Shown here: positions 1-42,547 of the stretch, piece after piece
How the letters are laid out: each line of letters begins with the position of its first letter
Numbering within the stretch: the first letter of the stretch is position 1
Source of the DNA: a virus
Direction: 5' to 3' (one strand)
DNA length: 42,547 nucleotides
IMG/VR virus record: IMGVR_UViG_3300009439_000003
The notes under the pieces: model-generated
Told to the model about the DNA's origin: nothing
The model's input: only the letters and a program-made list of their open reading frames with translations
The model's database searches: none
Position numbers and translations under genes: made by a program

Positions 1-123
1 AGAGGTTAAGTACCTTGACAAGATTTTTGATTGTATGGATAGGAGAAAGGATTTACTTGGATATGCAGCAGCTAAAAAAGTTGAGTTTTCTGGTAGCATA
101 GGAGTTGGAGTTACACCAATGAG
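1..123 (+). repeat. 123-bp terminal duplication (copy 1), identical to 42425-42547
   Basis: Direct comparison of the first and last 123 nt shows exact identity. Confidence 0.95.
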
Positions 124-184
124 CGAGGATGAGATTGAAAAGGAGAAAGAAAGAATTAAGGGAAACTTGCGAAAGGTAGTTTAA
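1..184 (+). CDS. terS: small terminase-like protein, C-terminal part (5' end lies at 42033; gene wraps around the window edge)
   Basis: Frame open from nt 2 to TAA 182-184. Nt 1-123 duplicate 42425-42547, joining this to the ORF opening at ATG 42033 (576 nt, 191 codons in total). It ends 4 nt before terL. Confidence 0.6.
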   Translation, partial: EVKYLDKIFDCMDRRKDLLGYAAAKKVEFSGSIGVGVTPMSEDEIEKEKERIKGNLRKVV

Positions 185-188
185 GAAT

Positions 189-1700
189 ATGACCGATGAG
201 AAAATTATTTTAGCCAAAAAAAAACAACTTGAAAAATCAGCAAGAGAATTAGAGACTTTATATGCTATTCGAGCGGATGAGTGTGCAAAAAGTTTTTACC
301 ATTTTTTTATTGAGTTTTGGGATATTATCAACCAAGATGAGTTGCAGTTAAATTGGCATATAAAATATTTATGCGATAAGTTGCAGGAGATTGTTGAGAG
401 GGCAATTAGGAAAGAGCCAAAAAAATCTGACTTAATCGCAAACATTCCTCCAGGCTTATCCAAATCAACTATATTTTCTCAAATGTTAGGAGCGTGGACG
501 TGGATACACGCACCGCATTTTGTTATCATTACCTCAACTCACAGCAACGATCTATCTATTGACCAAAGTTTAAAGAGCAAGGATATTGTAAAAAGTGAGA
601 GATGGAGCAAGTATTTTCAACCGAAAATATATGCGAAGTATGGAAAGTATATGAACCTCACGAAAGACAATGAGAAAGATTGGAGGAACAATTTTGGAGG
701 TGTAAGGTTCTTTACATCCGTTGGAGGAGCGATTATTGGAAAACACGCCCACATGATTATCTGGGATGATTTGATTGATGTAGAGAAAGCGAATAGCGAG
801 GCAGTAAGAAAAAAAGCAAATCGCCACGCATCAAAAGTTTTACCTACCAGAAAGAAAGATAAAAAAGTAACACCGACCATTGGAATAATGCAAAGGTTAC
901 ACGAGGACGACCCAACAGGCTATATGTTGAAATTGGATGAGACCATTGAGCATATTAAATTACCTGCAAAAACTACAGGAGAGGTAAAGCCAGAAAGTTT
1001 AAAAGAATTTTACAAGGATGGATTTTTAGACCCAAACAGATTAGGGCAGGACGTTCTGGATGAGCAAGCGAAATTATTAGGAACGTATGATTTTGCAGGA
1101 CAGTATGACCAAGACCCAACACCAAAAGGAGGAGGAAAGGTTAAAAATGAATGGTTTAATTATATTGATAGCCACGATTTGCCAGAGGGATTGATTTGGG
1201 ATTTATGGATTGATGGTGCATATACCAATAACACAAAGAATGACCCAACAGGATTAGTTTTTAAAGCATTTGATAAAAGGAGGAACAGATTATATGTAAG
1301 GCACGCAAAAAGTGCTTATTTAGAGATGCCAGAACTGTTAAAAGAAGTACCAAGACTTTGCAATATGTTTGGCGTTGGTAGTCGTTCCAGAATTTACATA
1401 GAGCCAAAAGCATCTGGGCATAGTATTGAGCAGATGTTGAAAGAGGTTACAGGATTGAGTGCAATATTGATTAAAAGCAAATTAGTTTCAGAGGGAAAGG
1501 ATGCGAGGTTATCGGCTGCAAGTCCAAAGATTGAGGCAGGGCAAGTGTTTATTGTAAGAGGAGGATGGAATGAGAATTACGTTGGGCAAATTTGTTCTTT
1601 TCCTGTTGCAACTCACGATGAGTATGTTGATTTAATTGGCTATGCTTGTGAGGAGTATTTTGGAGGACGAAAAGCAAAAGGAGTTCGCAGAGTAAATTAA
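189..1700 (+). CDS. terL: terminase large subunit
   Basis: 503-aa ORF with Walker A-like PPGLSKST and Walker B-like HMIIWDDLID. C-terminal RNase H-like nuclease Asp motifs are present (LWIDGAYT, HDEYVDLIGYA). Confidence 0.9.
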   Translation: MTDEKIILAKKKQLEKSARELETLYAIRADECAKSFYHFFIEFWDIINQDELQLNWHIKYLCDKLQEIVERAIRKEPKKSDLIANIPPGLSKSTIFSQMLGAWTWIHAPHFVIITSTHSNDLSIDQSLKSKDIVKSERWSKYFQPKIYAKYGKYMNLTKDNEKDWRNNFGGVRFFTSVGGAIIGKHAHMIIWDDLIDVEKANSEAVRKKANRHASKVLPTRKKDKKVTPTIGIMQRLHEDDPTGYMLKLDETIEHIKLPAKTTGEVKPESLKEFYKDGFLDPNRLGQDVLDEQAKLLGTYDFAGQYDQDPTPKGGGKVKNEWFNYIDSHDLPEGLIWDLWIDGAYTNNTKNDPTGLVFKAFDKRRNRLYVRHAKSAYLEMPELLKEVPRLCNMFGVGSRSRIYIEPKASGHSIEQMLKEVTGLSAILIKSKLVSEGKDARLSAASPKIEAGQVFIVRGGWNENYVGQICSFPVATHDEYVDLIGYACEEYFGGRKAKGVRRVN

Positions 1701-1714
1701 TTACAAAATAATGC

Positions 1715-1745
1715 TTGTACAACTTAAACTTAAAGTTTAAATTTG
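1715..1745 (+). promoter_or_regulatory. early-type promoter P1 (Bacteroidota -33/-7 type)
   Basis: TTG 1715-1717, a 20-nt spacer, then TAAATTTG 1738-1745. It is part of a ~70-bp module repeated at 26446 and 28709. Confidence 0.65.
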
Positions 1746-1771
1746 ACCATCATTAATAATTAAACCGAGAG
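1735..1771 (+). repeat. 37-nt core of the promoter/leader module, identical to 26473-26509
   Basis: GTTTAAATTTGACCATCATTAATAATTAAACCGAGAG is present at both loci. Confidence 0.9.
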
Positions 1772-1772
1772 C
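1762..1772 (+). promoter_or_regulatory. early-gene leader motif AAACCGAGAGC
   Basis: Perfect 11-mer, 4 nt upstream of ATG 1777. Confidence 0.7.
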
Positions 1773-1776
1773 AAAA

Positions 1777-2028
1777 ATGGGAACAGTAATTAATTTAACA
1801 ACAAAATTTGAGGAGGGAAACATTTACCAAATGACTTTTATTGGAGATGCTGATTTAAAAGTGTCTTATATCTGTGTAAAGAGAACTAAAAAAATGGTTA
1901 CTCTTGAAAAATTCAAAGGAACAGAGGTTTTAAAAAAGAAAATAAATGTTTACCAAGGAGTTGAATATGTAAGAGCAGGGAGTTACTCAATGGCACCATC
2001 TATTTATGCAGATAAAATAATTGGATAA
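1777..2028 (+). CDS. hypothetical protein (83 aa)
   Basis: ORF directly downstream of P1 and the leader motif. Confidence 0.6.
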   Translation: MGTVINLTTKFEEGNIYQMTFIGDADLKVSYICVKRTKKMVTLEKFKGTEVLKKKINVYQGVEYVRAGSYSMAPSIYADKIIG

Positions 2029-2029
2029 T

Positions 2030-2257
2030 ATGACAATCAATAATGTAACCATTGGAGATAAATTTATACATCCAAATGATAGAAAGAGCAAAAGAATTTC
2101 AGAGGTTTACGATTTTCTGGAGGTCAAAAGTTTAACAACAGGGAAACATCTGGAGTACCTTTGTTGCGTTAAAAAAGATTTTTTAGGGCAAGTATTATAT
2201 TCACAAGTAGCATTTTCAACAGTAGTTAGATATAAATTAAAAACCGAGAGCAAATGA
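2030..2257 (+). CDS. hypothetical protein (75 aa)
   Basis: ATG 2030 lies 2 nt after the preceding stop. The ORF track opens at TTG 2021. Confidence 0.55.
   Translation: MTINNVTIGDKFIHPNDRKSKRISEVYDFLEVKSLTTGKHLEYLCCVKKDFLGQVLYSQVAFSTVVRYKLKTESK
2241..2251 (+). promoter_or_regulatory. early-gene leader motif AAACCGAGAGC
   Basis: Perfect 11-mer, 2 nt upstream of ATG 2254. It lies inside the 3' end of the upstream ORF (..KTESK*). Confidence 0.7.
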
Positions 2258-2463
2258 ATTTACAAGAGCAAATTGAATTATTAGAAAACCAAAAAAAAGC
2301 ACTATCAAATTATATTGAGATGTGCATTTTTATTAAAGCAGTTCCAAAGCCAGAGATTTTGATGGTATTGGAGGATAATACAAGCATTGAAAAATTGCAA
2401 GAGGCAATGAGAATGTTTGAGGAAACAAAGGAGAAATACACTAAAGCAATACAGGATGTTTGA
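2254..2463 (+). CDS. hypothetical protein (69 aa)
   Basis: ATGA start/stop overlap with the upstream gene, and the leader motif lies immediately upstream. Confidence 0.6.
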   Translation: MNLQEQIELLENQKKALSNYIEMCIFIKAVPKPEILMVLEDNTSIEKLQEAMRMFEETKEKYTKAIQDV

Positions 2464-2701
2464 AACAATAGGATTTTCAATAGATTATTACGTTGGAGGC
2501 AAGTTTGTTGGTTATGTTGTAAATGATGCTCCAGATAGAGAGCAGAATGGATATGCAGGGAGAAAGGTTGAGATATTGAATGAGGATGTTGTATGTACTA
2601 ACAGAAAAATAATTAAGGCAGGACAGGAGGTTAAAACAGAGCAAGTGCAGATGTATGGAAAGCTGACGAAAGAATTTAGAAAAAAGGCTTTTAGCATTTA
2701 A
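2456..2701 (+). CDS. hypothetical protein (81 aa)
   Basis: ATG 2456 is preferred over the track's TTG 2417. It overlaps the previous stop by 8 nt (ATGTTTGA). Confidence 0.5.
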   Translation: MFETIGFSIDYYVGGKFVGYVVNDAPDREQNGYAGRKVEILNEDVVCTNRKIIKAGQEVKTEQVQMYGKLTKEFRKKAFSI

Positions 2702-2711
2702 AATTAATGTT

Positions 2712-2719
2712 TAAATTTG
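2712..2719 (+). promoter_or_regulatory. -7 box TAAATTTG of a module-type promoter (P4; no clear -33)
   Basis: AATGTTTAAATTTGACCA matches the P1-P3 core. A 6-bp hairpin TGTACC/GGTACA (2741-2756) is inserted in the leader. Confidence 0.5.
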
Positions 2720-2750
2720 ACCAATTAATAATTGTACCGATGGTACAGAA

Positions 2751-2761
2751 AAACCGAGAGC
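2751..2761 (+). promoter_or_regulatory. early-gene leader motif AAACCGAGAGC
   Basis: Perfect 11-mer, 4 nt upstream of ATG 2766. Confidence 0.7.
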
Positions 2762-2765
2762 AAAG

Positions 2766-3641
2766 ATGAGTACAAGTAAAGATGTTACAGGATTACTATT
2801 AGAGGATTTATGGGATTTGTGTTACAGAGCGCATAGTTGGATTTCTTTTAGTCCAGAAAAAAGAGCAACCAGATATATCAAAGAATATAGCGAGTTGTTA
2901 AAATCAGATTTGGAACTGTTAGGGGAAAACCAAGGAAACTACAAAGAGAAATTTATTAGCAAGTTTAAGGATTGGATGGGAGCAAAAAGCAACTGTGCAT
3001 CATCCGCTATTACAGGAGGTTCTGGTTTTAATGTAAGGAAAGCAAACAAGGCTAATGATAGAGAGCATAAAAAATGGCAGGATTTCTCAATGTGGAGAGA
3101 TAAGTATTTTAATGCAGTTAATCGTGTGCCAACTAAAAGTCCAGAGGATGAGTTGGAGATTGCAGAGAATTTATTGGAGAAACTTACTTTGAACCAATTA
3201 GAGTATAAAGAGATAAATGCAGAGATTAGAAAGTGCAAAATAACAGACCATTACGAATTGCTGAAATATCTGGGAGAGCAAGGATTTGACAAGAGTAAAT
3301 TTGGAGAAATACAGGAGCGAGGAGGTAAATTAAAAATTCCATCATACGTGCTAACTAATAACAATGCGACTATTAAGAGAAATGAGCAAAAAGTTAAGGT
3401 TATGCAAGCAAGAATTGACCGCAAGAATACTTGGGAGGACATCAAATTTGATGGAGGATATGTTACTATTGAGGATGATAGGTTAAAGATTTTCCACGAT
3501 GAGAAACCAGAGAGAGTTGTGATTGATGAGATTAAAAAGAATGGTTTTAGATGGTCGCCACATTGGGGATGTTGGTGCAGAAAGCATACAGGCAATGCGA
3601 TCTACTCTTTGAGGTTTTTAAGTTTCATTAATCAAAAATAA
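2766..3641 (+). CDS. hypothetical protein (291 aa)
   Basis: Long ORF with its own promoter-like box and leader motif, followed by a terminator. It has a C-terminal GFRWSPHWGCW motif. No function could be assigned by eye. Confidence 0.7.
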   Translation: MSTSKDVTGLLLEDLWDLCYRAHSWISFSPEKRATRYIKEYSELLKSDLELLGENQGNYKEKFISKFKDWMGAKSNCASSAITGGSGFNVRKANKANDREHKKWQDFSMWRDKYFNAVNRVPTKSPEDELEIAENLLEKLTLNQLEYKEINAEIRKCKITDHYELLKYLGEQGFDKSKFGEIQERGGKLKIPSYVLTNNNATIKRNEQKVKVMQARIDRKNTWEDIKFDGGYVTIEDDRLKIFHDEKPERVVIDEIKKNGFRWSPHWGCWCRKHTGNAIYSLRFLSFINQK

Positions 3642-3650
3642 ATATTAATC

Positions 3651-3675
3651 AAATCCTCCAGAAATGGAGGGTTTT
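3651..3675 (+). terminator. rho-independent terminator
   Basis: Stem CCTCCA/TGGAGG (3655-3660 / 3665-3670) with a GAAA loop and flanking A/T extension, followed by GTTTT. Confidence 0.6.
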
Positions 3676-3689
3676 AATTCTTTTAAAAA

Positions 3690-3923
3690 ATGTATCTAAT
3701 TTATAAAACAGACAATCATCATAGTTTTAAAAGCAGAGATGTGATTGGAGTAGTTGAGGAGGAGAAAAATATTATTAAGATTTGCCAATTACAGGCTAAA
3801 AAAGAAGAGTTTGTAATTACAGGAGAGCAGATATTTAATTTATCAAATTATAAACAAACGCAAGGTTATGTTGGAGATGGAGAGTTTGTTGTTGAGCAAG
3901 TAAATATTAACGAATTATTATAA
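3690..3923 (+). CDS. hypothetical protein (77 aa)
   Basis: ORF with an ATG start that fills the gap between neighbours. Confidence 0.55.
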   Translation: MYLIYKTDNHHSFKSRDVIGVVEEEKNIIKICQLQAKKEEFVITGEQIFNLSNYKQTQGYVGDGEFVVEQVNINELL

Positions 3924-3932
3924 AAAATTAAG

Positions 3933-4094
3933 ATGAGCGAAAAGGAGCAAGAATATTTAAAGACAGCATTTATTGAATTAACAATAAAAGTTCAAGAGCA
4001 AAAGGAGGAAATAAAAACTGCCCAAGCAGAGGCAAAGAGAAATTGGGATTGGTTTGTTGCCGAACAAGAGAAAACAAAGCAGATAGAAAAATAA
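3933..4094 (+). CDS. hypothetical coiled-coil-like protein (53 aa)
   Basis: ATG 3933 to TAA 4092-4094, translated by hand (MSEKEQEYLK...KQIEK). It falls below the ORF-track length cut-off. Confidence 0.45.
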   Translation: MSEKEQEYLKTAFIELTIKVQEQKEEIKTAQAEAKRNWDWFVAEQEKTKQIEK

Positions 4095-4100
4095 TAATTT

Positions 4101-4111
4101 AAAACGAGAGC
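4101..4111 (+). promoter_or_regulatory. early-gene leader motif variant AAAACGAGAGC
   Basis: 10/11 match, 4 nt upstream of ATG 4116. Confidence 0.55.
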
Positions 4112-4115
4112 AAAA

Positions 4116-4595
4116 ATGGGATTAGATATTTCAGTTTACCAAAACATTAAAAAAGTCATAACAGAAGATTATGAGGAGTTTGATTTTGCGGCATTTGTCA
4201 TTAATGAGAGATGGTTGTATAAGATTAAAAATTTAGAAAACAATGCAAAATATGTTGGAGATGTTGCAGAGCCAGAGGTTGGTTATTCTTATAGCAGTCA
4301 TTATCAATTTAGAAATTATTTATGTGAGATTATTTTAGAGAGAGAGGTTAAAAGATTTAGCGATGAGGATTTGGATGAGAAAATGCCTTTTATAGAGTTG
4401 ATAGATTTTGCAGACAATGGGGGATGTTTGGATTGGGAGGTTAGTGAAAAACTTTACAAGGATTTTGTTGAGCATAAGGATAAAGCGGTTAAATATCTGG
4501 AGGAACAAAATGAGCCTCATTTTAGAGATAGATATTTGGATTGGTTAAAAGTATTTGAGGTGGCAAAGGAGAGAGGAGTTGTTGTTTTTAGATAA
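4116..4595 (+). CDS. hypothetical protein (159 aa)
   Basis: ORF preceded by a leader-motif variant and followed by a terminator. Confidence 0.65.
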   Translation: MGLDISVYQNIKKVITEDYEEFDFAAFVINERWLYKIKNLENNAKYVGDVAEPEVGYSYSSHYQFRNYLCEIILEREVKRFSDEDLDEKMPFIELIDFADNGGCLDWEVSEKLYKDFVEHKDKAVKYLEEQNEPHFRDRYLDWLKVFEVAKERGVVVFR

Positions 4596-4627
4596 AGCAA
4601 TATATTTACATAACAATTTGGGGATTG

Positions 4628-4666
4628 CCTCGCAGAAAGCAGAAATGCAAGTATGCGAGGTTTTTT
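4628..4666 (+). terminator. rho-independent terminator
   Basis: Stem CCTCGCA/TGCGAGG (4628-4634 / 4654-4660) followed by TTTTTT 4661-4666. Confidence 0.65.
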
Positions 4667-4680
4667 AATAGCGAGAATTT

Positions 4681-5112
4681 ATGGCGACAAAAAGCACATT
4701 GAGAAAATTAGAGACCAAGGTTAAAAAAGAGTTTGGTTTGATGGAGATGAGATTAACAGTTTTAAAAACCAATCCAACAAATGAAAATCTGGAGAGGTAT
4801 TATAAAGCATCGGACAAATTGGATGATGTATTGGATGAGTATTATAGTGCAAGTATTATGTATTTCTCCATTGAGAAACCAGAGCTTTATGAGTTGTATA
4901 TTGACCAATCAAAAACCAAGGTCAAAAAGAAATTTTTAAGGCAGATAACAAACTCAAAAAAATCAGCTTTAATGTATAAAACAAATGAGCATCGTTTGGA
5001 GGTTCTGGAGGAGGAAAAGAGAGCAATGATTAAAAAGAAATACAGAGGAGTAAAATTACAAAGAGTAAGCAAAAGCATATCCAGATTAAAGAGATGGATG
5101 GAATACGATTAG
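4681..5112 (+). CDS. hypothetical protein (143 aa, Lys-rich, helical)
   Basis: ORF with an ATG start. It is the last gene of the cassette between terL and the late block. Confidence 0.6.
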   Translation: MATKSTLRKLETKVKKEFGLMEMRLTVLKTNPTNENLERYYKASDKLDDVLDEYYSASIMYFSIEKPELYELYIDQSKTKVKKKFLRQITNSKKSALMYKTNEHRLEVLEEEKRAMIKKKYRGVKLQRVSKSISRLKRWMEYD

Positions 5113-5145
5113 GATTGACATAATACATTTTTATTTAAAAAATAC

Positions 5146-5153
5146 TATATTTG
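5146..5153 (+). promoter_or_regulatory. -7-type box TATATTTG upstream of the morphogenesis block
   Basis: ACTATATTTGTCAAA resembles the boxes at 28614 and 31753. There is no TTG at the expected -33 distance. Confidence 0.4.
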
Positions 5154-5217
5154 TCAAAATATCTTTCACAAGGCCTATGGGCAAGCCTCATTTTATTAAT
5201 TTTAAAAACAAAAAAAA

Positions 5218-5862
5218 ATGGGATTACTTACAGATTGCCCACGTTCAGCAGCATTAAATTCAGTTCCTTTAGAGAACTGTTTGGAGAGCGTTGGCCAAAT
5301 TCAAAAAATGGTTTTTCAGAGAATTAGAAAAACAGATGGAACAAAAAACACATTCGTAACAGCAACAGCAGACCCAGCAGTATTAGCATCGTGGACTCCT
5401 TTACTTGCAGCAGCAGATGATACAAAGGTTGTGCAAACTCCTTTTATCGCTCAACCAGAGTTTGAGCCAGGAGCAGCGAGAAAGTATGGAGGAGGTAATG
5501 CGACACTTGGTGGGATTGAGTTGGTTATTGGTCGAGAGCCAACAACTGCAACTGCAATGTTGTTAAGAAACAGCCAAAAGACAGTCAAAGCCTTAAAGAA
5601 ATTTATGGGAGAGGATGTTGGAGTATATTTTATTGATGAGTTCGGACGTATTATTGCGGATAGCGATGGTGCAGAGGCTCCTGTAAATTATTACCCATTT
5701 CCTATCAATGGACTATTTGTTGGAGATAAGAAGTTTGGAGGATTAGAGGATATTGATAGCAACGCTATTGAGTTTGGTATGTTTCCAAATTGGTCTGACA
5801 ATTTACGCATAATCACTCCTACGGATTTTGATGCGTTAAATGACTTGAAAACTCCAGCGTAA
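5218..5862 (+). CDS. putative virion structural protein (candidate major tail protein)
   Basis: 214 aa, and the first gene after the late-type box. The size fits a tail tube protein and no other tube candidate was recognised. There is no motif-level proof. Confidence 0.35.
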   Translation: MGLLTDCPRSAALNSVPLENCLESVGQIQKMVFQRIRKTDGTKNTFVTATADPAVLASWTPLLAAADDTKVVQTPFIAQPEFEPGAARKYGGGNATLGGIELVIGREPTTATAMLLRNSQKTVKALKKFMGEDVGVYFIDEFGRIIADSDGAEAPVNYYPFPINGLFVGDKKFGGLEDIDSNAIEFGMFPNWSDNLRIITPTDFDALNDLKTPA

Positions 5863-5864
5863 GG

Positions 5865-6083
5865 ATGAGTAAATTAACAGAGGTGGTTTTATCCAATGAC
5901 AACGATAAGGTAGGAGATATTACATTGGAGATAAGCCACGCAGAAAGGGTATTAAAGATGCCTAAAAACGGAGGTTGGAAACTTCCAGAAAACTCACCTT
6001 ATAAATTGGATAAGAATGGCATTGTTAAAAAGTCAAATAAAAGAGATACTCAAAAGTCCAAAGAACAGGGCGACAATAAGTAA
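5865..6083 (+). CDS. hypothetical protein (72 aa)
   Basis: ORF starting 2 nt after the previous stop. Its 3' end overlaps the portal candidate by 68 nt. Confidence 0.5.
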   Translation: MSKLTEVVLSNDNDKVGDITLEISHAERVLKMPKNGGWKLPENSPYKLDKNGIVKKSNKRDTQKSKEQGDNK

Positions 6084-7755
6084 AGCCGTAAGGCATGAGC
6101 ATAGGTTACGCTTCCATATTGATACCAATATGGAGGCTAACAATGTTCGTTTAGTTGTTAATGACTTTCTCAACTATGTAAAGGGATTACTGCCAAAAGA
6201 TAAATACCAAATTTTCCTGCAATTATTCTGTTTTCCAATAGCAACAAATGAGTTGACAGAGGAGATATTGAGTGCGTTGGAGAAAGTATATGATGGCAAG
6301 GATGCTTATGAGGAGTACAATTTTATCAGTCCGCAAGAGTTGGATGATTGGAATAGTTATAGGAGCGAGGTAATTAATGCTTATAGTTTCTGGAGAGGTA
6401 CAGCATTTGAAAAAATGAAAACTTGCATCAATGGTTTTATTATTGTTGATTTAAAAGAGGAGCAAGAAACTGAAAAGCCAGAGCCTTATTTTTATTTTAC
6501 ACCAATTTCAGATATTAAAGACTTTGAATGCAAAACTAATGGAGATGTTGATTGGATTTTAATAGAGCAGGAAAACAGCAGATTAGCAGTTTTTGATGAT
6601 GAGAGTTACCGAGTGTTTGAGTTAAATGATAAAAAGGAGATAGTTGGAGAGGCGATAATTGAAAATACCCACGATCTGGGATATTGCCCTGCATCTTTTT
6701 TCTGGAATGATAAACTTACAGAGGATAACAAGGCATTGAAAAAATCGCCATTATCAAATCAACTTGCAAATCTGGATTGGCTTTTATTCTTTCTTACGAG
6801 CAAAAAGCATTTAGATTTATATGCACCATACCCAATTTATTCTGGTTACCAACAGGATTGTGAATTCGAGAACAAAAACAATGGAGATTATTGTGATGCA
6901 GGATTTATTAAGAATAAAGTTGGAGAGTATTATGTTGACAGGAGTGGAACGTTGAACAAATGCCCTGTTTGTGCTGATAGTAGATTGGCAGGAGTTGGGA
7001 GTTTTGTTGAGGTGCCATTACCAAACAGAGATAATGATTTCAAAGATTTGCGAAACCCTGTACAGATTACCTCTATTGATGTAAATAGTTTAAAATACAA
7101 TGTTGATGAGGTGCAGAGATTGAATGATAAAATTTATGCTGCGGTTGTAGGTTCTGGAGGAGATATGAAAATGGATAAGGCATTTAATAAAGACCAAGTA
7201 AAAGCCAACACCGAAAGCAGGAGAAATGTTTTATTATCATTAAAGAAAAACTTTGAAAAAATCCAGAGTTGGACAGAGGACACAGTTTGCCGATTAAGAT
7301 ATGGAGCAACATATTTAAGCAATACAATATTTTATGGCTCGGATTGGTATTTGTACGATGTTGACCAATTAACAGAGCAGTATAAATTAGCAAAAGAGGC
7401 AGGAGCAACAGATTATCAGTTGGATTTGATACAAGACCAGATAATTGAGACCGAAAACAAAAACAATCCAATGGCTCTCCAGAGAGCAGAGATTTTGAAA
7501 AACCTTGAACCATACAGGCATCAAACCAGAGCGGAAGTTTTGGAGATGATGGAGAAAGGATTTGGAGATAAGGACTTAATTGCGGTTAAATTAAATTTTG
7601 CTACTTTTGTTTTAAGATTTGAAAGAGAGAACACGGACATTGTAGAATTTGGAAGTGCATTATCTTTCAGTAACAAAATAAATATAATTCTAAACACATT
7701 TAAAGATTATGGCAGGACAGAGCAAATTAACGGAGGAGCAAGTGGCAGCGAATAA
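6016..7755 (+). CDS. putative portal protein
   Basis: 579 aa, the largest head-module ORF, sitting upstream of the scaffold-like and capsid genes. An alternative start exists at ATG 6130. Confidence 0.6.
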   Translation: MALLKSQIKEILKSPKNRATISKAVRHEHRLRFHIDTNMEANNVRLVVNDFLNYVKGLLPKDKYQIFLQLFCFPIATNELTEEILSALEKVYDGKDAYEEYNFISPQELDDWNSYRSEVINAYSFWRGTAFEKMKTCINGFIIVDLKEEQETEKPEPYFYFTPISDIKDFECKTNGDVDWILIEQENSRLAVFDDESYRVFELNDKKEIVGEAIIENTHDLGYCPASFFWNDKLTEDNKALKKSPLSNQLANLDWLLFFLTSKKHLDLYAPYPIYSGYQQDCEFENKNNGDYCDAGFIKNKVGEYYVDRSGTLNKCPVCADSRLAGVGSFVEVPLPNRDNDFKDLRNPVQITSIDVNSLKYNVDEVQRLNDKIYAAVVGSGGDMKMDKAFNKDQVKANTESRRNVLLSLKKNFEKIQSWTEDTVCRLRYGATYLSNTIFYGSDWYLYDVDQLTEQYKLAKEAGATDYQLDLIQDQIIETENKNNPMALQRAEILKNLEPYRHQTRAEVLEMMEKGFGDKDLIAVKLNFATFVLRFERENTDIVEFGSALSFSNKINIILNTFKDYGRTEQINGGASGSE

Positions 7756-8164
7756 GCTGTTAAAAGATGCTAAAACTCCAGAGGAAAAAGCAACAGCAGA
7801 AAAAGCAGTTGCAGTCGCTAATGAAAATGCAGAGAAAGCATTGAAAGAGACAGAGGAAAAGGCAAAAGCTGAAAAGTTGGAAAAGTCAAAAAATACTCCT
7901 GTATTGAAAAAGACAAAAGCCAATTATGTTCCAGAGCCAGGAACAGAGCAAAATTACCACGCAAAAATTGAGGTCAAGGCATTTAACGCTCAATCTGGAA
8001 AGAGATTAAGCAAACCAAGTGTACAGATTTTTGCACCGAAAGCATTTAAGACTTTCAAAGAGCAAGCAGTTGGAATAGGATATACAGTTGATATATTACA
8101 CGACCCAACAGATGAATATCCAAAAGTAGGAGTTCAACCAGTAGAGGAGACAAAAGAAAAATAA
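7709..8164 (+). CDS. putative head assembly or decoration protein (151 aa, K/E/A-rich N-terminus)
   Basis: ORF between the portal and scaffold-like genes. It overlaps the portal 3' end by 47 nt. Confidence 0.4.
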   Translation: MAGQSKLTEEQVAANKLLKDAKTPEEKATAEKAVAVANENAEKALKETEEKAKAEKLEKSKNTPVLKKTKANYVPEPGTEQNYHAKIEVKAFNAQSGKRLSKPSVQIFAPKAFKTFKEQAVGIGYTVDILHDPTDEYPKVGVQPVEETKEK

Positions 8165-8190
8165 CATTAACTTAAAAGGGACATAAGAAA

Positions 8191-9132
8191 ATGGCATTAA
8201 ATGCAGATAAATTAAAAGCAAGTACAGCGTTAGCAGGACTAACGGAGGAGCAAATTAAGGCAGTAACAGAGTTGAGTACTAATGATGAGACTGCTGTTAT
8301 AGGAGAAAGAATTGGAAAGTTTTGGGGCGACATTGATAGAGATGTTGAGGAAACCACAGGACTAAAAAAGCCAGAGGGTGTGAAAACATTTGATTGGCTT
8401 AAAAGTGATGTTTTTAGTAAAGTTGGTGCATCATCTAAATTGCAGAAAAAACTTGATACTCTTAAAGGGGAAAAGGAGGAGCTTGAAAAGCAGTTAAAAG
8501 ATGGTAAGGTTGATGAGGCTATTGTAAAAAAGTTAAAAGACAATGAGCAACTTGTGAAAGATTTACAAGGTCAAATGGCAACTGAAAAAACCAAATACGA
8601 AAAGCAATTAACTGATGCACAAAGCCAGAATGTTAGCATTATGGTTAACAATGAGTTTGATAGAGCATTGGTTGGTAAAAAGTTCAAGGATGAGGCGATT
8701 ATACCAAAATCCGTGAGAGATAGTTATATTGGCAATGCCAAACAAGCTATTCTTTCAGAGAACACACCAGATTGGATAGACGACGGAAGAGGTGGGAAAA
8801 CGTTAGTATTTAGAGATGCTAATGGAGACATCAAAAGAAACCCAGAAAACAACCTTAATCCGTTCACAGCATCGGAGTTATTTACAACAAAGATTGCTGA
8901 TGTATTAGACCAAGGTAAAAACCAAGGTGGTGCAGGAACAGGAGGAAAAGGTGCAGGAGGAGGAAAGACAAGCGAGCTTTCTTTGTCTGGAGTAAAAACA
9001 CAAGTTGAGGCTGATGATACGATTACTGATTATCTTATGGGAAAAGGTTTAGTAAGAGGAACAGCAGAATACAACCAAGAATTTGACCAAATTAGAACAG
9101 AAAACAATGTTGCTGATTTGGACATCCGTTAG
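8191..9132 (+). CDS. putative scaffolding protein
   Basis: 313 aa, highly charged and coiled-coil-like with a Gly-rich tract. It lies immediately upstream of the capsid gene. Confidence 0.5.
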   Translation: MALNADKLKASTALAGLTEEQIKAVTELSTNDETAVIGERIGKFWGDIDRDVEETTGLKKPEGVKTFDWLKSDVFSKVGASSKLQKKLDTLKGEKEELEKQLKDGKVDEAIVKKLKDNEQLVKDLQGQMATEKTKYEKQLTDAQSQNVSIMVNNEFDRALVGKKFKDEAIIPKSVRDSYIGNAKQAILSENTPDWIDDGRGGKTLVFRDANGDIKRNPENNLNPFTASELFTTKIADVLDQGKNQGGAGTGGKGAGGGKTSELSLSGVKTQVEADDTITDYLMGKGLVRGTAEYNQEFDQIRTENNVADLDIR

Positions 9133-9188
9133 TATTGATGGGCAGGACTAACAAACTATTTAATTATTAATTTTAAAAACTTAAAAAG

Positions 9189-10238
9189 ATGAGTTTGATT
9201 AACACAAGAATGCAGAATTTACGTGCTAAGGCAAATCTTGACAAGTGGGAACTGCGCCCATCACGTTACGGAGCTTTAGATTTATTCATGCAACAAACAG
9301 AAGACCCTGCTGGTATCATTACGCAGGAGTTAAAAGACAAAGCCAATGCCTCGATAGGTAGTACTTTGCAAGTTCCTGTTATTGATTTTGATGGAGGTAT
9401 TACCATTGGTAACACCAGAACAGTAACAATCGCAGATAGTGAGAATACAAGTAGATTGGTAACAATCGCATTTGCCACTTATTCGTGGGGTTTCACAACC
9501 GTTCCTGCTGCGTTTATGAATAATGAAATTAGCATCCAAGCTGATTTTGAGAGAAAGTTTAATAAATATCTTTACAAATTTGGAGAGGCATTGGATAGTG
9601 CAGGAATTGCTGCTATGGATGCAAAGAAAACCCAAGTTTTAAATGATAATTTAGGACTTTACACATTTGCAAGTAATATGGCAACTGCTAATTATGCGCA
9701 ACGTGAGGAGATTATTGGAGATTTAAACCCATTAGAGGCAAGTAACGATTTCTATATGCCATTACATATTGTAGGGAATACAGGAGTTGAGAGTTTAGTT
9801 AGAAAACTTGCAGAGAAAGGGTTGTATAATGAAACCAACAAACAAATCCAATATGCTGATAAGATTTGGCATTGGAGTAACAGAGTTGCAAATGCAGCAG
9901 ACCGTTACGCAACAGGATTTGCAGTACCACAAGGTACAGTTGGGATGTTATCACGTTTCGAGAGAGAGGCGTTGTTAAGAACCAGAGTAAGAACAGGACA
10001 CGAGTGGGATATTGATACATTACCAATGTTGAATATGCCAGTTGGAACGTACTACTATGAAAGTGTAGGCGACTTTAGTGGAATTGCAGGGGCAGCAACA
10101 GCTGACCTTACAAGAGCCAAGAAAGAGCATTATGGTTTTTCAGTTGATGTAGCGTTTTTAGTAGCAGAGAATAGCGATGCAGCGAATGAGGCAAGCGCAA
10201 TCTTGAAATTCGATATTAAAACAGAGGGTGCAGCTTAG
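9189..10238 (+). CDS. putative major capsid protein
   Basis: 349 aa, positioned after the scaffold-like gene and followed by the strongest terminator in the late block. Confidence 0.6.
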   Translation: MSLINTRMQNLRAKANLDKWELRPSRYGALDLFMQQTEDPAGIITQELKDKANASIGSTLQVPVIDFDGGITIGNTRTVTIADSENTSRLVTIAFATYSWGFTTVPAAFMNNEISIQADFERKFNKYLYKFGEALDSAGIAAMDAKKTQVLNDNLGLYTFASNMATANYAQREEIIGDLNPLEASNDFYMPLHIVGNTGVESLVRKLAEKGLYNETNKQIQYADKIWHWSNRVANAADRYATGFAVPQGTVGMLSRFEREALLRTRVRTGHEWDIDTLPMLNMPVGTYYYESVGDFSGIAGAATADLTRAKKEHYGFSVDVAFLVAENSDAANEASAILKFDIKTEGAA

Positions 10239-10269
10239 GATGTACTTTGATTAATAGCAAACCAGAAAG

Positions 10270-10298
10270 GGTACAGGGGCAATCCTGTACCTTTTTTT
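10270..10298 (+). terminator. rho-independent terminator after the capsid gene
   Basis: GGTACAGG/CCTGTACC (10270-10277 / 10284-10291) followed by TTTTTTT. Confidence 0.8.
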
Positions 10299-10311
10299 AA
10301 TTTAGAAAACT

Positions 10312-11595
10312 ATGTATAGAGCAAGTGCAATATTAGAAAGTTGGAGAGGATTGATTGGATGGAGGCAGAATTATGACCCAAATGGAAAACAGTTGGAGGA
10401 TGAGATGGTTGAGAGTGCGAGTAATATGTTTTACCAAGATGAACACCCAATGCTTACTCTCCAGAATTTAGAAAGTATTATGCCAGATTATTCATTGGTC
10501 AATTATCCTGCTTGGGATATTGCAACGAATTACAAGGCAGATGAGGTTGTAAAGAATGCAGGAGTTAATTATAAAGCCAAGAGAGATAACGTTGGTTTAA
10601 TCCCTGGCGACAATCTGGAGGATGATTGGAAAGTATTTAACCCATTTAGTGAATGGCTAAAGCAAAAGACTGATGCAGGGATAATTGATACGATCATACA
10701 ATTTCTCGAAAAGAAAGAATTAAATAAAACAGCCAAGACTATCATTGAGAGAAAGAGTTTATTTGATGGTATTGGTAAGATTGATGATACCATACCGAAT
10801 AAAGACAGGAGAGCAGGATTTGAAATTTTTGCGAGTAGGAGTATGGGTTTAACAGTCCGTTTGGATAGAATTGGATTACAGAGAACAACAGCAGGAGATG
10901 TTACAATACAATTACATCACAGCAGTAAAGAAACGCCCTTAAAAACGCTTATTTTAAGTTTTACAAAACCAAACTCAATACATTGGTTTGATTTGGGATG
11001 GGATTTACCATATATTTCAGATGATACAGATGGAGGAGGAGCGTATTATGTTAGCTACAAGCAAACAGGAACATCTGGCCTCGCTATCAAAAAGGAAAAG
11101 GAATGGAATGAGGCACCGTGTGAGGGATGCGTAAGTAAAACAGAACTGAATACGTGGAAAGCATACAGCCCATTTGTAGAGTTCCACCCATTTACAGTAC
11201 CAGAGATTGATGGAGAGAACTTATGGGATATTGATGATAACCGCTATGAGTATTCAAGCAACCAAGGTCTTAACTTCCAAATAAGCCTCTATTGTGATTA
11301 TACAGACTTCTTTACAGAGCAAAGAGATTTGTTTAAAAGTGTATTAAGAAAGAGAGTAGCGATAAATCTATTGAGAGAACTTGCATACAATACCAATAGT
11401 CGTATCAATCAATCAGAGAGTACTGTTACAAGACAACAATTATTGTATGAAATTGATGGAGATACCAGAGGACGAAAGACAGGAATTAATCACGATTACA
11501 TACAGTCAATGGAAGCAATTAGCTTAAACACAGAGGGGCTGAACAGATTATGCCTACCTTGCAAGAGTAATGGAGTAAGGTACAGGACAGTTTAA
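10312..11595 (+). CDS. virion-associated protein with a CBM5/12-like segment
   Basis: 427 aa. Residues 64-109 (YPAWDIATNYKADEVVKNAGVNYKAKRDNVGLIPGDNLEDDWKVF) follow the aromatic spacing of chitin/carbohydrate-binding module 5/12. Confidence 0.5.
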   Translation: MYRASAILESWRGLIGWRQNYDPNGKQLEDEMVESASNMFYQDEHPMLTLQNLESIMPDYSLVNYPAWDIATNYKADEVVKNAGVNYKAKRDNVGLIPGDNLEDDWKVFNPFSEWLKQKTDAGIIDTIIQFLEKKELNKTAKTIIERKSLFDGIGKIDDTIPNKDRRAGFEIFASRSMGLTVRLDRIGLQRTTAGDVTIQLHHSSKETPLKTLILSFTKPNSIHWFDLGWDLPYISDDTDGGGAYYVSYKQTGTSGLAIKKEKEWNEAPCEGCVSKTELNTWKAYSPFVEFHPFTVPEIDGENLWDIDDNRYEYSSNQGLNFQISLYCDYTDFFTEQRDLFKSVLRKRVAINLLRELAYNTNSRINQSESTVTRQQLLYEIDGDTRGRKTGINHDYIQSMEAISLNTEGLNRLCLPCKSNGVRYRTV

Positions 11596-11741
11596 TGGGA
11601 TGTAAAAAGTGCAGTAAATGTGGTTGCCAGAAGTATGACCCATTTGCAGGAAAAACATTGATACACGATGAGGAAAAGTGTGGAGGCATCGTTAAGAGTA
11701 AAGAGGATGATATAATTGTTATCTCATTGATGGAGGAGTAA
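11595..11741 (+). CDS. Cys-rich mini-protein (48 aa)
   Basis: TAATG overlap with the upstream stop. Hand translation gives MGCKKCSKCGCQKYD...EEKCGG. Confidence 0.4.
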   Translation: MGCKKCSKCGCQKYDPFAGKTLIHDEEKCGGIVKSKEDDIIVISLMEE

Positions 11742-11811
11742 TGTGTTTTTTATAAATAGATGTAAGGAGATAGCTGAAAACTTTATAAATAAAAAACAAT
11801 AAATTTGTAAA

Positions 11812-12267
11812 ATGGTCAAAGGAATAGATGCGATACAGGATAAGTTGGAGAAGTTAAAGGAGTTCCAACAGAACGCTCCAAAATATGCGATTGATGCAGT
11901 TATGGAGGAGAAAGCGATTGTATTAGATATGAACTTTGAGGAGCAGTTATATTTGGAGGGTGTGAATAGAAACAATGTGCCTATAATGGATTACAAACCT
12001 TACTCTCCTGCAACTGAATTTATCAAACAGCAAAAGCGCCAACCTTATGACAGAGTTACGTTGAGAGATGGTGGGGATTTTCATAGCGATGGAGATGTTG
12101 AGAGGATTGATGATGTTACAGCCGAGATAATCAGTACCGACCAAAAGAGCGAATGGCTACAAGATAAGTATGGAAAGGAGATATTGGGATTAAAGCCAGA
12201 TAATATGACCGAGTTAAAAGAGAATTACGTTAAACCGTATTTACATAAAAAGTTAGAGGAGATATGA
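11812..12267 (+). CDS. putative head-tail or tail component (151 aa)
   Basis: ORF in the structural block. TAAATTTG 11800-11807 ends 4 nt before the ATG. Confidence 0.5.
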   Translation: MVKGIDAIQDKLEKLKEFQQNAPKYAIDAVMEEKAIVLDMNFEEQLYLEGVNRNNVPIMDYKPYSPATEFIKQQKRQPYDRVTLRDGGDFHSDGDVERIDDVTAEIISTDQKSEWLQDKYGKEILGLKPDNMTELKENYVKPYLHKKLEEI

Positions 12268-12842
12268 AAAATGCACCAACAATAATCAATCCAACAAATC
12301 CTGCAATAGTGGATAGAGTGTTAATTGATTTTAATACCAAGATGCTTAATAAATTGGATTGGCTCACAGGAGCGTATGGAAAAGCACAAGTATTGACCAG
12401 AAAGGATGATAAAAAGAAAATCATTAAATATCCTGCAATCTATACAGGAACAGGGAAAGAGTATGCGAGTATGCTACCGAATGAAAGCTATGGCAATTTC
12501 TCTTTCTGGGATATGCAAAAGGCTTATGATATTGATTGGATTGATAACCAGATGCAAGTGATTGAGGCAGAGTTTGGATTGGTTGTTTGGTTTAATATTA
12601 ACAAGGTTCTGGAGGCAGACCAAAAGAGAAGTTTGGAAAGTATTAAGGAGGAGATGATGGATGTATTTGTTAAGACCAGAGTACTCAATGCGAGAATTAA
12701 GCTAACAGGGATAACGGAGAAAAATGAGGAGATTTACAAAGGTTATTCTATAAAGGAACATGACCAACAGTATTTGATGCACCCATTTGGAGCGTTGAGG
12801 TTTAATGGAGAGATGAGGATTGAGAAATTATGTAACAGTTAA
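12264..12842 (+). CDS. putative head-tail or tail component (192 aa)
   Basis: ATGA overlap with the upstream gene suggests translational coupling. Confidence 0.5.
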   Translation: MKNAPTIINPTNPAIVDRVLIDFNTKMLNKLDWLTGAYGKAQVLTRKDDKKKIIKYPAIYTGTGKEYASMLPNESYGNFSFWDMQKAYDIDWIDNQMQVIEAEFGLVVWFNINKVLEADQKRSLESIKEEMMDVFVKTRVLNARIKLTGITEKNEEIYKGYSIKEHDQQYLMHPFGALRFNGEMRIEKLCNS

Positions 12843-12853
12843 ATTACTTATAA

Positions 12854-12997
12854 ATGAAATTAAAGAGAGCGATTAAGATTTTGAATTACCACCAAAGATG
12901 GAGGAGAGGAGCTGATATTGAGATGAGATATGAACCAAAAGAATTAACAGAGGCAATAGATGTTTGTTTGGAGAAACTTAATAAAGATATTGAATAG
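12854..12997 (+). CDS. hypothetical protein (47 aa)
   Basis: Hand-translated as MKLKRAIKILNYHQRWRRGADIEM.... Its stop abuts the next ATG. Confidence 0.45.
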   Translation: MKLKRAIKILNYHQRWRRGADIEMRYEPKELTEAIDVCLEKLNKDIE

Positions 12998-13258
12998 ATG
13001 GAGGAGTTATTTTATGCAACAATCGTTTATAGCGCATTAGGGAGCAGTATATTTTTAATCTTAACTAAATATAGAGTTATCCAATATCTTCAAGCGAATG
13101 GCAGATTTGGAATAAATAAGGTGGCTCAATGCCACTTTTGTTGTTGTTTCTGGATATGTTTTATTATTTCAGTAATAGGACTTATATTGGGAGGGCAATG
13201 GATTACTTTGATAGCTTCATTATCTGGAGCATCAATAATGAGAGCAATAATTAATTAA
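12998..13258 (+). CDS. small integral membrane protein (86 aa, about 3 TM, Cys-rich)
   Basis: Hydrophobic segments IVYSALGSSIFLIL, CCCFWICFIISVIGLIL and WITLIASLSGASI. Confidence 0.55.
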   Translation: MEELFYATIVYSALGSSIFLILTKYRVIQYLQANGRFGINKVAQCHFCCCFWICFIISVIGLILGGQWITLIASLSGASIMRAIIN

Positions 13259-13389
13259 TGAGGTTTTATAAAGGATATTGTAATAATTGCAAGAGAGAGG
13301 TTTTAATGTTAGAGAAATTAATTGACCCAAAAGATTGTAATTGTAAAGAGATTGAGAATGTTTGCCAATATTGTAAAGAGAGTAAATAA
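13258..13389 (+). CDS. Cys-rich mini-protein (43 aa; CxxC..CxC..CxxC)
   Basis: TAATG overlap with the upstream stop. Sequence: MRFYKGYCNNCKREV...DCNCKEIENVCQYCKESK. Confidence 0.4.
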   Translation: MRFYKGYCNNCKREVLMLEKLIDPKDCNCKEIENVCQYCKESK

Positions 13390-13396
13390 TTAAATA

Positions 13397-13403
13397 TCGA
13401 GAG
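13397..13403 (+). promoter_or_regulatory. truncated leader motif TCGAGAG
   Basis: It abuts ATG 13404 of the ParB-like gene. Confidence 0.35.
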
Positions 13404-14033
13404 ATGATTGAATTAAAAAAGATTTTGACCAATCCAGATAACCCACGAGTTATAAAGGATGAGAATTTTGAGAAGTTATGCAAGAGCATAAAAGAGTTTC
13501 CAAAGATGATGGCATTACGACCAATAATTGTGAGAGAGAATTGGATTGTTTTGGGAGGGAATATGAGGAGGAAAGCGTTGGAGCATCTGGGATATGAAAA
13601 GATACCAAAGGATTGGGTTAAGTTCGCAAAGGATTTCACAGAGGAGGAGCAAAAGAGATTTTTGATTACTGATAATGTTGGGTTTGGAGAATGGGATTGG
13701 GAGATATTAAACAAGAGTTGGGATGTATCTGCATTGAATGAGTGGAATTTGGATGTGCCTATTGACAAGATGATTGATGGGATGGATGAGGATGATGATG
13801 AGTTGGAGTTTGAGCAGTCGGTACAGATTGAGCCTGCTGATGAGTATATTATGATAATTGCCCCACCGAACTCTCCAGAATGGGATGAGATTAAGGAGAG
13901 ATTGAAATTAAAGATTGTGAGGAGAGGTGGTTATAAAAAAGGCTCTCCATTTGATACGAATAGTATTGAGAGAGTAATTGAGTGGAATGATTTTAAAACC
14001 AGATACAAAGATGCTGATAGCGATACCAAGTAA
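13404..14033 (+). CDS. ParB/Srx-fold N-terminal domain protein (ParB-like nuclease domain)
   Basis: LTNPDNPRVI...ALRPIIV...VLGGNMRRKALEHLGY matches the ParB N-domain signature. The C-terminal half is acidic. Confidence 0.7.
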   Translation: MIELKKILTNPDNPRVIKDENFEKLCKSIKEFPKMMALRPIIVRENWIVLGGNMRRKALEHLGYEKIPKDWVKFAKDFTEEEQKRFLITDNVGFGEWDWEILNKSWDVSALNEWNLDVPIDKMIDGMDEDDDELEFEQSVQIEPADEYIMIIAPPNSPEWDEIKERLKLKIVRRGGYKKGSPFDTNSIERVIEWNDFKTRYKDADSDTK

Positions 14034-14730
14034 GAACAGAGCAGGGAATACAACTACAAATAAGATATTGCCTAATATTGGAACTTTCTACGTTCCAGAG
14101 AGCGAGATACACCAATACCAAAGTTACATAAAGAATGTTGTTGGAGTTCCAAATGATGTAAGAGGGATAACTGCAACCAGAAATTGGATATTAAAAAATA
14201 CAGAGGAGAGATATGTTGTTTTTCTGGATGATGATGTTAAGTATGCAGGATATACCAAGATGGCTAAATACAAAGCTTTAAAGATTGTGATTAAGGATGA
14301 GGCTTTTTGGTTTAATGAGTTTTATAAATTCTTTGATATGTGCGAGGAGTTGAAATATAAAATTTGGGGATTAAAAACAGAAAGCGCTACACGATCTGTT
14401 TGTCCATACAAACCTTTCAATTTCAAAGCATACGTTACAGCATCTTGTATGGGGATTGTAAATGATGGAGAGTATATGTTTGATGAGAATTACAAAGTAA
14501 AGGAGGATTACGATATTTGTTTGAGGCACATAAGAGATAAAGGAGGTATTTTAGCAGTAAGATATTTGCATTGGGAAAATGAGCATTGGACTACCGATGG
14601 AGGATGTAAGGATTACAGAACTGTTAAGATGGAGAAAGATGCTATTAAACTTCTGGCAAGGAGTTACCCAGGTATGGTAAGGAGAGCAACGAGTAATGCA
14701 AATAAATTCACAATTCAACTAAATTTATAA
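14011..14730 (+). CDS. GT-A fold glycosyltransferase-like protein
   Basis: N-terminal beta1 MLIAIPSKNR and DxD motif VVFLDDDV. Alternative starts are TTG 13978 and ATG 13987. It overlaps the end of the ParB-like gene. Confidence 0.55.
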   Translation: MLIAIPSKNRAGNTTTNKILPNIGTFYVPESEIHQYQSYIKNVVGVPNDVRGITATRNWILKNTEERYVVFLDDDVKYAGYTKMAKYKALKIVIKDEAFWFNEFYKFFDMCEELKYKIWGLKTESATRSVCPYKPFNFKAYVTASCMGIVNDGEYMFDENYKVKEDYDICLRHIRDKGGILAVRYLHWENEHWTTDGGCKDYRTVKMEKDAIKLLARSYPGMVRRATSNANKFTIQLNL

Positions 14731-14731
14731 A

Positions 14732-14923
14732 ATGAGTAAAGGAGCGATTGAGTTTAAGATACCAGATGAGGTTTATTTTATTACTGATGAAATGAATGAG
14801 CCTTTTTTGGTTGTTGGGATAGTTGATAGAGGATATTGTTGGAGGTATCTAATTGGAGGAAAGAATGGAGAAAAAGAGGTTGATGGTTTTGAAATAAGTA
14901 AACAAAAAAGTTACGGAGGATGA
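14732..14923 (+). CDS. hypothetical protein (63 aa)
   Basis: ORF with an ATGA overlap to the downstream chaperone gene. Confidence 0.5.
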   Translation: MSKGAIEFKIPDEVYFITDEMNEPFLVVGIVDRGYCWRYLIGGKNGEKEVDGFEISKQKSYGG

Positions 14924-15342
14924 AAATAGAGCGAATTGGAAAGCATACTATTGAGAGATATAATAGTATTGATGAGTTACCCACAGAGAGGTTTTTTACT
15001 TACAACAGGATGTTGTTGTTGGATAGTGGTATTGGAGGAGATATGGAGGCGGTTGATGGGCATATTAGCAAGATTATGGGATATGTAGCCAGAGAAAAAA
15101 AAGAGGAGGCAACGCAGGAGTTAATGAATATGCGTAACAGCTTTTACTTTGTCATTGAGAATATGAACCCAAAGCATTTGAGTTATGCAGCTTTGATACA
15201 TCGTATTGATGGAAAGTTAATGACTGATTTTAGTGATGAGAATTTAAAGAAACTCATAAAGCAGTTGAGTGAATGGGGGGCAAATAGAGGTTTTTTTGAG
15301 ATAGTCATTGAGGCAGTAAAAAAAAAATTCAAAACGAATTAG
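14920..15342 (+). CDS. tail assembly chaperone (gpG-like, zero-frame product)
   Basis: 140 aa, located directly upstream of the tape measure gene. An A10 slippery run lies near its 3' end. Confidence 0.7.
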   Translation: MKIERIGKHTIERYNSIDELPTERFFTYNRMLLLDSGIGGDMEAVDGHISKIMGYVAREKKEEATQELMNMRNSFYFVIENMNPKHLSYAALIHRIDGKLMTDFSDENLKKLIKQLSEWGANRGFFEIVIEAVKKKFKTN

Positions 15343-15686
15343 AAACTTACTTTCCAGAGATATTTGATAGTGCTGAAAGTAAGCAGATATTTGGAGAGAT
15401 TAAAAGGATGGCTTTGTTAGTTCTGGAGGAGGTCGCAAGAGGAAAGGATAATACGGAGGAGATTAATGAGATAGATGATTATTTATTTGGATTTGCTAAA
15501 CCAAAGGAATACACAGGAAAGAAAGGAGCGGAGGTTACTTACGTTAAGAAGTATGAGGAGATGAGTTTGGTATTGACCAAGTATGCTCAAAAGGATGCCA
15601 AGACTATGACAGTTATGGAATATTACCAAGCATATTTGATGTTGAAAAAAGAGAATAAGCCAAAGCCTCGTAACCGTAAAAAATAA
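14920..15686 (+). CDS. tail assembly chaperone, -1 frameshift fusion product (gpGT-like)
   Basis: The -1 frame is open from 15312 through 15686. Slippage on A10 (15318-15327) gives ..AVKKK(K)IQNELETYFPEIFDSAESKQIFGEIKRMALLVLEE... Confidence 0.6.
15318..15327 (+). promoter_or_regulatory. A10 slippery run (programmed -1 frameshift or transcriptional slippage site)
   Basis: Ten consecutive A residues. The downstream ORF (15408-15686) is in the -1 frame with no intervening stop after 15311. Confidence 0.65.
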
Positions 15687-15748
15687 ATAACTAAATTTGT
15701 ATTTCAATAGTTAGCTGATGGGTAGGCTCACATAATCAATTAAAAGAG

Positions 15749-18700
15749 ATGAGCAACCCAATTAAAGGCAGTGATTTATACCAAGATGATGGAGCGATTG
15801 ACAAGGGAATAAAAGACCTTGAAAAAATGAAAGAGGCATATACTGTTATGCTTGATACTATCACAAAGGAGGCAGAGAATTTGATTGCCAAATTAAAGGA
15901 GGTCAATACTACTACAACAGAGGGGCAAGGTGCAGCAAAAAAAGCAATGACCGATGCCGAGAAATTAAAAAAGGCTCAAAAGGAGTATGCAAGCGCTTTA
16001 AATGATACCAATACGAAAATCCGTGCTTTGAGAGATGCAAAGAGAGAGGATATACGTGAGCAGAAATTACAGAACAAATTAGCGAAGTCAGCAGAGGGCA
16101 GTTACAATAAATTGTCAGCTCAATATTCTTTAAATAAATTAGCTTTAAATAAGATGAGTATTGCAGAAAGAAGTGCAACAAAATCTGGACAAGCTTTAGA
16201 GAAACAAACGAGAGAGATTTATGAGGAGATGAACCGATTGCAGAAAGCAACAGGGAAACATACCTTACAGGTTGGGAATTATGGAATTGCCACAGAAAAC
16301 TTGCATCCAATTTTAGGGAGAGTAAACCAAGGATTGGGAGCTATGGGAACCAGTTTAGAGGTATTGGGTGAAGCTGATAAACCATTTAAAGTATTAAAAA
16401 ATGCAGTTCTTAATTTTGGAAAAGCAACCTTGACTTTTTTACTTTCTCCAATTGGATTGGTATTGAGTGCTGTTGGTGCTTTGTTCTATTTAATTGCGAG
16501 TAATAAAGATACTGTTATACAATTTAATTCGGATTTGATTGATGTTGGTAAAACCGCTAATTTATCTGGAGAGGAGTTGAGAGGATTAGGGCAGGACATT
16601 GTTGATTTATCCAGAAAACTCAAAGTAATTGGAACTCCTGCATTGTTGCAGTATGCAAAGGTAGCAGGGCAGTTGGGAGTTAAAGGAAAAGAGAATATAC
16701 TTGCTTTTACTGAAAGCCTTGCTAAATTAGAAACTGCAACAAATATATCTGGAGAGGAGGGAGCGAGTAATATTACCAGATTGCTAACTCTTACAGATGG
16801 AGGAGTGCAGAATGTTAAAGATTTTGGAGATGAGATTGTTAATTTAGGAAATAATTTTGCTGCAACTGAAAGTGAGATTTTAACCAATGCAACTGCAATT
16901 GCACAGAATACCGCACAGTATGGAGTTGGTAGAAAGATTGTATTAGCTTACGCAACTGCAACCAAAGCAGTAGGTATTGAGGCAGAGCTTACAGGTTCCA
17001 CAATAGGGAGGACTTTGGGAATGATGGAGAAAGCTATTAGAACAGGAAAAGGAATTGATAGCATTGCAAAAATAACAGGACAGAATGTTGAGGAGTTAAA
17101 GGCTCAATTTAGAGACGACCCAAGTGCGGTATTTACAAATTTTATTGCAGGATTAAAGGAGGTTAATAGTGCAGGAGGTTCTGTAAATGAGCAATTGGAA
17201 AATATTGGTATTACATCAGTAAGAGACCAAAGAGTAATTTCCTCACTTGCAACAAAAGGATTTGATGTTTTAAAAGGTTCTATTGATGAGGTCAACAAAT
17301 CTGGAGGCTCATTGGATAAGGAATTTGGTGCAGCATCTGGAAAGTTAAGCGCTCAACTTAGTAGAGTTGGAATTGCGTGGGATAATTTTGTTTTAAGCAT
17401 CGAGGATGGAGAGGGGTTTTTAAGCAAGATAGCAGCTTTTTTTGCAGGAGAGTTTGCAAAGTCAATAGATAGAGCAGCGTTTTTCATTAAAGTAATGGGA
17501 GCAGTAATATCTGGAATTATTGCAGTATTTAAGCAATGGTTTAAAGAGGCCGGCAAGTTTATTCAGTCGATTAGAGATATTGCAGATGTTGAGATTGATT
17601 TTAGCAGTCCGTTGGAGAGTTTAAAGAATATTAAAAATGCTTTTAAGAATGTAGGGAAAACTTATGTGCAAGGAGCGGTTAATACAGCGAATGCGTTTGG
17701 AGATGCTTTTAAAAAGGAGTTGAGTAGGTCAATGGAGGCTACCAAGAAAGCAATGGAAAAGAGTGGAGATGAGTTGGATAAGATATTGGATGAGAGTATT
17801 AAAAAAAGTATTCAATCGGTTGGAGATATTGATGCGGAGATTGCGAAGTTAAATAAGACCCTTAAAGGAGCTAAAAGTCGAGGAGAAGCAAGTAAGATAC
17901 AGAATGAGATAAAAGCATTGGAAGACAAGCGAAATGCTATTCTGGGAGTGGCTAATGCTAATCTGAAAGAGGCAGAGAGTAGAGCGATGGGAAAACAGAA
18001 AGCCAAGATTGATGTGATGGAGGATGGAGAGAGCAAGGATGTTGCCATTTTAGATATGGAGTTGGCTGAAAAAAGAAAACTTTGGGAAAAGTATGGATTG
18101 GATGTTGCTTTATTAGAGGATTACGAAAAGAGACAGAGGTTTTTGATTTCTCAAAAATGGAGAGAGAAAGAGATTGCTGATGCTAAAGCGAAACAGGATA
18201 AGATTACAGCAGATAGGAGGAAAGCGAATAGCGAGGAGATGGCTATTATAAATGATGCTTATGATTTGAGATTGTCAGAGATTGACATAATGAAAAATAC
18301 AGAGGCTGAAAAAACAAAGTTACGTTTGGAGGCTGAAAAGTCGAGATTGGAAAAGATTTTAAAGCTGAATGAAACCGTTAATAAGCAGTTATCTAAAGAC
18401 CAGATTGATGCAATAAAGAATACCATTAAGAAAATTGATGGAGAGATACAGGGAGTTGGAAGTGGTCAAAAGGATATTTACCAGATGGTAGGATTGAATT
18501 TGGATGATGAGCAGAAACAGGCGATTAGTGATAGTTTAAGTTTTGCGTTGGATAATGTAAATGCTTTTTTAGATGCAAGAGTACAATCGGCAGAAATTGC
18601 AGTACAGAAAGCACAGGAGGAAACGAGTGCAGCAGAAAGTCGATACCAAGCTGAAATTGATGCGAGGAATAATGGATATGCAAATAATGTTATCACAGCG

Positions 18701-19351
18701 CAGAAAGAGTTGGAGCAAAAGAGAAAGAATGAAAGACAGGCTTTAAAGGATAAGGAAAAGGCTCAAAAAGCACAGGAGGCGATTGATACAGCAATGCAGA
18801 TTTCTGGTTTAATTACATCATCTGTTCAAATCTGGAAAAGTTTAGCAGGAATACCTGTAGTTGGCCCCGCTTTGGCAGCAGCAGCAGTTGGAGTTATGTG
18901 GGGTTCTTTTGCAGCATCCAAGATAAAAGCAAAGAGCGTTGCGAAAGAGAAGTATGGAGATGGAGGATATGAGTTTTTAAATGGTGGCTCACATAGTTCT
19001 GGGAATGATATACCTATTGGCACAACTTCTGGAGGAAAACAAAGAACAGCCGAGGGAGGAGAGGCGTTGGCTATCATCAATAAAAAGAATACCAGAAAGT
19101 ACAGAGGAGTGATACCAACCTTGATTGATAGCTTAAACAAAGGAACTTTTGAGAGAGTGTTTAGTAATTCATTTATTCCAAGCGAGGAGATTCCAAGTTT
19201 GGTAAATGTTGGTTTTGATAGTCCAGATTTAAAACAGATTGAGGATGATTTGGGAGCGATTAAAAAGAGAGGAGCAACCCAGAGATTTACAGATGGGCAA
19301 GGGAGATTGGTTGAGGTTTATAAGAATGTAACGAGAACTTATGTAGATTAA
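15749..19351 (+). CDS. tail tape measure protein
   Basis: 1200 aa with long coiled-coil tracts and hydrophobic segments (LLSPIGLVLSAVGALFYLIA, GIPVVGPALAAAAVGVMWGSFAA). It follows the chaperone pair. Confidence 0.85.
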   Translation: MSNPIKGSDLYQDDGAIDKGIKDLEKMKEAYTVMLDTITKEAENLIAKLKEVNTTTTEGQGAAKKAMTDAEKLKKAQKEYASALNDTNTKIRALRDAKREDIREQKLQNKLAKSAEGSYNKLSAQYSLNKLALNKMSIAERSATKSGQALEKQTREIYEEMNRLQKATGKHTLQVGNYGIATENLHPILGRVNQGLGAMGTSLEVLGEADKPFKVLKNAVLNFGKATLTFLLSPIGLVLSAVGALFYLIASNKDTVIQFNSDLIDVGKTANLSGEELRGLGQDIVDLSRKLKVIGTPALLQYAKVAGQLGVKGKENILAFTESLAKLETATNISGEEGASNITRLLTLTDGGVQNVKDFGDEIVNLGNNFAATESEILTNATAIAQNTAQYGVGRKIVLAYATATKAVGIEAELTGSTIGRTLGMMEKAIRTGKGIDSIAKITGQNVEELKAQFRDDPSAVFTNFIAGLKEVNSAGGSVNEQLENIGITSVRDQRVISSLATKGFDVLKGSIDEVNKSGGSLDKEFGAASGKLSAQLSRVGIAWDNFVLSIEDGEGFLSKIAAFFAGEFAKSIDRAAFFIKVMGAVISGIIAVFKQWFKEAGKFIQSIRDIADVEIDFSSPLESLKNIKNAFKNVGKTYVQGAVNTANAFGDAFKKELSRSMEATKKAMEKSGDELDKILDESIKKSIQSVGDIDAEIAKLNKTLKGAKSRGEASKIQNEIKALEDKRNAILGVANANLKEAESRAMGKQKAKIDVMEDGESKDVAILDMELAEKRKLWEKYGLDVALLEDYEKRQRFLISQKWREKEIADAKAKQDKITADRRKANSEEMAIINDAYDLRLSEIDIMKNTEAEKTKLRLEAEKSRLEKILKLNETVNKQLSKDQIDAIKNTIKKIDGEIQGVGSGQKDIYQMVGLNLDDEQKQAISDSLSFALDNVNAFLDARVQSAEIAVQKAQEETSAAESRYQAEIDARNNGYANNVITAQKELEQKRKNERQALKDKEKAQKAQEAIDTAMQISGLITSSVQIWKSLAGIPVVGPALAAAAVGVMWGSFAASKIKAKSVAKEKYGDGGYEFLNGGSHSSGNDIPIGTTSGGKQRTAEGGEALAIINKKNTRKYRGVIPTLIDSLNKGTFERVFSNSFIPSEEIPSLVNVGFDSPDLKQIEDDLGAIKKRGATQRFTDGQGRLVEVYKNVTRTYVD

Positions 19352-19353
19352 TT

Positions 19354-21921
19354 ATGATAGAATATAAATGGACTTTACAACATAGAGAAAGTAATGAGGA
19401 TAATAAGATTGACCCCTATGCTATAACGCAGGGGTTTTACTGGTTTAATGATAATGAGGATGATAATAGTGCCTGTGCTTATAGTAAAAAAATATCAATT
19501 TCTCCAAACCAAAATTACCAAGGGAGGATAAATGGGAGTGCTACAACTAATATTTTTAGGTTTGTTACTTTTTATGATTTTAATGGAATGTATTTGAGTG
19601 ATTTGAATGGGTTTGTGGATAGTTTTTTAAGTCCAAGCGGTGCTTATTATTGTATTGTTACTATAAATAGTTTAATTAATGGATTAGATGCTGAAAATGT
19701 AAGTTTAACGTTAGGCTTAGCAAGTGAGTTTGTACCATATTATACAAGCAGGGTTGTTTCTCCTATTTATAAAAAGATGGCAAGAGGATACAAGTTAGAA
19801 AGTGGAAAGCAGTTTTATAGAGAGAAATTAGATGGAAATGTTAAATTGATTAGAGAGGATTTTGATTACATAGATGCTCTACCATTTGATACCGAGTTTA
19901 AATTGTTGATTGAGGACTTAACAGGAATATTGCAAGATTATAGAGGTCTGTTTTTTAAAACTGATTGTAAATGGAATGAGGATGATAGGATTGTTGAGTT
20001 AAAGATGGAGCCAGATGATGAGTATGTTGATTTACTTGCAGGATTAGAGAAAACTTATAATTTGGTAGAATTAGAGCCAGAGATTAATGAGTTGACATTG
20101 AAAAAAAGACCATTAATACAAGTTTATATTCCAGGCGATACAGTTGTTACAAATATTCTGGGAGGAACACATTGGGAGCAAGAGATACAAACCGACCCAA
20201 TATTTGACCATAATGCTTTAATAAATACCTATAAATTTGCCAATCCAAAAAACATCCGTATCGTTCCTGCATCTTATGCTGCTCAATTAAGTACAGACAT
20301 TACAGGAGAGTATGATGATAATAGATTGAATGCAAATGGTCTTTATAGATTAGAGGAGGTTGCAACAGGGCAATCATATTGGTATCAAAAATATTATCAA
20401 ATTGTTAGAGTTTCAGATGATGCAGTATTGTATAAAACAGCAAATACAGATTGGAGAAATACAAGTGTAAATAGTTTAGTTTTTAGAGGAGCAACCAGAA
20501 ACACAATTACAGAGACAGGAACTTTTTATTTTACTGAATACAAGATTTATGTTAGGTCTTATACCGATTTATTAGAGACAGAAGGAACAGGGCAAAGTCC
20601 TGTTTCTACATATGAAATACCAAGCGAGGATATTATTGCCAACAACCGTAATTATAGGAGGATAATAGGTTACAATATTGATGATTTTTATATTTATGAT
20701 GAGTTTGTTGAGTACCCAACTAAATTTGGAAAAGTACCAGATGATACTCCAGATGGAGGAAAGTATTACAAAGAGTTTTTGGTACCGGTTACAACAGGGT
20801 TGAGTAACCCACTTCCTGTAAGTTCATCAAATTGGAAAAGCGTTAGTTTGTGGTTTTTTAATACTTCATCAATTAGATATACCGAGTTTATAGATGGTCA
20901 AGATTACACATTGAGAGATAGCTACACTTTGGATAGTGTTATTGATGTGTTATTGAGAGAAATGGGCAGTACTGTAAGGCATAAAAATACAATTGAATAT
21001 AGCCAAGTGCTTTATGCTGATCTAAACCCATTAGGAGGATTTACTTATTTGGATTTTGATGGAGGAACTGCAATAGATTATTCTGGAAATATTAAACATT
21101 TTCTAACTGCAAAATCAAATATCATAGCAGGAGAGTATGACCAACCAAGTCAAAAGGCTAATGCATCATTGAGTCAGATTTTAAATATGTTGAGAGATTG
21201 TTACAGGATTTTCTGGCATATTGAAAATGGAAAATTAAGATTGGAGCATATTACTTGGTATCAAAATGGAGGAACTTATACAGGAACTATTTTGGGAGCA
21301 GATTTAACAACTTTGGTTCAACCTAAAAATGGAAAAAATTGGAGTTTCTCACAAGGAAAGTATGAGTATGATAAGGAGGAGATGCCAGAGAGATTTGAGT
21401 TTGGATGGATGGATGATGTGAGCGCTCCGTTTGAGGGGAAAGCAATTGAGATGGTTGGGAACTTTGTGCAAAGAGGTAGAATTGAGGATATGAATGTAAA
21501 TGGAATTACAACCGATATTGATTTTATTATGGCTAATCCGCAAGAAATTAGCAAGGATGGTTTTTGTTTGATTTCAACAGTTGAGGTTGATGGAGTTGAT
21601 AGAGTGCCTTTTATTGAGAGAGATATTGGGTTTAACCAAGAGGTTATAATGCAAAACGGATTTTTAAGTTGGCTATATTTACATCCTAAATTCCATATCT
21701 ACGATCTACCAAGTGATAAAGCGATTATTAATGGAGAGGAGGTTGGCCTTTTTTATAACAAAACAAGACAGAAAAAGCAAGAGGTTACATTTCCTGCACA
21801 AAATCAAATAAACCCCTTAAACATCATTAGAACCAATTTAGGAGATGGAATTGTTGATGCTTTTAAAATTGATATGAGTAGTAGAATAGTAAAAGCAACC
21901 ATAAAACACGATAACGAATGA
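19354..21921 (+). CDS. putative distal tail or tail-tip protein
   Basis: 855 aa, immediately downstream of the tape measure gene. Confidence 0.5.
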   Translation: MIEYKWTLQHRESNEDNKIDPYAITQGFYWFNDNEDDNSACAYSKKISISPNQNYQGRINGSATTNIFRFVTFYDFNGMYLSDLNGFVDSFLSPSGAYYCIVTINSLINGLDAENVSLTLGLASEFVPYYTSRVVSPIYKKMARGYKLESGKQFYREKLDGNVKLIREDFDYIDALPFDTEFKLLIEDLTGILQDYRGLFFKTDCKWNEDDRIVELKMEPDDEYVDLLAGLEKTYNLVELEPEINELTLKKRPLIQVYIPGDTVVTNILGGTHWEQEIQTDPIFDHNALINTYKFANPKNIRIVPASYAAQLSTDITGEYDDNRLNANGLYRLEEVATGQSYWYQKYYQIVRVSDDAVLYKTANTDWRNTSVNSLVFRGATRNTITETGTFYFTEYKIYVRSYTDLLETEGTGQSPVSTYEIPSEDIIANNRNYRRIIGYNIDDFYIYDEFVEYPTKFGKVPDDTPDGGKYYKEFLVPVTTGLSNPLPVSSSNWKSVSLWFFNTSSIRYTEFIDGQDYTLRDSYTLDSVIDVLLREMGSTVRHKNTIEYSQVLYADLNPLGGFTYLDFDGGTAIDYSGNIKHFLTAKSNIIAGEYDQPSQKANASLSQILNMLRDCYRIFWHIENGKLRLEHITWYQNGGTYTGTILGADLTTLVQPKNGKNWSFSQGKYEYDKEEMPERFEFGWMDDVSAPFEGKAIEMVGNFVQRGRIEDMNVNGITTDIDFIMANPQEISKDGFCLISTVEVDGVDRVPFIERDIGFNQEVIMQNGFLSWLYLHPKFHIYDLPSDKAIINGEEVGLFYNKTRQKKQEVTFPAQNQINPLNIIRTNLGDGIVDAFKIDMSSRIVKATIKHDNE

Positions 21922-22790
21922 TACCAAATAATAATTTAAGCATCTTGCCTTTTTATGGAGATGTAAGCGAACAGGATTACAAAAAATTTCAATCATTTGG
22001 AGAGGTTTACCCATTGATTGCGGAAAAGTCAAAACTATTGCCTTTTCAAGTGAGGAGAGATACCAGAGCAAATGTTGTAAACAAATTAAATTTGATTGAT
22101 TTTGTTACAGGAGCATCAATTAATATTTTAGCAGAAAGCCAAAGTGCAGGATTAAATTTAAAAAGATTTGAGAATGATGGATATGATTTAATAATTAATC
22201 CATCCGCTTTAATTTTACCAACTCAAATAATCAAAGCAGGGCAATACTATCTGGAGATGGGAGATGGAGTTGAGAATTGGTTTAGTGAGGTTTTTACAGT
22301 TGTGAATAATGTAAAAGGGTTTATGAGATTGAGTTATTATGACAGGGATAACCTTTACTATTCTGGAGGTCATTTGGATTACTCCGCACCTTTTAAAAAC
22401 TATTTATATATCAAAACAGAGATAGGAAAACCAGAGTACCCATTTGAGGAGGAGGCGCAGAAAAGGGATGGGGTTTTGTTTGTAGAGAAACAAATAAGTG
22501 AAAAGAAATATAAATTTGAATTTCTTTGCCCAGAGTATTTATGTGATGCTTTGAGAGTTGTAAGGATGCACGATTATATTCAGATATTAGATAAGGGAAA
22601 AAAGTATAATGTAGAAAACATTATCTTTGAGCCTAAATGGAAAGACCAAGGGAATTTGGCTGTGATGGAGGTTGAGTTTGAATGTGATACAATAATTAAG
22701 AAAATAGGAAAAGGAGTTGTTTCTGGAGGGAGCAATGGAGATTTCAATAATGATTTCAATAATGATTATAATAATGATTATAATAATTAA
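21918..22790 (+). CDS. putative baseplate or tail-fibre-associated protein with a C-terminal DFNN/DYNN repeat
   Basis: 290 aa with an ATGA overlap to the upstream gene. It ends in ..NGDFNNDFNNDYNNDYNN. Confidence 0.5.
   Translation: MIPNNNLSILPFYGDVSEQDYKKFQSFGEVYPLIAEKSKLLPFQVRRDTRANVVNKLNLIDFVTGASINILAESQSAGLNLKRFENDGYDLIINPSALILPTQIIKAGQYYLEMGDGVENWFSEVFTVVNNVKGFMRLSYYDRDNLYYSGGHLDYSAPFKNYLYIKTEIGKPEYPFEEEAQKRDGVLFVEKQISEKKYKFEFLCPEYLCDALRVVRMHDYIQILDKGKKYNVENIIFEPKWKDQGNLAVMEVEFECDTIIKKIGKGVVSGGSNGDFNNDFNNDYNNDYNN
22740..22787 (+). repeat. 4 x 12-nt tandem repeat (GATTTCAATAAT x2, GATTATAATAAT x2)
   Basis: Read directly. It encodes DFNN DFNN DYNN DYNN at the extreme C-terminus. Confidence 0.9.
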
Positions 22791-22801
22791 AAAACAAATA
22801 A

Positions 22802-24331
22802 ATGAGCTGGAGTAGTTTAAAAGAAGCAGTAAGTACTGTAATTACGGACAACGGAAATAACGAAATAACTGGGCCTATTTTAAAAGCCATAATAAACAAT
22901 AATTTAATACCTCAACTCGGGGGCAGTCTATTTAGAGGTGTCGCAACTCCAACAACAGCACCCGGCACACCTGAAAAAAAAGAAAGGTACTTAGCAGAAA
23001 CGAAAGGGATTTACCCCAACTTCGGGGGAATAGAAGTGTATAACGAAATATGTTTTTTAGAATACCAAAGTACGCAATGGGTTAAAATAACTCTTTTTGA
23101 AAAAGATCAGCACCCATCGGAGCAGTCCACTAATTTAGTTGAAAGTAGAGGGGTGTTCGAGCTTTTTAACAGTTCAGAAAAAGGATTCCAAACCTTAAAC
23201 GACAGCAATGCAATAAAGGCAAGCGGTTTAACTTTTACATTAGATAATGGGAGTTTCAATATTACTAAATCTTGGACTTTCCCTTGGATAAGTTTTAAAT
23301 CAAAACGATACCAGTTTAAATTAATAGCACAAAGCAGATACCTAGTTATAGCTGCTGGAAATACTTCGGCTCTTGCAGTTACAATGGATAAGACCACGAA
23401 TAGCTGCCGTATTTTTAGGTTTAACAGCGACGGAACTTTACAGGTAGTTGTATCCTCTTTACCTAATAACTTATTTACTGCGGGCAGATTAATAGAAGCC
23501 TTTAGGGTGGGTACGACAATAACCATTTTAGAAAACGGGGTCTTAAAATTTACCTACGATTATTCAGATAGTTTGGAGCCTGAATTTTCAAACCCCGTTT
23601 TCGGGAATGCGTTTATAGCCAATGGAACACAGTTGACAGGAGCTAAAGCCTCATTGACCGAATCTATAAGCAGCAGACTTACAGCACTAGAAAATGGGAT
23701 AGTGTCAGTCGAAGATACTACCGAATTGGTGGGGCAGACAATGGCAGATGTCGGGGATAGTCTACTAGATCAAAACGGTACACAGCCTTTGATTATGGCA
23801 AGATTTGGGATAGCATCAAATCAATCGCTAGCAGTAAGTGGGAGAAGATTTACGGGAAATGATGCAAGTGCAATAACTCAACAGATTCAAAACATATCGG
23901 GTTCTCCAAAACTCATACTAATTGGCGGAGGGACTAATGATTTTGGAAACCACGTAGCTTTGGGGAACCAAGGGAGTACAGATATTGCAGAGTTTTATGG
24001 AGCGATTAATTTTGTTGCAAATTATGCAGTAAACAATTATCCAAATAGCAAATTACTTTGGTTAGGTTTACCTTTTGGAAATTGGCAGAATACAAATGGT
24101 TTTGCAAGAGGTCAGATAAATAACTTAGCATTAACAAGGTATGATTATGATGATGCTTTAAGAAAAGTAACAAGAGATAATGGGATTATGTATGTATCTC
24201 AATTAAATGAATTGCCTCATAATTTACAGAATATAGCAAATGTAACAAGTGATGGCATTCATTTTAATTCAATAGGTAGCGCAGACAGGGAATTTTTATG
24301 GTCTATTTATATTAATCTTTTATTTCAGTAA
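22802..24331 (+). CDS. tail fibre / receptor-binding protein with a C-terminal SGNH (GDSL) esterase domain
   Basis: SGNH blocks are present: I VGDSLL (GDS at 23753-23761), II AVSGRRF, III LIGGGTNDF, V TSDGIHFN. Codon usage is atypical (GAA, GGG, ATA). Confidence 0.75.
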   Translation: MSWSSLKEAVSTVITDNGNNEITGPILKAIINNNLIPQLGGSLFRGVATPTTAPGTPEKKERYLAETKGIYPNFGGIEVYNEICFLEYQSTQWVKITLFEKDQHPSEQSTNLVESRGVFELFNSSEKGFQTLNDSNAIKASGLTFTLDNGSFNITKSWTFPWISFKSKRYQFKLIAQSRYLVIAAGNTSALAVTMDKTTNSCRIFRFNSDGTLQVVVSSLPNNLFTAGRLIEAFRVGTTITILENGVLKFTYDYSDSLEPEFSNPVFGNAFIANGTQLTGAKASLTESISSRLTALENGIVSVEDTTELVGQTMADVGDSLLDQNGTQPLIMARFGIASNQSLAVSGRRFTGNDASAITQQIQNISGSPKLILIGGGTNDFGNHVALGNQGSTDIAEFYGAINFVANYAVNNYPNSKLLWLGLPFGNWQNTNGFARGQINNLALTRYDYDDALRKVTRDNGIMYVSQLNELPHNLQNIANVTSDGIHFNSIGSADREFLWSIYINLLFQ

Positions 24332-24334
24332 AAT

Positions 24335-24631
24335 ATGTTTTTAGGTAATTATGAAGATTGGGGAATACAATCAATGTTAATAGGTACAATAATTGCTCTT
24401 TCTGGAGTGGTTGTTTACCTATATAAAAGCAAGGAGAAAGGTTTTGAGACCAAGGATGCTGCAACGTTAAAAGCATTAGCGGATAAGGATGCAAAAATAA
24501 TGGAGGTTATTAATAATCATCAAAAAGATTTAAAAGAGGCAAATAATGATATGAAAACTTTTGTTGAGAAATACCACCAATTTACACAACATTTAAAAGA
24601 GGTAGTAAATGGAAGGGGAATATCAAAATAA
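24335..24631 (+). CDS. holin candidate (98 aa, single TM plus charged helical tail)
   Basis: TM segment MLIGTIIALSGVVVYLY. It lies two genes upstream of the endolysin. Confidence 0.4.
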   Translation: MFLGNYEDWGIQSMLIGTIIALSGVVVYLYKSKEKGFETKDAATLKALADKDAKIMEVINNHQKDLKEANNDMKTFVEKYHQFTQHLKEVVNGRGISK

Positions 24632-25064
24632 TATTGACAAATTAAGAGAGGAGAGGAATGTTTGTAGGGAAAGGTTTAGTATAATAACAGATGATGTTGA
24701 AAAAATACTGAACTCTTTTGCTATTGATGAGGGAGTTACAATGATAACTTGGAAAGAGTTAGCAGGACTTGTAATGGGAGAGATATATTTTGTGAATGAG
24801 AAAGTAAAATTTATAAAAACATTCCAAGATAAGAATACTATGCGCTTTAAAACGTATATGGAGGCAGGAGGAGAGTTTGGATTGCAACAACACGATGTGT
24901 TGGATAAAGTTTTTATTGAGATAGGGCATTTGATTGAGCAAGAGAGAGGGAATAAAATTTACGAAAAAGGAGATAGCGTTGTTTATGCTCCAAAAGAAAA
25001 ACATAAGCCAAAAGCTTTAGTAAATAGTGTATATGATGTAGCTTTTAAAAAAAACAAAATATAA
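24609..25064 (+). CDS. hypothetical protein (151 aa)
   Basis: ORF between the holin candidate and the endolysin, with a TAATG overlap to the endolysin start. Confidence 0.5.
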   Translation: MEGEYQNNIDKLREERNVCRERFSIITDDVEKILNSFAIDEGVTMITWKELAGLVMGEIYFVNEKVKFIKTFQDKNTMRFKTYMEAGGEFGLQQHDVLDKVFIEIGHLIEQERGNKIYEKGDSVVYAPKEKHKPKALVNSVYDVAFKKNKI

Positions 25065-25546
25065 TGGGAAAATTAAACTATTTAGTAATTCATTGCTTAG
25101 CCACTCCAAAAGGGAGAGAGATTACAAAGGAGGATATTGAACAATGGCACTTGGAAGAACGTGGATGGTCAAGGGTCGGATATTCAGATTTAGTGCATAT
25201 TGATGGAGAATTGGAGAACCTCATTGAATTTGACCAAGATGATACAGTTGATAGTTGGGAGATTTCAAATGGTGCGAAAGGATATAATGGTATTGCCAGA
25301 CATATTGCGTATGTAGGTGGTGCGAGTTCTACAAAACAACCTTGGATGAGGTCATACCCTCCAGAGGACACCAGAACCAAAGAACAAAATTATACTTTGG
25401 AGCAATATGTTAGATTTATGATTTTAAGACATCCAGATATTAAAGTAATTGGCCACAATGAAATTTCAAATAAAAGTTGCCCAAGCTATAATGTTGGAAA
25501 GTGGTTGAGGGAAATTGGGATTAAAAATAAAAATATTGGATTGTAA
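25064..25546 (+). CDS. endolysin, N-acetylmuramoyl-L-alanine amidase (T7 lysozyme / PGRP, Amidase_2 type)
   Basis: Aligns by eye to T7 lysozyme: LVIHCLAT, EQWHLEERGWSRVGY, GAKGYNGIARHIAYVGG, GHNEISNKSCPSYNV. The Zn ligands H, H and C and the Tyr/Lys residues are conserved. Confidence 0.9.
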   Translation: MGKLNYLVIHCLATPKGREITKEDIEQWHLEERGWSRVGYSDLVHIDGELENLIEFDQDDTVDSWEISNGAKGYNGIARHIAYVGGASSTKQPWMRSYPPEDTRTKEQNYTLEQYVRFMILRHPDIKVIGHNEISNKSCPSYNVGKWLREIGIKNKNIGL

Positions 25547-25550
25547 TGTA

Positions 25551-25919
25551 ATGGAGAGAAAGATTTACATTGGGATAATCGTTTTATTAATTGGTTTTGC
25601 AACTGCAAAGCATTTCTATGATAGGAGCGAAAGAAATAAATTGATAAATGATGTTAAAAAATCTCTCCAGAAAGAAAAAGATATTGCAGTTAGTAAAGTA
25701 GTTATTCAGATAGAGGAGAGAGATGATGAGATTAAAAAATTAATTAATTCAAATAAGAAAGCAAATGAGGACAGTAAATATTGGTACAGTCAAGCTAAAA
25801 AGAAAGTGGTTAACCCTGCTTATGATATTGATTTTATCACAGCAGCTAATATACTCGCAAACAGTAAGTATCGACCAGATAAAAGAATTGACAGTATTAG
25901 ACAAGGAGGCAACGATTGA
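25551..25919 (+). CDS. N-terminally membrane-anchored coiled-coil protein (i-spanin-like candidate)
   Basis: ATG 25551 is preferred over the track's TTG 25515. TM segment IYIGIIVLLIGFATA is followed by a charged helical region. Confidence 0.45.
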   Translation: MERKIYIGIIVLLIGFATAKHFYDRSERNKLINDVKKSLQKEKDIAVSKVVIQIEERDDEIKKLINSNKKANEDSKYWYSQAKKKVVNPAYDIDFITAANILANSKYRPDKRIDSIRQGGND

Positions 25920-26310
25920 TAAAGCAAAGTTTGTTGAGAATGAGAGAAAGTTGAGAAAGGATAATGCTCAACTTCTGGAGACTATTAGAAAACAGGATAG
26001 TATTATTGATAAGATTACCAATGATAATATTTTGGCTCTCCAACAAATCCAGAAACAGAATGCTAGAATATTTGATTTGAGCAATGATGTTTTAAGGTTA
26101 AGCGATCTACAATTAGGATTTGAGGAGAGAAAAACAAAAGAGCCGAGGCTGTATGGTTTTGGAGGTTTGGATTACTTAAAAGAGAATGAGGTTTATTTGC
26201 CAAATATTGGATTGGCTTATTTATCTGGAAAAATTGGATTTGGAGCAAATATTGGATTGTTTGATAAGAATGTTTACTTTGGAGGCAATATTTTCATTAG
26301 TATATTTTAA
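25765..26310 (+). CDS. secreted coiled-coil protein with a Gly/aromatic beta-rich C-terminus ending in Phe (outer-membrane-associated candidate)
   Basis: Signal-peptide-like KLKRKWLTLLMILILSQQLIYSQ with no Cys. The C-terminus is GFGANIGLFDKNVYFGGNIFISIF. It overlaps the previous gene by 155 nt in another frame. Confidence 0.45.
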   Translation: MRTVNIGTVKLKRKWLTLLMILILSQQLIYSQTVSIDQIKELTVLDKEATIDKAKFVENERKLRKDNAQLLETIRKQDSIIDKITNDNILALQQIQKQNARIFDLSNDVLRLSDLQLGFEERKTKEPRLYGFGGLDYLKENEVYLPNIGLAYLSGKIGFGANIGLFDKNVYFGGNIFISIF

Positions 26311-26332
26311 AATTATGATTTAAGTTAAAATT

Positions 26333-26357
26333 AAACCCTGTAGAAAGGGTTTTTTTG
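26333..26357 (+). terminator. rho-independent terminator at the end of the late/lysis block
   Basis: AAACCCT/AGGGTTT (26333-26339 / 26346-26352) running into TTTTTTT. Confidence 0.75.
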
Positions 26358-26452
26358 TTTCATAATAATTCGTATTCTGAATTAATAATAAACCTCGCAA
26401 AATGAAATTTCAAAGAAAATAACATTTAAACTTAAATTTTAATAATTAATGC

Positions 26453-26483
26453 TTGTGTAGCTTAAACATAATGTTTAAATTTG
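26453..26483 (+). promoter_or_regulatory. early-type promoter P2
   Basis: TTG 26453-26455, a 20-nt spacer, then TAAATTTG 26476-26483. The module is near-identical to P1. Confidence 0.65.
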
Positions 26484-26499
26484 ACCATCATTAATAATT

Positions 26500-26510
26500 A
26501 AACCGAGAGA
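26500..26510 (+). promoter_or_regulatory. early-gene leader motif (AAACCGAGAGa)
   Basis: 10/11 match, 3 nt upstream of ATG 26514. Confidence 0.65.
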
Positions 26511-26513
26511 AAA

Positions 26514-26714
26514 ATGAAAAATTCAACAGAAACAATTAAAGCAACTCCAAATTATTCAAAAAGAACTTTTACTATTCGTAAGTATATTGATGGTAAATTG
26601 TTTGCAAAATATAGAACTATAAAAATGAACCAAGAGGAGTTTGATAATGAGGAAATGAATACTGAAAATGATTGGAGGCAATTTTTAAAGTCGGAAGACT
26701 ATTACAAGGTGTAA
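26514..26714 (+). CDS. hypothetical protein (66 aa)
   Basis: First ORF after P2 and the leader motif. Confidence 0.6.
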   Translation: MKNSTETIKATPNYSKRTFTIRKYIDGKLFAKYRTIKMNQEEFDNEEMNTENDWRQFLKSEDYYKV

Positions 26715-26722
26715 CAATTAAT

Positions 26723-26751
26723 ACCTCTCTTTAATTAGGGAGGTTTGTTTT
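26723..26751 (+). terminator. hairpin plus T-tract (weak terminator or attenuator)
   Basis: ACCTCTC/GGGAGGT (26723-26729 / 26738-26744; one G-U pair) followed by TTGTTTT. Confidence 0.4.
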
Positions 26752-26757
26752 AATAAT

Positions 26758-26768
26758 TAATCGAGAGC
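26758..26768 (+). promoter_or_regulatory. leader motif variant TAATCGAGAGC
   Basis: The CGAGAGC core lies 4 nt upstream of ATG 26773. Confidence 0.5.
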
Positions 26769-26772
26769 AAAA

Positions 26773-27021
26773 ATGGAATATTCAATTTACAACGGTCTTA
26801 AATTCACAACAGGTGATATTAACAAGAATTTCAAAATCAAAGTTCACACTACTAACAAGTACGGAAAGAACTTAAATACATTGGTGGGAGTTTCTGGTTT
26901 AATTCGTTTGATTGGAGTTGAGATGGTTAATAAATTTGTTACCAGAAGTTTTAATGCAATGGAGGATAAAACGGTTTGCAAATTACGTTCTGGAGTTCGT
27001 GTTACTTTTTACTCTCACTAA
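26773..27021 (+). CDS. hypothetical protein (82 aa)
   Basis: ORF preceded by a leader-motif variant. Confidence 0.55.
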   Translation: MEYSIYNGLKFTTGDINKNFKIKVHTTNKYGKNLNTLVGVSGLIRLIGVEMVNKFVTRSFNAMEDKTVCKLRSGVRVTFYSH

Positions 27022-27034
27022 AAAAAATACAAAT

Positions 27035-27514
27035 ATGCTGATAAGCGTTTACACAGACGGGAGTTGCGATAACTCAAAAGGGATTGGGAGTTATGGATAT
27101 GTTATTATGGCTAAATTCAAGGGAGAAAATTATTTAAGAAAACATAGTAGCAAAAAGTATATGGATACTACCAATAATCGTATGGAGCTCAAAGCTATTA
27201 TTAAAGCATTAGAGAGCATTGATATAGGGCATAACATTGATGTTTATAGTGATAGCAAATATTGCGTTGATGGGATTAACCAATGGCTTGATGGATGGAT
27301 TAAAAAAGGAAATTTAAGGGATAAAATGAATTTTGAACTTTGGCAGAGATTTAGAGATGTTAGGAAAGTGCATAGAGATGGAGGAACTACCATAAATGTA
27401 ACTTGGGTACGTGGGCATAATGGGAATGAGTTTAATGAGATGGCAGATAAGTTGGCGAATGTTGGGAGGTTGAATATTGATGATGGAGGTAGAAATTGTA
27501 AAAAGTTAAATTAA
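27035..27514 (+). CDS. rnhA: ribonuclease H (RNase HI type)
   Basis: ATG 27035 is preferred over the track's TTG 26912. VYTDGSC, TNNRMELKAI, VYSDSKY and WVRGHNGNEFNEMADKLA align with the E. coli RNase HI D10/E48/D70/H124/D134 residues. Confidence 0.9.
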   Translation: MLISVYTDGSCDNSKGIGSYGYVIMAKFKGENYLRKHSSKKYMDTTNNRMELKAIIKALESIDIGHNIDVYSDSKYCVDGINQWLDGWIKKGNLRDKMNFELWQRFRDVRKVHRDGGTTINVTWVRGHNGNEFNEMADKLANVGRLNIDDGGRNCKKLN

Positions 27515-27526
27515 AATAGATATATT

Positions 27527-27865
27527 ATGAGAAATGTGATTTTATTATTAGGAGTTTTATTGATGGCAAGTTGTTCTGGAGAAAGTTTTGAGGAGGATTT
27601 ATACCAAGAGCAGGAGATTGTTGAGATTAGTTATGCTGATTTAATTGTTGGAGATTGGGATGATTTGAGCGATGATGATGAGGATGCGAGTTTTGATGGA
27701 GAGAAAGTTGTTTTTAGTTCTGGAGGTTTAGATTTTGAATATGAGTATTGGATTGACGGAGATAGTATTACTATCAAATATTCCAACACAATGATTAAGA
27801 CAAGAAAGCTGATTATTGATGGAGATGTTTTAAAAATTGGAGATAGAGAATATTTAAGGATATGA
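27527..27865 (+). CDS. lipoprotein (112 aa, acidic mature part)
   Basis: Signal peptide plus lipobox MRNVILLLGVLLMASC. The mature chain is D/E-rich. Confidence 0.7.
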   Translation: MRNVILLLGVLLMASCSGESFEEDLYQEQEIVEISYADLIVGDWDDLSDDDEDASFDGEKVVFSSGGLDFEYEYWIDGDSITIKYSNTMIKTRKLIIDGDVLKIGDREYLRI

Positions 27866-28161
27866 GATTACCATTTAAAAAAACACCTTGTAATAACTGC
27901 CCATTTAGAAAGGATTGCTTAAAAGGATGGCTTGGAGGAGAGAGAATGGAGGAGATATTAAAAGAGGATAGTTTTATTTGCCACAAGACAGCTTATGGAG
28001 CAGATAAAGAGAAAAGACAATGTGCAGGACATATTCATATCAAAAAAGAAAGCAATGTATTTTATAGAGTTGCAAGAGCAATGGGATTTGATATGAGTAT
28101 TGGAAAGACAGAGAAATTATTTGAGAATGAAAAGGAGTTAATTAAGCACCATAAAAGATGA
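27862..28161 (+). CDS. Cys/His-motif protein (99 aa; CxxCP...FICH...CAGH)
   Basis: TPCNNCPFRKDC, FICHKT and QCAGHIH look like a putative metal-binding site. It has an ATGA overlap with the upstream gene. Confidence 0.6.
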   Translation: MRLPFKKTPCNNCPFRKDCLKGWLGGERMEEILKEDSFICHKTAYGADKEKRQCAGHIHIKKESNVFYRVARAMGFDMSIGKTEKLFENEKELIKHHKR

Positions 28162-28340
28162 GATATTTTGCAACGATTAGAATTGAGTTACCAATAAACT
28201 CTCCAGAGGATGCTGTAAAGGTTGCCAAGGAGGTTGAGGAGAAATTGAGAGCAGATAAAGATTATGAGTTAAATCCATACCTTTGCTATGTTACTCAAAG
28301 CGATAGAGGAGAGAGTAAAGAAATAATTAATAACATTTGA
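28158..28340 (+). CDS. hypothetical protein (60 aa)
   Basis: ATGA overlap with the upstream gene. Confidence 0.5.
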   Translation: MRYFATIRIELPINSPEDAVKVAKEVEEKLRADKDYELNPYLCYVTQSDRGESKEIINNI

Positions 28341-28345
28341 TTGAT

Positions 28346-28585
28346 ATGAGTTTAAATAATTTACAAGAGTTCTCTCCAGAGGGAGGAAATGAGAATTTTG
28401 TTGAGTTTGAGAAAGGGCAAAAAGTTCAAATTTATAAAGACCCAAATTTTGAGGAAATTCCAGAAAGTATGGCGATTATTGATAGAGTATTGATGAGCGA
28501 AAAAACAAGGTCGCTTTGCTTGGTTACTCTGGAGAGTAATGATATGCAAGTTGAGAGATGGATAAAAAAGGAGGTTTTGGAATAA
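28346..28585 (+). CDS. hypothetical protein (79 aa)
   Basis: ATG 28346 is preferred over the track's TTG 28337. Confidence 0.5.
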   Translation: MSLNNLQEFSPEGGNENFVEFEKGQKVQIYKDPNFEEIPESMAIIDRVLMSEKTRSLCLVTLESNDMQVERWIKKEVLE

Positions 28586-28591
28586 TTTTTA

Positions 28592-28621
28592 TTGCAGGAG
28601 TGGTTGAATGTAGTATATTTG
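28592..28621 (+). promoter_or_regulatory. promoter of the ORF-less transcription unit
   Basis: TTG 28592-28594, a 19-nt spacer, then TATATTTG 28614-28621. Confidence 0.6.
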
Positions 28622-28626
28622 TATCA

Positions 28627-28701
28627 CTCCGCTAATATCCGACCGCTCTCGGTTTATCTGCCAATAAAGCCACTAACGTTCTTGTTAGTGGCTTTTCTTT
28701 T
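28627..28701 (+). ncRNA. candidate ~75-nt small RNA carrying the anti-leader sequence GCUCUCGGUUU
   Basis: A promoter lies upstream and an intrinsic terminator lies at the 3' end, with no ORF between them. Nt 28645-28655 are the exact reverse complement of the leader motif AAACCGAGAGC. The 5' end is only estimated. Confidence 0.45.
28667..28701 (+). terminator. rho-independent terminator
   Basis: 11-bp perfect stem AAGCCACTAAC/GTTAGTGGCTT (28667-28677 / 28684-28694), a 6-nt loop, then TTCTTTTT. Confidence 0.8.
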
Positions 28702-28712
28702 TAAATTAAAAC

Positions 28713-28743
28713 TTGTGTTAATTAAAATTAAAGTTTAAATTTG
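28713..28743 (+). promoter_or_regulatory. early-type promoter P3
   Basis: TTG 28713-28715, a 20-nt spacer, then TAAATTTG 28736-28743. It carries the same GTTTAAATTTGACCA core as P1 and P2. Confidence 0.65.
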
Positions 28744-28760
28744 ACCACATTAATATTGTA

Positions 28761-28771
28761 AAACCGAGAGA
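28761..28771 (+). promoter_or_regulatory. early-gene leader motif (AAACCGAGAGa)
   Basis: 10/11 match, 3 nt upstream of ATG 28774. Confidence 0.65.
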
Positions 28772-28773
28772 AA

Positions 28774-28905
28774 ATGACTTACGATGATTGGAAATTAGAC
28801 AACCCTTTTGATGATGAGAAAGACAATGAATGTGGTTATTGTGGAGAGCCTACAGATAAAGATTTTTGTAACAAAGAATGTTACAAAGCGTACCAAAATG
28901 ATTAA
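28774..28905 (+). CDS. Cys-rich mini-protein (43 aa)
   Basis: Hand-translated as MTYDDWKLDNPFDDEKDNECGYCGEPTDKDFCNKECYKAYQND. It lies directly after P3 and the leader motif. Confidence 0.5.
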   Translation: MTYDDWKLDNPFDDEKDNECGYCGEPTDKDFCNKECYKAYQND

Positions 28906-28925
28906 TTTTAAAAATAGAGATAGAG

Positions 28926-29222
28926 ATGGGAAAACCAGCATTAAAGATTGAGGAGGCTTTGGACTTTCACGAAAAGACCAAGGCTAAAAGTGAGCCAAGT
29001 ATTTTAAAAGGAGATTTGGCAAATGTTTTCTTTGGAGGAGCGAAAGAGAAAACAAGACCAGTAAATATGAGTAATTTGGTAGGTGGTCGAACTACAAGAG
29101 TTGACCCAGAGTGGGTGCATCATTTATGTAAAGTTACAAGAGTAGATGCGAACTTTTTATTTGGCATTAAGCCAATGAACCCAAAAACATTAGAGAAGTA
29201 TGAGAGCGGAGCGTATAATTAA
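28926..29222 (+). CDS. putative HTH DNA-binding protein (98 aa)
   Basis: The C-terminal segment EWVHHLCKVTRVDANFLFGI resembles the recognition-helix end of XRE-type HTH domains. The match is weak. Confidence 0.4.
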   Translation: MGKPALKIEEALDFHEKTKAKSEPSILKGDLANVFFGGAKEKTRPVNMSNLVGGRTTRVDPEWVHHLCKVTRVDANFLFGIKPMNPKTLEKYESGAYN

Positions 29223-29364
29223 CAAAACATTTGGCATCCTGTTTATCCTGTTAGGATTAGGAGCGTTGATTGGAGCGATGTTTTATGGTGCAAAGCATCA
29301 GTATTTCATCGCAGGGATTAGTATTTTATTATCAATTATATTATTAACAATTAAAAACGATTAA
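29200..29364 (+). CDS. small membrane protein (54 aa, 2 TM)
   Basis: Hand-translated as MRAERIINKTFGILFILLGLGALIGAMFYGAKHQYFIAGISILLSIILLTIKND. It overlaps the upstream 3' end by 23 nt. Confidence 0.4.
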   Translation: MRAERIINKTFGILFILLGLGALIGAMFYGAKHQYFIAGISILLSIILLTIKND

Positions 29365-29368
29365 AATT

Positions 29369-30475
29369 ATGAGTAACGAGAGCGAAAAAGCAAAAGACAT
29401 TGAAGTAAAAGGAGCTAAAGAGATTAGTGCTTTTGATAAGATGATGGCTGACAATCCAGATGGAGTTTATGAGTTGGCGCCTGGCTTAACATCGGAGGAG
29501 ATGTTTGCAGTTTTCTTTGATGAGAAAGCGTTGGTTGAGGCACCAGAAAAAATATACCGATTGCAAGGGAGTAGCCATAGGTATTATTACAAGTTTGATG
29601 AGCAAGGTTTGCCAGATTTCTTTACATCAGTAACAACGATGATTAAGCAAACGATGCCTACAAGTCCTCATTTGATTAAATGGATTGCTGATATGGGATA
29701 TGAGGAAAGTAGAAATTTTGCAGCAGAGAGAGCTGATTATGGAACTTTTATGCACACAGAAATTGCAGAGTTGTTGATTGCCAGAAAGTATGATACGGAG
29801 AAAATAAAAAGTAAGTTAAAAGCCTATATTGAAAAGGAAAACTTACCAAGTGATTTCATTAACCACGCAGATGAGTTGAAAAAAGATATTTTGGCTTTTG
29901 CTCAATTTATGATTGATTATAATGTTAAGCCATTAGCGATTGAGATTGTATTGAGCCACCCAACAGATGGATATGCAGGAGCGATTGATTTGGTCGCTGA
30001 AATATCTGGAGAAATTTCTGGGCATTGGGGAGAGGTTTATAAATCTGGAGCAAAGGTTGGTCAACCGAGAAAGACAACTAAATTTATTGAGGGAGTTAAA
30101 TGTATTATTGATTTCAAAAGTGGGAGAAAGGGATTTTATGAAGAACACGAGATACAATTACAAGCATACCAAGAGATGTGGGATGCTCACTTTCCAGATA
30201 GAAAAGTTGAGAAAAGGTTTAATTGGTCGCCAAAAGAATGGAGAGGAGCGAAACCAACCTATAATTTGAAAGACCAAACGGAGGCAAAAAGTGTTTATAA
30301 ATTAAAGCATCTGGTTGAATTAGCAAGAGTTGAGAAAGATAGGAGAAATGATACAGTTGTTGTAATTTCTGGAGAAATTGACTTAAAGGATAGATTGGAT
30401 AAGAATATGCAGGAAATGACATTAAGTGAATTGGTTAAAAAGAGAAAGACTGAAAAGGATAAACCAACCAAGTAA
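29369..30475 (+). CDS. PD-(D/E)XK family exonuclease (RecB/Cas4-like nuclease fold)
   Basis: Motifs GTFMHTEIAE, GAIDLV, IIDFKSG (D-x-K) and HEIQLQAYQ are present in the canonical order. Confidence 0.7.
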   Translation: MSNESEKAKDIEVKGAKEISAFDKMMADNPDGVYELAPGLTSEEMFAVFFDEKALVEAPEKIYRLQGSSHRYYYKFDEQGLPDFFTSVTTMIKQTMPTSPHLIKWIADMGYEESRNFAAERADYGTFMHTEIAELLIARKYDTEKIKSKLKAYIEKENLPSDFINHADELKKDILAFAQFMIDYNVKPLAIEIVLSHPTDGYAGAIDLVAEISGEISGHWGEVYKSGAKVGQPRKTTKFIEGVKCIIDFKSGRKGFYEEHEIQLQAYQEMWDAHFPDRKVEKRFNWSPKEWRGAKPTYNLKDQTEAKSVYKLKHLVELARVEKDRRNDTVVVISGEIDLKDRLDKNMQEMTLSELVKKRKTEKDKPTK

Positions 30476-30500
30476 TGGAATACAAATGATTTAGTATTAT

Positions 30501-30530
30501 ACAGGATAAGCAACTTGGTTTATCCTGTTT
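30501..30530 (+). terminator. 9-bp hairpin (possible weak terminator)
   Basis: ACAGGATAA/TTATCCTGT (30501-30509 / 30520-30528) followed only by TT. Confidence 0.3.
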
Positions 30531-30549
30531 AGAGCCAAGTGGCAAATGG

Positions 30550-30693
30550 ATGTGTTCAGTATCAAAAGAGGAGGAGGCTAAAAAGATAATTGATGCGATA
30601 TTGGATAGTAGGGAATTGATTTTAAAAAATTGGGAGCAGGGAATTGAAATAAACCCTGCTACTCAATTCTTTTTGAGAAAGGATGTAAGATAG
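30550..30693 (+). CDS. possible small protein (47 aa)
   Basis: Frame is open from 30490 and the first ATG is at 30550 (MCSVSKEEEAKKIIDAILD...). The start is uncertain. Confidence 0.3.
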   Translation: MCSVSKEEEAKKIIDAILDSRELILKNWEQGIEINPATQFFLRKDVR

Positions 30694-30709
30694 TAGTCAA
30701 ATAAGAGAT

Positions 30710-30832
30710 ATGAGCATACAACAGGCATTCCGTTCCAAATTGATAGCTTTTAAGAATGATAACCAGATTACTGCAAGTGCAGGGTTTGATGTTGATGAGT
30801 TGAGTATTAATTATAAAGAATTTGATTTATGA
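30710..30832 (+). CDS. hypothetical protein (40 aa)
   Basis: Hand-translated as MSIQQAFRSKLIAFKNDNQ.... It has an ATGA overlap with the next gene. Confidence 0.4.
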   Translation: MSIQQAFRSKLIAFKNDNQITASAGFDVDELSINYKEFDL

Positions 30833-31056
30833 AAGTAAAAACATTATTGGCTAATTGGCATCAAAATGGTAATTTATCAGATGGGGCAGGAGAGGATTTT
30901 GATAAATACGAGATTGGAGTTTCTGGAGTTGCAGAAATTATAGAGAAAGAGCCAAAAAATGGAATGCAGTTACATCATTTTATTGTAAAGTATAAGGATG
31001 GAGTTGTTGTAAAAGTTTTTAACCCAAATCACGTTGTATATTATGGCAAAAGGTAG
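30829..31056 (+). CDS. hypothetical protein (75 aa)
   Basis: ORF coupled to both of its neighbours. Confidence 0.55.
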   Translation: MKVKTLLANWHQNGNLSDGAGEDFDKYEIGVSGVAEIIEKEPKNGMQLHHFIVKYKDGVVVKVFNPNHVVYYGKR

Positions 31057-31747
31057 AATTAAAAGACCAGAGAAAGTTGAGGCATTTAAGATGCCCAGAG
31101 TTGGAATGATAAAAACAGGATATAAAGATGAGCGAGGTTATCCACGATCTTGCGATTATTTTTTAGCATCTGGAAAGTATAAAGTATTATTTGATAATGC
31201 GTACCCAAATAAACCCAAGACCTTGCAAATTGTATTCTGGGAGGATAATTATGAAACGATGTGCAATGAGAGATATGAGTACCGAGATAATGAGGGAAAG
31301 TTGTTTGCATCTGGAGATGGAGAGGAGTTTGATGTTTGGAATGGAGAAAAATATGTAAAATATTTAATTGCTGACCATCCAAATTTGATGGAGGATTTGC
31401 ATAAGAAACAGAGAAACAAAAAAGGATGGGAGGTTATTTTAACCTTGCGTTTTTTCTTACCAAAAGTCAAAGATATTGCAGGATATTGGGAGTACTCAAC
31501 AAAAGGAGAGGCATCAACTATTCCTGCGATTAGAGATACTTTTGATTTGATGATGGAGAGCAGAGGTTCTGTAAGAGGAGTTATTTTTGATTTGAATGTA
31601 ATATTTGCTAAAAGTCAAAAGCCTGGAGTTAAAAGCCGATACCCTGTTGTTTCATTGATACCAAACCAGAGTAAAGCTAATATTGAGGCAGTTAAGGGAG
31701 CGATGTTAAATGTATCACAAACGCCAATGCTTGGAGATGGGAATTAA
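31043..31747 (+). CDS. hypothetical protein (234 aa; recombination-module context)
   Basis: ATG 31043 is preferred over the track's TTG 31034. It lies downstream of the PD-(D/E)XK exonuclease. No motif was recognised. Confidence 0.55.
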   Translation: MAKGRIKRPEKVEAFKMPRVGMIKTGYKDERGYPRSCDYFLASGKYKVLFDNAYPNKPKTLQIVFWEDNYETMCNERYEYRDNEGKLFASGDGEEFDVWNGEKYVKYLIADHPNLMEDLHKKQRNKKGWEVILTLRFFLPKVKDIAGYWEYSTKGEASTIPAIRDTFDLMMESRGSVRGVIFDLNVIFAKSQKPGVKSRYPVVSLIPNQSKANIEAVKGAMLNVSQTPMLGDGN

Positions 31748-31760
31748 AATAGTATATTTG
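31731..31760 (+). promoter_or_regulatory. promoter (TTG-N19-TATATTTG)
   Basis: TTG 31731-31733 and TATATTTG 31753-31760. The AGTATATTTGT box is the same as at 28612. Confidence 0.6.
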
Positions 31761-31810
31761 TCAAAGAGTTACCGATTTGCACCAATGAGTAACCAAACCT
31801 AAAAATATTC

Positions 31811-31863
31811 AATCGTTAATGCTGGAGGGAGTGCAAACCCAAAGGCGTTAGCGATTTTTTTTT
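31811..31863 (+). terminator. hairpin plus T9 tract in the leader of the 31867 gene (attenuator or terminator candidate)
   Basis: AATCGTTAA/TTAGCGATT (31811-31819 / 31848-31856, one G-U pair) with a 28-nt loop, running into nine T residues (31855-31863). Confidence 0.35.
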
Positions 31864-31866
31864 ATT

Positions 31867-32265
31867 ATGTTAAAAAAGAGAGCGAAAAAGGATTTTGAGT
31901 ATTGGGTTTGGAAACAAAATCAAGAATTAATTAAAAAGGATGTTAAGTATTATTTGGTATTGGTTGAGGGAAAGTTTGAGGAAAGAATACCATTTGATAT
32001 GAGGTTTGGTTTTTATGTAAAATGGTTTTGTAGAGTAGGAATACCAATAGGAGTTGCACCAGAGTATAATGAGCATAACAATGAGTTTAATGGCTATATG
32101 CCAATAATAAGAGATGCTATTTTCTGGAAAGCAAATGAGGATGGATATTATAAAGACTTGCAGGAGGCAAGAGAGGTGTTAATTAGGGAGGCTATGATAA
32201 TTTATAACAAAGAGTTATCGTGGAAAGAATTTAAAGAGCAAAGAGGATATGGGAGTAATAAATAA
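31867..32265 (+). CDS. hypothetical protein (132 aa)
   Basis: ORF with an ATG start 4 nt after the T9 tract. Confidence 0.6.
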   Translation: MLKKRAKKDFEYWVWKQNQELIKKDVKYYLVLVEGKFEERIPFDMRFGFYVKWFCRVGIPIGVAPEYNEHNNEFNGYMPIIRDAIFWKANEDGYYKDLQEAREVLIREAMIIYNKELSWKEFKEQRGYGSNK

Positions 32266-32440
32266 AGATAGGTTTGTTGGGTTTGATTTGCAGGATAAAA
32301 ATGATATGTTGGTTTCAATTTTAGGAAACAGAGGGAAGTATTTAACACAAAAAGAATGTTGTTTAATTGAGGAAAAATTAAAGAAAGCAAAAGTTTTCTC
32401 AATAAAAAATGATGTTGAAAAATTAAACCGAGAGCAATAA
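32249..32440 (+). CDS. hypothetical protein (63 aa)
   Basis: ORF overlapping the upstream 3' end by 17 nt. Its own 3' end contains the leader motif for the next gene. Confidence 0.5.
   Translation: MGVINKDRFVGFDLQDKNDMLVSILGNRGKYLTQKECCLIEEKLKKAKVFSIKNDVEKLNREQ
32425..32435 (+). promoter_or_regulatory. early-gene leader motif AAACCGAGAGC
   Basis: Perfect 11-mer, 4 nt upstream of ATG 32440, inside the upstream ORF (..LNREQ*). Confidence 0.7.
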
Positions 32441-33219
32441 TGATTGGAAAAATATTAGGGCATACAGCATATTGGATGGTTAACAAAACCATAGCGAGAG
32501 TTACAAGTATTGAGGCGGCTTTATTATTGGCTGATTTAGCAGATAAGGAGTTGTATTTTAGTAATAGAGATGAGGTTGATGATGAGGGGTATTTTTTTAA
32601 TACTGCTGATAATATCCAGAAAGATACCACGCTCACATATCATAGTCAAAAAAAGGCTTTAAAGTTATTGATGGAGGTTGGTTTTATTGAAACAAAGCTT
32701 AAAGGAGTTCCTGCAAAACTACATTTCAAAATCGTTGAAAACAAGATTTTAAAATTTTTAAATACTGGAATTGAAAAAAGTTCAAAACTTGAATTAGAAA
32801 ATTTTAATACTAATAAGAATAAAACTAATAATAATAAACTGAATAAGAATAAAACTATTAAACCTCAACCAAAGGTTTCGGTTTCTCCAGAAAAGCCAAA
32901 AGAGAAGGAGGATTTGTTTGGTAAAGTTCCAAATAAAAACTCAAAAGTTTTATTTAAAAATTCCGCTTTTTTTGATTTGATTATCTTTAAGCAAAAATTA
33001 AAAGGATTGGATGATGCAGGAGTTGATTTGGAGTTTTACCATAGACAAGTCAATAATTGGAGCGAGAGCAAAACAGTAAAGAGGACAGCAAATGGATGGG
33101 TTGCAACTGCCAGAACATTTATGGAGAAAGACAAACAAGCAGGAAAGTTGCAGATGGTTAAAAGTCCAGAGGAACAAAAGGAGCTTGACCAAGATATGAT
33201 TGATTATTTGAATATGTAA
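32440..33219 (+). CDS. putative replication initiator / replisome organiser (N-terminal winged-helix-like domain)
   Basis: The N-terminal ~100 aa (..GYFFNTADNIQKDTTLTYHSQKKALKLLMEVGFIETKLKGVPAKLHF) resemble DnaD / phage replisome-organiser wHTH domains. An Asn/Lys low-complexity linker follows. Confidence 0.45.
   Translation: MIGKILGHTAYWMVNKTIARVTSIEAALLLADLADKELYFSNRDEVDDEGYFFNTADNIQKDTTLTYHSQKKALKLLMEVGFIETKLKGVPAKLHFKIVENKILKFLNTGIEKSSKLELENFNTNKNKTNNNKLNKNKTIKPQPKVSVSPEKPKEKEDLFGKVPNKNSKVLFKNSAFFDLIIFKQKLKGLDDAGVDLEFYHRQVNNWSESKTVKRTANGWVATARTFMEKDKQAGKLQMVKSPEEQKELDQDMIDYLNM
32812..32857 (+). repeat. 16-nt direct repeat AATAAGAATAAAACTA x2 (30-nt period) in the AT-rich linker
   Basis: Copies at 32812-32827 and 32842-32857. 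Confidence 0.85.
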
Positions 33220-33230
33220 ATTTTATAACG

Positions 33231-34133
33231 ATGTTACCAATAGAAAGAAAGAGCAATGCTCTTGCATTAAGACAGGACAAATATTTGAATGATAAAATAT
33301 TACTTCTCCAGAATGAGGATGTTTTGTTAAAGGTTGGAGAGAGAGATTTGATGATTGCAAATGCAGGAGTTGAGCAACCTATTAGAAAATATACCGATGA
33401 GGAGTTGATTAGTGTGGTGGCAAAGTCTGCTAAAATGATTTGCCGAGATATTGGTGTTAAGGATTGGAATAACCCAAGCATTATGAAATATGATGCAACC
33501 AGATTTTTCACTACTCTAAAAAATTACTACAAGGATTTAAGTTTAAAGGAGGTCAAGATGGCTTTTGAATTAGCAGCAGTTGGAGAGTTGGATGAGTGGT
33601 TGCCAAAAGATAAAAATGGCAATCCAGATAAAAACCACTACCAAGCATTTTCAATGGAGTATTATACCAAGATACTCAATGCGTATAAAGCGAAAAAAAA
33701 TAAGGTTTGGCACAAAGTTAGAAAGGCATTGCCTCCTCCAGAGTACACAATTACAGCCGAGCAAAAAAAGAAAAACAAGGAGGCTTTTTTCAATGATATT
33801 TATGATGCTTTTGATAAGTATAAGAATGAGAAAATTGAGCCAAATTTTATATTAAGTATCTTTTATAAAGAGTTTGTTAGTAGAGGTTTGATTGATGGAG
33901 AGGAGAAAATGAGCAAAAAATCCATTGACAGAGCATATCGCAAGTTAATTGATAGTGATACTCCTCGAAAAGAAAAAAAGGCAGTTATACAAGATTATCA
34001 CAAAAATAAGATTGCACCAGCTTTGATTAGTTCAGCAGAGAGGATTGAGTATAATGAGAGGATAAGAGTATATTTTGACAAAATAATTAGAGAGAATTTA
34101 GATATTAGAATAGTAATTAAAACCGAGAGTTAA
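33231..34133 (+). CDS. hypothetical protein (300 aa; replication-module context)
   Basis: Long ORF directly after the initiator-like gene. No NTPase motif was seen. Confidence 0.6.
   Translation: MLPIERKSNALALRQDKYLNDKILLLQNEDVLLKVGERDLMIANAGVEQPIRKYTDEELISVVAKSAKMICRDIGVKDWNNPSIMKYDATRFFTTLKNYYKDLSLKEVKMAFELAAVGELDEWLPKDKNGNPDKNHYQAFSMEYYTKILNAYKAKKNKVWHKVRKALPPPEYTITAEQKKKNKEAFFNDIYDAFDKYKNEKIEPNFILSIFYKEFVSRGLIDGEEKMSKKSIDRAYRKLIDSDTPRKEKKAVIQDYHKNKIAPALISSAERIEYNERIRVYFDKIIRENLDIRIVIKTES
34120..34130 (+). promoter_or_regulatory. early-gene leader motif (AAACCGAGAGt)
   Basis: 10/11 match, 4 nt upstream of ATG 34135, inside the upstream ORF (..IKTES*). Confidence 0.65.
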
Positions 34134-34134
34134 A

Positions 34135-34416
34135 ATGAATGCAAAAAATGTTTATCAAAAAGCCATTGAAAAATGGGGAGTTAATGCACAGGTTGATATG
34201 GTGCAAGAGGAGTGTTTGGAATTAGCACTTGCAATTAGAAAATATAGGAGAGAACCAAATGAGAAAAGGTTTGAGGAGTTTATTGATGAGGTTGCCGATG
34301 TTACAATTATGGTTAATCAAATGGAAAATGTTGAGGGATGGAAAGAGTTGATTGATGAGAGAATTGCTTTTAAATTAAATAGGTTAAATGACCGAATAAC
34401 TAATAATCAATTTTAA
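34135..34416 (+). CDS. MazG-like nucleotide pyrophosphohydrolase (small all-alpha NTP-PPase)
   Basis: 93 aa with paired acidic helices: VQEECLELALAI (EExxE) and EFIDEVADVTIM (DExxD). Confidence 0.55.
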   Translation: MNAKNVYQKAIEKWGVNAQVDMVQEECLELALAIRKYRREPNEKRFEEFIDEVADVTIMVNQMENVEGWKELIDERIAFKLNRLNDRITNNQF

Positions 34417-34417
34417 T

Positions 34418-34945
34418 ATGGAGGCACAAACGATAATAGGAATTGACCCAGGAGCATCTGGAGGGATTGCAGTTTATAATCATAAAGGAGAAATAACCGC
34501 AGTAAAGATGCCAAAGAATGTTGAGGATTTAAGTGAGTATTTAACTTACATCAAAACCAACTTTAATAAACCAATCTGCTTCATCGAGAAAGTGCAGAGT
34601 TTTCATAGTGATACAGATGATGGAGGGAAAAGGTTTGGAATACAGAAAATGTTGGCAAACTATGAACAATTAAAAACTGTTTTAACCTTGTCAAAAATTC
34701 CATTTGTGCAAGTTTATCCTCAATCGTGGCAAGGAGGGTTAAATTTGAGAAAAAAGGGAGAGAGCAAGAAAGACCGTAAGAATAGATATAAAGCTGCTGC
34801 ATTAAAATATTATCCAGAATTAAAGCCGACTTTGTGGAGTGCAGATGCTTTATGTATTGTGCAGTTTGGGAGATTAAAGTTTAACACGGATGTTGATTGG
34901 ATAATTGAGAGATTACCTCCTGCTGCTCAAAAAGAAATATTTTGA
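34418..34945 (+). CDS. RuvC-like Holliday junction resolvase
   Basis: IIGIDPGASGGIAV (catalytic Asp), CFIEKVQ (Glu) and WSADALCIVQFG (C-terminal Asp pair). Confidence 0.7.
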   Translation: MEAQTIIGIDPGASGGIAVYNHKGEITAVKMPKNVEDLSEYLTYIKTNFNKPICFIEKVQSFHSDTDDGGKRFGIQKMLANYEQLKTVLTLSKIPFVQVYPQSWQGGLNLRKKGESKKDRKNRYKAAALKYYPELKPTLWSADALCIVQFGRLKFNTDVDWIIERLPPAAQKEIF

Positions 34946-34950
34946 GAGAT

Positions 34951-35274
34951 ATGGTTAAGTATTGGGATTTACCATTAGTATTGATTGAGGGCGTTTATTC
35001 TAAAAAAGCAGGAGTTGGAGTTAAGCATAAAATTGTTGATAGTTTTGATGAGTTGGATATGGATAGTAAAGTTTTTGAGCAAGCAATAATGCAACTCAAC
35101 AAACACAAGTGGACTGGAGTACCAAACCAAGCAACGCCATATTGTAGTGAGTATTTAAAAACAAGACCAGCACACTCATTTTGTAAAGAAGTATTTGGAA
35201 AGAAAAAAAGAAATTACAAATCCTGTTGCAGAGCAGTTAACATTATTTTAGTATGGATGATTTCATTAAGTTAG
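34951..35274 (+). CDS. hypothetical protein (107 aa in zero frame); an alternative +1 frame C-terminus ends in QLTLF
   Basis: ATG 34951 is preferred over the track's TTG 34942. An A7 run lies at 35203-35209. The +1 frame reads EITNPVAEQLTLF* and stops at 35249-35251. Confidence 0.5.
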   Translation: MVKYWDLPLVLIEGVYSKKAGVGVKHKIVDSFDELDMDSKVFEQAIMQLNKHKWTGVPNQATPYCSEYLKTRPAHSFCKEVFGKKKRNYKSCCRAVNIILVWMISLS

Positions 35275-35408
35275 TTGAGGAGATGAGAAAGTTGCAAAAG
35301 CAATATTTCAAGACCAGAGATAGAGATGTTTTGATTAGGTCAAAAGAGTCAGAGAGAAAGGTTGATACTTTTATTAAAGATTTAAGAGAGCCAAAATTTG
35401 GATTTTGA
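35253..35408 (+). CDS. hypothetical protein (51 aa)
   Basis: Hand-translated as MDDFIKLVEEMRKLQKQYFKTRDRDVLIRSKESERKVDTFIKDLREPKFGF. Confidence 0.5.
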   Translation: MDDFIKLVEEMRKLQKQYFKTRDRDVLIRSKESERKVDTFIKDLREPKFGF

Positions 35409-35580
35409 TGATGTAAAAAGGAGAAAGGATTTGGCAGAGTTTAATATGTGCCGAATGAAAGAGTGCAAGTTTTATAATGGGATTTGCACACATGACTTTG
35501 ATACGGTTGATAAGAGAACAGGAGAGAATATTTGCCCATTAAATGAGAACAGCGTTGAAAGATTAAATTTTAAAGGCTGA
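35398..35580 (+). CDS. Cys-rich small protein (60 aa from TTG; 44 aa from ATG 35446)
   Basis: MCRMKECKFYNGICTHDFDTVDKRTGENICPLNE. The start codon is uncertain. Confidence 0.4.
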   Translation: MDFDDVKRRKDLAEFNMCRMKECKFYNGICTHDFDTVDKRTGENICPLNENSVERLNFKG

Positions 35581-35600
35581 ATTATATTAAAAATTATGTT

Positions 35601-35608
35601 TAAATTAG
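35601..35608 (+). promoter_or_regulatory. degenerate module-type -7 box (TAAATTAG)
   Basis: ATGTTTAAATTAGTGCC resembles the P1-P3 core ATGTTTAAATTTGACCA but lacks the TTTG. Confidence 0.3.
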
Positions 35609-35617
35609 TGCCATTAA

Positions 35618-35628
35618 AAATCGAGAGC
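35618..35628 (+). promoter_or_regulatory. leader motif variant AAATCGAGAGC
   Basis: 10/11 match, 2 nt upstream of ATG 35631. Confidence 0.55.
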
Positions 35629-35630
35629 AA

Positions 35631-35972
35631 ATGATTAAATTAGTAGTAAAGCACGTAAGCACAAAAGACCAAAAAACCCAAACCACAATAACATTTTCCA
35701 CTAAAGAAAGTATTGGAAACATTGACAGAATTGCAATGGAAAACTCGCCAGGCATTTTAATCTTTGAGAAAGATTTTAAAAAGGAGGGAATTGAGAGAGC
35801 GATTAAGGATGTTGATTTGGGAGTTGAGTATGGCAAACACAGTCCAAGCAAAAAATTAAGAGGTAAACTTTATGAGTATTGGCATAACAATGTAACCGAT
35901 GAGGATTGGGAGTATTGGTATGTTAAGAAAATGGATGGAGTTTTGGATTTTATGACTAAACAATTATCGTAA
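35631..35972 (+). CDS. hypothetical protein (113 aa)
   Basis: ORF preceded by a leader-motif variant. Confidence 0.6.
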   Translation: MIKLVVKHVSTKDQKTQTTITFSTKESIGNIDRIAMENSPGILIFEKDFKKEGIERAIKDVDLGVEYGKHSPSKKLRGKLYEYWHNNVTDEDWEYWYVKKMDGVLDFMTKQLS

Positions 35973-36415
35973 TGAAAAGGAGAGATGTTTTATTATATGG
36001 TCAATCAAATAAGCAAGGGAGTTTTTTGATGGCAAATAAACAGGAGATGCAGGAATTTTTTAAGGCTTGGCCAGAGAAGTTTTTTACTCTAAAAATCGAA
36101 GTCCATAAAAATCAACCTTTGAGCATTCCGTTAATCGTTTATTACAAAAAGAAAGTTGTACCAGATATGCAAAGAGCGTTTTTTGATGCAGGAGATAGGT
36201 ACACAGCAGAGGAGACTGATTTGGTTTTGAGGTCAGCAAGTCCAATTTGTAAAAAAGAGGATTATAATTTTGGGAGGAAAAAATGGGAGAGCGTAATTAT
36301 TGAGTTGGAGGATATGGATAACCAACAATTAGTTTTCTTTATAGAGCAATTAAAAGATTTCGCAGCAGTTAATTTTGGGGTTTACATAGAAGACCCCGAA
36401 CAGTTTAATCAATAA
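35972..36415 (+). CDS. hypothetical protein (147 aa)
   Basis: TAATG overlap with the upstream gene. Confidence 0.6.
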   Translation: MKRRDVLLYGQSNKQGSFLMANKQEMQEFFKAWPEKFFTLKIEVHKNQPLSIPLIVYYKKKVVPDMQRAFFDAGDRYTAEETDLVLRSASPICKKEDYNFGRKKWESVIIELEDMDNQQLVFFIEQLKDFAAVNFGVYIEDPEQFNQ

Positions 36416-36427
36416 ATAATTTTACAG

Positions 36428-37189
36428 ATGGCAAAGAGAGATATGTACTCAAAAAGTTGGATTACTGAAAATGCAATACAGATAGTCCAGAGATACGAAA
36501 AAGGAATTTTGACAATTAGAGGATTACATTACCAATTGGTAGGAATTGGAATGACAAATACCGATAGGCATTATAAGAGAGTTGTTAATGCTATGATACA
36601 AGCGAGATGGGATGGGTTGATTGACTTTGATGTTTTCAGCGATAATGATAGAGAAATGATTGGCTCAACTCGTTATGAGGAAACAGATGTTGATGATAAG
36701 GTTGATACTGCAAAATATCAATTAAAAGCGTGGATGCGTAATTATAGCAAAAACAGATGGGAAAATCAACAGTATTATCCAGAGGTATTTATTGAAAAGA
36801 AAGCATTGCAAGGAGTGTTTGGGAAACCTTGCAAAAGATTAGATGTTACTTTGGGAGCGTGTAAAGGTTACCCAAGTTTAACTTTTTTAAATGAGGCAGC
36901 CGAAAGATTTAAGATGGCAGAGATGAGAGGTAAAACACCAATCATTTTATACTTTGGAGATTATGACCCAAGTGGAGAGGATATACCGAGGAGCATACAG
37001 GATAATCTGGAGAGGTTTGGAGTAGAGGTTGAGGTGCGTAGATTTGCATTGATGGAGGAGCAAGTTGTTGAATGGGGATTACCTCCTGCTCCTGCAAAGA
37101 AAACAGATAGCAGGACAGCAAATTGGAATGGACTTGGATGCAGTATTACCAGAGAAGTTGCAGGATATGTGTACGGATGCAATAAATAG
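36428..37189 (+). CDS. Topo VI subunit A / Spo11-like protein (5Y-CAP winged helix plus Toprim), reading frame broken near 37125
   Basis: LTIRGLHYQLV (CAP Tyr region), the Toprim Glu in EVFIEKKALQGVF, GACKGYPS and the DxD in ILYFGDYDPSGEDI. The zero-frame tail (..NGLGCSITREVAGYVYGCNK) looks non-native. Confidence 0.6.
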   Translation: MAKRDMYSKSWITENAIQIVQRYEKGILTIRGLHYQLVGIGMTNTDRHYKRVVNAMIQARWDGLIDFDVFSDNDREMIGSTRYEETDVDDKVDTAKYQLKAWMRNYSKNRWENQQYYPEVFIEKKALQGVFGKPCKRLDVTLGACKGYPSLTFLNEAAERFKMAEMRGKTPIILYFGDYDPSGEDIPRSIQDNLERFGVEVEVRRFALMEEQVVEWGLPPAPAKKTDSRTANWNGLGCSITREVAGYVYGCNK

Positions 37190-37298
37190 CGTATTTGATG
37201 AGGATAAGTATGATGAGTTAAATGAGCAGGAGGATGAGGAGAGAGAGGTTTACCAAACTGAATTAAAAAGATACGTTAACGAGGAGTTGAATGGCTAA
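37128..37298 (+). CDS. +1-frame continuation or C-terminal fragment of the Topo VI-A-like protein
   Basis: MDLDAVLPEKLQDMCTDAINSVFDEDKYDEL.... This frame is already open upstream, from TTG 37065. It reads like the natural continuation after ..KKTDSRTANW. Confidence 0.4.
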   Translation: MDLDAVLPEKLQDMCTDAINSVFDEDKYDELNEQEDEEREVYQTELKRYVNEELNG

Positions 37299-37506
37299 AA
37301 GAAAGGTATCTAAAAAAGAGAGTGTTTATAATATTCTCAAAGGTCAAACAATTACAATTGTTGCTCGAAAGAAAGGACAGGAGGAAAAGCAGAAAGATAT
37401 GGAGTATACAAAAGCATTAGAGGCGAAAGCAAAATTTGAGGCATTGGGTTGGTCGGTAAGCCTCTACCAAGTTGGATTTTATCAACCATTTAATAATAAT
37501 AAATAA
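37291..37506 (+). CDS. hypothetical protein (71 aa)
   Basis: ORF overlapping the previous stop by 8 nt. Confidence 0.5.
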   Translation: MAKRKVSKKESVYNILKGQTITIVARKKGQEEKQKDMEYTKALEAKAKFEALGWSVSLYQVGFYQPFNNNK

Positions 37507-37513
37507 TAGTAAA

Positions 37514-38182
37514 ATGAAAAACACGGAGTTATCGCAATTTACATTGCAAAAAGTAAAAACAAAAGGTCAAGGTCTGGAGGCTACTTTTGAAGTGCAGGAA
37601 ACCACAGGAGTTGAAGTTTACCACGACCAGAAAACAGTTAAAAGTGATAAAACACCTCATCCAGATTTGACTGCAATTATTAAAGTTTTCAGAGGACACA
37701 TGGGAGAGATTTTTTACTTCTCAACAATTAGAGAGTTGATTGATAGTAAAGTTTTTATGCCAAACCCATCACAAACAAAAATCCTTGCATCAAAATACAA
37801 TGATTTAGAGAGCAAGATTAATGTTACAGGCGTTTCTGTATCTGGAAAAGAGGAAAACAAAGGAATGATTATTACTGCAAAGCTGAAAACAGAAACAGGA
37901 CAGGAGGTTGCAATTAATTCTCAACGTATTAAATTCAATGGAACCAAGTACGGATTTGAGGAGGATTTGGAGAACTTGATTACAGATTTGGAGGCAGAGG
38001 TTTTTGAGTATGTAATTAATGGAAAACAGGCGCAGATTGAGATGGCATTTGATGATGAGCCAGATGGAAAGACCAAAGCAGCAGGAGTTGAGAAAGATGA
38101 TGATGGGCAGTTGGATATGATGGAGGAGGCTTTGAAAGATGATGAGAAAGTTGAGGAGGAGGAAAGCCAAGAGGAGGAGTAA
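37514..38182 (+). CDS. hypothetical protein with an acidic C-terminal tail (222 aa)
   Basis: ATG 37514 is preferred over the track's TTG 37472. It ends ..DDEKVEEEESQEEE. Confidence 0.6.
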   Translation: MKNTELSQFTLQKVKTKGQGLEATFEVQETTGVEVYHDQKTVKSDKTPHPDLTAIIKVFRGHMGEIFYFSTIRELIDSKVFMPNPSQTKILASKYNDLESKINVTGVSVSGKEENKGMIITAKLKTETGQEVAINSQRIKFNGTKYGFEEDLENLITDLEAEVFEYVINGKQAQIEMAFDDEPDGKTKAAGVEKDDDGQLDMMEEALKDDEKVEEEESQEEE

Positions 38183-38626
38183 TTGGAGTTACCAATAAAA
38201 ATATCAACACGAGAGGAGTTTGAGTATGTAATGAGCCGAGATTACAACCCATTATTGGATTGGAAAAAGTTTATTATACCAAACTCTTTGCGTGTAGATA
38301 TTCAGAGAGAGATGTTTGGGCAGAGCTTTATTAGTAAAGGGAGTAATATTGTAGATGCCAACCAAAGATTTTACCGTTATATGTGGGAAACAAAAACCCA
38401 TATTTGCGAGGAGTGTGGAAAACCTTTGAGCCATTACAGTTCGGTTTTTATTAGTCATATTTTATCCAGAGGAGCAAAGCCAGAAATGGCACACGATTGC
38501 AGGAATATAAATATACTTTGTTTCAATCATCATAACCAATGGGAACAGGAGACCACAAGAAAGACAATGAAAATTTATAAAACCAATTTAATAATAATCC
38601 AGATTTTAAAAGATGATTACAAATGA
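38183..38626 (+). CDS. HNH-type nuclease-like protein
   Basis: ICEECGKPL...SHIL...NINILCFNHHNQWE follows the CxxC, H, N, H arrangement. The start is TTG 38183, with an alternative ATG at 38231. Confidence 0.45.
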   Translation: MELPIKISTREEFEYVMSRDYNPLLDWKKFIIPNSLRVDIQREMFGQSFISKGSNIVDANQRFYRYMWETKTHICEECGKPLSHYSSVFISHILSRGAKPEMAHDCRNINILCFNHHNQWEQETTRKTMKIYKTNLIIIQILKDDYK

Positions 38627-39381
38627 TACTAAGTAAACCAATAATATTTTTCGACCTTGAAACAACAGGAGTAAATATTGTAAAAGATAGGATTGTGCAA
38701 ATAGCAATCTTAAAAATTTCTCCAGATGGAGAGCAGGAGCAAAAAAAGACTTTGGTTAATCCTGGCATTGATATTCCAGAGGGAGCAACAGAAGTTCACG
38801 GAATTACAAACCAGATGGTTCTGGGAGCGCCAAGTTTCAAACAAATAAGCAAAAGCCTTGCAGAGCAAATGAAAGGATGTGATATTGCAGGATATAACAG
38901 CGATGTTTTTGATGTACCGCTTTTAATTGAGGAGTTTAGTAGAGCAGGCATAGAGTTTCCAGATGCAGGAGAGGAGATTAATTTTGTTGATGTTCTAAAG
39001 ATAGAGAGGAGGATTAATAGCCATAAACTTACTGAAACTTATAAAAGATATACAGGAGAGGAGTTGGATGATGCACACGATGCAATGAATGATGTTATTG
39101 GAACTGCAAAAGTATTATTTGCTCAATTAGAGAAAATGAATGATGATGCAAGAACAAATGATTTTACAGTTGAGGAGTTGGATTTGTTTTGCCAAGATGA
39201 GAGAAAGCGAGTAGATTATGCAGGGAAACTTTATGAAAAGGATGGAGAGGTTTATTGGAGTTTTGGAAAGCATAAGGATTGTTTGGTTAAGGAGGAGAGG
39301 CAATATGCTGATTGGGTTTTGAGGTCGGATTTTCCAACAGACACAAAAAATAGAATTAAAAAAATATTGAGCAATGAGTAA
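38623..39381 (+). CDS. DnaQ-like 3'-5' exonuclease (DEDDh family)
   Basis: Exo I IFFDLETTG, Exo II AGYNSDVFDVPLL, Exo III HDAMNDV. Confidence 0.85.
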   Translation: MILSKPIIFFDLETTGVNIVKDRIVQIAILKISPDGEQEQKKTLVNPGIDIPEGATEVHGITNQMVLGAPSFKQISKSLAEQMKGCDIAGYNSDVFDVPLLIEEFSRAGIEFPDAGEEINFVDVLKIERRINSHKLTETYKRYTGEELDDAHDAMNDVIGTAKVLFAQLEKMNDDARTNDFTVEELDLFCQDERKRVDYAGKLYEKDGEVYWSFGKHKDCLVKEERQYADWVLRSDFPTDTKNRIKKILSNE

Positions 39382-39760
39382 AGCAAGAGGAATGAGCAAC
39401 AATGCTCGAAACAAAAGGGAGTTTAAAAAAATCCAATTAAAACTCAATGGTTATCTTAATGCTTTTATAAGTATCTGTTATTTTGAGGAGAAAAAATTGG
39501 ATTGGAATATTATAACCGAGAAAGAGTTTACCAGATTGAGAGGTAAATGGAAAGCCTTTTGTAAAAACAAAGGATATTCGGAGGATGTTATTGCAGCTTT
39601 TCATTGGGATTGTATGTTGCTAAAAGTTGATTTAATAATGCAGACCAAGTATGAGAAAGAGGCAGATAAAAATGAGATATTAGTTTATCTAAAAAAAGGA
39701 ATGACACCGTTAGAAGTGGCAGACTATATGTTTAAAAATTCAAAAACAACAGAAGTATGA
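39374..39760 (+). CDS. hypothetical protein (128 aa)
   Basis: ORF overlapping the upstream stop by 8 nt. Confidence 0.55.
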   Translation: MSKARGMSNNARNKREFKKIQLKLNGYLNAFISICYFEEKKLDWNIITEKEFTRLRGKWKAFCKNKGYSEDVIAAFHWDCMLLKVDLIMQTKYEKEADKNEILVYLKKGMTPLEVADYMFKNSKTTEV

Positions 39761-40008
39761 AACCAGTAAAATTTGACGAGCAAAATATGGTGTTCGGAGA
39801 GAACCAGAAAGAGTATGGAGATTTACCAGCATTTAGAGACCGAGAGGGGCAAGTGATTACTTGTTGGGAATTAGAGGAGGGAGAGTTGGAGCAAATCCAG
39901 AAAACAGGAAAAGTTTATTTAAGACAATTAACTTTTAATCAACCATTACAACCTGTTTCTTTGCATATAGCATCTCCATTTGTTGAACCAGAAAAAACAG
40001 AGGATTAG
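39757..40008 (+). CDS. hypothetical protein (83 aa)
   Basis: ATGA overlap with the upstream gene. Confidence 0.55.
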   Translation: MKPVKFDEQNMVFGENQKEYGDLPAFRDREGQVITCWELEEGELEQIQKTGKVYLRQLTFNQPLQPVSLHIASPFVEPEKTED

Positions 40009-40029
40009 TTATGAGTACAGTTAATAAAC

Positions 40030-40060
40030 TTGTTTATGTTATTTAATTAAAATAAGTTTG
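40030..40060 (+). promoter_or_regulatory. promoter of the HNH endonuclease gene
   Basis: TTG 40030-40032, a 20-nt spacer, then TAAGTTTG 40053-40060. ATG 40065 lies only 4 nt downstream. Confidence 0.5.
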
Positions 40061-40064
40061 TTGA

Positions 40065-40583
40065 ATGTATTTAGAAAAAATAAAAACGCTATATCTGGAG
40101 GAAAAATTAAGTACAACAGATATAGCAAAAAAATTAGGTTATTCAGTTAGTAAAGTAAGGTATTGGCTAAAAAAAGAGAATTGTTTGAGAAGTCGTGCAG
40201 ATGGTCATAAATTATCAATACCAAAAATGGGAAAGCAAAGTATTGGAAAAAAGCGAGTTTTTACAAAACAGCATAAAGAAAATATGAGTTTATCAGCTTT
40301 ACAAAGAGGAGAGAATAATGCTAAAGGTTATTATAAAAATAGCAATGGTTATCTTGAATTTACAAGAGGAGATTTAAAAGGTAAAATGATACACGTTTTT
40401 ATAATGGAGTGCTTGAAAGGCAGAAAACTGAAAAGAAATGAAGTAGTGCATCACAAAGATGGTAACAAAATAAATAATTCAGTTTATAACCTTGAATTAA
40501 TGTTAAAATCAGAGCATTCCAGATTGCATGCAAAAATGAATTTTAAAGACAGAAAAATTAATAATAAAGGACAATTACAATGA
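40065..40583 (+). CDS. HNH homing endonuclease with an N-terminal HTH
   Basis: LSTTDIAKKLGYSVSKVRYWL (HTH) and VVHHKDGNKINNSVYNLELMLKSEHSRLH (HNH). Confidence 0.8.
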   Translation: MYLEKIKTLYLEEKLSTTDIAKKLGYSVSKVRYWLKKENCLRSRADGHKLSIPKMGKQSIGKKRVFTKQHKENMSLSALQRGENNAKGYYKNSNGYLEFTRGDLKGKMIHVFIMECLKGRKLKRNEVVHHKDGNKINNSVYNLELMLKSEHSRLHAKMNFKDRKINNKGQLQ

Positions 40584-41002
40584 AAAATTTAGTGATACTT
40601 ATTGGGAATATAGGAGATGATATAAAAATGCACCATTTTGAGAATGGAGGATGTATTGCAAGGTTTCCATTAGCTACCTCATCATCTTATACAAATAAAC
40701 AAACAGGAGAAAAAGTTACCAATACAGAATGGCACCAATGTGTAGCAAGAAACAAAGGAGCAGAGTTGTTAGAGAAGTATGTAAGCAAGGGAGATAGGTT
40801 GTATATTAGAGGAAATATAACTTACAGAAAGTGGACAGACAGTAATGGAGTAGAAAGATATAGTACGGAGATTAATGTTGATGATTTCACATTTTTAACA
40901 ACAAAAAATCAAAATCAACAAAATGCCACAAGTAGTCAACCGCCTGCTCAACCGCAACAAAATGGAGGTAGTAATGAGGAATCAGATGACCTACCGTTCT
41001 AA
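40580..41002 (+). CDS. ssb: single-stranded DNA-binding protein
   Basis: OB-fold signature (VILIGNIGDD..., TEWHQCVA, LYIRGNITYRKW), a Gln/Pro-rich linker and the canonical C-terminal tip DDLPF. Confidence 0.95.
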   Translation: MKNLVILIGNIGDDIKMHHFENGGCIARFPLATSSSYTNKQTGEKVTNTEWHQCVARNKGAELLEKYVSKGDRLYIRGNITYRKWTDSNGVERYSTEINVDDFTFLTTKNQNQQNATSSQPPAQPQQNGGSNEESDDLPF

Positions 41003-41005
41003 GAT

Positions 41006-41248
41006 ATGAAATTGAGTTTTGAGAAACTTTGCGATATGATTAATGATGATGCCAAGCTCACGGAATTAAACCGAGTTTGGCATTATGTTGTTAAGCATAA
41101 ATTAGAATTTACGAGCAACCAAATTCGTTTCTTAAATGACAGGCTTAATGAGATAGGAGCCAAGGTTATTAATAATGAGGTTATAAAGAAAGAGGAGCAG
41201 ATTGATTTGTTAATGATTAGGATTGTAGATGGGAGATTGGTAAGTTGA
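41006..41248 (+). CDS. hypothetical protein (80 aa)
   Basis: ORF starting 3 nt after the ssb stop. Confidence 0.55.
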   Translation: MKLSFEKLCDMINDDAKLTELNRVWHYVVKHKLEFTSNQIRFLNDRLNEIGAKVINNEVIKKEEQIDLLMIRIVDGRLVS

Positions 41249-41955
41249 ATGAGTGCTATGATTATGCAATAAGCATTGAGGATGATTTAACCCAGAAAGA
41301 AAGAGAGTATTTGGGAGAGATGTTTTGGTATTGTTACCAAGATATAATTGACAGAGAGCAAAAGGAATATGAACAATTAAAAAAAGAATTTAAAATGCAA
41401 CATTCAAACAAGGAGTACAATGCGACTTTACACACAAGAAAAAAAGCGCTAACAGTTAAAAATCCATACGCAGAATATATTGCGAGAGGAGAGAAAAAAA
41501 TTGAGGTAAGGAGTAGAGATACAAAGCACAGAGGAGAGTTGATTATTTGTAGTAGTCAAAAGCCTGTAATACAAGAGATGCAAAGCGGATGTATTTTAGC
41601 ATCTGTAAATTTATGGCAAACAAAACCTTTCAAAGATTTAACGGAGGAGGAGAAATTGAGCACCAAAATACCAAGAGAGCAATGGGATGGATTGGATGAG
41701 CATTATGGATGCTTTTTAAAGGATGTGATTAGAATGGTTGAGTACCCTGTAAAAGGACAGCTTGGAATTTTCAACCTTGTAATGGATAGGATGGAATTTA
41801 TACCTTACAATAATGCAGAGGTTAGTGAGTTGATTGAAACGCACAAACCAAAGGAATTTGATAGGAAAGCAGTTGCAATCGGATGTTTATTTATAATAAT
41901 TATCTTTGCAATAGTGGGGTTTGCTATATGGGGCATAATAAAAGCATTCAGCTAA
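41245..41955 (+). CDS. ASCH-domain-like protein with a C-terminal TM anchor
   Basis: ALTVKNPYAEYIARGEKKIEVRSRDTKHRGELII resembles the ASCH N-terminal strand/GxKxxExR signature. The C-terminus is AVAIGCLFIIIIFAIVGFAIWGII. The start is TTG, overlapping the upstream TGA. Confidence 0.45.
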   Translation: MNECYDYAISIEDDLTQKEREYLGEMFWYCYQDIIDREQKEYEQLKKEFKMQHSNKEYNATLHTRKKALTVKNPYAEYIARGEKKIEVRSRDTKHRGELIICSSQKPVIQEMQSGCILASVNLWQTKPFKDLTEEEKLSTKIPREQWDGLDEHYGCFLKDVIRMVEYPVKGQLGIFNLVMDRMEFIPYNNAEVSELIETHKPKEFDRKAVAIGCLFIIIIFAIVGFAIWGIIKAFS

Positions 41956-42032
41956 TCCAAAATAAATTTATAACTCTATGCAGAGCGGATTTGTAAAAAC
42001 ATCGCAAAAAGCATATTCATAAAAAATAACCG

Positions 42033-42547
42033 ATGGCAGCAAATAAGAGAAATGATAAACAAAAATCACAGGACAGAACATTGATAGCAAATTGGATGGT
42101 TCAAAACAAAACTGTAAGAAAGATACAGGAGTTGTTGAATGAGAACAATTTGGAGAAAGGGAAAGGCTATACTTTGTCATTAGGACAAATTGCAGCCGAT
42201 ATGAAAATTGTATTGAAAGAGTGGCAGGATGAGAGAAAGGAGTTTATTGATTTTGTTGTTGATAGGGAGTTAAAGAAATTAGATATTATTGAGGCTGAAT
42301 GTTGGGAGGCTTGGGATAAAAGTAAGCAGGGAAAAAAGACAACTAAATTTTCTGGAGGTCAAATAACAAATACATCCGTATCTGGAGGAAAGATTAAGGA
42401 GAGAAGTTTGGAGGAAACAAGCGGAGAGGTTAAGTACCTTGACAAGATTTTTGATTGTATGGATAGGAGAAAGGATTTACTTGGATATGCAGCAGCTAAA
42501 AAAGTTGAGTTTTCTGGTAGCATAGGAGTTGGAGTTACACCAATGAG
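42033..42547 (+). CDS. terS: small terminase-like protein, N-terminal part (3' end continues at nt 1-184)
   Basis: ATG 42033 with the frame open to the window end. HTH-like TVRKIQELLNENN..YTLSLGQIAADMK. It lies directly upstream of terL once the 123-bp overlap is collapsed. Confidence 0.6.
   Translation, partial: MAANKRNDKQKSQDRTLIANWMVQNKTVRKIQELLNENNLEKGKGYTLSLGQIAADMKIVLKEWQDERKEFIDFVVDRELKKLDIIEAECWEAWDKSKQGKKTTKFSGGQITNTSVSGGKIKERSLEETSGEVKYLDKIFDCMDRRKDLLGYAAAKKVEFSGSIGVGVTPM
42425..42547 (+). repeat. 123-bp terminal duplication (copy 2)
   Basis: Identical to nt 1-123. Confidence 0.95.

Follow-up and report, generated by a model that had tools for sequence, protein, structure and literature searches.

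The DNA that we analysed, called the window throughout, is the whole 42,547-nt stretch (42.5 kb, 34.7% G+C). It looks like a complete siphophage genome, with the large terminase gene at 189-1700, and its long gene-like ORFs are on the plus strand only. Megablast against phage records gave no matches, and relatives came from distant and protein searches; the closest isolate is Croceibacter phage P2559S, at ~66% nucleotide identity. A block of large ORFs between 5.2 and 26.3 kb appears, from the sequence, to be collinear with the virion genes of P2559S. No integrase was noticed in the window.

An 11-nt motif beside start codons

The 11-nt motif AAACCGAGAGC, allowing at most one mismatch, occurs 10 times on the two strands of the window against 0.29 expected, a number reached in 0 of 100 dinucleotide shuffles; these counts uphold the claim of the initial annotation that such an element stands beside the start codons of at least 10 genes. 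Four perfect copies are on the plus strand (at 1762, 2241, 2751 and 32425), as are five that match at 10 of 11 positions (4101, 26500, 28761, 34120 and 35618), and one further perfect copy is inverted (minus strand, 28645-28655). All nine plus-strand copies end 2-4 nt upstream of an ATG (1777, 2254, 2766, 4116, 26514, 28774, 32440, 34135 and 35631) that opens an ORF of at least 43 codons. The two core-only copies reported before are also real: CGAGAGC at 26762-26768 precedes ATG 26773, and TCGAGAG at 13397-13403 abuts ATG 13404. The hexamer CGAGAG has 20 plus-strand copies in the window, and its count near starts varies with the interval chosen: 12 of the 20 have an ATG within 12 nt downstream, 13 lie within -25 to +15 of an ORF start, and at least 12 near starts gives a binomial p of 1.8e-10 for the region -20 to +15. 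Two further, weaker sites that are absent from the initial annotation lie over ATG 29200 (GAGAGCGG) and at +9 of the exonuclease gene (CGAGAGCG). Together these counts establish the motif and its placement.

Three copies (2241, 32425 and 34120) fall within the 3′ ends of preceding ORFs, in two reading frames, and the C-termini that overlap them end in KTESK, LNREQ and IKTES before the stop. Conservation of the motif is therefore at the nucleotide level, as had been argued from the same copies. The motif is indeed not a Shine-Dalgarno sequence, and as read it is neither GGAG nor AU-rich. The upstream regions of most other genes are A-rich and lack a Shine-Dalgarno sequence.

Genes that carry the motif include those for a primase-like protein, an O-like replication initiator and an NTP pyrophosphohydrolase, with a weaker site in the exonuclease gene (protein identities come from a scan of 20 proteins), and several of them are the first gene behind a host-type promoter. 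These identities and positions make the proposed assignment to an early or replication class plausible. The companion statement, that no virion gene is preceded by the motif, is nearly right; the exception is the weak core copy at 13397, which lies inside the 5.2-26.3 kb block.

The copies at 1762, 2751, 26500 and 28761 stand in near-identical cassettes composed of TTG, ~19 nt, TAAATTTG and a ~25-nt leader, and the copy at 35618 has a degenerate -7 box only (TAAATTAG). Such Bacteroidota-type promoter cassettes, taken with A-rich upstream regions that lack Shine-Dalgarno sequences, fit a Bacteroidota host. They also bear on whether the motif is a DNA-level element, either an operator or part of a duplicated promoter-leader cassette, with the inverted copy as another binding site. 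Four or five copies do occur in near-identical cassettes (1715-1776, 26453-26513, 28713-28773 and 2690-2765), but those at 2241, 4101, 32425 and 34120 are promoterless and lie in or after upstream ORFs. All but one copy have the same orientation and stand 2-4 nt from an ATG, which points to the RNA level, and the inverted copy belongs to a conserved body of 45 nt that shows hairpin co-variation (below). We regard a DNA element as very improbable.

The fixed spacing of 2-4 nt to the ATG, at leader and intercistronic starts alike, would also suit a cis-acting translation signal that pairs with rRNA, whether as a Shine-Dalgarno substitute or as a re-initiation element; the initial annotation had listed a translational enhancer as its first option. 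However, the majority of the phage’s genes lack the motif, and the motif varies among related phages whereas rRNA does not. Among 120 Bacteroidota rRNA operon loci (90 with full 16S, 51 with nearly full 23S), no complement to AAACCGAGAGCG of at least 7 nt is positionally conserved, and the 8-mer GCTCTCGG is confined to a handful of loci, where its positions are scattered. Nor was a shared conserved complement found through which other conserved parts of the RNA described below could serve as a ribosome “adaptor”. The rRNA-pairing reading is thus largely refuted, and we give it next to no weight.

A candidate small RNA gene and its predicted target sites

The inverted copy of the motif lies within a compact plus-strand transcription unit, 28592-28703, with the following features:

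28592-28621, plus strand: small RNA promoter of Bacteroidota type, from a custom scan; TTG at 28592-28594, N19, then -7 box TATATTTG at 28614-28621
28627-28703, plus strand: candidate small RNA of ~75 nt, from folding, terminator scan, alignments and covariance model R1
28644-28656, plus strand: seed CGCUCUCGGUUUA, antisense of the motif and its perfect complement

The promoter begins TTGCAG, followed by N19-TATATTTG, and its -7 box is identical, and equally distant from the seed, in all homologues. The RNA would begin ~6 nt past this box. Its 5′ hairpin joins CCGA (28639-28642) to UCGG (28649-28652) around the loop CCGCUC (28643-28648), and loop and 3′ arm together read CGCUCUCGGU. A body of ~45 nt separates the promoter from the terminator hairpin (28666-28695), which has a 13-bp stem followed by the U-run UCUUUUU in the terminator scan. 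The predicted fold has an energy of -25.1 kcal/mol and a z of -6.5. The unit thus carries the marks of an independent small RNA gene, namely its own promoter (-33 TTG, -7 TAnnTTTG, proper spacing) and an intrinsic terminator, a G+C-rich hairpin with a U-run, that ends it in less than 150 nt. It is from these promoter and terminator consensus features, and from conservation, that we infer the transcript 28627-28703. At the gathering threshold, Rfam 15 matched no family in the window; the best sub-threshold match within 28560-28780 was Qrr, with 26.4 bits against a threshold of 50, and the search of L012, L013, L016 and L019 returned tRNA only. A sigma-70 promoter scan, which is irrelevant for Bacteroidota, found 74 promoters against 69.9 expected.

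The candidate RNA contains CCGACCGCUCUCGGUUUAUCUGCC, a perfect complement of the motif over 11-12 nt, and this complementarity singles out start codons. All seven exact seed matches of at least 10 nt on the coding strand sit 2-5 nt before a start codon, and at k=9 the RNA matches 8 ORF starts against 0.72 for shuffled RNA, a number equalled in 2 of 500 shuffles. The seed loop is predicted to be unpaired in every lineage (p ~0.9-1), and half of the window-type seed (UCGG) is inside a 4-bp stem that must open. The initial annotation had suggested, as its third option, that the motif is the target of an RNA at 28627-28701, and the extent of complementarity, the conservation of the RNA gene and the co-variation of seed and motif all bear it out. 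Sites were searched as exact Watson-Crick matches. RNAduplex with the full RNA body across the whole genome was uninformative and was set aside, the purine-rich coding strand giving long G-U-rich pseudo-duplexes. The sites in the window are:

1761-1772, plus strand: target site TAAACCGAGAGC, 12 nt of perfect pairing, 4 nt before ATG 1777; in a short leader behind promoter 1715-1745
2241-2251, plus strand: target site, 11 nt, 2 nt before ATG 2254; within the 3′ end of ORF 2030-2257
2751-2761, plus strand: target site, 11 nt, 4 nt before ATG 2766 (primase-like protein); behind -7 box 2712-2719
4101-4111, plus strand: weaker target site AAAACGAGAGC, 7 nt contiguous, 4 nt before ATG 4116
13397-13403, plus strand: doubtful core copy TCGAGAG, abutting ATG 13404, with only 6 nt paired
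26499-26509, plus strand: target site TAAACCGAGAG, 11 nt, 4 nt before ATG 26514 (first gene behind promoter 26453-26483)
26762-26768, plus strand: core-only site CGAGAGC, 4 nt before ATG 26773
28761-28770, plus strand: target site AAACCGAGAG, 10 nt, 3 nt before ATG 28774 (43-aa gene); behind promoter 28713-28743 and ~110 nt downstream of the small RNA seed
29202-29209, plus strand: possible weak site GAGAGCGG, overlapping the start codon at 29200
29377-29384, plus strand: site CGAGAGCG, at +9 of the exonuclease gene (ATG 29369)
32424-32435, plus strand: target site TAAACCGAGAGC, 12 nt, 4 nt before ATG 32440 (O-like replication initiator); within the 3′ end of ORF 32249-32440
34120-34129, plus strand: target site AAACCGAGAG, 10 nt, 5 nt before ATG 34135 (NTP pyrophosphohydrolase); within the 3′ end of ORF 33231-34133
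35618-35628, plus strand: weaker site AAATCGAGAGC, 7 nt contiguous, 2 nt before ATG 35631

Pairing is weak, at 6-8 nt only, at the sites at 4101, 26762, 35621, 13397 and 29202. The ortholog in P2559S of the gene at 26773 (gp31) carries the full ACCGAGAGCG. Conservation of the site at 29202-29209 may be at the protein level, and the start at 29200 with ATGAGAGCGG was rejected as an unreliable co-varying target.

Conservation and co-variation of RNA and motif

Conservation in related phages, which the initial annotation had named as a check on the motif, is seen in P2559S, where the motif precedes the orthologous genes too and all nine CGAGAG copies are at or just past start codons (binomial p 4e-12). 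The RNA unit is found at the same position in this phage, with a conserved body and a terminator stem that has been rewritten, relative to the window, through compensatory changes. Four IMG/VR relatives carry the unit too, as do two further contigs from metagenomes, marine relatives included. In Parabacteroides phage PDS1 and Elizabethkingia phage TCUEAP2 the unit is also present, there running opposite to the genes with its promoter-body-terminator order intact. Across the eight aligned homologues of this family (alignment A2, mean column identity 68%), the 10-mer CGCTCTCGGT is the only invariant block. In every lineage the predicted fold is alike: first comes a 5′ hairpin whose loop contains (N)NGCUC, and the terminator follows. 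The anatomy of the RNA gene and its conservation are in this way established alongside its complementarity to the motif.

A gut-type form of the seed extends this range. Its 19-mer ATCGCTCTCGGTTACTGCG is present in more than 120 IMG/VR contigs among the matches listed, many of them ~45 kb long. In 105 dereplicated gut-type-seed loci among the matches listed, 110 of ~169 copies of GAGAGCG on the gene strand and outside the RNA gene lie within -20 to +15 of ORF starts, as against 0 of 58 for a control heptamer in the same loci. The offsets of GAGAGCG at ORF starts are +2, +12/13 and -14, and ATGAGAGCG overlaps the AUG itself. By these sequence matches, the system is widespread among Bacteroidota phages.

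Three diverged lineages (L263, L019 and L016) have RNAs at the same position and of the same unit design with a changed seed, and in them the start-codon motif has changed in step with the seed and with the hairpin arm that partners it. The seed and motif pairs are GCUCUCGGU with ACCGAGAGC, UCGCUCUUG with CAAGAGCGA, AUUGCUCUCUU with AAGAGAGCAAU and GUCGCUCUUA with UAAGAGCGAC. By lineage they read:

Window type: RNA CC-GCUCUC-GGUUUA, stem CCGA/UCGG; motif UAAACC-GAGAGC
L263: RNA UUCGCUCUUGG, stem CCAA/UUGG replacing CCGA/UCGG; motif CAAGAGCGA(A)
L019: RNA AUUGCUCUCUUAAUU, stem AAUUAGGA/UCUUAAUU; motif AAGAGAGCAAU at five starts, one of them the exonuclease +8 site
L016: RNA GUCGCUCUUAGAU; motif (U)AAGAGCGAC at three starts

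The L263 motif, CAAGAGCGA(A), stands at -7, -7, -13 and +12 of its starts and in the exonuclease gene, and CCGAGAGC occurs nowhere in L019. The exonuclease site has a seed-matched sequence at the same position in every lineage (AAGAGAGCAA in L019, AGAGCGAA in L263); the exonuclease family itself numbers 1766 homologues. When each RNA was matched against each set of starts, the own RNAs of the variant lineages found 5, 3 and 3 sites among their starts, and the window-type RNA found 0-1. Shuffled RNAs rarely or never equalled the observed start matches in the window, P2559S, L015, L017, L263, L019, L016 and PDS1, and this enrichment was not significant by the same shuffle test in TCUEAP2 and L261. 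L016 also holds ATGAGAGCGAT sites, whose match to the gut-type seed is better than to the RNA of L016 itself. The variant units were found by a scan for promoter-plus-terminator units and by inspection of the sequence; covariance model R1 detects canonical-seed homologues only, and it missed the variants in L016, L019 and L263. A small-RNA-like unit in L014 (seed CGUUUGUUAA) had no statistical support and was rejected.

Some of the conservation exceeds the paired bases. The core, GAGAGC or AAGAGC, is nearly universal across lineages. The AAA on its 5′ side is kept even where the RNA reads GGUAU (P2559S, L005 and L015), and it is therefore a part of the 11-mer that pairing does not explain; it probably reflects a general preference for A upstream of Bacteroidota starts. 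In PDS1 it is AAAAC on the 3′ side of the core that is conserved. The difference between GGUUU in the window and GGUAU in P2559S was rejected as co-variation, having no matching change in the targets, and is due to the RNA’s own stem. The near-universal core and the extra conserved bases (AAA in marine phages, AAAAC in PDS1) are what one might expect if a protein bound the motif, be it a phage or host translational repressor or a RegA/RegB-like nuclease, with the RNA a decoy or unrelated. Yet a bound protein predicts neither an antisense copy in a conserved promoter-terminator unit nor lineage-specific compensatory changes in RNA and motif, and a decoy would bear the same-sense sequence instead of its complement. 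We therefore hold a protein-bound motif, the second option of the initial annotation, to be quite improbable.

The co-evolution of RNA and motif is established by these lineages, and their co-variation is, at the level of sequence, the decisive computational evidence for pairing between the two, a predicted interaction that we consider strongly supported. Sequence features expected of a trans-acting small RNA with a multi-target seed are found together here: the seed is the most conserved part and is predicted to be accessible, its sites are enriched at starts, and seed and targets co-vary.

A model for control of early-gene translation and its nearest known counterparts

The reading that we favour, and think probable, is that the motif is the binding site of the phage’s own trans-acting small RNA (~28627-28703), a multi-target translational repressor. 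The candidate RNA would be transcribed from its own host-type promoter and ended at its own intrinsic terminator, and with a promoter of this type it would probably be made from the start of infection and accumulate. Its 5′ hairpin would present CGCUCUC in the loop and GGU(U/A)U on the 3′ arm, and the seed would form 9-12 nt of pairing with (A)ACCGAGAGC(G). This site stands between -15 and -3 in no fewer than nine early or replication genes, and a few other targets would be paired within their first codons. The paired region, at -15 to -3, over the AUG or at +8 to +16, in every case falls inside the 30S footprint, and a G+C-rich duplex of 9-12 bp at the start region would exclude the ribosome. 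Bacteroidota mRNAs start on unstructured, A-rich leaders and, to our knowledge, these bacteria have neither Shine-Dalgarno pairing nor Hfq. Since initiation there takes place on such leaders without Shine-Dalgarno pairing, a duplex at that place should block it. The outcome would be repression of early-gene translation, as shut-off, dosage control or both, possibly with cross-immunity against related phages.

The same pairing evidence would serve equally if the RNA activated or stabilised its target mRNAs, by protecting them from 5′ decay or by opening an inhibitory fold. The targets head early operons and have leaders of only ~25 nt, in which a 5′-proximal duplex could affect stability. However, all three classes of site lie within the ribosome footprint, including those over the AUG (ATGAGAGCG in gut-type loci), whereas the activating small RNAs known to us bind further upstream. 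It is from the positions of the sites, and solely from them, that we infer the repressive direction; an activating RNA seems to us unlikely.

A broader form of the repressor model is tentative. Each lineage of Bacteroidota siphophages may possess a private, co-evolving “address code” of one small RNA and the tags at its early-gene starts. The RNA would serve as a master off-switch, a RegA in RNA form, and possibly as a determinant of heteroimmunity or exclusion, like the c4 RNA of P1 and P7 but genome-wide. Such a code might operate in many of the ~45-kb siphophage contigs with gut-type seeds. The seeds have diversified between lineages (GGU, UUGG, UCUU and UUA variants) and so could serve heteroimmunity or exclusion.

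Mechanistically, the closest known system is the c4 RNA of phages P1 and P7; functionally, it is T4 RegA, and the RNA described here is a member of neither. Matched changes in the c4 RNA and its targets make P1 and P7 heteroimmune, and the lineage-specific pairs of seed and motif parallel them. The c4 RNA is a trans-acting phage small RNA whose loop-exposed segments pair around the ribosome-binding site and block translation (PMC12197685). It is processed from the operon of its target, pairs with two sites in one transcript and controls one antirepressor in temperate enterobacterial phages, whereas the RNA here has its own promoter and terminator, at least 9-13 start-codon sites on dispersed genes, and Bacteroidota hosts. 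As judged for a c4-type RNA, what we found was an own promoter and terminator, at least nine dispersed targets, no antirepressor context and no Rfam match; the lack of a match at threshold would cover the C4 RNA family if Rfam includes one. The P4 CI RNA is another trans-acting phage RNA that recognises short, repeated complementary sites in phage transcripts. It is processed from a leader and acts in immunity by premature termination of transcription, through two sites, in contrast to the start-codon sites here.

T4 RegA is a translational repressor of early mRNAs, and RegB is an endonuclease that cuts GGAG in early Shine-Dalgarno sites. The likeness is a functional analogy, in that one phage product acts on many early initiation regions in early shut-off. 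RegA and RegB are proteins, however (RegB is covered in PMC9409239), whereas the specificity factor here would be an RNA that acts by base pairing on a motif that is not GGAG. The sar RNA of P22 and the OOP RNA of lambda are small phage antisense RNAs that inhibit phage genes near coding or initiation regions (PMC12197685), but they are cis-encoded and fully complementary to a single overlapping target, unlike a trans-encoded RNA with a short seed and many targets. From the host side, chromosomal Bacteroides small RNAs such as GibS and MasB are Hfq-independent and pair with initiation regions through single-stranded seeds (PMC7366714, PMC10861873). They are host-encoded, have no sequence relation to the RNA here, and their targets lack a dedicated repeated motif.

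Little is understood of post-transcriptional control in Bacteroidota or in their phages. Literature searches, by sequence and on small RNAs of Bacteroidota phages, found no prior description, and Bacteroidota are absent from a 2025 review of phage small RNAs (PMC12197685); the switch and its RNA family are apparently undescribed. If the repressor model is true, one small RNA controls a tagged set of early genes across a whole phage clade, which takes in cultured Croceibacter, Elizabethkingia and Parabacteroides phages together with more than 120 IMG/VR contigs with gut-type seeds among the matches listed. The model would then give a directly testable account of temporal gene control in these phages and a possible basis of interference between phages. 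It would also supply natural, orthogonal pairs of seed and tag with which translation control could be engineered in Bacteroides and Flavobacteria. For genome annotation, an easily recognised RNA family is added.

A second candidate small RNA unit and repeated cassettes in the window

Apart from the first candidate small RNA, the window holds a second candidate unit, delimited by a promoter, a body and a terminator hairpin, and four near-identical promoter-leader cassettes of shared layout:

31731-31865, second candidate small RNA unit
1715-1776, promoter-leader cassette
2690-2765, promoter-leader cassette
26453-26513, promoter-leader cassette
28713-28773, promoter-leader cassette

The promoter of the second unit reads TTG-N19-TATATTTG and is followed by a body of ~105 nt and then by a long terminator hairpin and U9, with a predicted fold of -25.3 kcal/mol (z -3.5). 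Nucleotides 34-49 of the unit have a 16-nt perfect complement at 19549-19564, within the tail gene 19354-21921, and a further perfect complement of 13 nt at 23410-23422; conservation of the unit among relatives is weak. It occupies the 120-nt gap preceding the gene at 31867.

The cassettes follow the order cTTGt..N..gTTTAAATTTGacca..AAACCGAGAG..ATG and are taken as the start marks of putative early operons. One such putative operon is the small-gene block 1777-5112, which begins directly after the large-terminase gene.

Tags in the window and in gut phages

GAGAGCGAAAAAG is found twice just past the ATG of a gene, in the window stretches 29369-29390 (start of the exonuclease gene) and 31867-31895. 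The string common to both, GAGAGCGAAAA(C), is the dominant version in gut phages of the tag, the start-codon motif complementary to the small RNA seed. Its positions in Parabacteroides phage PDS1 are:

1938, GAGAGCGAAAA(C)
3424, GAGAGCGAAAA(C)
5512, GAGAGCGAAAA(C)
10460, GAGAGCGAAAA(C)
14278, GAGAGCGAAAA(C)

The A-run 3' of the core is conserved, and pairing with the small RNA does not account for it.

PDS1 gp_11 is annotated with a TTG start at 4430; its true start is probably ATG 4617. The stretch covered by this annotation (within 4420-4617) is an intergenic region; it has a promoter as well as the small RNA gene, which is encoded on the other strand.

Candidate small RNA units in other relatives

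The related phage L016, whose own small RNA has a variant seed, also contains, at 8760-8790 and adjoining its small RNA promoter, a copy of the gut-type seed (AUCGCUCUC) on the minus strand, within a CCCCG/CGGGG hairpin that has a U-run after it. Several of its genes begin with ATGAGAGCGAT (positions listed: 7607, 13345), and this phage may thus combine a second, antisense-oriented small RNA with two tag classes. A tRNA gene of L016 (15730-15802) lies immediately upstream of one target site.

Two more distant relatives carry small-RNA-like units (TAnnTTTG plus terminator) at the position seen in closer relatives, with unrelated bodies:

L018, 9815-9906, unit; 9985, complement, in the exonuclease start region
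L014, 9205-9308, unit; 9380 and 18344, complements

Each unit has a 10-11 nt complement in a nearby gene's leader, with sites too few to support a statistical assessment; for L014, a count at least as high as the one observed arises in 118 of 300 shuffles.

Composition of the window

No tRNA genes were found in the whole window. Its coding strand is extremely asymmetric (A 37.7%, T 27.6%, G 23.0%, C 11.6%), and all gene-like ORFs lie on one strand.

Follow-up and report, generated by a model that had tools for sequence, protein, structure and literature searches.

The C4 antisense RNA of phages P1 and P7 and the CI RNA of P4 are processed from the operon that they control, act on one or two sites, and belong to an immunity circuit. 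The T4 regulators RegA and RegB are proteins, namely a translational repressor and an endoribonuclease, respectively. Among bacteria, Bacteroides thetaiotaomicron possesses small RNAs (sRNAs) such as GibS, and enterobacterial sRNAs depend on Hfq, which is not known from Bacteroidota. Phage trans-acting sRNAs that pair at initiation regions include lambda PreS/LPR1 and VpdS of Vibrio phage VP882 (PMC12197685; bioRxiv 10.1101/2024.10.31.621285). The word stems ‘Bacteroid’ and ‘Flavobacter’ are absent from the full text of a 2025 review of phage sRNAs, and no description of a Bacteroidota-phage sRNA was found in the literature searched or in Rfam.

The locus described here lies at 28592–28703 of a viral DNA stretch of 42,547 nucleotides (hereafter, the window, meaning the whole stretch). 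It resembles the genes of bacterial trans-encoded sRNAs in having its own promoter, an intrinsic terminator, a predicted product within the range of 50–100 nt, and no ORF, as well as a short conserved seed against the initiation regions of several mRNAs. It differs from them in that the putative RNA comes from virulent-type siphophages, would be aimed at the phage's own genes via a common motif, and resembles no Rfam family in sequence or by covariance model. With a probability of roughly 0.55, we consider that positions 28626–28703 encode a ~77-nt trans-acting base-pairing sRNA that down-tunes a subset of DNA-metabolism genes. The locus is rated as a probable representative of an undescribed, widespread RNA family without an Rfam entry, whose candidate regulon is readable in the phage's own start regions; the literature searched, including the papers on isolated relatives, does not mention the RNA or the motif.

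Promoter, terminator, and body of the putative RNA gene

The RNA gene comprises the following features:

28592–28594, + strand: −33 element TTG, 19 nt 5′ of the −7 box
28614–28621, + strand: −7 promoter box TATATTTG of the Bacteroidota sigma-A type, TAHHTTTG
28626–28703, + strand: predicted non-coding RNA of ~77 nt, its start predicted from the G at −5 of the −7 box
28639–28652, + strand: predicted small stem-loop (CCGA, CCGCUC loop, UCGG), containing half of the seed
28644–28652, + strand: family-invariant core CGCTCTCGG, identical in all 16 representative RNAs bar one G-to-A variant
28645–28655, + strand: anti-motif GCTCTCGGTTT, the sole reverse-complement copy of AAACCGAGAGC
28645–28656, + strand: anti-motif or seed GCTCTCGGTTTA, complementary to TAAACCGAGAGC
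28666–28702, + strand: intrinsic terminator, a 13-pair stem (28666–28695) followed by the T-run TCTTTTT

The primary sigma factor of Bacteroidota recognises TTTG at −33 and TANNTTTG at −7, and the near-invariant positions in F. johnsoniae are T-12, A-11, T-8, T-7, T-6, and G-5, with G avoided at two free positions (PMC6847099). The −7 box of the window fits the F. johnsoniae rule, including the G at −5, and transcription is thus predicted to start at 28626. A scan of the window yielded two groups of such boxes in intergenic DNA. The first consisted of GTTTAAATTTGACCA with a TTG 20 nt upstream (1738, 26476, and 28736), each located 17 nt upstream of a copy of the start-codon motif described below, and the second consisted of TATATTTGT (5146, 28614, and 31753). 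An earlier note, made by a model from the DNA letters and a list of ORFs, had proposed a promoter composed of TTG at 28592–28594, a 19-nt spacer, and TATATTTG at 28614–28621, which is exact in the sequence. Its 11-bp terminator hairpin, with the arms AAGCCACTAAC/GTTAGTGGCTT, was likewise present within the 13-pair stem, and the terminator was the top-scoring terminator match within 24–34 kb, situated 81 nt past the stop codon of the upstream operon (28585).

The ~40 nt between promoter and terminator contain no conserved ORF, and the predicted RNA contains no AUG. The unit, which had been described as ORF-less, is so in these two respects but not mechanically: a 48-aa ORF starting with TTG (28592–28738) spans it. 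This ORF was rejected for lack of conservation; in the related Croceibacter phage P2559S, a 1-nt indel breaks any frame. The predicted fold of the RNA had a z-score of −6.7. Covariance model R1 matched 28626–28703 at 90.1 bits and model R2 matched 28626–28702 at 48.5 bits, and 90 covariance-model matches were obtained for the core CGCTCTCGG among the loci collected. The RNA does not qualify as cis-antisense, since every gene of the window runs in its direction and none overlaps it. ARAGORN predicted no tRNA or tmRNA gene in the window. In the window and three relatives, no Rfam family matched at gathering thresholds except for one tRNA elsewhere; the best sub-threshold match was Qrr (26 bits vs. 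50), no match to C4 reached its gathering threshold either, and scans of two unit regions in evalue mode gave neither C4 nor any other family. By sequence only, the combination of an independent promoter, an intrinsic terminator, and a non-coding body would place the locus among trans-encoded sRNA genes.

A start-codon motif complementary to the predicted RNA

The sites in the window that are complementary to the predicted RNA are as follows:

1761–1772, + strand: target site TAAACCGAGAGC, 4 nt before ATG 1777 (83 aa)
2241–2251, + strand: target site, 2 nt before ATG 2254 (69 aa)
2751–2761, + strand: target site, 4 nt before ATG 2766 (primase-like, 291 aa)
4101–4111, + strand: target site AAAACGAGAGC with one mismatch, 4 nt before ATG 4116
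26499–26509, + strand: target site TAAACCGAGAG, 4 nt before ATG 26514, the first gene after promoter 26476
26758–26768, + strand: target site TAATCGAGAGC, before ATG 26773 (82 aa, phrog_32997)
28761–28771, + strand: target site AAACCGAGAGA, 2 nt before ATG 28774 (43-aa CxxC protein)
29377–29384, + strand: candidate site CGAGAGCG in codons 3–6 of the exonuclease gene (ATG 29369)
32424–32435, + strand: target site TAAACCGAGAGC, 4 nt before ATG 32440 (replication initiator-like)
34120–34130, + strand: target site AAACCGAGAGT, 4 nt before ATG 34135 (MazG-like NTP pyrophosphohydrolase)
35618–35628, + strand: target site AAATCGAGAGC, 2 nt before ATG 35631

The motif AAACCGAGAGC occurred with at most one mismatch in nine copies on the + strand, each located 2–4 nt 5′ of an ATG, and a tenth copy with two mismatches was present at 26758. 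The − strand contained exactly one copy, which is the anti-motif in the RNA unit. In 100 shuffled sequences, the mean number of motif matches was 0.29 and a count of 10 was never attained; by uniform arithmetic, an exact inverted 11-mer would arise somewhere in 42.5 kb with a chance of ~0.01. The motif-bearing genes accounted for 10 of the 74 + strand ORFs, which were tiled by hand from the ORF list. Several statements of the earlier note can be judged from these counts. Its exact reverse complement at 28645–28655 is indeed the only inverted copy, and the 12-nt matches to the leaders of the genes at 1777 and 32440 are correct. Its assignment of the motif to at least 10 genes stands for 10 sites, nine of them with no more than one mismatch, but only four are exact 11-mers, and the spacing to the ATG is 2–4 nt rather than 0–4 nt. 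The motif marks a subset of genes and not the whole early regulon, and the suggestion of a decoy titrating whatever factor reads the motif fails because the sequence in the RNA is complementary to the motif rather than a copy of it.

The leaders of the targets were predicted to be open, with opening costs of 0.4–7.3 kcal/mol for the nine motif-bearing genes listed, and the motif occupies positions −6, −11, and −12 in place of favoured adenines. Together, these two properties fit a regulatory site rather than an enhancer. The 82-aa protein encoded by one of the target genes had no Pfam or PDB relative. A ranking of all leaders by RNA.duplexfold was discarded as uninformative because long interior loops inflate the energies; many duplexes at or below −14 kcal/mol were obtained with shuffled RNAs as well.

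Relatives in marine, gut, and Elizabethkingia phages

The nearest isolate was Croceibacter phage P2559S, with ~66% DNA identity to the window. The RNA unit was found in five marine relatives, namely in the gp39–gp40 gap of P2559S and in four further versions from IMG/VR and one metagenome. The −7 box TATATTTG was invariant in the six marine sequences, in which the −33 TTG was poorly conserved. These sequences were near-invariant from the −7 box through ATCTGC, although the marine relatives have only ~66% DNA identity to the window, and the 55 nt from the −7 box onward formed the best-conserved stretch of the region, whereas the DNA right after the upstream stop codon was not conserved. The terminator stem showed compensatory changes in four pairs among four marine sequences. 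In P2559S, the motif precedes six start codons and its only inverted copy lies within the RNA unit, while Flavobacterium phage 1/32 has the downstream 43-aa gene but neither the motif nor the RNA. Among 28 loci reached via this 43-aa gene, the RNA and motif were found in the marine clade only, and the 23 more distant loci had neither. A pattern search with a free anti-motif (TATATTTGT...ACTCC...TCCGA) in IMG/VR and metagenomes returned the known marine clade and chance matches, with no variant anti-motif. Model R1, built from the marine sequences alone, was too narrow, giving weak matches (E 0.13–3.5) at gut homologs that were recognised later.

A search with the motif revealed gut-phage contigs in which a second motif copy, read on the opposite strand, has the anatomy of the RNA unit, in the order TTTG, 19 nt, TATTTTTG, ~22 nt, AUAUCGCUCUCGGUUACUGCG, hairpin, and U-run. 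The unit was present in the isolated Parabacteroides phages PD491P1 and PDS1 and Bacteroides phages C1_85S2P and BKO1-3, and also in Alistipes phage AS73P1 and Elizabethkingia phage TCUEAP2. It is unannotated in all of them, and to say that Bacteroidota phages have no equivalent understates the case. In PDS1, the corresponding interval is MN929097 4393–4489, on the strand opposite to the genes. Spacing of 19 nt behind TTG or TTTG was likewise observed in PD491P1, TCUEAP2, L102, and L094. The position is syntenic with that in the window, between the operon headed by the 82-aa gene and that of the exonuclease. Relative to the genes, the entire unit is turned around in the gut phages and TCUEAP2, with the TAHHTTTG box and the terminator flipped along with it; the gut-phage RNA thus runs against the genes but is confined to an intergenic gap, where it diverges from the next promoter. 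As promoter and terminator flip together with the unit, the predicted transcript always carries CGCUCUCGG. The sense of this transcript alone is constant across the inversion, which is the strongest argument for an RNA as the functional product, and the conserved, co-flipping promoter and terminator support the independent transcription unit postulated earlier.

The exact 17-nt core occurred in more than 120 IMG/VR contigs (a lower bound), which were gut Bacteroidales and Elizabethkingia phage contigs, and the neighbouring marker gene is encoded by at least 247 IMG/VR contigs. A TAHHTTTG box was present in 76 of 91 distinct stretches containing CGCTCTCGGT; all but one of the remaining 15 were unrelated chance matches or start-codon target sites. 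The 76 units with a −7 box retained the TA..TTTG positions and varied at the middle two, which were never G (TAATTTTG in 23, TATTTTTG in 22, TACCTTTG in 21, TATATTTG in 5, TACTTTTG in 3, and TATCTTTG in 2). A hairpin of −8 kcal/mol or better followed by a T-run was found in 69 of 82 units. The terminators across the family used 19 different stem arms, and the median predicted RNA length was 79 nt. In several deposited genomes, hypothetical CDSs are annotated across the RNA gene; confirmation of the RNA would correct these annotations.

For a selection blind to the RNA, 80 loci were fetched via the neighbouring 82-aa gene. The RNA unit was found in 67 of them, opposite to the genes in 62 and co-directional in five, the latter being the marine clade. 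The 13 loci without it comprised two with core variants, two with mutated −7 boxes, eight shorter than the full flanks, and the divergent contig L336, in which the 82-aa gene is present and the RNA unit and motif are both truly absent. Copies of GAGAGC on the other strand of L336 were rejected as sites, lying inside coding regions and not being linked to starts. Motif and anti-motif were thus kept together across the family and were jointly absent from phage 1/32 and L336. A search for a host copy of the RNA with a 19-mer in bacterial genome collections matched just seven contigs of metagenome-assembled genomes (MAGs), none of which was a chromosomal-looking locus. Four of these were ~46 kb long, which is the phage genome size, and three were shorter pieces; this confinement gives no sign of a host copy.

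Regarding structure, the marine RNAs were predicted to form the small CCGA/UCGG stem with its CCGCUC loop, at a predicted seed-opening cost of 5–8 kcal/mol. The ACCG/CGGT stem proposed previously is not conserved (P2559S has AACG) and gives way to this fold. The gut RNAs were predicted to form a 9-pair stem, in which the conserved 5′ block CGCAUAACC pairs with GGUUA-UGCG. As predicted, the gut stem presents AUCGCUCUC in a loop of 13–17 nt; it is precisely this segment that is complementary to the gut motif, and such a stem would explain the conservation of both flanks. The 3′ arm of the 5′ stem-loop is invariant and its 5′ arm aligns out of register. Since no pair varies, this stem-loop is without covariation support and its fold is a purely thermodynamic prediction.

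For each phage, the sense strand was searched for stretches that could pair with the RNA of that phage. In the clade of the window, the site is (U)AAACCGAGAGC, 2–4 nt 5′ of the AUG. In the gut phages, it is AGAGCGAU (8 nt), often as AGAGCG-AUG, and PD491P1 has it at four annotated starts; because AGAGCG abuts the AUG, pairing in the gut phages would take in the start codon. In TCUEAP2 and the L102 group, CGAGAGCGA or AACCGAGAGC precedes the SMC-like gene. All seven complete genomes showed an enrichment of complementary sites of at least 8 nt around start codons (binomial P from 6e-3 to 4e-7) and a strong strand bias, with 7–19 sense sites vs. 0–5 antisense sites. Among 1000 shuffled cores per genome, 0–2 reached the observed count in six genomes and 27 did so in TCUEAP2. 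A hexamer search at annotated starts that was blind to the RNA ranked CGAGAG first in two genomes, with 11 starts vs. 0.56 expected for the window and 8 vs. 0.22 for P2559S. In AS73P1 and PD491P1, AGAGCG and GAGCGA were the only enriched hexamers that contained G or C and lacked ATG. All three hexamers are complements of the RNA.

Orthologous genes retained a complementary site in a lineage-specific register, as observed for the 82-aa, exonuclease, SMC-like, and MazG-like genes; the exception was the MazG-like gene of BKO1-3, for which no site was marked. The 82-aa gene carries such a site in every lineage, as follows:

Window: TAATCGAGAGC
P2559S: AACCGAGAGCG
TCUEAP2 and PD491P1: AGAGAGCGA
BKO1-3: AAGAGCGAT
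AS73P1: AGAGAGCGT

The MazG-like gut orthologs carry AGAGCG-ATG. The exonuclease site, located within the first codons, is also found in P2559S, and the gut phages have it at shifted positions; the exonuclease N-termini differ (MSNESE, MRANKK, and MRAKKSDK). Retention of the site despite differing amino acids points to selection on the RNA sequence, not the protein. The core is invariant where it would pair, and its single G-to-A variant falls outside the gut-type seed. One compensatory case was observed, in which the primase leader of P2559S has AUACC against GGUAU in its RNA, vs. AAACC and GGUUU in the window; the other P2559S leaders keep AAACC and mismatch the GGUAU RNA. In the gut phages, 17 nt are invariant, which exceeds the length needed by the observed sites and hints at a further constraint. 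Overall, these data support the view that the complementarity to the start-codon motif is not due to chance, the RNA and the motif being co-conserved across a deep phage family.

Proposed action, alternatives, and comparison with known systems

In the reading that we favour, host RNA polymerase would start the RNA at the TATATTTG promoter and stop at the hairpin terminator. The ~40-nt 5′ part of the RNA would bear the core CGCUCUCGG, partly exposed in a loop, and the core would pair over 9–12 nt with (U)AAACCGAGAGC at −16 to −5 of approximately ten phage mRNAs. These would include the primase-like, replication-initiator-like, and MazG-like mRNAs, that of the conserved 82-aa gene, and those of the first genes behind the three repeated promoters, with a further possible pairing site in the first codons of the exonuclease gene. 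Ribosomes of Bacteroidota need an A-rich, unpaired leader region (PMC6847099). Pairing would cover the A-rich stretch required by the ribosomes of these bacteria lacking Shine–Dalgarno sequences, and the most likely outcome would be lower translation, and possibly lower stability, of the target subset. We infer repression from the open leaders, the replacement of favoured adenines, and the coverage of the initiation region. The comparisons establish the conserved gene anatomy, the complementarity, its statistical association with start codons in seven genomes, and its persistence at orthologous genes, while production of the RNA, its pairing in vivo, and the sign and timing of its effect are inferences.

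The same pairing may have the opposite sign, the RNA activating or marking mRNAs through ribosome recruitment, 5′-end protection, or service as an adaptor on non-Shine–Dalgarno ribosomes. All of the complementarity evidence is blind to sign, the phage depends on the replication genes that are targeted, and the RNA promoter is of the canonical host type and could fire early. We nevertheless regard activation as unlikely: the leaders are predicted to be unstructured, leaving no inhibitory fold to relieve, pairing at −16 to −5 (or over the AUG in gut phages) would occupy the landing site of the ribosome, and no conserved RNA segment for ribosome contact is common to the clades, whose 5′ blocks are ACUCC and ACCGCAU.

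An improbable alternative is that host transcripts are the main targets and that pairing with the phage leaders is secondary. Lambda PreS/LPR1 and VP882 VpdS act on host mRNAs, and the 17-nt block, which is invariant across phages of different host genera, exceeds the 8–12 nt of the phage sites. However, the predicted stem GGUUACUGCG/CGCAUAACC can account for much of this block, the phage-internal signal is strong and replicated, and neither a host copy nor a mimic was found, the 19-mer occurring only in the MAG contigs mentioned above. It is more doubtful still that the RNA is a phage-supplied translation adaptor, whose pairing would mark phage mRNAs for preferential or timed initiation as the 16S rRNA tail does elsewhere; this reading is compatible with the results because every one of them is blind to the sign of the effect. 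For 16S rRNA mimicry or pairing by the RNA, we know of no match.

Less likely than either activation or host targets is a DNA operator, i.e., that the core is a transcription-factor site upstream of the exonuclease-operon promoter, that the start-codon copies are more such sites, and that there is no functional RNA. The core does lie ~60–115 bp upstream of the next co-directional gene promoter in both clades, and all gut-phage copies share one DNA orientation, but the marine clade has the opposite orientation and promoter and terminator nevertheless flip with the core. A TAHHTTTG box kept at a fixed distance, with variation at the free positions only, also argues against an operator, as do copies within 2–4 nt of start codons inside promoterless operons and the use of different sub-windows of the RNA complement at different sites.

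The remaining two readings are contradicted by the inversion, the conserved promoter box, and the missing downstream gene in most loci. A hairpin 81 nt past the stop codon at 28585 would also end transcripts from promoter 26476, but that the unit is merely the terminator or 3′ UTR of the upstream operon, with a fortuitous promoter-like box and complementarity, is very improbable given that conservation is highest over the 55 nt from the −7 box on and is lacking just after the stop, that 62 of 67 loci have the unit facing the upstream operon in the opposite direction, and that 10 motif matches were found where 0.29 are expected by chance. A cis-acting leader or attenuator governing read-through into the downstream gene is the least credible reading, for although a motif-bearing gene lies 70 nt downstream in the window and a read-through transcript could fold anti-motif onto motif, that gene has its own promoter at 28736, and no co-directional gene follows the RNA in the gut phages and TCUEAP2 or, among the loci fetched via the 82-aa gene, in 62 of 67.

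The putative sRNA family spans marine flavobacterial phages to very common ~45-kb phages of human-gut Bacteroidales, and the targets of the RNA can be read as a code in the genome of the phage itself. Confirmation of the RNA would demonstrate RNA-based post-transcriptional control of a phage replication module in hosts without Shine–Dalgarno initiation and Hfq, and the seed and motif would offer a simple handle for engineering or perturbing gut phages. Cultivable pairs of phage and host are PDS1 with P. distasonis, P2559S with C. atlanticus, and TCUEAP2 with E. anophelis.

The earlier note regarded the RNA as an analogue of the T4 RegA/RegB shut-off. The T4 effectors are proteins whereas the present element is non-coding, and at most a functional likeness stands, namely a possible co-ordinate control of an early or middle gene set via a short sequence in the initiation region. 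By analogy, the nearest phage RNAs appear to be P1 C4, P4 CI, PreS, and VpdS. Like C4 and CI, the predicted RNA is phage-encoded, ~70–80 nt long, and equipped with a loop that would pair with short sites at or near ribosome-binding sites; it differs from them in its independent promoter, its 5–10 dispersed targets, and the lack of a lysogeny context. In Proteobacteria, PreS and VpdS work together with Hfq and chiefly regulate host mRNAs, whereas the recognisable targets of the present RNA are phage genes in Bacteroidota.

Promoter-leader cassettes and further promoter boxes

Three promoter-leader cassettes ahead of motif-bearing genes were found in the window, in near-identical copies:

window 1713-1776, promoter-leader cassette
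window 26451-26513, promoter-leader cassette
window 28711-28773, promoter-leader cassette

All three share one layout: cTTGt, a spacer of 20 nt, GTTTAAATTTGACCA, and a second spacer of 17 nt that leads into the motif and ATG. Between the sites at 1762 and 26500, the 25 nt preceding the motif are identical, and the three cassettes appear to be duplicates of one early promoter module. Two further intergenic boxes were of the TA(G/C)TATATTTGTCAAA type present in the promoter of the predicted non-coding RNA:

window 5146-5153, intergenic box preceding the structural module (ATG 5218)
window 31753-31760, intergenic box followed by a leader of ~100 nt and the gene at 31867

The gene at 31867 contains GAGAGCG within codons 4-6 (31878-31884), which is possibly an additional site for the RNA.

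Hairpins and sequence variation at core and target

At some targets, a G+C-rich hairpin lies immediately upstream of the motif, as in the window and in two relatives, L019 (1984-1996) and L102 (approximately 11806-11826). The window copy is as follows:

window 2729-2741, G+C-rich hairpin gtaccgatggtac ahead of a primase-like gene

The SMC-like gene in the gut phages and in Elizabethkingia phage TCUEAP2 is likewise preceded by a hairpin, ccgggg..ccccgg. Such hairpins upstream of the motif could mark a site of processing, or act as stabilisers or attenuators.

The sole variant of the RNA core that was observed, CGCUCUCAGUU, is a G-to-A change in two relatives (L312 and L313; IMG/VR 7000000385_000054 and 3300045988_039036), and the affected position pairs with the marine-type motif only and also falls within the predicted stem. 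A metagenome contig (L057; Ga0209185_1000565, 42371 bp) was nearly identical to the window across the RNA unit. This contig has AAAACCGAGAGC before the 43-aa gene, where the window has AAAACCGAGAGA; therefore, one target site there matches better than in the window.

Annotation of the RNA gene and of genes preceding the terminase gene

Hypothetical CDSs overlie the RNA gene in the deposited annotations of OP172815 (Parabacteroides phage PD491P1; 24015-24112), OR296437, MN929097, and OP172640. The first of these is the following:

PD491P1 24107, GTG start of PD491P1_00026, a hypothetical CDS covering the RNA gene

The start of PD491P1_00026 was probably mis-called, because downstream of it the + strand carries a canonical promoter (TTTG, 19 nt, TACATTTG). 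Separately, Croceibacter phage P2559S gp68, Bacteroides phage BKO1-3 gp44, and C1_85S2P 18712-19377 occupy corresponding map positions directly ahead of the terminase gene. The comparison covered position and annotation: two of the three records read 'Rnase E', and the other reads 'RNA polymerase sigma factor'.

Candidate pairing outside the core-motif sites

Complementarity to other parts of the RNA was observed at the following sites:

PD491P1 39383-39394 and L180 (a relative) 38120-38129, site within the ASCH-domain gene, complementary to the RNA 3' arm, inside a local hairpin
PD491P1 34388-34396 and Bacteroides phage C1_85S2P reverse-complement coordinate 16556, start region complementary to the RNA 5' block (genes at PD491P1 34393 and C1_85S2P 27013-27831)

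The ASCH-domain site (GGTACGCAGTAA / TTCGCAGTAA) is shared by two distant phages, where it may be conserved as coding sequence or may serve as an internal target. The complementarity to the 5' block (AGGUUAUGC) includes the AUG, and the C1_85S2P gene is annotated as a DNA polymerase. A 276-aa gene of Alistipes phage AS73P1 (23487), which lies at a similar map position, carries the core motif AGAGCGAUG instead.
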